A stretch of DNA of 35,597 bases from a virus (Duplodnaviria > Caudoviricetes): IMG/VR virus record IMGVR_UViG_3300016265_000654, positions 1-35,597 of that record. The stretch is one strand, 5' to 3'. Shown here piece after piece: positions 1 through 35,597 of the stretch (position 1 is the stretch's first letter; the number at the start of each line of letters is the position of its first letter). Under the pieces are notes generated by a model, which made no database searches, was not told the DNA's origin, and worked only from the letters and a program-made list of their open reading frames with translations. The translations under genes and the position numbers were made by a program.

Positions 1-376
1 CACCACCCGCAACGCCGAACGCGAGCGGGAAGTTGGCCGGACCGAAAACCGCGACCGGGCCGATCGGGCGGAGCAGGGATCGAAGTTCCGGGCGAGGTTG
101 GGGTTGACGCGCGGGCAGCGCAGGATCGTGGCGCGGCTCCGCCCAGTCCGGGCCGGTGATGAGAGTCGCGAAAAGGCGCAGTTGGCCGCAGGTGCGGTCG
201 ATTTCACCTTCGGCGCGAGCGCGCGGCAGGCCGGTCTCGGCGACAAAACGTGCCGCGAGGGCCATGGTGTGCGCGACCAGTCCATCGGCGATGCGTTGGA
301 GGAGGGCGGCGCGTTCCGCTCCACCTGCGCGGGAGAAGGCGGGGAACGCCGCGGCGGCGGCGCGGGCGGCGGCGGC
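1..376 (-). pseudogene. Internal fragment of a bacterial NADP-dependent aldehyde dehydrogenase (KGSADH-like); non-phage, 5' part missing, runs off the window edge
   Basis: Manual translation antisense to ORF 98..931 gives AAARAAAAAFPAFSRAGGAERAALLQRIADGL...AETGLPRARAEGEIDRTCGQLRLFA...LRPIGPVAVFGPANFPLAFGVAGG. PxGPVAVFGxxNFPLAF..AGG is the hallmark motif of this ALDH subfamily. Similarity is lost above ~376. Confidence 0.85.
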
Positions 377-503
377 GACAGAGGCGGCGGAGCGGGAGGC
401 GGCGCGGGCGGCGGTAAGCGACGCCCAGGCGACAGAACTGCGCCGCGTCTGCCGCGAGATCGAGGCGGGACGAGACCCATATCCAGAGGAGGATGGACGA
501 TGA
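357..503 (+). CDS. C-terminal part of the Ala-rich repeat phage protein that starts at 35203 (split by the window ends)
   Basis: Reads AARAAAATEAAEREAARAAVSDAQATELRRVCREIEAGRDPYPEEDGR*, in the same codon phase and Ala-rich style as the window end; ends in an RBS+ATGA junction. Confidence 0.65.
   Translation, partial: AARAAAATEAAEREAARAAVSDAQATELRRVCREIEAGRDPYPEEDGR
488..503 (+). repeat. Junction repeat family B (GGAGGAYGG(G)ACGATGA): RBS plus overlapping start/stop
   Basis: Copies at 488-503, 34732-34748 and 35191-35206. Confidence 0.75.
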
Positions 504-931
504 GCGACGATTATACGAACGATTTGCTGGAGCGCGCCACAATCGCGCAGGAGCGGGCCTCTGCGGAATACGCAGAGGGCTTGAAGCGCTATGCGGCCGA
601 CCGTTGCGAACGTATCGCGACGGCGGCGATGCAAGCGCTGATAGCAGATCCGAAGTGGGCAGGTCATATGCCGCGCAACGCGCAATGGCCCGAGATGCAG
701 ATCGCGAAAACAGCGGTCAGGTTCGCCCGTTTTCTGATCGCTGAAATCGACCGGGAGCAGGAGTCCGTGACCAGTGTTGAACAGTTGACACGCGACCTCA
801 ATGAGGCGCGCGCGAAACTGAATCGTTTGTCTTCGATATTGTGCGATGCCGAAGGAAATCCATGCTTTCACGGCAGCGACCAAGACTTGGAAGTCGCCCG
901 CGAAGCGCTGAACAAGGAGCCGAAATCATGA
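500..931 (+). CDS. Hypothetical early protein (143 aa) with a degenerate coiled-coil hinge
   Basis: ATG at 500 after GGAGG, ATGA overlap; contains VEQLTRDLNEARAKLNRL. Confidence 0.8.
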   Translation: MSDDYTNDLLERATIAQERASAEYAEGLKRYAADRCERIATAAMQALIADPKWAGHMPRNAQWPEMQIAKTAVRFARFLIAEIDREQESVTSVEQLTRDLNEARAKLNRLSSILCDAEGNPCFHGSDQDLEVAREALNKEPKS

Positions 932-1269
932 CAGACATTCCGACGTGGCGCGAACGCGCAATGGCGCACCCCGACCACCAGTCCGGCATGATCTCCGAGG
1001 AGATGCTTCGCGCGCGGATGGGCGAGGAGATCGCGGATCTAAGGTCGGCGGTGGAGCGCCTGACCCGCGAACGCGACGAGGCGCGCGGCAAAGAAATGTA
1101 TTTCCATGAGGGCTTTGAGGAGGGCTCGAAAACAGCGCAATGGGAAGCAGCAGAGAACGCTCGGCTGCGTGTAGCATTGCAAGAGGCCACGCTGGCAGCG
1201 CATGGTTGCGCGCAATGTCGCGACGAGATCGGCCGCATCTGTCGCGAGGCGCTGGAGGCCAAGCCATGA
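928..1269 (+). CDS. Hypothetical modular coiled-coil protein (113 aa)
   Basis: AAGGAG RBS, ATGA overlap; N-terminus paralogous to 1730..1933; ERLTRERDEAR hinge; ends ALEAKP. Confidence 0.8.
   Translation: MTDIPTWRERAMAHPDHQSGMISEEMLRARMGEEIADLRSAVERLTRERDEARGKEMYFHEGFEEGSKTAQWEAAENARLRVALQEATLAAHGCAQCRDEIGRICREALEAKP
1249..1269 (+). repeat. Junction repeat family A, GCGCTGGAGGCCAAGCCATGA (copy 1)
   Basis: Exact 21-nt copies at 1249-1269, 1913-1933 and 2409-2429; degenerate copies end at 1733 and 2713. Confidence 0.9.
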
Positions 1270-1733
1270 GCGAGAGATTAATCGACGCTGTTTGCCCGCA
1301 TTGCGGGCGGCTGGGAACGACCGTGCGGGTTGTCTTGCACGAAGACGGGTTCACAAAATTGAGCCGCCGCTGCACCGATTGTGCTGGCGAGTGGGTTAAC
1401 TCATTCGATCACGACTGGTTGGCGGGTGCGAAGAATAAAAAGTTGCAAGCGGATAACGAGCGGCTGGCGCATGAGATTGAGCGTTTGACCCGCGAGCGCG
1501 ATGAGGCGCGGGCAGAAGTGGAGAGGATGCGGGTGGAGAACGAGGAGAAGCAGCGGCTGATCGACGCCGATAGCCAGTATCGAAATGATCTGCAAGCCCA
1601 TATCGACAAGACTTATGCGCTGCTCAAGGATTCGAACGTAGTCGCGGTGAACATGCTGCGCGGCGTCATCGCATTGCCGTCCGTCGATCAGATACACCAC
1701 ATCTACCAGCAGAGGCTGGAGGCTGAGCCATGA
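1266..1733 (+). CDS. Hypothetical protein with N-terminal zinc ribbon and coiled-coil hinge (155 aa)
   Basis: CPHC...CTDC; EIERLTRERDEARAEVERM; ATGA overlaps at both ends. Confidence 0.8.
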   Translation: MSERLIDAVCPHCGRLGTTVRVVLHEDGFTKLSRRCTDCAGEWVNSFDHDWLAGAKNKKLQADNERLAHEIERLTRERDEARAEVERMRVENEEKQRLIDADSQYRNDLQAHIDKTYALLKDSNVVAVNMLRGVIALPSVDQIHHIYQQRLEAEP

Positions 1734-1933
1734 GCGACATCCCAACATGGCACGAACGCGCGATGTCGCATCCGGACCACCAGTCCGGCATGGTCTCCGA
1801 GGAAATGATCCGCGCGCGGATGTGCGAGGAGATTGCGGATCTGCGGGCGGAGGTGGAGCGGTTGCAGTCGGAGCTTGACGCCATGAAAGCAGGGTTTGGG
1901 GTCGCGTATCGCGCGCTGGAGGCCAAGCCATGA
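1730..1933 (+). CDS. Hypothetical chimeric module protein (67 aa)
   Basis: N-half matches the 928..1269 product; C-half matches the 2426..2713 product. Confidence 0.8.
   Translation: MSDIPTWHERAMSHPDHQSGMVSEEMIRARMCEEIADLRAEVERLQSELDAMKAGFGVAYRALEAKP
1913..1933 (+). repeat. Junction repeat family A (copy 2)
   Basis: Exact GCGCTGGAGGCCAAGCCATGA. Confidence 0.9.
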
Positions 1934-2148
1934 GCCGCCTGCCGACCATCACTCACGGCCAACGCATCGCTGCGCGCTTCGCGACCGGCTGGTACGGCTC
2001 GTCCGCTGATCGCGAGGAGAAGCTGTCGGCGGCGATTGACCGCCTCGTCCGACGCCGCATGGCAGAGGCGTGGGACAAAGGCGCCGAGCAGTGGTTTTGT
2101 TACGGTGAGCTGTCGATCAACCCTTACCGAAAGCGGAGGAATAAATGA
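1930..2148 (+). CDS. Hypothetical protein (72 aa)
   Basis: RBS within junction repeat; ATGA overlaps; C-terminal EAWDKG...NPYR segment. Confidence 0.75.
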   Translation: MSRLPTITHGQRIAARFATGWYGSSADREEKLSAAIDRLVRRRMAEAWDKGAEQWFCYGELSINPYRKRRNK

Positions 2149-2429
2149 GTGGCGGAAGCATGAATTATCTCTACGTCCAGGTCATGGATGCTAGATTCGA
2201 CACCAACTCCGCAGAGAGAAAGGCACTACGCAAGCATCTTGGACTTGTTGCAAAGGCCTTGAGGTCAATCGAATGGAACGATAGCGGGGATGGAGATGAC
2301 GAGGAGGTCTCCAACATCATGGCCTGCGTATCTCACGCTGATGTCCTAAGGGCAGCAATTGATGATGCCATCGCGGCTCAAAAGGAACTCAGCAGGGTTC
2401 TTGCCAATGCGCTGGAGGCCAAGCCATGA
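2145..2429 (+). CDS. Hypothetical protein (94 aa, MSGGSxNYL start)
   Basis: GGAGG RBS, ATGA overlap, visibly lower GC, ends ALEAKP. Confidence 0.8.
   Translation: MSGGSMNYLYVQVMDARFDTNSAERKALRKHLGLVAKALRSIEWNDSGDGDDEEVSNIMACVSHADVLRAAIDDAIAAQKELSRVLANALEAKP
2409..2429 (+). repeat. Junction repeat family A (copy 3)
   Basis: Exact GCGCTGGAGGCCAAGCCATGA. Confidence 0.9.
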
Positions 2430-2713
2430 CCGACAGTATCGTAATGAGGCTCAGAGGCCTGTCGCTATTCTGGGGGATTTCGTCGCTGGCGGAGGCGGCG
2501 GACGAGATCGAGCGTCTGACCCGCGAGCGTGACGAAGCGCGGGCGGAGGTGGAGCGGCTGCGCGCGGAGATCAAACGGCTGCATCAAGCGCATGAGACAG
2601 CGTGTCAGGGCGGTGAACTGCTGCGTGGCGAGGTTGAGCGGTTGCAGTCGGAGATCGACGCCATGAAAGCGGGATTCGAAATTGCCTACCGAGCGTTGGG
2701 GTCGAAGCCATGA
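2426..2713 (+). CDS. Hypothetical modular coiled-coil protein (95 aa)
   Basis: EAADEIERLTRERDEARAEVERL hinge; C-terminus shared with 1730..1933. Confidence 0.8.
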   Translation: MTDSIVMRLRGLSLFWGISSLAEAADEIERLTRERDEARAEVERLRAEIKRLHQAHETACQGGELLRGEVERLQSEIDAMKAGFEIAYRALGSKP

Positions 2714-2994
2714 TTCAGCACTGGTTCACAGTGATAGATGTCGCCAAAGACCTGGGCGTCGACCTATCTTCCCGCGAAGCATGGGAACTGGGCGCATTGA
2801 TCCGCGACTTATATGAACGGCTGCATGGCCAACTTCCACCCAAAGCCCTGCGACCAAAAACAAACGGCGAAGGATCGCATTGCTTTGCAATTTATCCCGC
2901 CGAATTCAGGCCAAAAATCGAACAGGCCATCCTTGCCATTCCGCGGACCCGCGCGGCTCAGCAGGATTTGTTTTCTGCGGAGAAAGCATTGTGA
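2710..2994 (+). CDS. Hypothetical protein (94 aa), possibly DNA-binding, with C-terminal QQDLF
   Basis: ATGA overlap upstream, GTGA overlap downstream. Confidence 0.7.
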   Translation: MIQHWFTVIDVAKDLGVDLSSREAWELGALIRDLYERLHGQLPPKALRPKTNGEGSHCFAIYPAEFRPKIEQAILAIPRTRAAQQDLFSAEKAL

Positions 2995-3260
2995 GCTGTC
3001 ACCGCCCCGCACCGCTGCCCATCCGCTGGTGGCTGAAGGTCACCGGCTACCGCGCAATCACGATGCCCTGGGGCGCGGCCTACCACTGGCCCTGGCCCGC
3101 CGATCCCGGCTTATTGGCGCACGAACAGGTCCACCTCGACCAGCTGGCGCGCCTCGGCCCTGCGCGGTTCGTCGCGCGCTACCTATGGCTGCTGTTGCGC
3201 CACGGCTACGAAGCGCATCCGATGGAGCGCGAGGCCCGCGAGATCAGCGGCCACCGATGA
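2991..3260 (+). CDS. Small HExxH zincin-like metallopeptidase (DUF4157-like)
   Basis: GTG start overlapping the upstream stop, GGAG RBS; LLAHEQVHLDQ and GYEAHPMEREA motifs. Confidence 0.7.
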   Translation: MSCHRPAPLPIRWWLKVTGYRAITMPWGAAYHWPWPADPGLLAHEQVHLDQLARLGPARFVARYLWLLLRHGYEAHPMEREAREISGHR

Positions 3261-3445
3261 GCCTGCCGCCGGGCGTCCGGATCGAGGACCCCTGCGCCTA
3301 CTGCGGCCGGCGGCTGGCGCAGGTCGCCGAGCTAGGCTGCGGCTCGCAGGAGATGCGCGATGCGGAGCGGTTCTGCCATATTGTCGACTGGGCGCGACGG
3401 CAGGGCGGAAAATCCGGCCAAGGGCAGCCAAAAGCAACGCGGTGA
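3257..3445 (+). CDS. Hypothetical Cys-containing protein (62 aa)
   Basis: ATGA overlap; CAYC...C...C; last gene of the + strand block. Confidence 0.55.
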   Translation: MSLPPGVRIEDPCAYCGRRLAQVAELGCGSQEMRDAERFCHIVDWARRQGGKSGQGQPKATR

Positions 3446-3457
3446 CGCGATGGCCTG

Positions 3458-3841
3458 TCAGCCGGGATACGTCGCCCAAGGCAGCTGAAAATGCGGCCCG
3501 TCGAAAAAGCCCTTGAAGTTCCCGCCCCACTCGACGGGCACGCCCTCGGCCTTTGCCGCCGCCAGGATTTCCGCCGCAAGTTCCTCGTAAGCAGCCCGGT
3601 CCCACCTCGCCGCGCCCTTGTCGCTTAGCGCAACAAGATCGACCGCATGGCCGGTCAGGTGGCGGCTCCGCATCGTTTGCGAGCGCCCCGCCGCCACAAG
3701 CTCGGCCTGCCGGTCCATCGTGCGCAGGCCTTCGGTCACGCGCCACTTGACCTGACCATCACGCGCGGCGCGCTCGAGCGCGCGCACGAGGTCGGGATGA
3801 ACGCCGACGAGACGTTGCCGGTCGCGCTCCGACAGCGTCAC
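3458..3841 (-). CDS. Endolysin, peptidase M15 family (L-Ala-D-Glu peptidase type)
   Basis: L.GVHPDL, TEGLRT..RQ, SRHLTGHAVD, WGG...DGPHFQ motifs. Confidence 0.9.
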   Translation of the reverse strand: MTLSERDRQRLVGVHPDLVRALERAARDGQVKWRVTEGLRTMDRQAELVAAGRSQTMRSRHLTGHAVDLVALSDKGAARWDRAAYEELAAEILAAAKAEGVPVEWGGNFKGFFDGPHFQLPWATYPG

Positions 3842-4230
3842 TTTGCGGCGACGCCCTTCAGCTTTTCAAAAGTGCGCAGGCCGCCAAGCCCAAGCAGGGC
3901 AAACATCAGTTCCCACAAGTTGCCGTCAAGCGCAGGAGGCTTGGCGATTGGCTTGCCCATCACAAAAGCAACCCACATACCGACCGGCACCAGAAGGTAG
4001 GTATAAGCAACCGCTGCCGCGCAGACCCAGCCGATGGCGGGCCGCCACCCGCCAACAAAAAGCGATCCGCTCTCAGCCTCAGCTTTGTTGATTTCGGCCT
4101 GGGCTTTGTCGGCAGCAAACAGGGCATCGCGCATCTCGGCTTCAGCTTTTGCCTTGGCCGCCGGATCTGGAACGAATTTGTCCAAAACCTTCAACCCGGC
4201 CGCGACTGCGTCATCAATGCCAAATGCCAT
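3838..4230 (-). CDS. Holin of the 3TM / GTA-release type
   Basis: LDKFVPDP..KAKA, EA.S.SLFV.GWRPAIGWVC, LLGLGGLRTFEK; adjacent to the endolysin. Confidence 0.85.
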   Translation of the reverse strand: MAFGIDDAVAAGLKVLDKFVPDPAAKAKAEAEMRDALFAADKAQAEINKAEAESGSLFVGGWRPAIGWVCAAAVAYTYLLVPVGMWVAFVMGKPIAKPPALDGNLWELMFALLGLGGLRTFEKLKGVAAK

Positions 4231-4242
4231 GCGCGCCTCCCC

Positions 4243-4485
4243 TTAAGTTTTGTCGGCCTTCTGCTCAAGCCGATCAAAGATCTTCTGCAACAGCGCTTTG
4301 ATCTCGGCCAGATCGGCCGCGTAGTCGACGCGCTTGACATAGTGGCTGGGCAGATTGACCTCAAGTTCGTGTAGGTCCGAACGCAGCTCTTTGACCGCCT
4401 CCCACACCTGCCGAGCGAACCAACCGATCCCGGCCAAGACGACGCCGCCAATCAGGTTGATCATGGTCTGCGGGTCGATCATCAC
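4243..4485 (-). CDS. Small membrane protein (1 TM + coiled coil) in the lysis region
   Basis: Hydrophobic LIGGVVLAGIGWF followed by a helical tail ending RLEQKADK. Confidence 0.75.
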   Translation of the reverse strand: MMIDPQTMINLIGGVVLAGIGWFARQVWEAVKELRSDLHELEVNLPSHYVKRVDYAADLAEIKALLQKIFDRLEQKADKT

Positions 4486-5933
4486 AGGATCTCCGTCACG
4501 GTGATGGTGGACATGGCTTTTCCGCCATAAACGCGAGAGCCGCTGACGCCGTTCATTCCAACCGTTCCGGCGTTATTTGAGCCGCAACGGAATTTGAATG
4601 TCGTTGCCGATGTGCTGCTGGCGGCGACGATAACGCTGATTACGCTGACAAACAATTCATTGGCCAGCAGATATTGACCTTGTGCAGCGATTGCATCGGC
4701 GGTGCTGTCACGAAACAGAGCGGACGTCAAAGTTCCGTTCACGTTGGCCGCCAAATTGGCGTTGACCTGAATCAGCAGGTTGCTGCTGGCCGACTTTGGC
4801 GTGATCGAAACGGTCAGGAACTCGTTTCCCTCTGTATTTTGCGGGATCGTGTCATCTGCGGGCGTCGTGGTCGTGCCGCTGGCATAGGCCGAACTGGACG
4901 CCGACACCTGCTGCAAGATTTTGCTTGCCGTCGTCTGCGTCGTCCCATCGGGGAACTTGACGCCGCCGGTCGTGCTTTCGATGGTCCCGGCCACGGTAAG
5001 CAACTGGCCCGGCGCGTTGGTGCCGATGCCGACCTTGCCGCTTGACGCGACGCGAAGCGCCTCGGCGCCGTTCACGATGCCGATCAGGGCGTCAACGGTG
5101 TGATCGTATTGCAGCGCACCGATAGTGTCGGACGCGGTGTCGCCGAAGTTCACGATTGACTTGTTGGTCGACGGCGCCTTCAGCAGCAGCGGCGCATCGG
5201 CCGCAGCGGGCGCCGACACGCTTAGAAGCTGCGACGGAGTCGTCGTGCCGACGCCGACGCGGTTGTTGGCGGCGTCGATGAACAGGACGTCGGTGTCGAA
5301 GGCGAGGTTGTTGGGAATAGACGCGGCGGAACTGTTGATGGTCAGGGCGTCGCCAGCGGCATCGCCGATGGTTGTGGAGCCAATCGAGCTGAACGAGTTT
5401 GTGATGGTTAGCGTCCGGATGCCGCTGGGATTCGCGACCAAAAATTGCGCGCCGTCATAGACAATTATGTAAATCAATCCCGAAAGCAGACCGCCAGCGG
5501 CAAGATTCGCGCCGTTTGATAGGTTTTTGGCGCCTAATCCATCAATGTTGATTGTTGGATTTGAGCTGCAAGTCCCCGCCGCTTTGAACCAAAACGCCTG
5601 ACCGGCCGTGTATCCGGTAAGCGCCGGAGACGCGGTTGCGGTGATTGTGGTCGAGCCAGAGACCGCCAGATAGCTTGCCGTCAATCCCTGCAACTGCCCC
5701 AACGCAACGCTATCCGTTGCGGCCGACCCATTGCTCAGCCCCGTCAGTTTGAACCCACCCATCGGCAGATTCCCGGTCGCAGTCGACTGCCCATCCTTGC
5801 ACATGGCCGTCGAAAGGCCCGTGGCGAGATCCGCCGTCAGCGCATTGAACGCGGTCGCGGTGATGGCCGTGCCAGCGGCGACGGGCTGGCCGGTGCTGTT
5901 GATGACGAAGGTTCCGGCGCCGTTGTAGCTCAT
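4482..5933 (-). CDS. Tail fibre / receptor-binding protein
   Basis: MSYNG.GTF N-terminal anchor; Gly/Thr/Ala-rich; two VG(V/I)GT..P..LL.V repeats; position just before the lysis genes. Confidence 0.75.
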   Translation of the reverse strand: MSYNGAGTFVINSTGQPVAAGTAITATAFNALTADLATGLSTAMCKDGQSTATGNLPMGGFKLTGLSNGSAATDSVALGQLQGLTASYLAVSGSTTITATASPALTGYTAGQAFWFKAAGTCSSNPTINIDGLGAKNLSNGANLAAGGLLSGLIYIIVYDGAQFLVANPSGIRTLTITNSFSSIGSTTIGDAAGDALTINSSAASIPNNLAFDTDVLFIDAANNRVGVGTTTPSQLLSVSAPAAADAPLLLKAPSTNKSIVNFGDTASDTIGALQYDHTVDALIGIVNGAEALRVASSGKVGIGTNAPGQLLTVAGTIESTTGGVKFPDGTTQTTASKILQQVSASSSAYASGTTTTPADDTIPQNTEGNEFLTVSITPKSASSNLLIQVNANLAANVNGTLTSALFRDSTADAIAAQGQYLLANELFVSVISVIVAASSTSATTFKFRCGSNNAGTVGMNGVSGSRVYGGKAMSTITVTEIL

Positions 5934-7657
5934 CGGGGCTGCTCCTGCGGCTGATAGCGTTCGACAGCGGCGCCATAGCGCGCTGCGGTGATGGGGCTTG
6001 GCATGGCGCGGGCTGCGCGCGTCTGCCGGAGGGCTTCGGCTAAGCGTTGTGCGCCGCCAGCTGCGCGGGCGCCCGCATGGACGGTTTCGCCAACGACGCG
6101 CGGAGAGGCGGCCGCAAGCGCCGGCAAGAACGCCGGATTAACAAGTGCGGTCCCGGCTCCGGCAAGCATGGCGCCAAGCGACTGCATTCCGCGCGGCTGC
6201 GCGGCGCTCAGCGACTGCCCGGCCATCATCGGGTAAAGGTTCTCCGCGCCGGCCTGCTCAAGCGCGCGCGCGAGGCGTTCGCGATAGCCATATGCCGCCT
6301 GCACGTTGTTGCGCATCACGCTCTGGAGCTTGCGCACTTGCGTGTCGACATTTGCGCCAGGACGCATTGACAGCGTGTTTTCGATCTGCTGAATCAGCTG
6401 GCTCGCGGTTGAATAATCGGCCATCGCCTTGCTGTAAGACGGCGCCTGCTGCTCAATTTCCTTTTTCAGCGAATTGTAGATTTCTCGACCGATGGCAACC
6501 GCACGCTTTTGATCAATCGGTATCGCCTCGACAATTGAGCCGATTTTTTGTTTCAGCGCATCCATGCCGATGGGCGTGTGATACTCGGCCGGATCGAGCA
6601 TCTTCCATTGATTGATCGCCTGCGCCATCTCGTTAAGCGCATCGGCGGCCCGCTCGTTGACCGTAACGCCCTTGAACTGGGCCTTGCTCATCGAATCGGA
6701 AATCGCGCGATCAATGCGCGCGAAGTCCAGCACCGCAGGATCGGAGCGGACTGCGGCCATGTTGTTGAGGTAGTCGGCTTGTCGCGCCTGTCGGATAGCC
6801 TCAAGGCCGCTTTTGGCCTCCGAAACGATGTTCTCAATCGGTTCGGCCGCACGCATTTGTGCGCGAAATGCCTGACCAGCTTCGCCGCCCTCAAAGCCGG
6901 CGCGCGCCGCTTCTTTAATTGGCGCGCCTCCGACCCCGGTTGTGACGCCAAGGACATTTGCGCCGACCGTGCCGGCGCCACGCGCCGTTGCCGCCACACC
7001 CCTCGCCGCCGCCATCAGCGGATCGACGGCCTCGCCAACGCGCGCCACGCCGCCGCCGATGGTGCTGGCCAGTTCTCCGGCCTTGGCCGCAGCGCCGCCC
7101 GCAGTCGCCGCCCGCTGCGCCATCGCGCCGCCGCGCGCGATTGCGGAGCCGCCCCCGGTCAGCAGCATTGACAAATCGCTGGCCGCTCCAACCGGATCGG
7201 TGGCAAGGGTGCGGCGCAGGGCCTCTTCGCTGCCATACCGGTCGGCCAAGATGCCGCCAGCTGCCGATGCTGCGTCGGAGATGCGTTTTGTCGTTTCCGG
7301 ACTGCTTCCGATGCGGTCGAGGACGTTCCGCACGCCCTCGGGAACGGCCGCACGCAGCGCACCTGCGCCGATGTCGAGCGCGGTGCCAATGGTCTGGATC
7401 GGACTACTGACGGCCTCGTAGATGCCTTTGGCAAATTGCCCGGCGCTCGGCAGAATGTTGCCCAGCGCCTGACCGGGAACCTGCGCCCAAGTCGGTGCGG
7501 CCTCGGGCGCTGCGGCAGGCACAGCTTCCGGAGCCTGGGTTTTCGAGGAATCAGGGCCAGTTGGCGTCGCTTGATATGCCGTCCACGGTCCTGGCGCAGA
7601 AGGCGCCGCAGGCGCGGGTTGCGCTTGCGATTGATACTGCGTCCACGGGCCGCTCAT
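5930..7657 (-). CDS. Putative DNA ejection / internal virion protein (575 aa)
   Basis: Duplicated GPW..YQ N-terminal motif; Ala/Gly-rich helical body; third gene of an ejection-protein trio. Confidence 0.6.
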   Translation of the reverse strand: MSGPWTQYQSQAQPAPAAPSAPGPWTAYQATPTGPDSSKTQAPEAVPAAAPEAAPTWAQVPGQALGNILPSAGQFAKGIYEAVSSPIQTIGTALDIGAGALRAAVPEGVRNVLDRIGSSPETTKRISDAASAAGGILADRYGSEEALRRTLATDPVGAASDLSMLLTGGGSAIARGGAMAQRAATAGGAAAKAGELASTIGGGVARVGEAVDPLMAAARGVAATARGAGTVGANVLGVTTGVGGAPIKEAARAGFEGGEAGQAFRAQMRAAEPIENIVSEAKSGLEAIRQARQADYLNNMAAVRSDPAVLDFARIDRAISDSMSKAQFKGVTVNERAADALNEMAQAINQWKMLDPAEYHTPIGMDALKQKIGSIVEAIPIDQKRAVAIGREIYNSLKKEIEQQAPSYSKAMADYSTASQLIQQIENTLSMRPGANVDTQVRKLQSVMRNNVQAAYGYRERLARALEQAGAENLYPMMAGQSLSAAQPRGMQSLGAMLAGAGTALVNPAFLPALAAASPRVVGETVHAGARAAGGAQRLAEALRQTRAARAMPSPITAARYGAAVERYQPQEQPR

Positions 7658-8844
7658 TAAATGCGCTCCCAGCTGGTTTCATTTGCTGGATCGCCGCCCT
7701 TGAATCGGTATCCGTCTTTAACGGTTCCAATCGCGGGTGCAGCCGGAACGCCCGGCTTGGCCTGATCCGGCTTGGCGCCGCGCGCGGTAATATCAAGCTG
7801 CTTCATTGGCGCATGTTCGAGGCCGGGGAACGATTTCCCAAGCTGATTCATGCCCGTTCGATAGACGTTCTGCGCGTTCTGCATGTTGCTGACCAGATCC
7901 TGCAACGCGCTTTTCACAACCTTCGGGTCATTGAGATTGTTGATGATTGAATTCATCGCGCGTTCGGCATCTTTGTCGGTCTGCACGCCCTTTGCCGCCA
8001 TAAGGATCGCGTTGCGCGAATTCTCAAGGTCGCGCTGCAGATCGGCGAGGCGCTGGCTGCTTTCGGTGGACATGCCGAGCAGATTTAGCGCCTTTTGCCC
8101 AGGCGTCACCGCCGGGCCAAGGCTTAGACGGCCCTTGTCAATGTCCTCGATGTGCTGCTGCATTTTGGCCGCAACGTCTGCCGCGGTCCGTTCAGCCATC
8201 AGGTTTTCCTGATACTTGTTCAGCGCCGGGACAGGGACTTTGACGGCTGCTTCTTCAGCCTTGCGGGCGCGCTCAGCCGCAGCCGCCTCCTGACCCGCCC
8301 GCGCAACGTCCGTCCGCATCGCCGCGGTCTCGCCCATCTGCCGAATCTGCAATTCGCGCAGCTGCCGATTCGCCTCGGCATCAGCGGCTCGCTGCTCGCG
8401 CGTTGCGGCCGCCTGCTGCGCACGGAATTCCCGCTCGCGCGCCTTCTCCGCCTCGGTCTGCGCCATCTGCATCGTGGCGCCGCCGATGACCTGTCCGCGC
8501 TGGCCGAACTCGCCGCCGAGCGCGCGCAAAGCAAGCGCCTGCCGCTCCTCGGGCGTTTTCGCTCCGGATAGCGCCGCGGTGAATTCGGCGCTTTTGGCGA
8601 TGTCGCCTTCGCGCAGCGCCCGCTCTTCCTTGCCCGCCTGAGCCGCCAGCATCCCGCCGCCAAAGCCCTGCAGCGCTTTCGCCAGCACCGCGGTGGCCGG
8701 GATCGGCGCTTGGATGCCCTGATATGACGACGTCTCGATGGGTTGAAAGGCCTGCTGCTGGAGCGCCTGGGCATAAGCCTGACGGCGGGCGATGTCCTGC
8801 CGCTGGGCTTCGTAGGGATCGGGGAGGTTGAAGGAGACGGCCAT
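7657..8844 (-). CDS. Putative DNA ejection / internal virion protein (395 aa)
   Basis: Gln/Ala-rich coiled coil; C-terminal GTVKDGYRFKGGDP...WE motif. Confidence 0.6.
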   Translation of the reverse strand: MAVSFNLPDPYEAQRQDIARRQAYAQALQQQAFQPIETSSYQGIQAPIPATAVLAKALQGFGGGMLAAQAGKEERALREGDIAKSAEFTAALSGAKTPEERQALALRALGGEFGQRGQVIGGATMQMAQTEAEKAREREFRAQQAAATREQRAADAEANRQLRELQIRQMGETAAMRTDVARAGQEAAAAERARKAEEAAVKVPVPALNKYQENLMAERTAADVAAKMQQHIEDIDKGRLSLGPAVTPGQKALNLLGMSTESSQRLADLQRDLENSRNAILMAAKGVQTDKDAERAMNSIINNLNDPKVVKSALQDLVSNMQNAQNVYRTGMNQLGKSFPGLEHAPMKQLDITARGAKPDQAKPGVPAAPAIGTVKDGYRFKGGDPANETSWERI

Positions 8845-8850
8845 CTTGCA

Positions 8851-9753
8851 TCACCTCCGCATCAGATACATGCCGCCGAGGCCGCCGGCAGTGCCAAGCA
8901 GACCGCCAAGGCCCGCCATCTGCGCGTTCAACCCCGCCTGCTCGATGCCATACTGCTGCATTCCCGCCTGCCCCTGCGCCTGCGTAGCGCCGAAGATTGG
9001 CGCCGGAGCCGCCTGCGCGCCCGAGTAGCCCTGAAACTGCGGCATCATGACCTGCGATCCGCCCATCAGGCCGATGATTTCATTCAGCGGTTGACCGCGC
9101 AGCGCAAGCTCTCGCTGAAGCGCCTGGGCTCGGGCCTGATTCTCAAAGGTCATCGCCGCCTGCTGCTCGGCCGCCGCCTGCTGGCGCGCCGCTTGGTCGA
9201 GGCTGATGCCCTGCATTGCCGCCTGCGTTCGCAGATCGTTCTCCTGCTGCGTTTGTTGCGTCATGGCGCCGGTATAGGCTTCGGAGCCGCGCGCGATGCC
9301 CTGGTTCGCCAGTTGCGTCTCCAGCGCCGCCCGAGACCGGGCGATGCTAGGCTCCAGGCGCGCCAGGATCGCCTCCTGCGCCGTGGTTCCGGCGTTGATC
9401 GGGGCGCGCGGCAGGCCGGACAGATCAAAGGTCGTGTTGAGCGCTTGCGTCTGCGTCTGGAACGGCGTCCCGAGGACGTCGCGGACCGATCCGATGCCCT
9501 GCAAGCCAAGCTCGGCCAGCTGCCGGTCGACCTGCTGCTGCGCCTCAAGCGTGGCCTGCGCCTGAGGCGTCAAGGTTTGCTTGACAGTTGGGATGTCGCC
9601 TTCATAGGTGACGGTCTGCGTGCCGAGCGGCCCGATGATGTTGGGGTTGCTCAGGCGCGCCGACGTGCGCGCGGCCTCGACGTTGGCGGCGCCCTGCTCG
9701 CGAGCGGCGCCAACATAGTCAGGCATCGGGGGCGGTGAGGCGGACTTTCCCAT
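8851..9753 (-). CDS. Putative DNA transfer / pilot ejection protein
   Basis: Start MGKSASPPPMPDY after GGAG; Gln/Gly-rich; hydrophobic Gly-rich C-terminus. Confidence 0.65.
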   Translation of the reverse strand: MGKSASPPPMPDYVGAAREQGAANVEAARTSARLSNPNIIGPLGTQTVTYEGDIPTVKQTLTPQAQATLEAQQQVDRQLAELGLQGIGSVRDVLGTPFQTQTQALNTTFDLSGLPRAPINAGTTAQEAILARLEPSIARSRAALETQLANQGIARGSEAYTGAMTQQTQQENDLRTQAAMQGISLDQAARQQAAAEQQAAMTFENQARAQALQRELALRGQPLNEIIGLMGGSQVMMPQFQGYSGAQAAPAPIFGATQAQGQAGMQQYGIEQAGLNAQMAGLGGLLGTAGGLGGMYLMRR

Positions 9754-10153
9754 TGTGGCGATCTCCAAGGAAACGGCACGCCGCGGCGTCGAGCGTGCAG
9801 ATTAGCATATCGCCGCCGGGAACGGCATCGCGCAAGCGCGCCTCTTCCTTGAACCCGAGGCGGCGCAGCAGGTTGACGCTTTTCGCGTTTGCCGACGATG
9901 CGGTCACGACGATTTTGCGCGCGGCGAGTCGGTAAAACGGATAATCGAAAATGGCGCGCACGAAGCCCGGCACAAGTGGCTTGTCGGCCGCGATCTGAGC
10001 CTCAATGCTGACGCCGTTCCAATCGCGATAAGCAACGCCCGCGGTCAGAATACCGTCGCTTTCCCAGCCAATCGCAACCATGCACACCGGGTCGAAAAAC
10101 CCGCCGATGCGATTGGCGACCCAATGTCCGACCGCGGGGCCTTGGACGATCAT
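9719..10153 (-). CDS. GNAT-fold acetyltransferase-like virion-module protein
   Basis: IFDYPF..L, N.KS..L..RLGF.EEA.LR motifs; ATGA overlap; typical position after the tail hub gene. Confidence 0.75.
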   Translation of the reverse strand: MIVQGPAVGHWVANRIGGFFDPVCMVAIGWESDGILTAGVAYRDWNGVSIEAQIAADKPLVPGFVRAIFDYPFYRLAARKIVVTASSANAKSVNLLRRLGFKEEARLRDAVPGGDMLICTLDAAACRFLGDRHNGKVRLTAPDA

Positions 10154-11718
10154 ATGCCTTGCCATCCAGGCATGAACACGACGTCGGTTGCCGCCCATTC
10201 GAGCGAGATGTTCTTGCTGCTCGATTTGAACGCGATCCCGCCGCAATAGCCAACGCCCGTGACGCCTTGCCAGTTGATCGTCAGCGTCTGGCCGTATTGC
10301 CAAAGCGACGAATCCCAGATCGCCGTATCCCAGAGCGCCCCGGACGAGGGCGCGACATAGGCGACCGCTGCGGTGGTGTCGGCGGTGTCGAAATCGACGT
10401 TCATGCCGATGCTGACCGCTGGCGAGCCATCCGCGAATAGGTTTGGCCGCGCCCTGGTGAAGATCTTCTTTTGCCCGCGCGCGCCAAAGTAGTTGAAGGC
10501 CTGCAAAGCATTTGCGCTGATCGGCAGCCCGTTGTCGGCATGGTCATCGGTCCAGGCCTTGCCGACATAGTCGGGGCCGCCAAAATACAGGTCTTGCTTG
10601 TGCAGGACGAAGCAGTTGGCCGGCCAGTTCGTGAACTGACACCAGCTTTCGACGATGGTGTTCATCGCGTATTGCTGCTGCGACCCCACCGCCACCGGCA
10701 CGTTGACGATGACCGCGTTGTATTTGGGCGCAACGCAGATTTCCCAGCCAAAATTTGCCTGATAGGCGGCCGTTGCCGTGGCAAAAGCGCCCTGAATCTT
10801 GTCGGTCAACGCCACGGATTGCGGCGCCGCTCGGGCGGAAACCAGGGCTTTTGACAACGGGAACAGGCCGTCGAACGCGATGTAGGCGAGATCGCCCTGC
10901 ATCTTGGCAAGGCAGCGACGCCCCATCGGCGCGCCAAGCTGCCAGACGCCGACCAGCGACCACGTCGAGATGTTGGCCGGATCGGTGCCGCGATAGATGA
11001 TGATCTCGCCCTGCGTCGTCACGAAAACGAGGTTGTCGTCCAAGCCGAAACCGGCGTCGATTGTCCAGACGCCCATCGCCAGCAGATAGCCGCCTCGACG
11101 CGCGACGGACGACAAGTCCAGCAGCTGCGCGGCGCCGCCAACGGACTGGGTCGGCAAATACCACGCCTTTAGCGTGTTCCGCTGAATGAACCACAGCCGG
11201 TTTTTGAACAGGCACACGTTGTCCAGTTCGCTGGTCGTGACGCCGGTAATCGCTGGGACCGATGCGCCCGTAATCGCGGTCCATGTGGCGCCATCGTACA
11301 GTCGCGGGCTATTTCCGCCGCTCACCGCATACAGGAAATTGCCGCCGGGCGTGGCGACGTTGGTCCACTCAAAGCGCGATCCGCTCAGGCCCGACACGAC
11401 GGCCGCGCCGACTGCGCCCGCGGTCGTGACGTTGTAGATCGCGCCATTGCTGATTGCGAACAGGCTTTGCGTCGTGGCGCCGTTGTAGGCCATGAGCGTC
11501 TCGACCTGCGCGGGCAAGCCGGTTGCGTGCTTCTGGAACCCGCCGCGCAGGACGACGTTGGTTGCGGTCGGAAAATAGTTGACCAGCTGCACCGCATCAG
11601 TCGGCTTCATGTTCGCGAGGCTGTCCCGCGCGTTCCAGCCGCCGATGGGCGCCGGCAGCGAAGCCACGCGCGCGGTGGCCTGTTTCGCGGCGCGCATAAG
11701 AGGAGCCGCGCGAACCAT
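10150..11718 (-). CDS. Tail hub / packaged-DNA stabilisation protein (P22 gp10 / tail tubular B-like)
   Basis: 522 aa, beta-rich; LPAPIGGWNARD start; WD...WD...W near the C-terminus; position. Confidence 0.7.
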   Translation of the reverse strand: MVRAAPLMRAAKQATARVASLPAPIGGWNARDSLANMKPTDAVQLVNYFPTATNVVLRGGFQKHATGLPAQVETLMAYNGATTQSLFAISNGAIYNVTTAGAVGAAVVSGLSGSRFEWTNVATPGGNFLYAVSGGNSPRLYDGATWTAITGASVPAITGVTTSELDNVCLFKNRLWFIQRNTLKAWYLPTQSVGGAAQLLDLSSVARRGGYLLAMGVWTIDAGFGLDDNLVFVTTQGEIIIYRGTDPANISTWSLVGVWQLGAPMGRRCLAKMQGDLAYIAFDGLFPLSKALVSARAAPQSVALTDKIQGAFATATAAYQANFGWEICVAPKYNAVIVNVPVAVGSQQQYAMNTIVESWCQFTNWPANCFVLHKQDLYFGGPDYVGKAWTDDHADNGLPISANALQAFNYFGARGQKKIFTRARPNLFADGSPAVSIGMNVDFDTADTTAAVAYVAPSSGALWDTAIWDSSLWQYGQTLTINWQGVTGVGYCGGIAFKSSSKNISLEWAATDVVFMPGWQGI

Positions 11719-12626
11719 CAGGTCGACCCGTAGCCAGAATCGGGGATGTTGTCGTAGCCAATCAAGACGGTGCCAGGACGCGGCGCAAACGAGAGTGTCG
11801 CAGCGGACATGTCCTGCGCCTTCGCGGTCTCAAGCTCCATCAGGAAGTCGCGATAGAGCGCCGTTGTGTCAAAGCCCTTGGCTTCAAAATACTTGAGCTT
11901 CGTGAACAGCACCATAACCCGGTCGGGGTAGATGCAGGTATCGTCATCGGCCGTGAAGCTGTTCTTGACGATGTCCGACGACGAAAGCGCCCAGCCCTTC
12001 GACCGATACTCAAAGCCCAGATACTCGGCGGTCGTGGTCGCGGGCCAGATCTGGAAATAGTTGCCGTAGAGCCGCCAGCGGATGCGCGGGCCAGTCGAGA
12101 TGTAGCCCGAAAGCAGCCATTCCCATTGCTGCGGGCTTTCCGGCCCGAGCATCTCCCAGCGCTTCGACTTGTCCCATTGGGTGCGAGGCACCAGCGCGTC
12201 GTAATCGCTCGGCAGCGAGTATTTGGTCTTCGCGAATGTGATCGACGCCGCGGTTCCGGCGCCAGCCGGGGTCTGGTTCAGCGTCACCTGTGTCGGGCTG
12301 TCGACGGACTCGATGAAGGTGTCTTGATTGATGCCGGTGCCGACGGCCATATAGGTCGTATCGAGGCCAGCGGTCGTCGGAATGCCGGTAATCGCGGCCG
12401 AGGACGTCGTCCATGTGCCGGTCGTGGCGACGAACTGCACCGTGAATCGGTAGGGCTTGGTGAGCGCGCGCCAGTCATGGCGCCGCATCAGTTCGTAGCC
12501 GCAAGCATTCATCAGCGCAAGCGTCTGCGCCACGTCCTGCGATGGATTGCCGGCAACCGTGCCGGGAACGACAAGGCCCAGCTCGGCCGTAACCTGCTGG
12601 ACAAGCTGGACCATTGTCGAACCCAT
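11718..12626 (-). CDS. Head-tail adaptor (tail tubular A-like)
   Basis: YSLPSDYD, WEMLGP.SPQQW, FTADDDTC motifs; position. Confidence 0.65.
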   Translation of the reverse strand: MGSTMVQLVQQVTAELGLVVPGTVAGNPSQDVAQTLALMNACGYELMRRHDWRALTKPYRFTVQFVATTGTWTTSSAAITGIPTTAGLDTTYMAVGTGINQDTFIESVDSPTQVTLNQTPAGAGTAASITFAKTKYSLPSDYDALVPRTQWDKSKRWEMLGPESPQQWEWLLSGYISTGPRIRWRLYGNYFQIWPATTTAEYLGFEYRSKGWALSSSDIVKNSFTADDDTCIYPDRVMVLFTKLKYFEAKGFDTTALYRDFLMELETAKAQDMSAATLSFAPRPGTVLIGYDNIPDSGYGST

Positions 12627-12628
12627 CG

Positions 12629-13165
12629 TCAGGCACTCCTGTCAAGCGGCGGCCGCCCGCGACGCGGCGCGTCTGCCTTGGCCTCGATCAGCGCTGCAAC
12701 CTGGGCTTCCAGCGCCGCAAGCTTTGCCTTGGCTTCGGCCAGTTCCTTGTTGTTTCCGGCTTCGAGCTTGGACCGCAGGAAGGCCTGCGCCTTGAGCCGA
12801 AGCCCAACGCCGCCCATGCCGACGCGCATCAGCTGCGCGTCGGAGGCGGTCGCGATCTGCTCAACCGTGCGGAACTTGAGGATTTGAAGCTCCGAGACCT
12901 GCCCCTCGTTGATGTCGTGCGGGGCGGCGGCGTACCATTCCTCAAGCTTGGTGCCGGGCAGCTCGCCACCTTCGTTTTGCATCTGAAAGGCAAGCCACTG
13001 GCGCGGGAACCGCTCCTTGTGGTCGTCGCGCACGGGCTGGTCGACGATGTTGGTCGTGTCGCCCGGCACCATGATCTGCACGAACGGCCGATTGAGTTCT
13101 TTGTGAATGTAAAACTGGACGTGCAGCTTTGCGTCGGCGTTCGCGTCATCGCTATCCAGCGGCAT
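12629..13165 (-). CDS. Conserved phage hypothetical protein
   Basis: MPLDSD start; RFPRQW..F; TVEQ.A.ASD; C-terminal RRGRPP. Confidence 0.75.
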   Translation of the reverse strand: MPLDSDDANADAKLHVQFYIHKELNRPFVQIMVPGDTTNIVDQPVRDDHKERFPRQWLAFQMQNEGGELPGTKLEEWYAAAPHDINEGQVSELQILKFRTVEQIATASDAQLMRVGMGGVGLRLKAQAFLRSKLEAGNNKELAEAKAKLAALEAQVAALIEAKADAPRRGRPPLDRSA

Positions 13166-13167
13166 AA

Positions 13168-13530
13168 TCAGGCGCCCGCGATGCTGGCCCACGTCGTCGC
13201 GGACGTGGCGATGAACAGGACGCGCTGCGTGGTGGTCACGCTTAGCGACGCCGCGCTGTTATTGATCGTCGAGGCCGTCGAGAACGGATAGACGGTCAGC
13301 GTGGTGCCGGAGCGATTATAAACAAGCACCATCGCGCCCACCTCGGTCGGCGGCAGCTTGACGCCCGTCGAGGCCGAGACGTTCAGCACCTCGTTGTAAA
13401 CGGCCGACAGCTGCAGCGCATCGGCAGCGGTCGAGCCGGTAGCGGTCAGGCCGGTCGCGCCATCGCCGCAGATCGAGGTCGTTGCAAGCCCGGAATTGCC
13501 CGAGGCCTGGACGCGAGAAGGGATAGGCAT
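13168..13530 (-). CDS. Putative virion decoration protein, paralog A (120 aa)
   Basis: AAGGA RBS; Ser/Thr-rich; TGVKLPPTE motif shared with 14327..15145. Confidence 0.65.
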   Translation of the reverse strand: MPIPSRVQASGNSGLATTSICGDGATGLTATGSTAADALQLSAVYNEVLNVSASTGVKLPPTEVGAMVLVYNRSGTTLTVYPFSTASTINNSAASLSVTTTQRVLFIATSATTWASIAGA

Positions 13531-13541
13531 GGAGAGTCCTT

Positions 13542-14330
13542 TCAGTTCGACGTCTTGCCCATACGGGCGGCAATGGCCGGGAGCAGTCCCGAGCCGTGAA
13601 CATACAGATCTGCATCGCCGTCGCAAAGTTGCCGCGAGGCGATTTGAAATTCCATAGCTTGCCGGGCCATCCAGGGCGCGGCGATGAACTTCTGGTCGCC
13701 GACGCAGAATTCCTGGCGGTCGTCGGCATCATTCAGCGCTTGCGGGTAGGCGTGGCCCTCGCCCGCTTCGGAATAGCTGCTGTCGAAGCCGAAAAGGTGG
13801 ATCTTGCGGTGCCCGAGCGCGTATGCGATCGACAAGGCCTGCAGCCCGACCGTCGTGCCGCCGCCGATCAGCACGGCTTCGCGGTGTCCAATCCACTCGT
13901 CGATCTCGGGATAGGCCGGATGCCAGAGCGTCGCGGGATGGCCGGAAATTGCGCCAAAGAGCGAGGGATGGCATTGCGAGGCCACTAGGTAGTGGCGCGG
14001 GCGCGGACCCGTCAGGAAGGCCAGATTTTCCGGTCTGGCGTCCAGCAGAACATGGTGATCTGCCACGACGCCCGCCTCGTATAAGGTCGGCAGCACCCCG
14101 TTGACCGCGTAGACTTCCGCGCCGCCCTTTTGCAGCGCAGCAATCATGGGTCGCAGGGGCCGCATGGACGGGCCGCCGCCGATCACTAGGGCCGGGCGAT
14201 CATGCGCCTCGACCAGATCAAGCCACGGTAAGTCTAAATTGCACGCGCGCATGACGTTGTCGCGGATCAGCGCGTCCTCGGTATTGCAGAATACCGGCAG
14301 CGTGTCGTCGAGGTTTTCGGTCAGGATCAT
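13542..14330 (-). CDS. DUF115 / MptE-like (Maf-type glycosyltransferase-related) protein
   Basis: ALVIGGGPS, YAVNG, LDARPEN, ASQCHP, GGTTVG..AL..AY.LG.R.IHLFGFDSSY. Confidence 0.75.
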   Translation of the reverse strand: MILTENLDDTLPVFCNTEDALIRDNVMRACNLDLPWLDLVEAHDRPALVIGGGPSMRPLRPMIAALQKGGAEVYAVNGVLPTLYEAGVVADHHVLLDARPENLAFLTGPRPRHYLVASQCHPSLFGAISGHPATLWHPAYPEIDEWIGHREAVLIGGGTTVGLQALSIAYALGHRKIHLFGFDSSYSEAGEGHAYPQALNDADDRQEFCVGDQKFIAAPWMARQAMEFQIASRQLCDGDADLYVHGSGLLPAIAARMGKTSN

Positions 14331-15145
14331 CGGATCTGGGTCGCGGTCAAAATGACGGACGGGATGGCCGGAACGGGCGCCGCAGCGGCAAACGCTTCCA
14401 GAAATACGTTTGTGTCGTCGGTCGACCACATCAGTTCGAAATAATCGCCAGCGGCCATGCTTTGAACGAAGTTCCAAGATGCAACGGTCTCGGCGTCGGG
14501 TCCTGCAATGACGATCAAACTGGCCGAATTGGCAATGTCGACACCATTGACGCGCGCCCAGATGTAAATATGCGCGGAGGTAGCGGCGGTTTTGTCCAGC
14601 TGTGCGCTAAACTCGAAATTGTAAACACCGGGCAAGCTACACACGATGCGCGACGATGGCGTTCCGATGCTGACAAGATAGCTCTCGTAGGTGCCGTTGA
14701 GCGTCGCGGCATATGCCGTGTTGATGGCGGCGGCATTTTGGCGAACGGTGCTGTAGAACGCCCCGTAGGCCGCAGGCAGCACGGTCCCGTAGCCTTGCGT
14801 GACCTCCCAGCGCGTATTCGAGGCCGCCCAATAGCAGGCAGAGGCGCGCGGGATCAGCACATTGCTTGCCGAGCCGACGATTGTGGAATTGGTGTCTGCC
14901 GGGTAGACGGTCAGCGGATTGGCGCCGAGGTTCGTCACCCAGATCGTCGCGCCCATCTCGGTGGGCGGCAGGCGCACGCCCGTGCCGGCGGCTACCGTCG
15001 CCACACGGTTGTAGGTGCTGGTCAGCTGCGTTGCGTCGGCAATCGTGGTACCGGCGGCGGCGATGTCGACGGCGCCCTCGCCGCAGATCGCGACCGTCGA
15101 AAGCGACGTGACGCCGGAATTTAAGACGCGCGAAGGAAGCGCCAT
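14327..15145 (-). CDS. Putative virion decoration protein, paralog B, with extra C-terminal beta domain
   Basis: N-terminal ~115 aa align by eye with 13168..13530; C-terminus has GVYNFEFSAQLDK...AGDYFELMW. Confidence 0.7.
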   Translation of the reverse strand: MALPSRVLNSGVTSLSTVAICGEGAVDIAAAGTTIADATQLTSTYNRVATVAAGTGVRLPPTEMGATIWVTNLGANPLTVYPADTNSTIVGSASNVLIPRASACYWAASNTRWEVTQGYGTVLPAAYGAFYSTVRQNAAAINTAYAATLNGTYESYLVSIGTPSSRIVCSLPGVYNFEFSAQLDKTAATSAHIYIWARVNGVDIANSASLIVIAGPDAETVASWNFVQSMAAGDYFELMWSTDDTNVFLEAFAAAAPVPAIPSVILTATQIR

Positions 15146-15155
15146 ACGCACCCCG

Positions 15156-15191
15156 AAAAAGAAAGGGGCGGCGAGCAAACCCGCCGCCCCC
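15156..15191 (-). terminator. Rho-independent terminator downstream of the capsid/cement genes
   Basis: Sense GGGGCGGCGGG-TTTG-CTCGCCGCCCC followed by TTTCTTTTT. Confidence 0.85.
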
Positions 15192-15196
15192 TAGGG

Positions 15197-15733
15197 TCAG
15201 ATGATCTGGCCCTGCTTGTGCGGACGGTTGATCGAAACAATCACCGTCGAGACGCCCGAAGCAACCGTCGCGAGGTTCGCAGAGCGCGCCCCGAGCAGCT
15301 GCTTGCCGGTCGCCACGGTCGGCATCACGCGGCCCGCGGTGGCGGACTGGTAGATGGCGACCTGCGGCGTGACGGCCACGGCGGTCTTCTTCATGACCGC
15401 CAGACCGCCAATCTGATACCAGCCAAACGACCCGGCGCCGTTGGCCGACATCGCGACCGCCACCGGACCGGCGAGGTTCGCCGTGTTGGCGGCCAGCGCG
15501 GTCTGGTAGGTGGTGGCGTTGTAGCTGACGAGCGAGCCGACTTCGGTCGACGCAACGCCGACAAGGAGGATGAACTCCCCTTCGCCGTAGGTCGGATCGA
15601 AGGCGCGCGCGACCATGCCGAGCGTTGCCGGCGGCGTCGGGATCGCGGACGTGCCGTTCGGCATCGTGACGCCTGCGTCGGTCTGATCGATCTGGAGCAT
15701 CCCGGCGCGGTTTTCGGTGAACGAGTAGGCCAT
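15197..15733 (-). CDS. Capsid cement / decoration protein
   Basis: Directly after the capsid gene with a strong AGGAGG RBS and before the terminator; YGEGEFI.L.G, VAVAMSAN...FGWYQI.G motifs. Confidence 0.7.
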   Translation of the reverse strand: MAYSFTENRAGMLQIDQTDAGVTMPNGTSAIPTPPATLGMVARAFDPTYGEGEFILLVGVASTEVGSLVSYNATTYQTALAANTANLAGPVAVAMSANGAGSFGWYQIGGLAVMKKTAVAVTPQVAIYQSATAGRVMPTVATGKQLLGARSANLATVASGVSTVIVSINRPHKQGQII

Positions 15734-15749
15734 AGTGCAGTCCTCCTTC

Positions 15750-16670
15750 TCAGGCGATCAGCACGCCGCTGAACTGCGGCCCGCTGCTGGTGAGGTTGCC
15801 GGCCCAGCCGATCAGCTTGACGATGGCATCCTGGTTGACCGCCTGACGTTCGCCCCCGATGGGAACGAAATTCCGGTCGGCGTGCGGCCGGAAATGCAGG
15901 TACTTGGTGTTCAGGAACCACATGTGGTTCGCCGTCGCCGCCGAACCGATACCGCCGTCGAGGACGACATCGGAGGCCATGCCTGCGCCGTAGTATTTCA
16001 GCGAGGCGAAGCCCGCACCGGCCATGCTGGAGCCGCTGTCGGAGATGCGCTGAATCGACTGCAGGGACTGCAGATAGAGGCGGTAGTAATTGTTGTCCGC
16101 CACGATCAGGTCCGGCTTGTCGGTGCCGCGGATCAGCTGCACCGCGACCGAATCCATATACTGCTGGATGTTCGACGCGGTGACGGCGGAGCCGCCATTG
16201 GTCGTGCCGGAATAGGCGACCGAGCGCCAGAACGACCACGTCACGCGGCTGATGCCGCCGTAGGTGCCGGTCGACGGGCTGTCGGGAACTGCAGCGGCAA
16301 GACCGGTGATGTTTTTGCCGCTGTTGCCGGTGCCATCAAGGTAGATGTCCGAGCCGATGCGGTTGGCCAGCTGGGCCTCCGCGACGGCCATGCGGCCATC
16401 CAGCAGGTCGATGATGGCTTCCTTGCCCGAGTTCTGGATCATCTCCAGGCCCGAGATCGACACCGCCGACGCATACTGCGTGATCGAGAACTGCGCCGCG
16501 CTGATCGGCGAGTTCTGCGACACGTTCAGCACCTCGTAGCCCGAGTAGCTGTTCGTGTTGTTGGTCGTGGTGTCGTTGTACATGATCTCCTGCAAGATCA
16601 CGTTACCGCCCGAGAACGTCTTGACGTTCCCGCGCTCCTTGAGGCGACGCAGCAGGGCGTTGTTGTTGGT
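15750..16670 (-). CDS. Major capsid protein, exon 2 (306 aa)
   Basis: TNNNALLRRLKERGNVKTFSGG...QNSGKEAIIDLL...WAGNLTSSG; no native RBS/start; joins exon 1 in frame to give 333 aa. Confidence 0.9.
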   Translation of the reverse strand, partial: TNNNALLRRLKERGNVKTFSGGNVILQEIMYNDTTTNNTNSYSGYEVLNVSQNSPISAAQFSITQYASAVSISGLEMIQNSGKEAIIDLLDGRMAVAEAQLANRIGSDIYLDGTGNSGKNITGLAAAVPDSPSTGTYGGISRVTWSFWRSVAYSGTTNGGSAVTASNIQQYMDSVAVQLIRGTDKPDLIVADNNYYRLYLQSLQSIQRISDSGSSMAGAGFASLKYYGAGMASDVVLDGGIGSAATANHMWFLNTKYLHFRPHADRNFVPIGGERQAVNQDAIVKLIGWAGNLTSSGPQFSGVLIA

Positions 16671-17368
16671 CCTTGCCTTACGGCCCGGCTCTTTATCCGG
16701 GCCCTGCATCTTATGATTCGATGCAGAGGAGACTATCTCATCGCCAGTTTCGCTTGCTTGGTTGCGCTGATCTTCGCGCCGTGCCCTTTCGGCACCTCAA
16801 GCTGCGCCAATCTACGTTTCTCGTTGCTTTCGGCGCTTGGGCGGTAGCCGTTGGCCACCCTAACCTTTGCCGCCTTGGCCTGCGCCCCCGGAGGGAGCAA
16901 GAAAGAGATTTCGTTTTCGTTCAGAAGCAACCCGCGACTGCGGTATTCCTTCATCCAGAACAGTTCTCTTTCGCGCTTCACGATCACCGAAACGTCACCC
17001 GGCAACACTTCCACCGGCTTGATCTGAAACTTGTCGGCGTGATCGTTCCACGCTGCCTGCAACCGTACCGAAGAATGCTTTCCGGCTTTCAAAAGGCAGC
17101 GATGCTCTCGCATCCGCTTCCCTATCCTGCCAGCGGTGCAGCCGATGTAGGCCGCGCCCGTCAAACCATCCTCCAGCTTGTAGATCGTCACCATTCGGGA
17201 TTCCCCTCTGTGGTTTGATAGTGGCGCCCCGCGCTCGTGGGATCTGGCTTCCGCCTCGTCCTAGTCGTTACACCTTCCGCAGCCCTTGACTATCCTCTGC
17301 GGCTTGGCTCGGTATTGGCATTCCAGCTTTTTACCGAATTCACGGGGTTTTACAACGTCTGGGAGTTA
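16671..17368 (-). ncRNA. Group I self-splicing intron (IA-like, 698 nt) in the major capsid gene
   Basis: Exon 1 ends in U, intron ends in G; P1 ACAACGUU/GACGUUGU with U.G at the splice site; P (AAUUCGGU), Q (AAUACCGAGC), R (GUGUAACGACUAG), S (GAGAUAGUC); pairings P3, P4, P6a, P7, P8, P9, P9.1 all traceable. Confidence 0.92.
16733..17194 (-). CDS. Intron-encoded GIY-YIG homing endonuclease (153 aa)
   Basis: TIY...YIG, conserved R (KRMREH), E (RERE) and N (LLN); basic NUMOD3-like tail; located in the P8 loop. Confidence 0.88.
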   Translation of the reverse strand: MVTIYKLEDGLTGAAYIGCTAGRIGKRMREHRCLLKAGKHSSVRLQAAWNDHADKFQIKPVEVLPGDVSVIVKRERELFWMKEYRSRGLLLNENEISFLLPPGAQAKAAKVRVANGYRPSAESNEKRRLAQLEVPKGHGAKISATKQAKLAMR

Positions 17369-17449
17369 AACGTTGTCGGCAAGTTCGCCGGAACGCGACT
17401 GGATGTTCGTCGCGATGATATCGCTGATCGAACTGTTTGCGAAAGCCAT
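17369..17449 (-). CDS. Major capsid protein, exon 1 (27 aa)
   Basis: AGGAGAG RBS, then MAFANSSISDIIATNIQSRSGELADNV followed by an in-frame TAA that begins the intron. Confidence 0.9.
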
Positions 17450-17470
17450 GTGGCTCTCCTTCTTGCTGGA

Positions 17471-18517
17471 TTACAACCGCTCCGAGAGCCCGTCGAATTG
17501 CTCGGCCAGGAGGGAGCGGCGATCCGCCGTCTTTGCGCTCGTCGGCCCTCCGGGTGCGGAGGTGCGAACGGAGACTGCGGCTGCCCTGGCGGCTTTCGCC
17601 GCCTTGTCTGCCTGGGCTTTCCGGTCTGCAAGGGCTGCGGCCTGTCTGGCCTCGACCTGCTTGGCGAAAAGCTCTTCATCCAGACGAAGGGCTTTGTCGT
17701 ATGCGTCTTGAAGCGTGGTCGCGACGCCGCTCTGTAGAAGCTGGATCATCGTCGGCCGAGCCGCCTCGAAATGTTCGGCCTTCGTTGCAAACTGGGAAAC
17801 CTCGCTCAGAAGCGCGGCATTCGCCGCCTCTTCCTGCTGCTGCTTCCAGCCCGACACCTCGCCACGAATTCTCACGAGTTCGTTTTGAAGCGCCACGAAG
17901 TTGGGATCGACCGGAGCCTGTGGGGCGGGTTGACCCTGCGCGGACAAGTCTATGCCGTAGGATTGGGCGAGTCGATAGAAATAATTCAACTTCTCCTGCG
18001 GCGCGGAGGTGCGCAGGATATTGTCGGCTTCCATCAGCGCCTTAACCGCCGTTGGGGCGTCGATTCCAAGCCCGCGAATGGTCGGCATGTAGGGCTCGAT
18101 CGCCTGATTCATGGCGTCGGCAAATTCGGCTTTTGCGCGGATCGGCTCGATTCCGGCGCGCATCTGCTCTTCGCGCTGGTAAGCGTATTCCTGCAACCGC
18201 GGATCGGCTTTCAGCCATGCGTCGTGGTATTCCTTCTTCCACGACGACGGAGGACGCTTCCAGACCGGCTCCTCGACGGGCTCGGCGGTCTCGGGCGCCG
18301 GGGCGGTTTTTGCGGCCTTGGACGCGGGCTGGCCGTCCGCCCGGGCGAACTTGCCGGTCGCATCGCGCGCGCGATCCTGCGCGGGCTTTTCGGCCTCCGG
18401 CGCAGCCTCGGTCTGCGGCTCGGGCGCTGGCGCGGGCTGCTCCGCCTCGATCGCGCTGAATTGCTCGGCCAACAGTTCCTTGCGGCTGTCGCTGTCGACC
18501 TTCTGGATTTCGCTCAT
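17471..18517 (-). CDS. Capsid scaffolding protein
   Basis: Acidic/Pro-rich N-terminus with RD..GKFA, helical body, immediately upstream of the capsid gene. Confidence 0.75.
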   Translation of the reverse strand: MSEIQKVDSDSRKELLAEQFSAIEAEQPAPAPEPQTEAAPEAEKPAQDRARDATGKFARADGQPASKAAKTAPAPETAEPVEEPVWKRPPSSWKKEYHDAWLKADPRLQEYAYQREEQMRAGIEPIRAKAEFADAMNQAIEPYMPTIRGLGIDAPTAVKALMEADNILRTSAPQEKLNYFYRLAQSYGIDLSAQGQPAPQAPVDPNFVALQNELVRIRGEVSGWKQQQEEAANAALLSEVSQFATKAEHFEAARPTMIQLLQSGVATTLQDAYDKALRLDEELFAKQVEARQAAALADRKAQADKAAKAARAAAVSVRTSAPGGPTSAKTADRRSLLAEQFDGLSERL

Positions 18518-18518
18518 G

Positions 18519-18848
18519 CTATCTCCGGGGCTGCGACCGAAGCTCGGCCAGGATCTTGTCGGCCTGCCTGTCGGTCATGTTCCACAATTGTTCGCGCAGG
18601 CGCTTGATGCGCATCTCGCGGCTCGGCAGCGTGGCCTGCCGGGGCTTGGGCATTTCGTTTCCGACTTCAAAGCAATTGTGCCGCTTGAGGTGTTCGCGGT
18701 GCTGCGAGCGGCTAGAGATCCACGAGCCATCGGCCATCGACTTGTAACCGCCGATATCGGGCATGACCTGAATCTTTGGCTCGGCGCCGGGATGCGCGAC
18801 CGCGATCTCGATCATCTCGCCGTCGCGCCAGACATATCGCGTTCTCAT
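18519..18848 (-). CDS. Conserved phage hypothetical protein
   Basis: MPDI..YKSM.DG..I.SRSQHREHLK.H.C.EVGNE motif. Confidence 0.75.
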   Translation of the reverse strand: MRTRYVWRDGEMIEIAVAHPGAEPKIQVMPDIGGYKSMADGSWISSRSQHREHLKRHNCFEVGNEMPKPRQATLPSREMRIKRLREQLWNMTDRQADKILAELRSQPRR

Positions 18849-19480
18849 AGCAACAACAGAACCTCCTCGTCGTCGGCCTCAATTGCGGCCTCAATTGCCA
18901 GCCGCTCGGCCAGCTGCTGCGCGCGCTCCAGCGTCGCGATCAGGCCGGTCAATTCGATCGCGGGCGCGTAAATGATGCTGTCCGGGCTGCTGATGCCCGC
19001 CGCCTCGACCAGCGCGACGACCTCAGGCTCCGGCTGCTTGCCCTCAACGATCTGCTCGTACAGGTCGAGGACGCGCTGGCGGCGAGCGGCGACGGCCTTG
19101 CGCTCCTTGCGCAGCTTCTTGCCGAGATAATCGCCGTCGTGGGTGTCGTCGATGATGATGATCGCGCCGGAGGTCGCGTCGGCGGACAGCGAAAGCGCGC
19201 CAAGGGTCGCCGTCAGGTCTGCGGTGACAGGCGTTGGCGTCGAAACGGTCGCGTCAGCCGAAAGCGCAATGCCGCCAAGCGTGACGGTGAGATCGCCCGC
19301 AACGCCAGTGGAGGCATCGGCCGAAACGGTAAGCGCGCCTAACGTTGCCGTTAAATCACCTGCGACGCCGGTTGACGCATCGCCGGATAGCGTCAGATCG
19401 CCAAGCGTGGCGGTCAGGTCCGCCGTTACGCCCGCCGCCGCCTCAAAAAGTATTGATCCTGGTTGCCTTGCGCGGAGCAT
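18845..19480 (-). CDS. Hypothetical virion-module protein with ~20-aa tandem repeats
   Basis: Four (G/P)V(T/A)(A/G)DLT(A/V)TLG....S(A/G)DA repeats; DTHDG motif; C-terminal DDEEVLLLL. Confidence 0.75.
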   Translation of the reverse strand: MLRARQPGSILFEAAAGVTADLTATLGDLTLSGDASTGVAGDLTATLGALTVSADASTGVAGDLTVTLGGIALSADATVSTPTPVTADLTATLGALSLSADATSGAIIIIDDTHDGDYLGKKLRKERKAVAARRQRVLDLYEQIVEGKQPEPEVVALVEAAGISSPDSIIYAPAIELTGLIATLERAQQLAERLAIEAAIEADDEEVLLLL

Positions 19481-19481
19481 C

Positions 19482-20276
19482 TCAGTCCCCGATCAGCGGC
19501 GGGCGGTTGGCGAAAGGGTGGTCGGCGGCGAGGGAATAATTCCATTTCCACCCTAAATATCCTTCAGCACGATACCTGTCGTAATCATTGAAGTCTGTTG
19601 TGATAAGAAAAATTTCGCACAGTTGACCATACGCAGGAAAGTTCCCATTTGATTGGCTGCATATGTTTACAGTATTTGATCCAGTTATGTTTGCTTCTGC
19701 GACGGTTATTCCGGTTTGCTCCGCTCCGTTTATCCACAACCTCGGGACCGAACTTGGTACATGCAAAACAGAATTTACGGACCCAGCCGCTGCTGTTATT
19801 TTTTGATATGACGCAAGGGATATTTGAGATCTGGATACTCCCGTTGTGTCGGTGATTACGTATCCCCCACCAGATCCGGTCAAGTCGGCGGGCAAAATTC
19901 CCCACGAAGAGCGTTCGTGAAAAATCATTCCGTCGTTGCCGTTATCAACAAACACCCAAAAAGCGCTCAAATTTCCAGTGTATGTTCCAGACGTAACTGA
20001 TTTTGTCTGGTTCCGCATTCTTTGATTTGTGAATTGCAAGCATCGGTTTCCGCTTCGCGCATGGGTGGCCAGAGTTGGTTTTCCGGTCCCAAGATCCCAT
20101 GCGGAAAGATCTATTGATTGATAAGATTTATCGCGCAGAGTCGTGCAGCCAACTGCGTCAAATGCCATCGTTGACAGGTCGCTAGTATCCCACCACGCCG
20201 CAGGCCGCAACACCGCAGGCGTCCAGAGCCGCCCCTGTATCTGCGCGGTCTCGTAGTCGTTGCGCCCGCGCGGCAT
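19482..20276 (-). CDS. Concanavalin A/LamG-like virion accessory protein
   Basis: WTP.....AAWWD.SD, DKS, LWING, E..., EGYL.WKW...L..DHPF...PP framework; AT-rich interior. Confidence 0.7.
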   Translation of the reverse strand: MPRGRNDYETAQIQGRLWTPAVLRPAAWWDTSDLSTMAFDAVGCTTLRDKSYQSIDLSAWDLGTGKPTLATHARSGNRCLQFTNQRMRNQTKSVTSGTYTGNLSAFWVFVDNGNDGMIFHERSSWGILPADLTGSGGGYVITDTTGVSRSQISLASYQKITAAAGSVNSVLHVPSSVPRLWINGAEQTGITVAEANITGSNTVNICSQSNGNFPAYGQLCEIFLITTDFNDYDRYRAEGYLGWKWNYSLAADHPFANRPPLIGD

Positions 20277-20686
20277 TAGACGCTCTGCTCGTTCCAGGGC
20301 CGGACGTACAGCTCATTGCCGGATGCGTTCAGCGTCACGCCGCTGTTGTTGACCAGCGAGATCCGTAGGCTGTACGGCGGGATCGTGATGCGAACGATGT
20401 TGACCTTAGCCGATGCGCCCGACAGCAGCGGCAGGACATAAATGTCGCCGCCGATCTTATCGCTCGTGTCGGTGCCGTCGTTGTAGGTGACGCGCAGGCT
20501 AACCGATCCGCCGGTAGACGGCGTGATCGACCCGAGCTTGAGCGTCAACAGCGCATAGAAATCGAGGTTGCTGCTGTTGTCATAGGTTACCGTCGAGCTT
20601 TCGCTGCCATTTGCGAGCGAGTTTGCGACCGTTGAGAGGATGTTGGCTGAGCGGGTCGAGGGCGTCGCCCATTTTGCGGTTGCCAC
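20276..20686 (-). CDS. Hypothetical beta-rich virion-module protein
   Basis: GTG start after GGGAG; TAATG overlap with the next gene. Confidence 0.7.
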   Translation of the reverse strand: MATAKWATPSTRSANILSTVANSLANGSESSTVTYDNSSNLDFYALLTLKLGSITPSTGGSVSLRVTYNDGTDTSDKIGGDIYVLPLLSGASAKVNIVRITIPPYSLRISLVNNSGVTLNASGNELYVRPWNEQSV

Positions 20687-20723
20687 AATTAACTCCCGTG
20701 TCCGTTAATCATCAGAGCCGCAA

Positions 20724-21125
20724 CTATGCGTTGGCATCCGTCAGCGTGAATGTGTTGATCGTGAAAGACTGGCCGGAGACGACCGACGTCGTATTCACGA
20801 TCATGTCGGCGCCGCTTGTGCCGACGGTGCCCTGGACATGGCAGGTCGCGGCCGTTGAGTCGTACATGCGGAAATAGCCCGCCGTGCCCGTGTTTGAGGC
20901 GCTGGCCACGGTCCACGTGCCGAGCTTGGTCATCGAGCCGGACGACGCCGCGTTGAAATAGTCGGAGGGCAGCGACAGCGTGGCGAGCATCGTGCCGCTG
21001 TCAGCAGCTGCGCAATTTGCAGGCGGCGAGCCGGTGAAGATCTTGACGACCGCCGACGTGCCAATGGTCGTTTCGATGCTATTCAGCCGCGCGTTGCGGA
21101 CCGTGGTCGAGAGCTGAACTGCCAT
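20724..21125 (-). CDS. Hypothetical virion-module protein
   Basis: RNARL..IE..IG, IFTG..PA.C, GTAG.FR, QGTV motifs; TAATG overlap with the portal gene. Confidence 0.75.
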   Translation of the reverse strand: MAVQLSTTVRNARLNSIETTIGTSAVVKIFTGSPPANCAAADSGTMLATLSLPSDYFNAASSGSMTKLGTWTVASASNTGTAGYFRMYDSTAATCHVQGTVGTSGADMIVNTTSVVSGQSFTINTFTLTDANA

Positions 21126-23374
21126 TATTGCACCTTCACGATTTCAACGCCGACTGCGCGCCCATCAGGGCCGCGGACAATGCGCTTCGGGGCGGACATG
21201 GTTGCGAGTGCATCTTGCAGGCGACCAAGCGTCTCGCCGTGGCGGTTCATTGCCGACGCCTCGATGCCCTGCATCTGCTGCAACAGAGTCTGCATCTGCT
21301 GGGCGATCTGGTCTGCAATCGCGCTGGCTTGATGCGCTTGCGCTTCGATGCTCGGCACGTCTGCGCCGGCAGCGCCAATACGCGCAACCATGATCTTGGT
21401 GTCAGCTTCCAGCTTGGCCTTCTGCTGCTCCAGCGCGACGGTCTGCGCCAATTCCTCGGCCTTCAGCGCCGCCTCGAACCGCTGGCGCTGCTCTTCCATT
21501 GCCGCCGCGGCCTGCGCCTTCATCTGCTCAATCTGGATGTCGGCCTGGATCTTGGCCTGCTGGATCTGCGCGTCAATCTGGGCCTTCTGCTGCGCCATCT
21601 GCGCCTCCTGCTGCGCGCGGATCATTTCGGGATCGGGCGGCGGCGGGGTTGCGGCGGCCTGCTGCTGTTGCTGCGTCATCGAATCGAGCAGGCGGTCCAA
21701 GGTGCCTTCAAGGGTGTCGGCCTGCTTGAAGGCCTTGACCCCGTACTTCATAAGCTCGACCACGATTGGCGCGGCCTGCGGAACCTGCTGCACGACCGGC
21801 AGCGCTTTTTCGAGGAAGCCGCCATAGGCCGTCACGAACTCCAGGCGGTCCTGTTTGTTCTGGTTTTCGTCGATCTGGACAAGGCTGTCGGACGCGACAT
21901 CGATGCGGAAATTGCGCAGCGGCTTGTCGCTGAGAAGCTGGATGGCCTGCGGGATCAATTGCTGGTCGGCGGGCGCCATCTGATTGGCGGCCGCGTACTG
22001 AAGCAACGTCTGAGGCTGAAAATGCTGGCAGATGATCTGCGCCTTCAGGCGGATCAGTTCCGACGCGAACAGCGCGACCTCGTCCTGCATCGCGCGCAGA
22101 CGCAGGCCTGCGTACTGGCCTTTGATCTGCTGCGCGGTGGCGGTTTCGCTGGCGGCGGTCTGGCCTCGGATGATGTCCGAGATGCCGGTGATTTCGTAGA
22201 TCTGCGCCTTGATCTGCTCGCGCGCCGTGTAGCACTGGAGCAGCGCCTGGGCGAGCGTGTCGAGTGGCAGAAGGTCGATGCTGCCCTTAAGGCCGCCCTT
22301 CTCTCCGAAGGCCATCCATTTGTCGACCGGGATCAGGGCGTTGTTGTCGCCCTCGGTCAGCAGGCGCTGAAGCGCGGGCTGCGAGGCATCATAGACGCCG
22401 CGCATCCTGAGCGCCTTGACCAGCCCGTCAATGCGGTCGGACAGGATGTCGAGTTCGTTGGCCTGATCCTGGTAAAGCAGGAAGTCCGGGACCGGGACGA
22501 GGTTATCGGAGGTGGTGGTGGCGAACAGCGGTTTCGGGCAGGGAAAGAAGCCCTCAAGGCCAAGCGGGTCCGAGCGCTCGTCGATAAATTGCGCCATGCC
22601 CTTATGGAGCCAATAGACGCGCTGCGTTTCCTTGTCCCAAAGTTCGCAGATCTTTGCCCGCGTGCCTTCGCGCTTGCGATTGGGGCCATCGAGGTTGTCG
22701 GGGCCGCTGTCGAGCGGGATCTTCTTGCCGGCGTCGCCGAAACGCTCAATCAGCGCCTCGCGCGTCATGTAGACCCAGCGCCAGACCTGCGTGACCTCTT
22801 CCCAGGTTCGCGCGCTGCTGTGGCCAAAGTCCTTCCAGTGGACGTAATCGACCGGCGCGCACTCGTACTCGATCTCCTCGGGCTGCTCGGCGCCATCCGG
22901 CAGGTTGCCATCCTCGTCGACGTCCTCGGTGACCTGCGCGCCGTCCTCGGGCAGCCCCATTTCGATGGCGCGCATGTGCGGCTCATAGCGCACCCAAGCG
23001 ACGCCGCGGCCGCCAAGGAAACGGTCCTCGACCGCGTAGCGCATCGTCGCGCGGAAGTCGGGGTAATGCTCGATTTCGTAATCGAGGGCGCGCTCGATCA
23101 GAAGAGCGGCGACGCGGCCTACCTGATCGTTGTCGGCAAAGCGGCGACGCGCCGAGGCTTTTGGCAGGCGCGCGTAGACCGCCGGAATCAGCGTCTGGAC
23201 GTTCGACCAAAGGATGTTGAACTTGACCGTCTCGTTTCCGCTCTGCGTGCGCGTGTCGTCGCGATAGCGCTTGATGATCTTAGTCGCGCGCTTCTGCCAG
23301 CGCTCGAACTCGTTTTCGTAGGTCGAGATGGCTTGCAGATATTTCTGGACGCCGGTCGGCTGAACGTCAGGCAT
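21125..23374 (-). CDS. Portal protein (P22-like, long C-terminal Gln-rich barrel)
   Basis: 749 aa; FNILWSN, GRG.AWVRYEP, YEITGISDIIRG, ETATAQ; C-terminal PKRIVRG.DGRAVG. Confidence 0.88.
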   Translation of the reverse strand: MPDVQPTGVQKYLQAISTYENEFERWQKRATKIIKRYRDDTRTQSGNETVKFNILWSNVQTLIPAVYARLPKASARRRFADNDQVGRVAALLIERALDYEIEHYPDFRATMRYAVEDRFLGGRGVAWVRYEPHMRAIEMGLPEDGAQVTEDVDEDGNLPDGAEQPEEIEYECAPVDYVHWKDFGHSSARTWEEVTQVWRWVYMTREALIERFGDAGKKIPLDSGPDNLDGPNRKREGTRAKICELWDKETQRVYWLHKGMAQFIDERSDPLGLEGFFPCPKPLFATTTSDNLVPVPDFLLYQDQANELDILSDRIDGLVKALRMRGVYDASQPALQRLLTEGDNNALIPVDKWMAFGEKGGLKGSIDLLPLDTLAQALLQCYTAREQIKAQIYEITGISDIIRGQTAASETATAQQIKGQYAGLRLRAMQDEVALFASELIRLKAQIICQHFQPQTLLQYAAANQMAPADQQLIPQAIQLLSDKPLRNFRIDVASDSLVQIDENQNKQDRLEFVTAYGGFLEKALPVVQQVPQAAPIVVELMKYGVKAFKQADTLEGTLDRLLDSMTQQQQQAAATPPPPDPEMIRAQQEAQMAQQKAQIDAQIQQAKIQADIQIEQMKAQAAAAMEEQRQRFEAALKAEELAQTVALEQQKAKLEADTKIMVARIGAAGADVPSIEAQAHQASAIADQIAQQMQTLLQQMQGIEASAMNRHGETLGRLQDALATMSAPKRIVRGPDGRAVGVEIVKVQ

Positions 23375-24008
23375 TGGGCCTCCGACGGAAGATCACATCG
23401 CGATGAACATGCCCGGCGATCATGTAGCCGAGATCGGCCAGCATGGTGATGGTGTCGACGTCGGTGACGCCATAGCGCTCGCCCAGGCCCTTCAGCTCCA
23501 GCACGATGGTCGGCCAGCTGCGCTTGATCGTGTCCAGCCCGCCCTGCACGGCGAAATGCTCGAATCCCTCGACGTCCAAGCAAAGCAGGTCGCAATCATC
23601 GATCCCGAGGCTGTCGATCCGCACAATGGCAAACTCGTCGCCGTCCTTGACGCGGTGCGCGCCAATGTTGTGCGGGTCGAAGCGGTCCATTGCGCCGGTC
23701 GAGGGCTGATGGCCAAACGCGGCACGGTAGGCGATGACGTTGGCGCGCTCTTCGGTCGACAGATGCCGGTTGAGGTTCTGCAGCAGCGCCGCGTGGTTGT
23801 CGACGTCCGGCTCGACCGTGACGACGCGCGCGAATTCCTTGGCCAGCGCAACCGGCCAGATGCCGATATTTCCGCCCGCCTGGATCGCCGTGCGGCGGCC
23901 CGAGGTCAGCGGCAGGATGTCGGTTTCAAGATCGGTCACCTCGCGCAGGATGATGTCGAGCGCGACCTGATCGGCCTCGGGCACCCACCAATTGTCACGC
24001 AGCAGCAA
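23367..24008 (-). CDS. FkbM-family SAM methyltransferase
   Basis: TTG start after GGAGG; AIQAGGNIG, TVEPD..N, IDSL...CDLLCLDVEGFE, TI....P.I.LE. Confidence 0.85.
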   Translation of the reverse strand: MLLRDNWWVPEADQVALDIILREVTDLETDILPLTSGRRTAIQAGGNIGIWPVALAKEFARVVTVEPDVDNHAALLQNLNRHLSTEERANVIAYRAAFGHQPSTGAMDRFDPHNIGAHRVKDGDEFAIVRIDSLGIDDCDLLCLDVEGFEHFAVQGGLDTIKRSWPTIVLELKGLGERYGVTDVDTITMLADLGYMIAGHVHRDVIFRRRPNA

Positions 24009-24585
24009 GGTCGACCTCCCAGGGCCGGGGCCTTCCGTGAAAGATGATGATCCGCTCGTTTTTGGTCCGTTCGGTGGCCTTCCAGCTGCCGATCGCGCGC
24101 GGCGCAACGTCCTGCCAGAAAGCGAATTCGCCCGCGTAGTGCTGTTCCAGCCATTCCTGGTCGCCGCCCATGTAAAAGCGCGGCTCGGCGGCAAATTCGC
24201 GATAAAGGTGCGAGACGTCGTCTTTCCACCACATCATTGACGACTGCATGGCGTGGCGATTGGTGCGGCCGCGGTAGAAATCGCGCAGGATGACGAAATG
24301 ATCGTCGCCAGCAAGCTCGATGACCGGCGAGATGTCACGCACGATTACGGTGTCGAGGTCGAGGTACAGGACGGGGCCGCGAAGCTTGAAAACCTCCATC
24401 TTGGCCCACCAGCCGGGCCAGTCATGGTCAAGCGCGACGGTTTCGCAGTCGAGGCGCCCGTGCAAATCGGTCAGGCACACGAAACGGTGCGCACGCGCAA
24501 ATCGCGCGCACTGGTCGCGAAGCGCCGCGACATGCTCGGGCAGATATTCGCCGCCAGAGCGTAGGACGGTGGCGATGGTGATCAT
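23995..24585 (-). CDS. GT-A fold glycosyltransferase
   Basis: VLRSGG.Y, F.CLTD, WPGWWAKME.F, LYLDLD (DxD), GDQ, IIIFHG.PRPW. Confidence 0.85.
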   Translation of the reverse strand: MITIATVLRSGGEYLPEHVAALRDQCARFARAHRFVCLTDLHGRLDCETVALDHDWPGWWAKMEVFKLRGPVLYLDLDTVIVRDISPVIELAGDDHFVILRDFYRGRTNRHAMQSSMMWWKDDVSHLYREFAAEPRFYMGGDQEWLEQHYAGEFAFWQDVAPRAIGSWKATERTKNERIIIFHGRPRPWEVDLAAA

Positions 24586-25211
24586 CGTTGCGTGCGGGCA
24601 AACCGGGCCGCAAAGCTGTTCGGATCCAGCTCCATGCGGCCATAGCGGCGCAGGGCGGCGGCCATCTGCTGCGGCGTCAGGCGCGCGCCAGCGGTCGAGG
24701 CTTCGCCGGGCGGAGGCTCAACTTGCATCGGAGCCACTGTCGGCGCCATCGGGGCGCCTGCTGCGGCCATTTCGGCTGGTGTCGAGACGCTGAGCATCCG
24801 CTGATCCAGCTGTGATTCAAAAGGCATCCCGGCGCCCATGCGCGCGGCGGGTGCCGGAGGGGGCGGCATGACGGGCGCCATTGGGCGCGTGCCGGTCGGC
24901 ATTGCGACGGGCGGAGCGGGCGGCGGCAGCGGGGCCGCGGTGACTGGGCCGGGAAACGCAGGGCCACGCAGGGCGTCGGTCGGCAGCGACGGCGCCATCG
25001 CCCCGGTCTCGGCAGGCATCGCGCCCGGCGTCGCGGCCGGAACCGCAGATCCGCGCAGGAACATGCGCCGCAGGTCGTCGAGGCTGTAGCTTGCGACAGG
25101 GCGGCCGACGGCGCGGTCGAGCGCCGCCATGCCTTCGCCATATGCGCCCGGCGTGGTCACGTCGGCCATCTTGCGGTCGAAAGCATCCAATTCTGCGCGG
25201 GTCATCGCCAT
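24582..25211 (-). CDS. Pro/Ala-rich hypothetical protein
   Basis: ATG after AAGGA; low complexity; ATGA overlap with the GT gene. Confidence 0.6.
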   Translation of the reverse strand: MAMTRAELDAFDRKMADVTTPGAYGEGMAALDRAVGRPVASYSLDDLRRMFLRGSAVPAATPGAMPAETGAMAPSLPTDALRGPAFPGPVTAAPLPPPAPPVAMPTGTRPMAPVMPPPPAPAARMGAGMPFESQLDQRMLSVSTPAEMAAAGAPMAPTVAPMQVEPPPGEASTAGARLTPQQMAAALRRYGRMELDPNSFAARFARTQR

Positions 25212-25215
25212 CGGA

Positions 25216-25509
25216 TCAATCCTTATTGCGTGCGCTGATTGCGCGGGCCTTCGTGCGAGCATCTTCCTTGCTCGACGCGCCCCAAGCCTTCAAAGCAAGA
25301 GCGAGGCGGGTCGGCTTGCCGTTCTTCTCCATCGGGCCGGGCATGTTGCCCATGCGCGCAAGGAAGCTGGCGCGGCGCGGATTGTCGCCGCTCTTGACCG
25401 GAGGCTTGAGCGTGCCGCCGGTCTCGGCCTTGTAGCTGGCGCGGCCCTTGGCATTGAGGCCGCCGGCCGGGTTCTTGCCTTCCTTGCGCTGCCAAGCCGG
25501 GCTGGACAT
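25216..25509 (-). CDS. Basic conserved phage protein (DUF6321-like)
   Basis: AWQRKEGKNP.GGLNAKGRASY...RRASF.ARM. Confidence 0.8.
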   Translation of the reverse strand: MSSPAWQRKEGKNPAGGLNAKGRASYKAETGGTLKPPVKSGDNPRRASFLARMGNMPGPMEKNGKPTRLALALKAWGASSKEDARTKARAISARNKD

Positions 25510-25811
25510 CAGGAGAAGATCCCCACCGCCAGCACCGTCGCGCCGGCACCGGTCGTGATCTTCCATGCGCCTGTGGCCGAGCAGGCATTGATCTCGATTG
25601 AATAGACGCCGATCGGTGTGTTGGCCGGGATCGCCAGGATCGTGGTCGATCCGTCGATCACCGACACCGTCGAGGTCGCGGCGGTCGCCACGGCGACGAC
25701 AATGCGGTGCAGGTAGTCCTGCGTCGCGCCGGTCGGGCCGAGGACCTGATTGGTCTGCGAGGCGGCGACTGCTTCGTAGGCGTACTCGTAAGGATAGGAA
25801 ACGCCGGACAT
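25509..25811 (-). CDS. Conserved phage hypothetical protein
   Basis: YE.VAASQT.QVLG.TGA..DYLHR; WKITTGAG. Confidence 0.75.
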   Translation of the reverse strand: MSGVSYPYEYAYEAVAASQTNQVLGPTGATQDYLHRIVVAVATAATSTVSVIDGSTTILAIPANTPIGVYSIEINACSATGAWKITTGAGATVLAVGIFS

Positions 25812-25821
25812 GCGGGCCTCT

Positions 25822-26211
25822 TCAGGACAGGAATCGGAGCTTGTAGAGCGTGCTGTCGATCAGCGACGCAATGGCGTCAATGTCGTTTTGCAGCTCGCTG
25901 CGGTCGGGAAGTTTCTTGCGCGCCTTTTCAACATAGGCCTTCTGGTCCTCGAAATACGAAACCAGCGCTTCGGCGCCCTTGCCGCGCGGGCTGTCCATGC
26001 GCGCCTGGAATTTGCCGACTAGGCCGTAGCAGCCCTGATAGCTCTCAACGACCTCGTCGACGAGGCCGGGGATCGCCTCGTAATACTCGCCGAGCGCCTT
26101 GTGCGCCGCGTACGAAGTCGTCGACCAGTGCATGAAGTGAGCGGCGACGGCGGTGCAGAGCAGATGCCCGGCAAACTCGCCCATTGCGGCGTGGTATTCG
26201 GAATCGCTCAT
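25822..26211 (-). CDS. Ferritin/Dps-like protein (DUF5856-like)
   Basis: HFMHW.T.SYA.HKALG.YY, D...E.YQG.YG, LQN.ID.I..LIDST.YKLRFL. Confidence 0.75.
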   Translation of the reverse strand: MSDSEYHAAMGEFAGHLLCTAVAAHFMHWSTTSYAAHKALGEYYEAIPGLVDEVVESYQGCYGLVGKFQARMDSPRGKGAEALVSYFEDQKAYVEKARKKLPDRSELQNDIDAIASLIDSTLYKLRFLS

Positions 26212-27551
26212 ATCCTGGCGCTCCTGCGCGGCGCGGTCGACCACAGATCATTGAGGGTAGCGCTGTTCTGCGGTCCTATCAATAATGGCCGCTCGGCCGG
26301 TGGAGTTTCCACCCGCGGCTCCTCTCTCCAGGCTACGGCCATCATGCGGAAAGCGTCAGCCGAGTGCGACGTCCAATCATGCCGCGGCGAGGCCCGAAAC
26401 GCGCGCTTATCCTCGTCATATTCGCGCTGGTATTGCCTCAGCGCCTCGATGCCCTCGCGGCAGCGCTCGGCGTCGAACCAGACGCGCGGCAGCATTAGGC
26501 GCGCGGCCTGGATACCGTCCTGCACGCCTAGGTCCGGCACGATCTGGAACTTGCTGATACCGCCCAGCAGCGCGGCCAGCTGCTCGACCACACTGCGGCC
26601 GCCGCTCGCCAGCGTCTTTGCACGCGCGTCGTGCGGCAGGTAGTGACGGCCGTAGCGATATGGCCGCCCGGCCACGATTTCAGCCAGATCCGCGACGGTC
26701 GAGCCGCTTGACGCGTGATGGTCGATGACGTGGATCTCGCCGCCGGCGACCTGCCACCACCAGATTGCCGTGTCGTCGCGCCACCCGATGTCCCAGGCGG
26801 TGTAGACGGGCAACGCCGGGTCGTGCGGCACGGCGGTAATGCGGCCGGCGTCGAGCGCCTCGCGCATTTCGGTGCCGTAGAACGCCCCGAGGATCGCCGC
26901 GTCAAACGAACACTCGTACTCCTGATCGTATTGGTCCTGCGTCAGCTGGGCGCGCAGGGCGTGAAGCTCGGTGGCGGGCAGGATGCCGCTGTCGCTGGCG
27001 CGCAAGGTCATGCAAAACCAATCGGGGCTGCGTTGGGCGGCTTCGTAGACCGAATAAAACTGGTTCCTGCCTTTTGGCGTCCCGCCGATCACCGCCCAAC
27101 CTTGCTTGTCGGACAGCGTGGGGCGGATGACGTTGCCCCAGACGCTCGGGCGGAAATCGCCATATTCGTCGAGATAGGCGCCATCGAAGCCCAGGCCGCG
27201 CATTGCGTCGGCGTTATCGGCACCGAATAGCTGAATCTTGGCGCCGGTGCGCGTGGTCAACAGCAGCTCGGCCTCGTTGACGCCGGCAGTCGCCGGCTCG
27301 GCGTAGCGTTTGAGGTAGTCCCAGGCCACGCTTTTCGCCTGCGATCGGAACGGCGCGACGTAGGCGTAGTGCGCGTGCGGCCGCTGCGCAGTGATCGCGG
27401 CTCGGATCAGGTCGTTGATCGCGGCCACCGTCTTGCCTGCGCGGCGGTGCGCCACAAGGCAAGCCCAGCGCTGATTCCGCCCGTGAAAAGGCAGGAAGGC
27501 CTTGCGTGGACTGTAAGGCATCCGAACGCGCGCGACGCGCTCGGCGGTCAC
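26208..27551 (-). CDS. terL: Terminase large subunit
   Basis: Walker A HRRAGKT, Walker B YLDE, GTPKG, WDIG..D.TAIW nuclease, HDW.SH.ADAF. Confidence 0.93.
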   Translation of the reverse strand: MTAERVARVRMPYSPRKAFLPFHGRNQRWACLVAHRRAGKTVAAINDLIRAAITAQRPHAHYAYVAPFRSQAKSVAWDYLKRYAEPATAGVNEAELLLTTRTGAKIQLFGADNADAMRGLGFDGAYLDEYGDFRPSVWGNVIRPTLSDKQGWAVIGGTPKGRNQFYSVYEAAQRSPDWFCMTLRASDSGILPATELHALRAQLTQDQYDQEYECSFDAAILGAFYGTEMREALDAGRITAVPHDPALPVYTAWDIGWRDDTAIWWWQVAGGEIHVIDHHASSGSTVADLAEIVAGRPYRYGRHYLPHDARAKTLASGGRSVVEQLAALLGGISKFQIVPDLGVQDGIQAARLMLPRVWFDAERCREGIEALRQYQREYDEDKRAFRASPRHDWTSHSADAFRMMAVAWREEPRVETPPAERPLLIGPQNSATLNDLWSTAPRRSARI

Positions 27552-27844
27552 GTCGGCTCGCCCCACTCGTAGATGATCTTCTGCGGGCCGCCGTCGGCGC
27601 CGGTAACCTCGGTGCGCTGCAGCTTCGGCACGTGGTACTCGACCATGTCTTGAATGCACCGAAACGCCGCCATCGGCCCTTCCTCGGCCTCGATGCGCTC
27701 CAGTAGATGCGATAGCCGCGGCGTCTGCTGCTCAACGAACGCGGCGATGGCCTCGCGCGCGTTAGCGGTAGCTTTGTTAGGCAGCCCTTTTGGGCGTCCA
27801 GGCCCAGGTTTTCTGCCTTTTTTGAAACTTGTTCCGTTGTTCAC
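27548..27844 (-). CDS. terS: Terminase small subunit (putative)
   Basis: GRPKG.PNK.T, PKL.RTEVTG.DGGP; GTGA overlap with terL. Confidence 0.7.
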   Translation of the reverse strand: MNNGTSFKKGRKPGPGRPKGLPNKATANAREAIAAFVEQQTPRLSHLLERIEAEEGPMAAFRCIQDMVEYHVPKLQRTEVTGADGGPQKIIYEWGEPT

Positions 27845-28029
27845 GTGTCATCGGCGCCGGTCAAGCGCCGCCGCGCATAAGCCTTCATCGCCTCGGCCAA
27901 GCGCTTGCCCTTGTCCGCCTGATTGAACTTGCGCGCCACCTTCTGCGGCACGCCAACCTTGCGCGCAAACTCGGGATCATGCGCAGCTGCGGCCATCATT
28001 CTGGCCTGCGCGGGCGACTTGCTCGGCAT
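27841..28029 (-). CDS. Conserved small phage protein, first gene of the late block
   Basis: MPS.S..Q...M.AAAH.P.FA.KVG.PQ.VA..F..ADKG. Confidence 0.75.
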   Translation of the reverse strand: MPSKSPAQARMMAAAAHDPEFARKVGVPQKVARKFNQADKGKRLAEAMKAYARRRLTGADDT

Positions 28030-28155
28030 GACCCAAACATGGCGCACCCCGAGCTATGCGTCAAGCGGTGCGAGGTATGCAGTCTTTGCGCTGCTCATCC
28101 GGCGCGGCGCCGCATACCTTCTGCCCATCGCAACGCCAACCCATGGAGACCACAA

Positions 28156-28374
28156 ATGCTCACCCACACGATCAACGGCACCACCCTCCGCGCTCGCACT
28201 GTCGAAGCCCTTTTCCTCAAAATTGCTCGCGCCCTGGGCGGCAAGAGCTATTTGGCGCGTCTCGACAGCTGGACCGAGGACGGCGAGCGTACCTACGAGA
28301 TTACGGCAACGACGTACCTGCCGCGCCAGCGTTGCAGCGAGGTGCATGGCCGCCGTTTTGTGGTGGTGCGCTGA
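28156..28374 (+). CDS. Hypothetical protein (72 aa)
   Basis: GGAGA RBS; opposite strand to the flanking modules. Confidence 0.65.
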   Translation: MLTHTINGTTLRARTVEALFLKIARALGGKSYLARLDSWTEDGERTYEITATTYLPRQRCSEVHGRRFVVVR

Positions 28375-28417
28375 TGCGCGTCCACCCGGAAATGAGCCTC
28401 ACCCGTCTCCGCGCCTA

Positions 28418-28597
28418 ATGCGCCCCGCCCGCCAAGCCTGGACCCCCGGCGCGCTGGTGCGCGTCGGGTTCCTCCAGCTCCGCGTTCTGGAGCGCATCCC
28501 AACCCCCGGCGACTACATGCCCGACGAATGGCTCCTCGAATCCGCCAACGGCATCCGCTATTCGTTCGTGCCGCACCACGGCCTAGTCCGCCTCTAG
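28418..28597 (+). CDS. Hypothetical SH3-like small protein (59 aa)
   Basis: W.PG..V.VGFL.L.V....TPGD..PD...L......Y.FVPH.GL. Confidence 0.65.
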   Translation: MRPARQAWTPGALVRVGFLQLRVLERIPTPGDYMPDEWLLESANGIRYSFVPHHGLVRL

Positions 28598-28676
28598 AAT
28601 CAACGCCAGCCCGGTTTTTCCGGTCACCGGCAAGCAAAACAGCCCGGCCCGCTACCCACGTAGCCGCCGGGCCTCT

Positions 28677-29249
28677 TCATGCGTCCTGCGGGCCTTCCAG
28701 CGGGTTTCCGTCCGAATCGGTCCGCGTGCCCCGAAAACCGGCCATCAGCCGGTCAAACTCGGCGCGCTGCTCCGGCGTCAGTTCCGACCAGCGCGTTCCG
28801 GCCGTCCGCTCGGACACCGGCAAGGCGATCAATCGGCGCAGCTGGTGGCGCAGCGTCTTCGCCTCGGTCGTCTCGGCCTCAAGGTGCTCGCAAAGCTCGG
28901 CGTAGCTCGGAAAGAACTTGAACTTCCGCGCCGCCGCGTTGAGCGACCGCCGATTGAACGCCGAAGCCGGAAATTCCAGCATGGTGGCCATCGCGTGAAT
29001 TTTACGCGCCGCCTCGGCCTCGCCGGGTGCGGCGGCGACCAAAGCGCCAAGCGCCTCCAGCCATCGCTTGACCAGATCGGTCGGCGCCGGCTGCAGAGCC
29101 GCGTCAACGGCCGCCATCGCGGCCCGCGCCTCGGCGATCATCTGGGATGAGATCGATAATGGTTCCCCCGGCTGCGCGTTCTCGATCTTCGCGAGCGCGT
29201 TTTTCAGCGAGGGCGATAAAACCGTTGCGATAGCGAGGCTGTTCGACAT
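28677..29249 (-). CDS. Replication accessory protein (helicase loader-like by position)
   Basis: AAGGA RBS; KFFPS.AEL motif; follows the initiator gene. Confidence 0.6.
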   Translation of the reverse strand: MSNSLAIATVLSPSLKNALAKIENAQPGEPLSISSQMIAEARAAMAAVDAALQPAPTDLVKRWLEALGALVAAAPGEAEAARKIHAMATMLEFPASAFNRRSLNAAARKFKFFPSYAELCEHLEAETTEAKTLRHQLRRLIALPVSERTAGTRWSELTPEQRAEFDRLMAGFRGTRTDSDGNPLEGPQDA

Positions 29250-30030
29250 GGGCGGGTTTCCTTTCGGCAGAACGGCGCACCCAATTGCGCCACGTGGCTG
29301 ACCAGTTCGATTTCCGTCCGGCGGCGCCGGGCTTGCTCGTCCAATAGTCGCGGAACGATCCGGCTTCGCGCTCCGGGTCGATGCCCTCGGCCTGGGCGAA
29401 AGCCCGATCCTCGTCCGATGGCGTCCAGTCGCTCGGCAGGCGAGAGCCTCGGTCGGATTTTTCCGGTTTCGCGCTTGTCGCGTCCAACAGAGAAAGCTTG
29501 GCGGAACGGTTTTGATCGGGAGTGACAGGTTCTGGGGTCGTAACGGTATCTCTCTTACTTTGACTGTCTATCTCTATGTCTATGTCCTTTGCATTGCCGC
29601 GGCTTTGCCGTGGCTGTGCCGCGGCATAGGCGCCATCGTTGTTTTCATTGGCTTTTTGCCACCTTCGCTTGGCCCTGTCAGATTGCATGTTGCGTTGCAC
29701 AAGTCCGCGCCGAGCCTGGGTTGCGACGAGCGGATGATACAATCTCCCGTCCGCGCAAAGCACAAAACCGCGCAGCGCCACGTCCCTAACGCGAGGCCAT
29801 TTTGCCCCAGCGCGCGACAGGAACTTCAAAATGCGCTCATCGTTCGGCAGGCTGCCCGCGGGCACCTGATACCAAGCCGCGCACCATAGAGTTACGGCGG
29901 CCTTGAACTCGTCGCCAGTCGAGATGGCCATCAGGTCGCTGTCGAGCAGACGCTGGACCTCAAGCGGCATGAAAGGCATCCGGCGCATGTCGCAATCCGG
30001 AGGCGTCATGGGTTCGGGTAAATCGCTCAT
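29104..30030 (-). CDS. Replication initiator, DUF1376/YdaU-like
   Basis: LP.P.TP.DCD.R..PFMPL.V.RL.DS, W.Q.PAGSLP.DE, DGRLYH; C-terminal RLP.DW.P, FRDYW, W.ATWRNW. Confidence 0.8.
   Translation of the reverse strand: MSDLPEPMTPPDCDMRRMPFMPLEVQRLLDSDLMAISTGDEFKAAVTLWCAAWYQVPAGSLPNDERILKFLSRAGAKWPRVRDVALRGFVLCADGRLYHPLVATQARRGLVQRNMQSDRAKRRWQKANENNDGAYAAAQPRQSRGNAKDIDIEIDSQSKRDTVTTPEPVTPDQNRSAKLSLLDATSAKPEKSDRGSRLPSDWTPSDEDRAFAQAEGIDPEREAGSFRDYWTSKPGAAGRKSNWSATWRNWVRRSAERKPAHVEQPRYRNGFIALAEKRAREDRERAAGGTIIDLIPDDRRGAGRDGGR
29595..29626. repeat. Three iteron-like repeats (TGCCGYGGC, 11-bp period): putative replication origin
   Basis: Copies at 29595, 29606 and 29617, inside the initiator gene and flanked by AT-richer tracts. 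Confidence 0.55.
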
Positions 30031-30113
30031 TTCGGGCCTTCACTGTTGCCCGACGCGCATGACCGCGCTATGTTCGCGCCGCGCTACGCGTCGGATGCCG
30101 CATCATCCGTATT

Positions 30114-30148
30114 GCCCCGGGGCCGCTTCCAACGGTCTCGGGGCTTTT
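30114..30148 (+). terminator. 12-bp hairpin with T-tract (terminator on +, or 5' leader hairpin on -)
   Basis: GCCCCGGGGCCG-CTTCCAA-CGGTCTCGGGGC followed by TTTT. Confidence 0.5.
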
Positions 30149-30150
30149 CA

Positions 30151-30179
30151 TTTGTAGCGCGCTATCGTTGCCCAATCAA
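30151..30179 (-). promoter_or_regulatory. Putative sigma70 promoter for the replication genes
   Basis: TTGATT-N17-TACAAA in a GCTACA context. Confidence 0.45.
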
Positions 30180-30307
30180 CTTCCGATTAATGGCGGGCTC
30201 GATCCATCGGGTAACGACATGGCCCGGAGACCCGTTAACGCTCGCGCGCTGGACCGATTCTGAAGCTCGGATGCCCGCCGGCATCCGCAAGGGAGGGTCC
30301 GGGCTGT

Positions 30308-30559
30308 TCAAATAAGGGTCAGCTGCACTCCCAAGCGGTCAGCATACAGCGCCACCGCCTGCAATCGTTCTTCCGCGCGCGCCCGCTTCCGGTCGTCGCG
30401 CCGCAGCTTGGCGACCGACAACAACGCCGCCGGGTCGAATCCCGCCGACTTGATTTCCGCCTTCAAGTCTTTCATCGCCGCGCTGGCCGTCTCGACCTCG
30501 TCGAGAACCCGGTCAAGCCGGTCGGCGAAGCGAGACAGATCGTCATTCGGTGTGGTCAT
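30308..30559 (-). CDS. GapR-like (DUF2312) nucleoid-associated protein
   Basis: L..F.DR..R..DE......KD..AE.KSAGFD......V.KLR. Confidence 0.7.
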   Translation of the reverse strand: MTTPNDDLSRFADRLDRVLDEVETASAAMKDLKAEIKSAGFDPAALLSVAKLRRDDRKRARAEERLQAVALYADRLGVQLTLI

Positions 30560-30938
30560 CGTCGAAAACCTCCTCGATGTGCAGCTCGGTCCGGGGCTGC
30601 GTCCGGTCGATGTGGTGAAACAGGTGCATCTCTCGCACCTGCCGGTCGTTGCGGTAGATCCGATCCTGAAGCCCGTCAAGGATCAGCGAAATGTCCAGAT
30701 CCGGCCGCTGCGACGCGTAGAACACCCGCGCAGTCAGCTTGAGCGTCCCGCGCAGCTGCTCGGCCTCGGGCAGCCGCGGCACCTGAAGCCTGAGCGCGTC
30801 GACGTAGGTCAGCGCCTTTTGCGACTTGATGAACGCAACCCGCCCGCCGCGGCGCACCATCCGGCGGCTATTGGCCTTGCTCGCAGGTTCCCCGGCAATC
30901 ACTCCGGCCCACCAGCGCAGCGGCAGCGCGCGCTTCAT
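30543..30938 (-). CDS. rusA: RusA-family Holliday junction resolvase
   Basis: GEPASKANSR, RPDLD....LDGLQ..IY.NDRQV, D...PR. Confidence 0.85.
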   Translation of the reverse strand: MKRALPLRWWAGVIAGEPASKANSRRMVRRGGRVAFIKSQKALTYVDALRLQVPRLPEAEQLRGTLKLTARVFYASQRPDLDISLILDGLQDRIYRNDRQVREMHLFHHIDRTQPRTELHIEEVFDDDHTE

Positions 30939-31618
30939 GGTCTGGCCTCGATCACGCTCTGCGCGGTTGAGGCGCGCGCCACGGCCTGACAAGGCCGATC
31001 AAAGCGCGCCGGGCTGAAATGCAAATTCGCGCGCGGATGGTTTTCATACCGCAAACCGGCCATCAGCTCCGCCCAAAGCGACTCCGCCTCGGCGACGCGC
31101 GACGCCCTGGTCTGCTCCCGCGCCTCATCCCACGTCATGACGCGCCGATCAGCGACGTCCTCCGGCAACAGCGTGTACGAGCGCGCATCGCCAACCCCGG
31201 TCCGCTCGATCTGGCCGCGCGCGATCCGACCCGCGATGTTGTTTCTGAGCCGATCCAAACTGACGCCCGCTTTCGCCATTTCTGCGGCGATTTCGGACTC
31301 AAGCAGCGTGTTGCCGGGCGCGCGCCGCAGCATCTCAAAAATCACCGGCATGACCGGCGTTTTGTTGAGCCGCGCGCGCAGCGGCCGGGCCAGAAACCCG
31401 TCGCCCTCGCGATTTAGCGTGCCATCGGCGACCGCTTCGCGGAGCTTTTTGACAATGAATCCGCGACGATGCCGCGCAATCGCCAGCGCCTGCTTGCGCC
31501 TCAGCTCGCCATGCGGCGTCGTGGCCCGAGGCGGCGCAAATCGCGCGACAATATCCGCCTCCGGCACCGGCCCTGGCTGCGTGCGGAGCCACGCGACGAT
31601 TTTTTCGATCAGCGTCAT
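30935..31618 (-). CDS. Hypothetical protein, possibly tandem winged-HTH
   Basis: Two helix-helix-wing-like segments ending GTLNREG and GQIERTG...Y.L; ATGA overlaps. Confidence 0.6.
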   Translation of the reverse strand: MTLIEKIVAWLRTQPGPVPEADIVARFAPPRATTPHGELRRKQALAIARHRRGFIVKKLREAVADGTLNREGDGFLARPLRARLNKTPVMPVIFEMLRRAPGNTLLESEIAAEMAKAGVSLDRLRNNIAGRIARGQIERTGVGDARSYTLLPEDVADRRVMTWDEAREQTRASRVAEAESLWAELMAGLRYENHPRANLHFSPARFDRPCQAVARASTAQSVIEARP

Positions 31619-31806
31619 TCCGCGCGTCCTCTCGGCAAATGCTCCTCGCGATAGCGCCGCGTCCGCTTGCGGTCGTTCAAGACCGCCAAAATCGCCGCGC
31701 GCCATGCGGGCGGAATGCGCCGTTGGCGCCATTTCTTTGCGGTTTGGTATGGGACGCCTAAGCGGTCCGCGACCGCGTGAACGGTATGCCAGTCGATCTG
31801 CATCAT
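31615..31806 (-). CDS. Cro-like HTH regulator, probably leaderless
   Basis: VADRLGVPYQTAKKWRQR.IP..W HTH; first gene after the divergent promoter. Confidence 0.75.
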   Translation of the reverse strand: MMQIDWHTVHAVADRLGVPYQTAKKWRQRRIPPAWRAAILAVLNDRKRTRRYREEHLPRGRAE

Positions 31807-31812
31807 GCGCGC

Positions 31813-31879
31813 ATCATGGGACAATCGTCCCGCAATGTCAAAAAAGATGTTGACGCCGGGGACAGGTGTCCCCTAGTGT
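31813..31879. promoter_or_regulatory. Divergent sigma70 promoters, each with a GGGAC-N4-GTCCC operator in its spacer
   Basis: Minus strand TTGACA-N17-CATGAT; plus strand TTGACG-N18-TAGTGT; palindromes at 31818-31831 and 31858-31873. Confidence 0.8.
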
Positions 31880-31925
31880 GCCTTTACCGACGGCGTGGGG
31901 TCGTTGGTTTTCGAGGGAGAGCAGC

Positions 31926-32165
31926 ATGGCAATGAATGCAAGCGTCAGCATCACCAGCGGCAGCGAAATGATCGCAGAAGTTGGAAATCACAAGACAAAT
32001 AGCTGGCTCTGGCTTACCGCCAAAGATGGCGACTTCAACCGCTACACGATCACGTTTTTGACCATAGACGACGCCGAGCGCGCCGCGCGCGCGATCCTCG
32101 CCGCCGTCGCCAGCGCTCGTTCGTCCGCTGCGCCTCAGGGCCTCGTGGTTGAGGATGTGGTCTGA
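31926..32165 (+). CDS. Hypothetical early protein (79 aa)
   Basis: GGGAGAG RBS; first gene after the rightward promoter. Confidence 0.7.
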   Translation: MAMNASVSITSGSEMIAEVGNHKTNSWLWLTAKDGDFNRYTITFLTIDDAERAARAILAAVASARSSAAPQGLVVEDVV

Positions 32166-32455
32166 TGTTCACCCAATTCGTTCGCCTGGAGGAACGCGCC
32201 ATGTCCGTCCGATCCGAAATCGCCAGCGACGTCGCCACTGATATCGGGTTCATGCGCAACGCCGCTCTGGCCGACATCCGCGCTCGACTTGGTACCTTGG
32301 TCGCCGACGTCGAGCGCGCCGCCCGCGACATTGCCAACGTCGACATTAGCGTCGAGCAGCTGCTGCTGGCTGGCCAGCAGATCGAGGATGCGCTCGACGA
32401 CCTTCTGCATGACCTGCGTAACGACCTAGCCGAAATCGAGCGCGGCGATGCCTGA
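32165..32455 (+). CDS. Hypothetical helical protein
   Basis: TGATG overlap; alternative start at 32201 has a GGAGG RBS. Confidence 0.7.
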   Translation: MFTQFVRLEERAMSVRSEIASDVATDIGFMRNAALADIRARLGTLVADVERAARDIANVDISVEQLLLAGQQIEDALDDLLHDLRNDLAEIERGDA

Positions 32456-32603
32456 CGCGTCAGAGCGGCGGCGCGCCTTGGCTGCGCACCGCCGCCTCGT
32501 CCGCGCCGCGATGATGGCGCCGCGTGGGCAAAAACAGAAAAGGCTAGAGACGCTTCGGGCTTGGGTCCGGGCGCAATTGAGGAGGGAGATCAATGATCGC
32601 TGA
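32448..32603 (+). CDS. Small basic hypothetical protein (51 aa)
   Basis: Manual translation MPDASERRRALAAHRRLVRAAMMAPRGQKQKRLETLRAWVRAQLRREINDR*; fills the gap and overlaps both neighbours. Confidence 0.55.
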   Translation: MPDASERRRALAAHRRLVRAAMMAPRGQKQKRLETLRAWVRAQLRREINDR

Positions 32604-33462
32604 CGGCATCCACCACAATCTGAGCTTCTCTCAGTACCTCGACCACGGCACGTTCGGTTTGCGCGCGGTGTCCGGCTCGGATCTCGTAGGTTTTGAGGTC
32701 GAGTGCCCGGCCCATGCCTACGCTTTTTGGCGCGGAAACCCCGATCGTGAGACGAGCGACGCCACGCCCGCGATGGCGTTCGGCAGCGCCGCGCACGCCT
32801 ACATTTTGGAGGGTGCCGAAGCCTTCCACGCACGCTACGCGGTCAAACCGGACGGCCTCAGTTTGGCCACCCGCGAGGGCAAGCAATGGAAGGAAAGCTT
32901 GGGCGGCCGCGAGATCGTCAGCTTCACCGATCACATGCGCATTGTCGCAATGGCCGGCGCCCTGATGAGCAACCCCGCCGTCGCTAAACTGCTGCGCGCG
33001 GGCGGCGTCGCCGAAGCCACGTTGGTGGCGACCGATCCCGAGACCGGCCTGCGCTTGTTGACCCGGCCCGACCTGTTCGTGCAGCGCCTCGGGCTAAACG
33101 TCAATTTGAAGACCACGCAAACGCCGCACCCCGAAGCATGGCGCCGCACCTGCGCGAACCTGCGTTATGACCTGTCCGACGCCCTGTTTCGCCGCGTCGC
33201 GCGACTGCTGAAAATCGAGAATGCCAGCCATGCGTTCTTGGTGGTTGGCAGCAAGCCCCCACACCTGAACTATGTCGCCGCGCTGTCTGCCGAAGCGGCG
33301 CACGCAGCGGACCAGCAGCTCGACCAGATCCTGCGCCGGTTCGCGGCGTGCATCGACTCCGGCAAATGGCCCGGCTACGCCGATGGCGTCGTCGAAATCG
33401 GCCTGCCCACCTGGGCGGCCGCGAAGATTCAGAACTCTATCATTGAGGGAGACAACCAGTGA
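32593..33462 (+). CDS. RecE/exonuclease VIII-like PD-(D/E)XK protein (DUF3799-like) with degenerate active-site motifs
   Basis: T.AM.FGSA.H..ILE, E......D.ETG....RPD, LKTT, WPGY; upstream of RecT. Confidence 0.8.
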   Translation: MIADGIHHNLSFSQYLDHGTFGLRAVSGSDLVGFEVECPAHAYAFWRGNPDRETSDATPAMAFGSAAHAYILEGAEAFHARYAVKPDGLSLATREGKQWKESLGGREIVSFTDHMRIVAMAGALMSNPAVAKLLRAGGVAEATLVATDPETGLRLLTRPDLFVQRLGLNVNLKTTQTPHPEAWRRTCANLRYDLSDALFRRVARLLKIENASHAFLVVGSKPPHLNYVAALSAEAAHAADQQLDQILRRFAACIDSGKWPGYADGVVEIGLPTWAAAKIQNSIIEGDNQ

Positions 33463-34385
33463 CCAGCAACGTGACCACCCTGCCGACCGCCGCGCGCAGC
33501 GTCGCGGTCGACTTCAACGACCCCGTCGCGGTCTACCTTGACAGCGACATCTTCGCGCAGCTCCAGCGCGTCGCCAAACTGATGTCGAGCGCGTCGCTGG
33601 CGCCCGCTCACTTGCGGGGCGAAGGCAAATTGGGCGATTGCTTCCTCGTCGCCGCCCAAGCGTTCCGCTGGCGCATGGACCCGTTTTCGGTCGCCCAGCA
33701 CACCTATGTGCTGAGCGGCAAACTGGGCTACGAGGGCAAGCTGATTGCCGCCGTGGTCAACAGCAGCGGCAAGCTGCAGGGCTCGCTTGATTACCGCTAC
33801 AGCGGCTCGGGCGACCAGCGCAGCGTCACCGTCAGCGGCAAACTGCTTGGCGACGCCGAGCCGCGCGAGATCGTCGGCACCGTCGGCGGCTGGCGCACGA
33901 CGAACGAGCAGTGGAAGAAGAACCCCGACCAGATGCTGGCCTATCGCGGCGCGCGCGAATGGGCGCGGCGGTACATGCCCGAGGCCGTGCTCGGCATCCA
34001 GGCCGAAGACGATTTGGCGCCGCAACGCAGCGTGACCATGCGTGATGTCACTCCGGCTTCGACGCCAGCCGCGGCGGTCGCCGCCCTCATCGACGACATC
34101 GAACAAGACGCCGACGCCCTCGCGCCGGCCGTGTCGGACGCAGCCTCCCCTCCTGCGGCGGACCCCCAATCCGCGACGACCGGCGCACCCGAACTGCCGC
34201 CCGACTTGCGCGACAAAGCGCGGGCGATCGTGACCGCGATCCGCGCGGCTCGGGAACTGAAAGAGATCGACCGCATCCTGGCCGCCCAACGTGCCACGCT
34301 CGACGCCATCGAGGCGGCCAGCCCTGACGCGGTGCAGGCGATTCTGAGCGAGGCCAACAAGCGTGTCGCGGAGGTGGTTGAATGA
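33459..34385 (+). CDS. recT: RecT-like single-strand annealing protein
   Basis: P.HLRG...DC.....QA.RW.MDPF.VAQ.T...GKLGYE.KL..A, W...PDQML.YR..R.WAR.Y.PE..LG. Confidence 0.8.
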   Translation: MTSNVTTLPTAARSVAVDFNDPVAVYLDSDIFAQLQRVAKLMSSASLAPAHLRGEGKLGDCFLVAAQAFRWRMDPFSVAQHTYVLSGKLGYEGKLIAAVVNSSGKLQGSLDYRYSGSGDQRSVTVSGKLLGDAEPREIVGTVGGWRTTNEQWKKNPDQMLAYRGAREWARRYMPEAVLGIQAEDDLAPQRSVTMRDVTPASTPAAAVAALIDDIEQDADALAPAVSDAASPPAADPQSATTGAPELPPDLRDKARAIVTAIRAARELKEIDRILAAQRATLDAIEAASPDAVQAILSEANKRVAEVVE

Positions 34386-34471
34386 GCCGCCTTGTTCGCA
34401 TTGCAGGCGACCTGCTGGCCATTTCGCTGATCGGCGCGGTGCTGTTTTTCGCGCTCGTCGCGTTTACCTGA
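34382..34471 (+). CDS. Small membrane peptide (29 aa)
   Basis: GGAGG RBS, ATGA overlap; MSRLVRIAGDLLAISLIGAVLFFALVAFT*. Confidence 0.55.
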   Translation: MSRLVRIAGDLLAISLIGAVLFFALVAFT

Positions 34472-34562
34472 TCGGCTGGGCACTCAGCCGGTGCCGCGCA
34501 ACCTGCGGCGGACGTGTGGTTGGAGAGCCGGGGCGGCATCCCCGGCATCAATTGGTGACACC

Positions 34563-34748
34563 ATGACCCTGTTCCTCGCCATCTGCCTCTACACCGCCGA
34601 TGGCGCCCGCCTCTGCGACGGCGCATCATTACCGATGCGCTCGTTCGCGGAGTGCCAGCAGACAGCGGCGGCGATCCGGGCCAATATGCCCGCAACCCAC
34701 AAGGTGATCTGGCACGAATGCGCCAGCGATAGGAGGATGGGACGATGA
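34563..34748 (+). CDS. Small Cys-containing hypothetical protein (61 aa)
   Basis: GGTGA RBS; hydrophobic N-terminus, four Cys. Confidence 0.6.
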   Translation: MTLFLAICLYTADGARLCDGASLPMRSFAECQQTAAAIRANMPATHKVIWHECASDRRMGR

Positions 34749-34855
34749 ATGATGCATTCAAGCGGATCGCCAGCGCGATCCCGTATCTGGCCGTTGCGGG
34801 CTACCTGCTCGCGATGATCGCGGGCGTCTCCGCCCTGCTGAGTTTGCTCCGATGA
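34745..34855 (+). CDS. Small membrane peptide (36 aa)
   Basis: AGGAGG RBS, ATGA overlaps on both sides; MNDAFKRIASAIPYLAVAGYLLAMIAGVSALLSLLR*. Confidence 0.6.
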   Translation: MNDAFKRIASAIPYLAVAGYLLAMIAGVSALLSLLR

Positions 34856-35046
34856 GCGGCGACGTCCCGCTGCTGCGGGCGCTGCGGATGGTCGAGGATC
34901 TGATCCGCGCGAGGATGGCCGGGCTGCACCAGCAGGCGCAGAATACGCAGGAGCCTAAGGCGCGGCGCGCAATACACACTAGGGCGGATGAGCTGGGGAT
35001 GCTGGTGCGGGAAATCCAGAAGGCAAGAGGAGAGCGAGATGACTGA
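34852..35046 (+). CDS. Hypothetical protein (64 aa)
   Basis: ATGA overlap within a coupled gene chain. Confidence 0.65.
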   Translation: MSGDVPLLRALRMVEDLIRARMAGLHQQAQNTQEPKARRAIHTRADELGMLVREIQKARGERDD

Positions 35047-35206
35047 TGAGCAACTGGCCGAGCGCGTCGCGCGCGCGGATTACGGCGATGGATGGGACGA
35101 CCTCGACGAACGCATGCGGGGGATACGGGTCCAGATCTGGAGCCGCCTTATCGAGGCGATCAGGACTGCGGGGCTGGTGATTGTCGAAGCGGAGGACGGA
35201 CGATGA
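35039..35206 (+). CDS. Hypothetical protein (55 aa)
   Basis: AGGAG RBS; ends AEDGR within junction repeat B. Confidence 0.65.
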   Translation: MTDEQLAERVARADYGDGWDDLDERMRGIRVQIWSRLIEAIRTAGLVIVEAEDGR

Positions 35207-35597
35207 TCACGACTCTCAATCAGATTCGAGCGCACAGCCCGTGCCGAGATGGCTGGGAGAAACTGCTGCGCCATCTGAACAAAACCGCAGCCGACGACGA
35301 GCCGCTGTCAATCGGCACGGTTCTGGAGAGCAACGGGATTTCAGATGCTCTCTGGTGCCTGCGCGCAGTCGAGGGTCAAGACCGGGAAATCAGGCTCTAC
35401 GCAGTTTGGTGCGCGCGTCAGGTGGCAGATCGGATGCGCGACCCGCGCAGCGTCGCGGCATTGGATGTCGTTGAGAGGTTCGCGCGCGGCCACGCGAGCG
35501 ACGAAGAGTTGCGGGCGGCGTGGAGGGCGGCGGCGTCAGCGGCGTCAGCGGAGGCGCGGGCGCGGGCGGGGGCGTGGGCGGCGGAGGCGGCGCGGGC
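35203..35597 (+). CDS. Ala-rich repeat phage protein (Imm5-like helical region), truncated at the window end
   Basis: Manual translation MITTLNQIRAHSPCRDGWEKLLRHLNKTAADDEPL...DALWCLRAV...RLYAVWCARQV...DPRSVAALDV.ERFARG.A..EEL.AAW...; no stop before the end. Confidence 0.85.
   Translation, partial: MITTLNQIRAHSPCRDGWEKLLRHLNKTAADDEPLSIGTVLESNGISDALWCLRAVEGQDREIRLYAVWCARQVADRMRDPRSVAALDVVERFARGHASDEELRAAWRAAASAASAEARARAGAWAAEAAR

Follow-up and report, generated by a model that had tools for sequence, protein, structure and literature searches.

A probably self-splicing and mobile group I intron with a predicted GIY-YIG endonuclease in the major capsid gene of a phage

The td intron of phage T4 interrupts the thymidylate synthase gene and carries the GIY-YIG endonuclease I-TevI, the 3′ end of whose ORF overlaps the ribozyme core; a hairpin hides the I-TevI ribosome-binding site and delays I-TevI translation, td splicing is inefficient without this hairpin, and a late promoter inside the intron frees the site (PMC2988022). 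A preference of phage group I introns for nucleotide-metabolism genes is still stated and is described as an open puzzle (PMC12350094), with which the Bastillevirinae introns agree (PMC11878797). Published introns also interrupt genes for capsid, tape-measure, tail-tube and terminase proteins (PMC3706429, PMC7886860, PMC10448857, PMC2504315); the initial annotation, which placed the classic phage introns mostly in nucleotide or DNA-metabolism genes, overstated the rarity that this implies. The major capsid gene itself is split in the lactococcal phage Tuc2009 (PMC3706429, PMC2504315) and in mycobacteriophage LittleE, where removal of a probable group I intron was established by RT-PCR and N-terminal sequencing (PMC3706429). 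Delta and Zeta crAss-like phages have group I introns with endonucleases in their capsid genes, sometimes several per gene, as predicted from protein domains (PMC7886860). Group IA introns of virion genes are described from prophages of the Bacillus cereus group (IA1/IA2, in tape-measure, tail-tube and terminase genes; PMC2504315) and from the tape-measure gene of ICP1, whose intron is spliced (PMC10448857); many of these open with a stop codon, and similar cores are found with different endonucleases.

The locus reported here is well supported as a further case of this known element, a mobile GIY-YIG group I intron in a phage capsid gene. Unlike the td intron, it lies in a major capsid gene and has no P2; its ORF of 153 aa ends in a short, unrelated C-terminal part and sits in the P8 loop, its hairpin covers the AUG as well as the ribosome-binding site, and no internal late promoter was found. 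The ORF of LittleE lies on the opposite strand and belongs to another nuclease family (PMC3706429), and both LittleE and Tuc2009 differ from our phage in capsid family and host. The crAss-like carriers are large Bacteroidetes phages (PMC7886860), whereas ours is a 35.6-kb phage of 64% G+C, and the Bacillus prophage and ICP1 introns occupy other host genes in other phages. Our search of an incomplete library found no paper on introns of this capsid family, and the database of PMC11835236 may hold related ones.

The stretch analysed, hereafter the window, is an entire virus record of 35,597 bases, rated complete, with 63.6% G+C. PHROG matches place the virion genes on the minus strand, among them the terminase (27659-26208), the portal (23374-21125) and the major head gene, and the parts of the capsid locus described below are on that strand. 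The gene upstream of the capsid (17471-18517; 348 aa) has no family match and is likely the scaffold protein, judged from its position. A glycosyltransferase-like gene (24585-23995), an FkbM-type methyltransferase gene (24194-23367) and an MptE-like gene (14477-13542) also lie inside the virion module and are possible virion-modifying enzymes.

Capsid exon 1 (17369-17449) comprises 81 nt or 27 codons, has an AGGAG ribosome-binding site a short way upstream, and encodes a peptide that shares 96-100% identity with the N-termini of relatives lacking the intron. It is followed at once by the TAA that opens a 698-nt insert (16671-17368) ending in G; such introns commonly begin with a stop codon (PMC3984707, PMC2504315). 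Exon 2 (15750-16670; 306 codons and a stop) aligns with PHROG 9953 (major head; E 7e-98) starting at profile position 29, and joining the exons gives 333 aa with a single terminal stop. The interruption after codon 27, and the 333-aa product of removing 698 nt, had been proposed from the letters of the window, and intron-free relatives now fix the boundaries. We compared the best 80 of 595 confirmed IMG/VR relatives of the capsid: codon 27 is joined straight to codon 28 in 69, so the alignment with intronless homologues that had been suggested as a check bears the split out; eight have an insert of 694-733 nt at the window's site, and in three the DNA retrieved does not include exon 1, though L025 among them retains the 3′ part of the intron. 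One relative that is contiguous at codon 27 (L048) has another group I intron after codon 13 (1638-2455), in which a long insert precedes a contiguous core scoring 68 bits against RF00028. Among cultured phages, Bradyrhizobium phage ppBjS10J-1, Stenotrophomonas phage BUCT555 and Myxococcus phage Mx8 have the closest capsids, at 49-52% identity, and in the ppBjS10J-1 capsid a region homologous to exon 1 stands uninterrupted at the N-terminus. Exon 1 is thus a conserved part of the protein, which supports the earlier proposal that full-length capsid depends on removal of the insert. As also predicted, a mechanical ORF finder mis-starts the capsid at 16709, where an in-frame ATG opens a 319-aa ORF.

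We conclude that the insert is very probably a group I intron that splits the capsid gene, likely splices itself and likely spreads as a selfish element. The helix halves named in the initial annotation (P1, P3, P4, P6a, P7, P8 and the P9 hairpins) were all found at the places implied. P1 (17352-17376) pairs 17376-17369 with 17359-17352 over 8 bp, and the last base of exon 1 is the U of its U.G pair at the 5′ splice site. The 5′ half of the core (17227-17347) holds P3 (17347-41/17233-27), P4 (17338-33/17313-08), a short P5, P6 (17307-06/17274-73), P6a (17302-297/17282-77), the P7 5′ strand (17268-62) and P7.1/P7.1a (17261-17240). The 3′ half (16671-16746) holds the P8 3′ strand (16746-42, pairing with 17226-22), the P7 3′ strand (16735-30), P9.0, P9 (16726-16704), P9.1 (16701-16684) and the terminal G (16671); the loop of P8 contains the endonuclease ORF. 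The P, Q, R and S elements of a group I core are all present.

Covariation was assessed in 17 aligned 5′ halves, 16 from the window's site and one from the next codon, with the structure drawn from the window's copy. Paired bases occupy 91.9% of cells, and two-sided changes affect 20 of 40 pairs (P3, 4/7 pairs; P6a, 5/6), a level reached in 0/500 shuffles, which ignore kinship; controls with the helices slid along are 29-43% paired. The third P5 pair has no support in these 17 introns, and P7, whose strands are nearly invariant, rests on complementarity and conservation rather than on covariation. P7.1/P7.1a, which occurs in two variants among the relatives, is paired in 71-94% of cells with two-sided changes; it bears out the extra element between P7 and P3 that had been noted as IA-like. 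The evidence thus supports reading the 698-nt insert as a group I intron, which we call IA-like because of this P7.1/P7.1a insert; phage introns fit the group I subgroups poorly (PMC11878797). The U.G pair at the 5′ splice site is present in 16/17 aligned copies, and in the seventeenth the site is shifted by one codon. Across the ORF, P8 consists of 5-12 contiguous pairs in 17 of 19 copies, whose sequences differ widely, and of three in the other two; the intron ends in G in 19/19, and P9.0 is present in 16/19, with one compensatory swap (CU/AG to AG/CU) in L090. Folding energy is low for the 3′ half (z -3.49) and not unusual for the 5′ half alone (z 0.21).

The covariance-model check that had been proposed gave a divided answer. 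Across the whole window Rfam RF00028 found no match; on a 751-nt stretch it matched P3-P7 in part (17350-17226; 22.1 bits, E 0.0027), below its cut-off of 50. The model misses the window's intron because the ORF splits the core. Of 11 introns picked among those sharing the window's core motif, 8 match RF00028, five of them above the cut-off. No second core motif was found in the window, and blastn of the core against cultured phages returned partial matches only, at 69-79%. Two words are invariant in all 19 aligned introns, CACGAGCGC before the P3 3′ strand (17238-17230) and GATAAAGAGC in the P9.1 loop (about 16697-16688), and L048 and L088 contain similar words, which possibly reflect a tertiary contact typical of this intron lineage.

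P10, which is dispensable in some group I introns, amounts to 1 bp at most with the 3′ exon in the window's copy and to at least 4 pairs in 5/19 copies. Its absence here, together with the 470 nt that separate the core halves, would fit an intron that is real but depends for splicing on a protein helper, be it a host chaperone, the ribosome or its own endonuclease acting as a maturase, and some Bastillevirinae introns are indeed spliced in vivo and not in vitro (PMC11878797). We regard such dependence as rather unlikely, because all helices of the catalytic core are present and covary, and ORF-less relatives that share the motif have the scores of ordinary group I introns.

The endonuclease gene (16733-17194; 153 aa) lies in the P8 loop, with its TAG stop inside the P7 3′ strand; in 19/19 copies the ORF passes through the P8 3′ strand and stops no more than 4 bases from the start of the S element. 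Its Pfam GIY-YIG match falls just under the cut-off (21.3 against 22.6 bits). Residues Y5, Y16, G18, R27, H31, E77 and N92 are invariant among 10 aligned relatives, and the conserved Tyr, Arg, His, Glu and Asn are presumably those with catalytic roles in GIY-YIG enzymes. The sole sequence matches in a profile search of the PDB were to the catalytic domain of I-TevI (1ln0/1mk0; E 1e-9), and a structure prediction that is confident over residues 1-90 (pLDDT >90) and poor in the C-terminal part superposes on that domain at an rmsd of about 2 Å. Motifs, profile match and model together uphold the homing endonuclease that had been proposed within the intron, and give it a predicted I-TevI-like fold.

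A hairpin at the start of this gene (17190-17214), new in this analysis, has a lower stem (17214-11/17193-90) and an upper stem (17206-04/17199-97) and covers both the Shine-Dalgarno-like GAGG (17208-05) and the AUG in 17/17 distinct copies. Mean stem length is 4.18 bp, against 3.34 with the arms swapped (0/5000 as high, kinship uncontrolled), and the lower stem changes together with codon 2; its folding energy alone is not unusual (z 0.19). P8 and the hairpin lie only a few bases apart, with no promoter found between them, and a scan for internal promoters of the endonuclease gave one site where 0.5 was expected, which lends no support to such a promoter.

If the intron follows the usual chemistry of group I, a guanosine bound in P7 would attack the U.G site in P1, and exon 1 would then attack after the terminal G, positioned by P9.0, to yield the message for the 333-aa capsid. 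On unspliced RNA, ribosomes would halt at the TAA that opens the intron. The start hairpin would keep ribosomes off the core, which the endonuclease ORF overlaps at P8 and P7, and splicing could then proceed, as in the T4 td precedent. The predicted endonuclease would cut intron-free capsid genes of co-infecting phages, into which the intron would be copied.

The RNA-seq check for the junction was run on 8 of 20 listed runs, examined as contigs, 6 of them RNA-labelled. None of the 8 runs showed a spliced junction: every exon-exon join in them reads GTG or GTA at codon 27, as intron-free alleles do, and no contig covers the intron in the 6 RNA-labelled runs. A spliced product would join 16670 to 17369, whereas the recurrent join runs from 16671 to 17370. 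We therefore rejected these 698-nt-skipping joins as splicing, since they retain the base at 16671, lack 17369 and read GTG at codon 27; this GTG join is the intron-free allele, which also appears in DNA-like runs and in L002-L012. The joins in RNA runs and the lack of intron cover in RNA contigs thus neither favour nor disfavour splicing. Spliced RNA not being seen in the runs examined, and the 319-aa ORF opened by the ATG at 16709, could also be accommodated by a decaying insert that does not splice, with the capsid made from that ATG or the phage defective. We find this hardly credible: three relatives (L022, L031 and L058) have a stop in the frame from the ATG, just ahead of exon 2, the exon 1 protein is 96-100% conserved in intron-bearing copies, helix pairing has been kept through substitutions, and L001 and two other runs contain intron-bearing contigs that are nearly identical.

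A capsid tree was built from 70 distinct coding sequences, comprising the window and its relatives, with L025, L035, L044 and L048 set aside. The intron is present in 8 of these alleles and absent from this site in 62; its presence needs 7 changes on the tree, much as with shuffled labels (mean 7.7; 132/500 as low), and the intron-bearing L039 is nearly identical to the intron-free L053, L055 and L056. Codon 27 is GTT in 8/8 intron-bearing and 5/62 intron-free alleles; it ends in T where the intron is present because the U.G pair of P1 requires that T. Endonuclease and capsid histories were compared over 17 intron-bearing loci (L090 and L160, in which a second intron cuts exon 2, were set aside). 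A single endonuclease clade of the 8 introns whose capsids share at least 90% identity with the window's was rejected (p-AU 7e-82). The capsid of L082 is 53% identical, its endonuclease domain 69% identical and its core the closest (83%), whereas L039 has a capsid 92% identical and an endonuclease 44% identical to those of the window. Runs X1 and X20, both DNA-like, each contain contigs with the intron and contigs lacking it. The patchy distribution and the conflicting histories of endonuclease and capsid, both read from sequences, are as expected of homing; repeated loss or recombination could also underlie or add to the scattered presence.

Further inserts occur in the window's capsid family at about codons 13, 28, 53-57, 63-72, 140-146 and 160. 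The capsid genes of L123, L160/L161, L170 and L090 have two inserts each, and some of these inserts are too short for an ORF. L088 and L089 (about 1820-2530) share the window's insertion site, endonuclease family and start hairpin with a different ribozyme core; from these two, endonuclease and ribozyme appear to have been exchanged separately.

The initial annotation had also raised a possible checkpoint role, in which the intron would time capsid synthesis or make it sense GTP. Full-length capsid of the window's phage would require intron removal, and group I splicing does use a guanosine cofactor (PMC3984707). The distribution on the capsid tree speaks against the suggestion: 62/70 distinct close alleles do without the intron, its presence is unclustered, and it can be present in one allele and missing from a nearly identical one. 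The endonuclease has been kept intact and conserved, as would be expected while an element is still homing, and the introns at several other sites of related capsids indicate repeated invasion of a conserved gene. No ligand-binding feature was found beyond the ordinary P7 site, and the intron bears no sign of domestication. A checkpoint role is accordingly very improbable, and we retain the selfish, self-splicing intron as the preferred reading.

The wider lineage was surveyed with an exact core motif taken from the window's intron, a choice biased to that intron's kin. It occurs in 123 stretches in 24/64 parts of IMG/VR, or about 340 estimated overall, and in 89 stretches in GTDB genomes. Host genes were assigned by the nearest long ORF rather than by splice mapping, and many loci are near-copies, for instance in about 10 Phenylobacterium-type bins. 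The IMG/VR set comprised 70 distinct loci among 80 with long flanks: 32 lie beside head genes, 12 beside tape-measure, 2 beside tail-sheath, 3 beside DNA polymerase and 4 beside RNA polymerase genes, and 17 are unassigned. The 32 head loci consist of 29 major head (PHROGs 9953, 1328, 267, 283, 334, 3437 and 1357), one head protease and two recognised by tblastn. The 78 GTDB ORFs include 18 major head, 23 tape-measure and one terminase; the rest are 11 of DNA, RNA or nucleotide metabolism, 2 non-host genes and 23 unassigned. Virion genes are thus the neighbours of 46/53 assigned loci in IMG/VR and 42/53 in GTDB. For another group I core motif, taken as a control for ascertainment bias and with 77 distinct cores, we counted 5 major-head, 1 scaffold and 5 polymerase or helicase neighbours, most being unassigned, in a comparison that scanned 79 of 143 flanking ORFs at a stricter E-value and included many giant-virus contigs.

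The window's core motif is also found in capsid and tape-measure genes that belong to prophages of cultured bacteria (L341, L364, L375, L387, L342 and others). The carriers, which include Zymomonas mobilis, Companilactobacillus, Ligilactobacillus and Bacillus, offer testable systems. In two bins the motif is clustered, with copies L386, L391 and L397 in one and L343, L349, L352, L373, L376 and L409 in the other; one bin is labelled Patescibacteria and one Bacteroidetes, the copies lie beside RNA polymerase, helicase and NrdA genes, and both are likely binned intron-rich large phages.

We propose with some hesitation, and as a doubtful rather than a probable reading, that these loci belong to a large IA-like lineage specialised on virion genes, in which a promoterless endonuclease is freed from its hairpin only after splicing and cuts rivals late. 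Our search, made in main texts within an incomplete library, found no paper on a virion-gene intron lineage. Such a lineage would occupy capsids of several families, tape-measure and tail-sheath genes rather than DNA-metabolism genes. If it is real, it would overturn the textbook bias, and the cutting of rival capsid genes would be timed to late infection.

Unless the intron is recognised, annotation of the capsid gene goes wrong across this phage group. The virion-gene counts in the two collections bear on why phage introns seem to prefer nucleotide-metabolism genes, and that preference may stem from the lineages that happened to be studied first.
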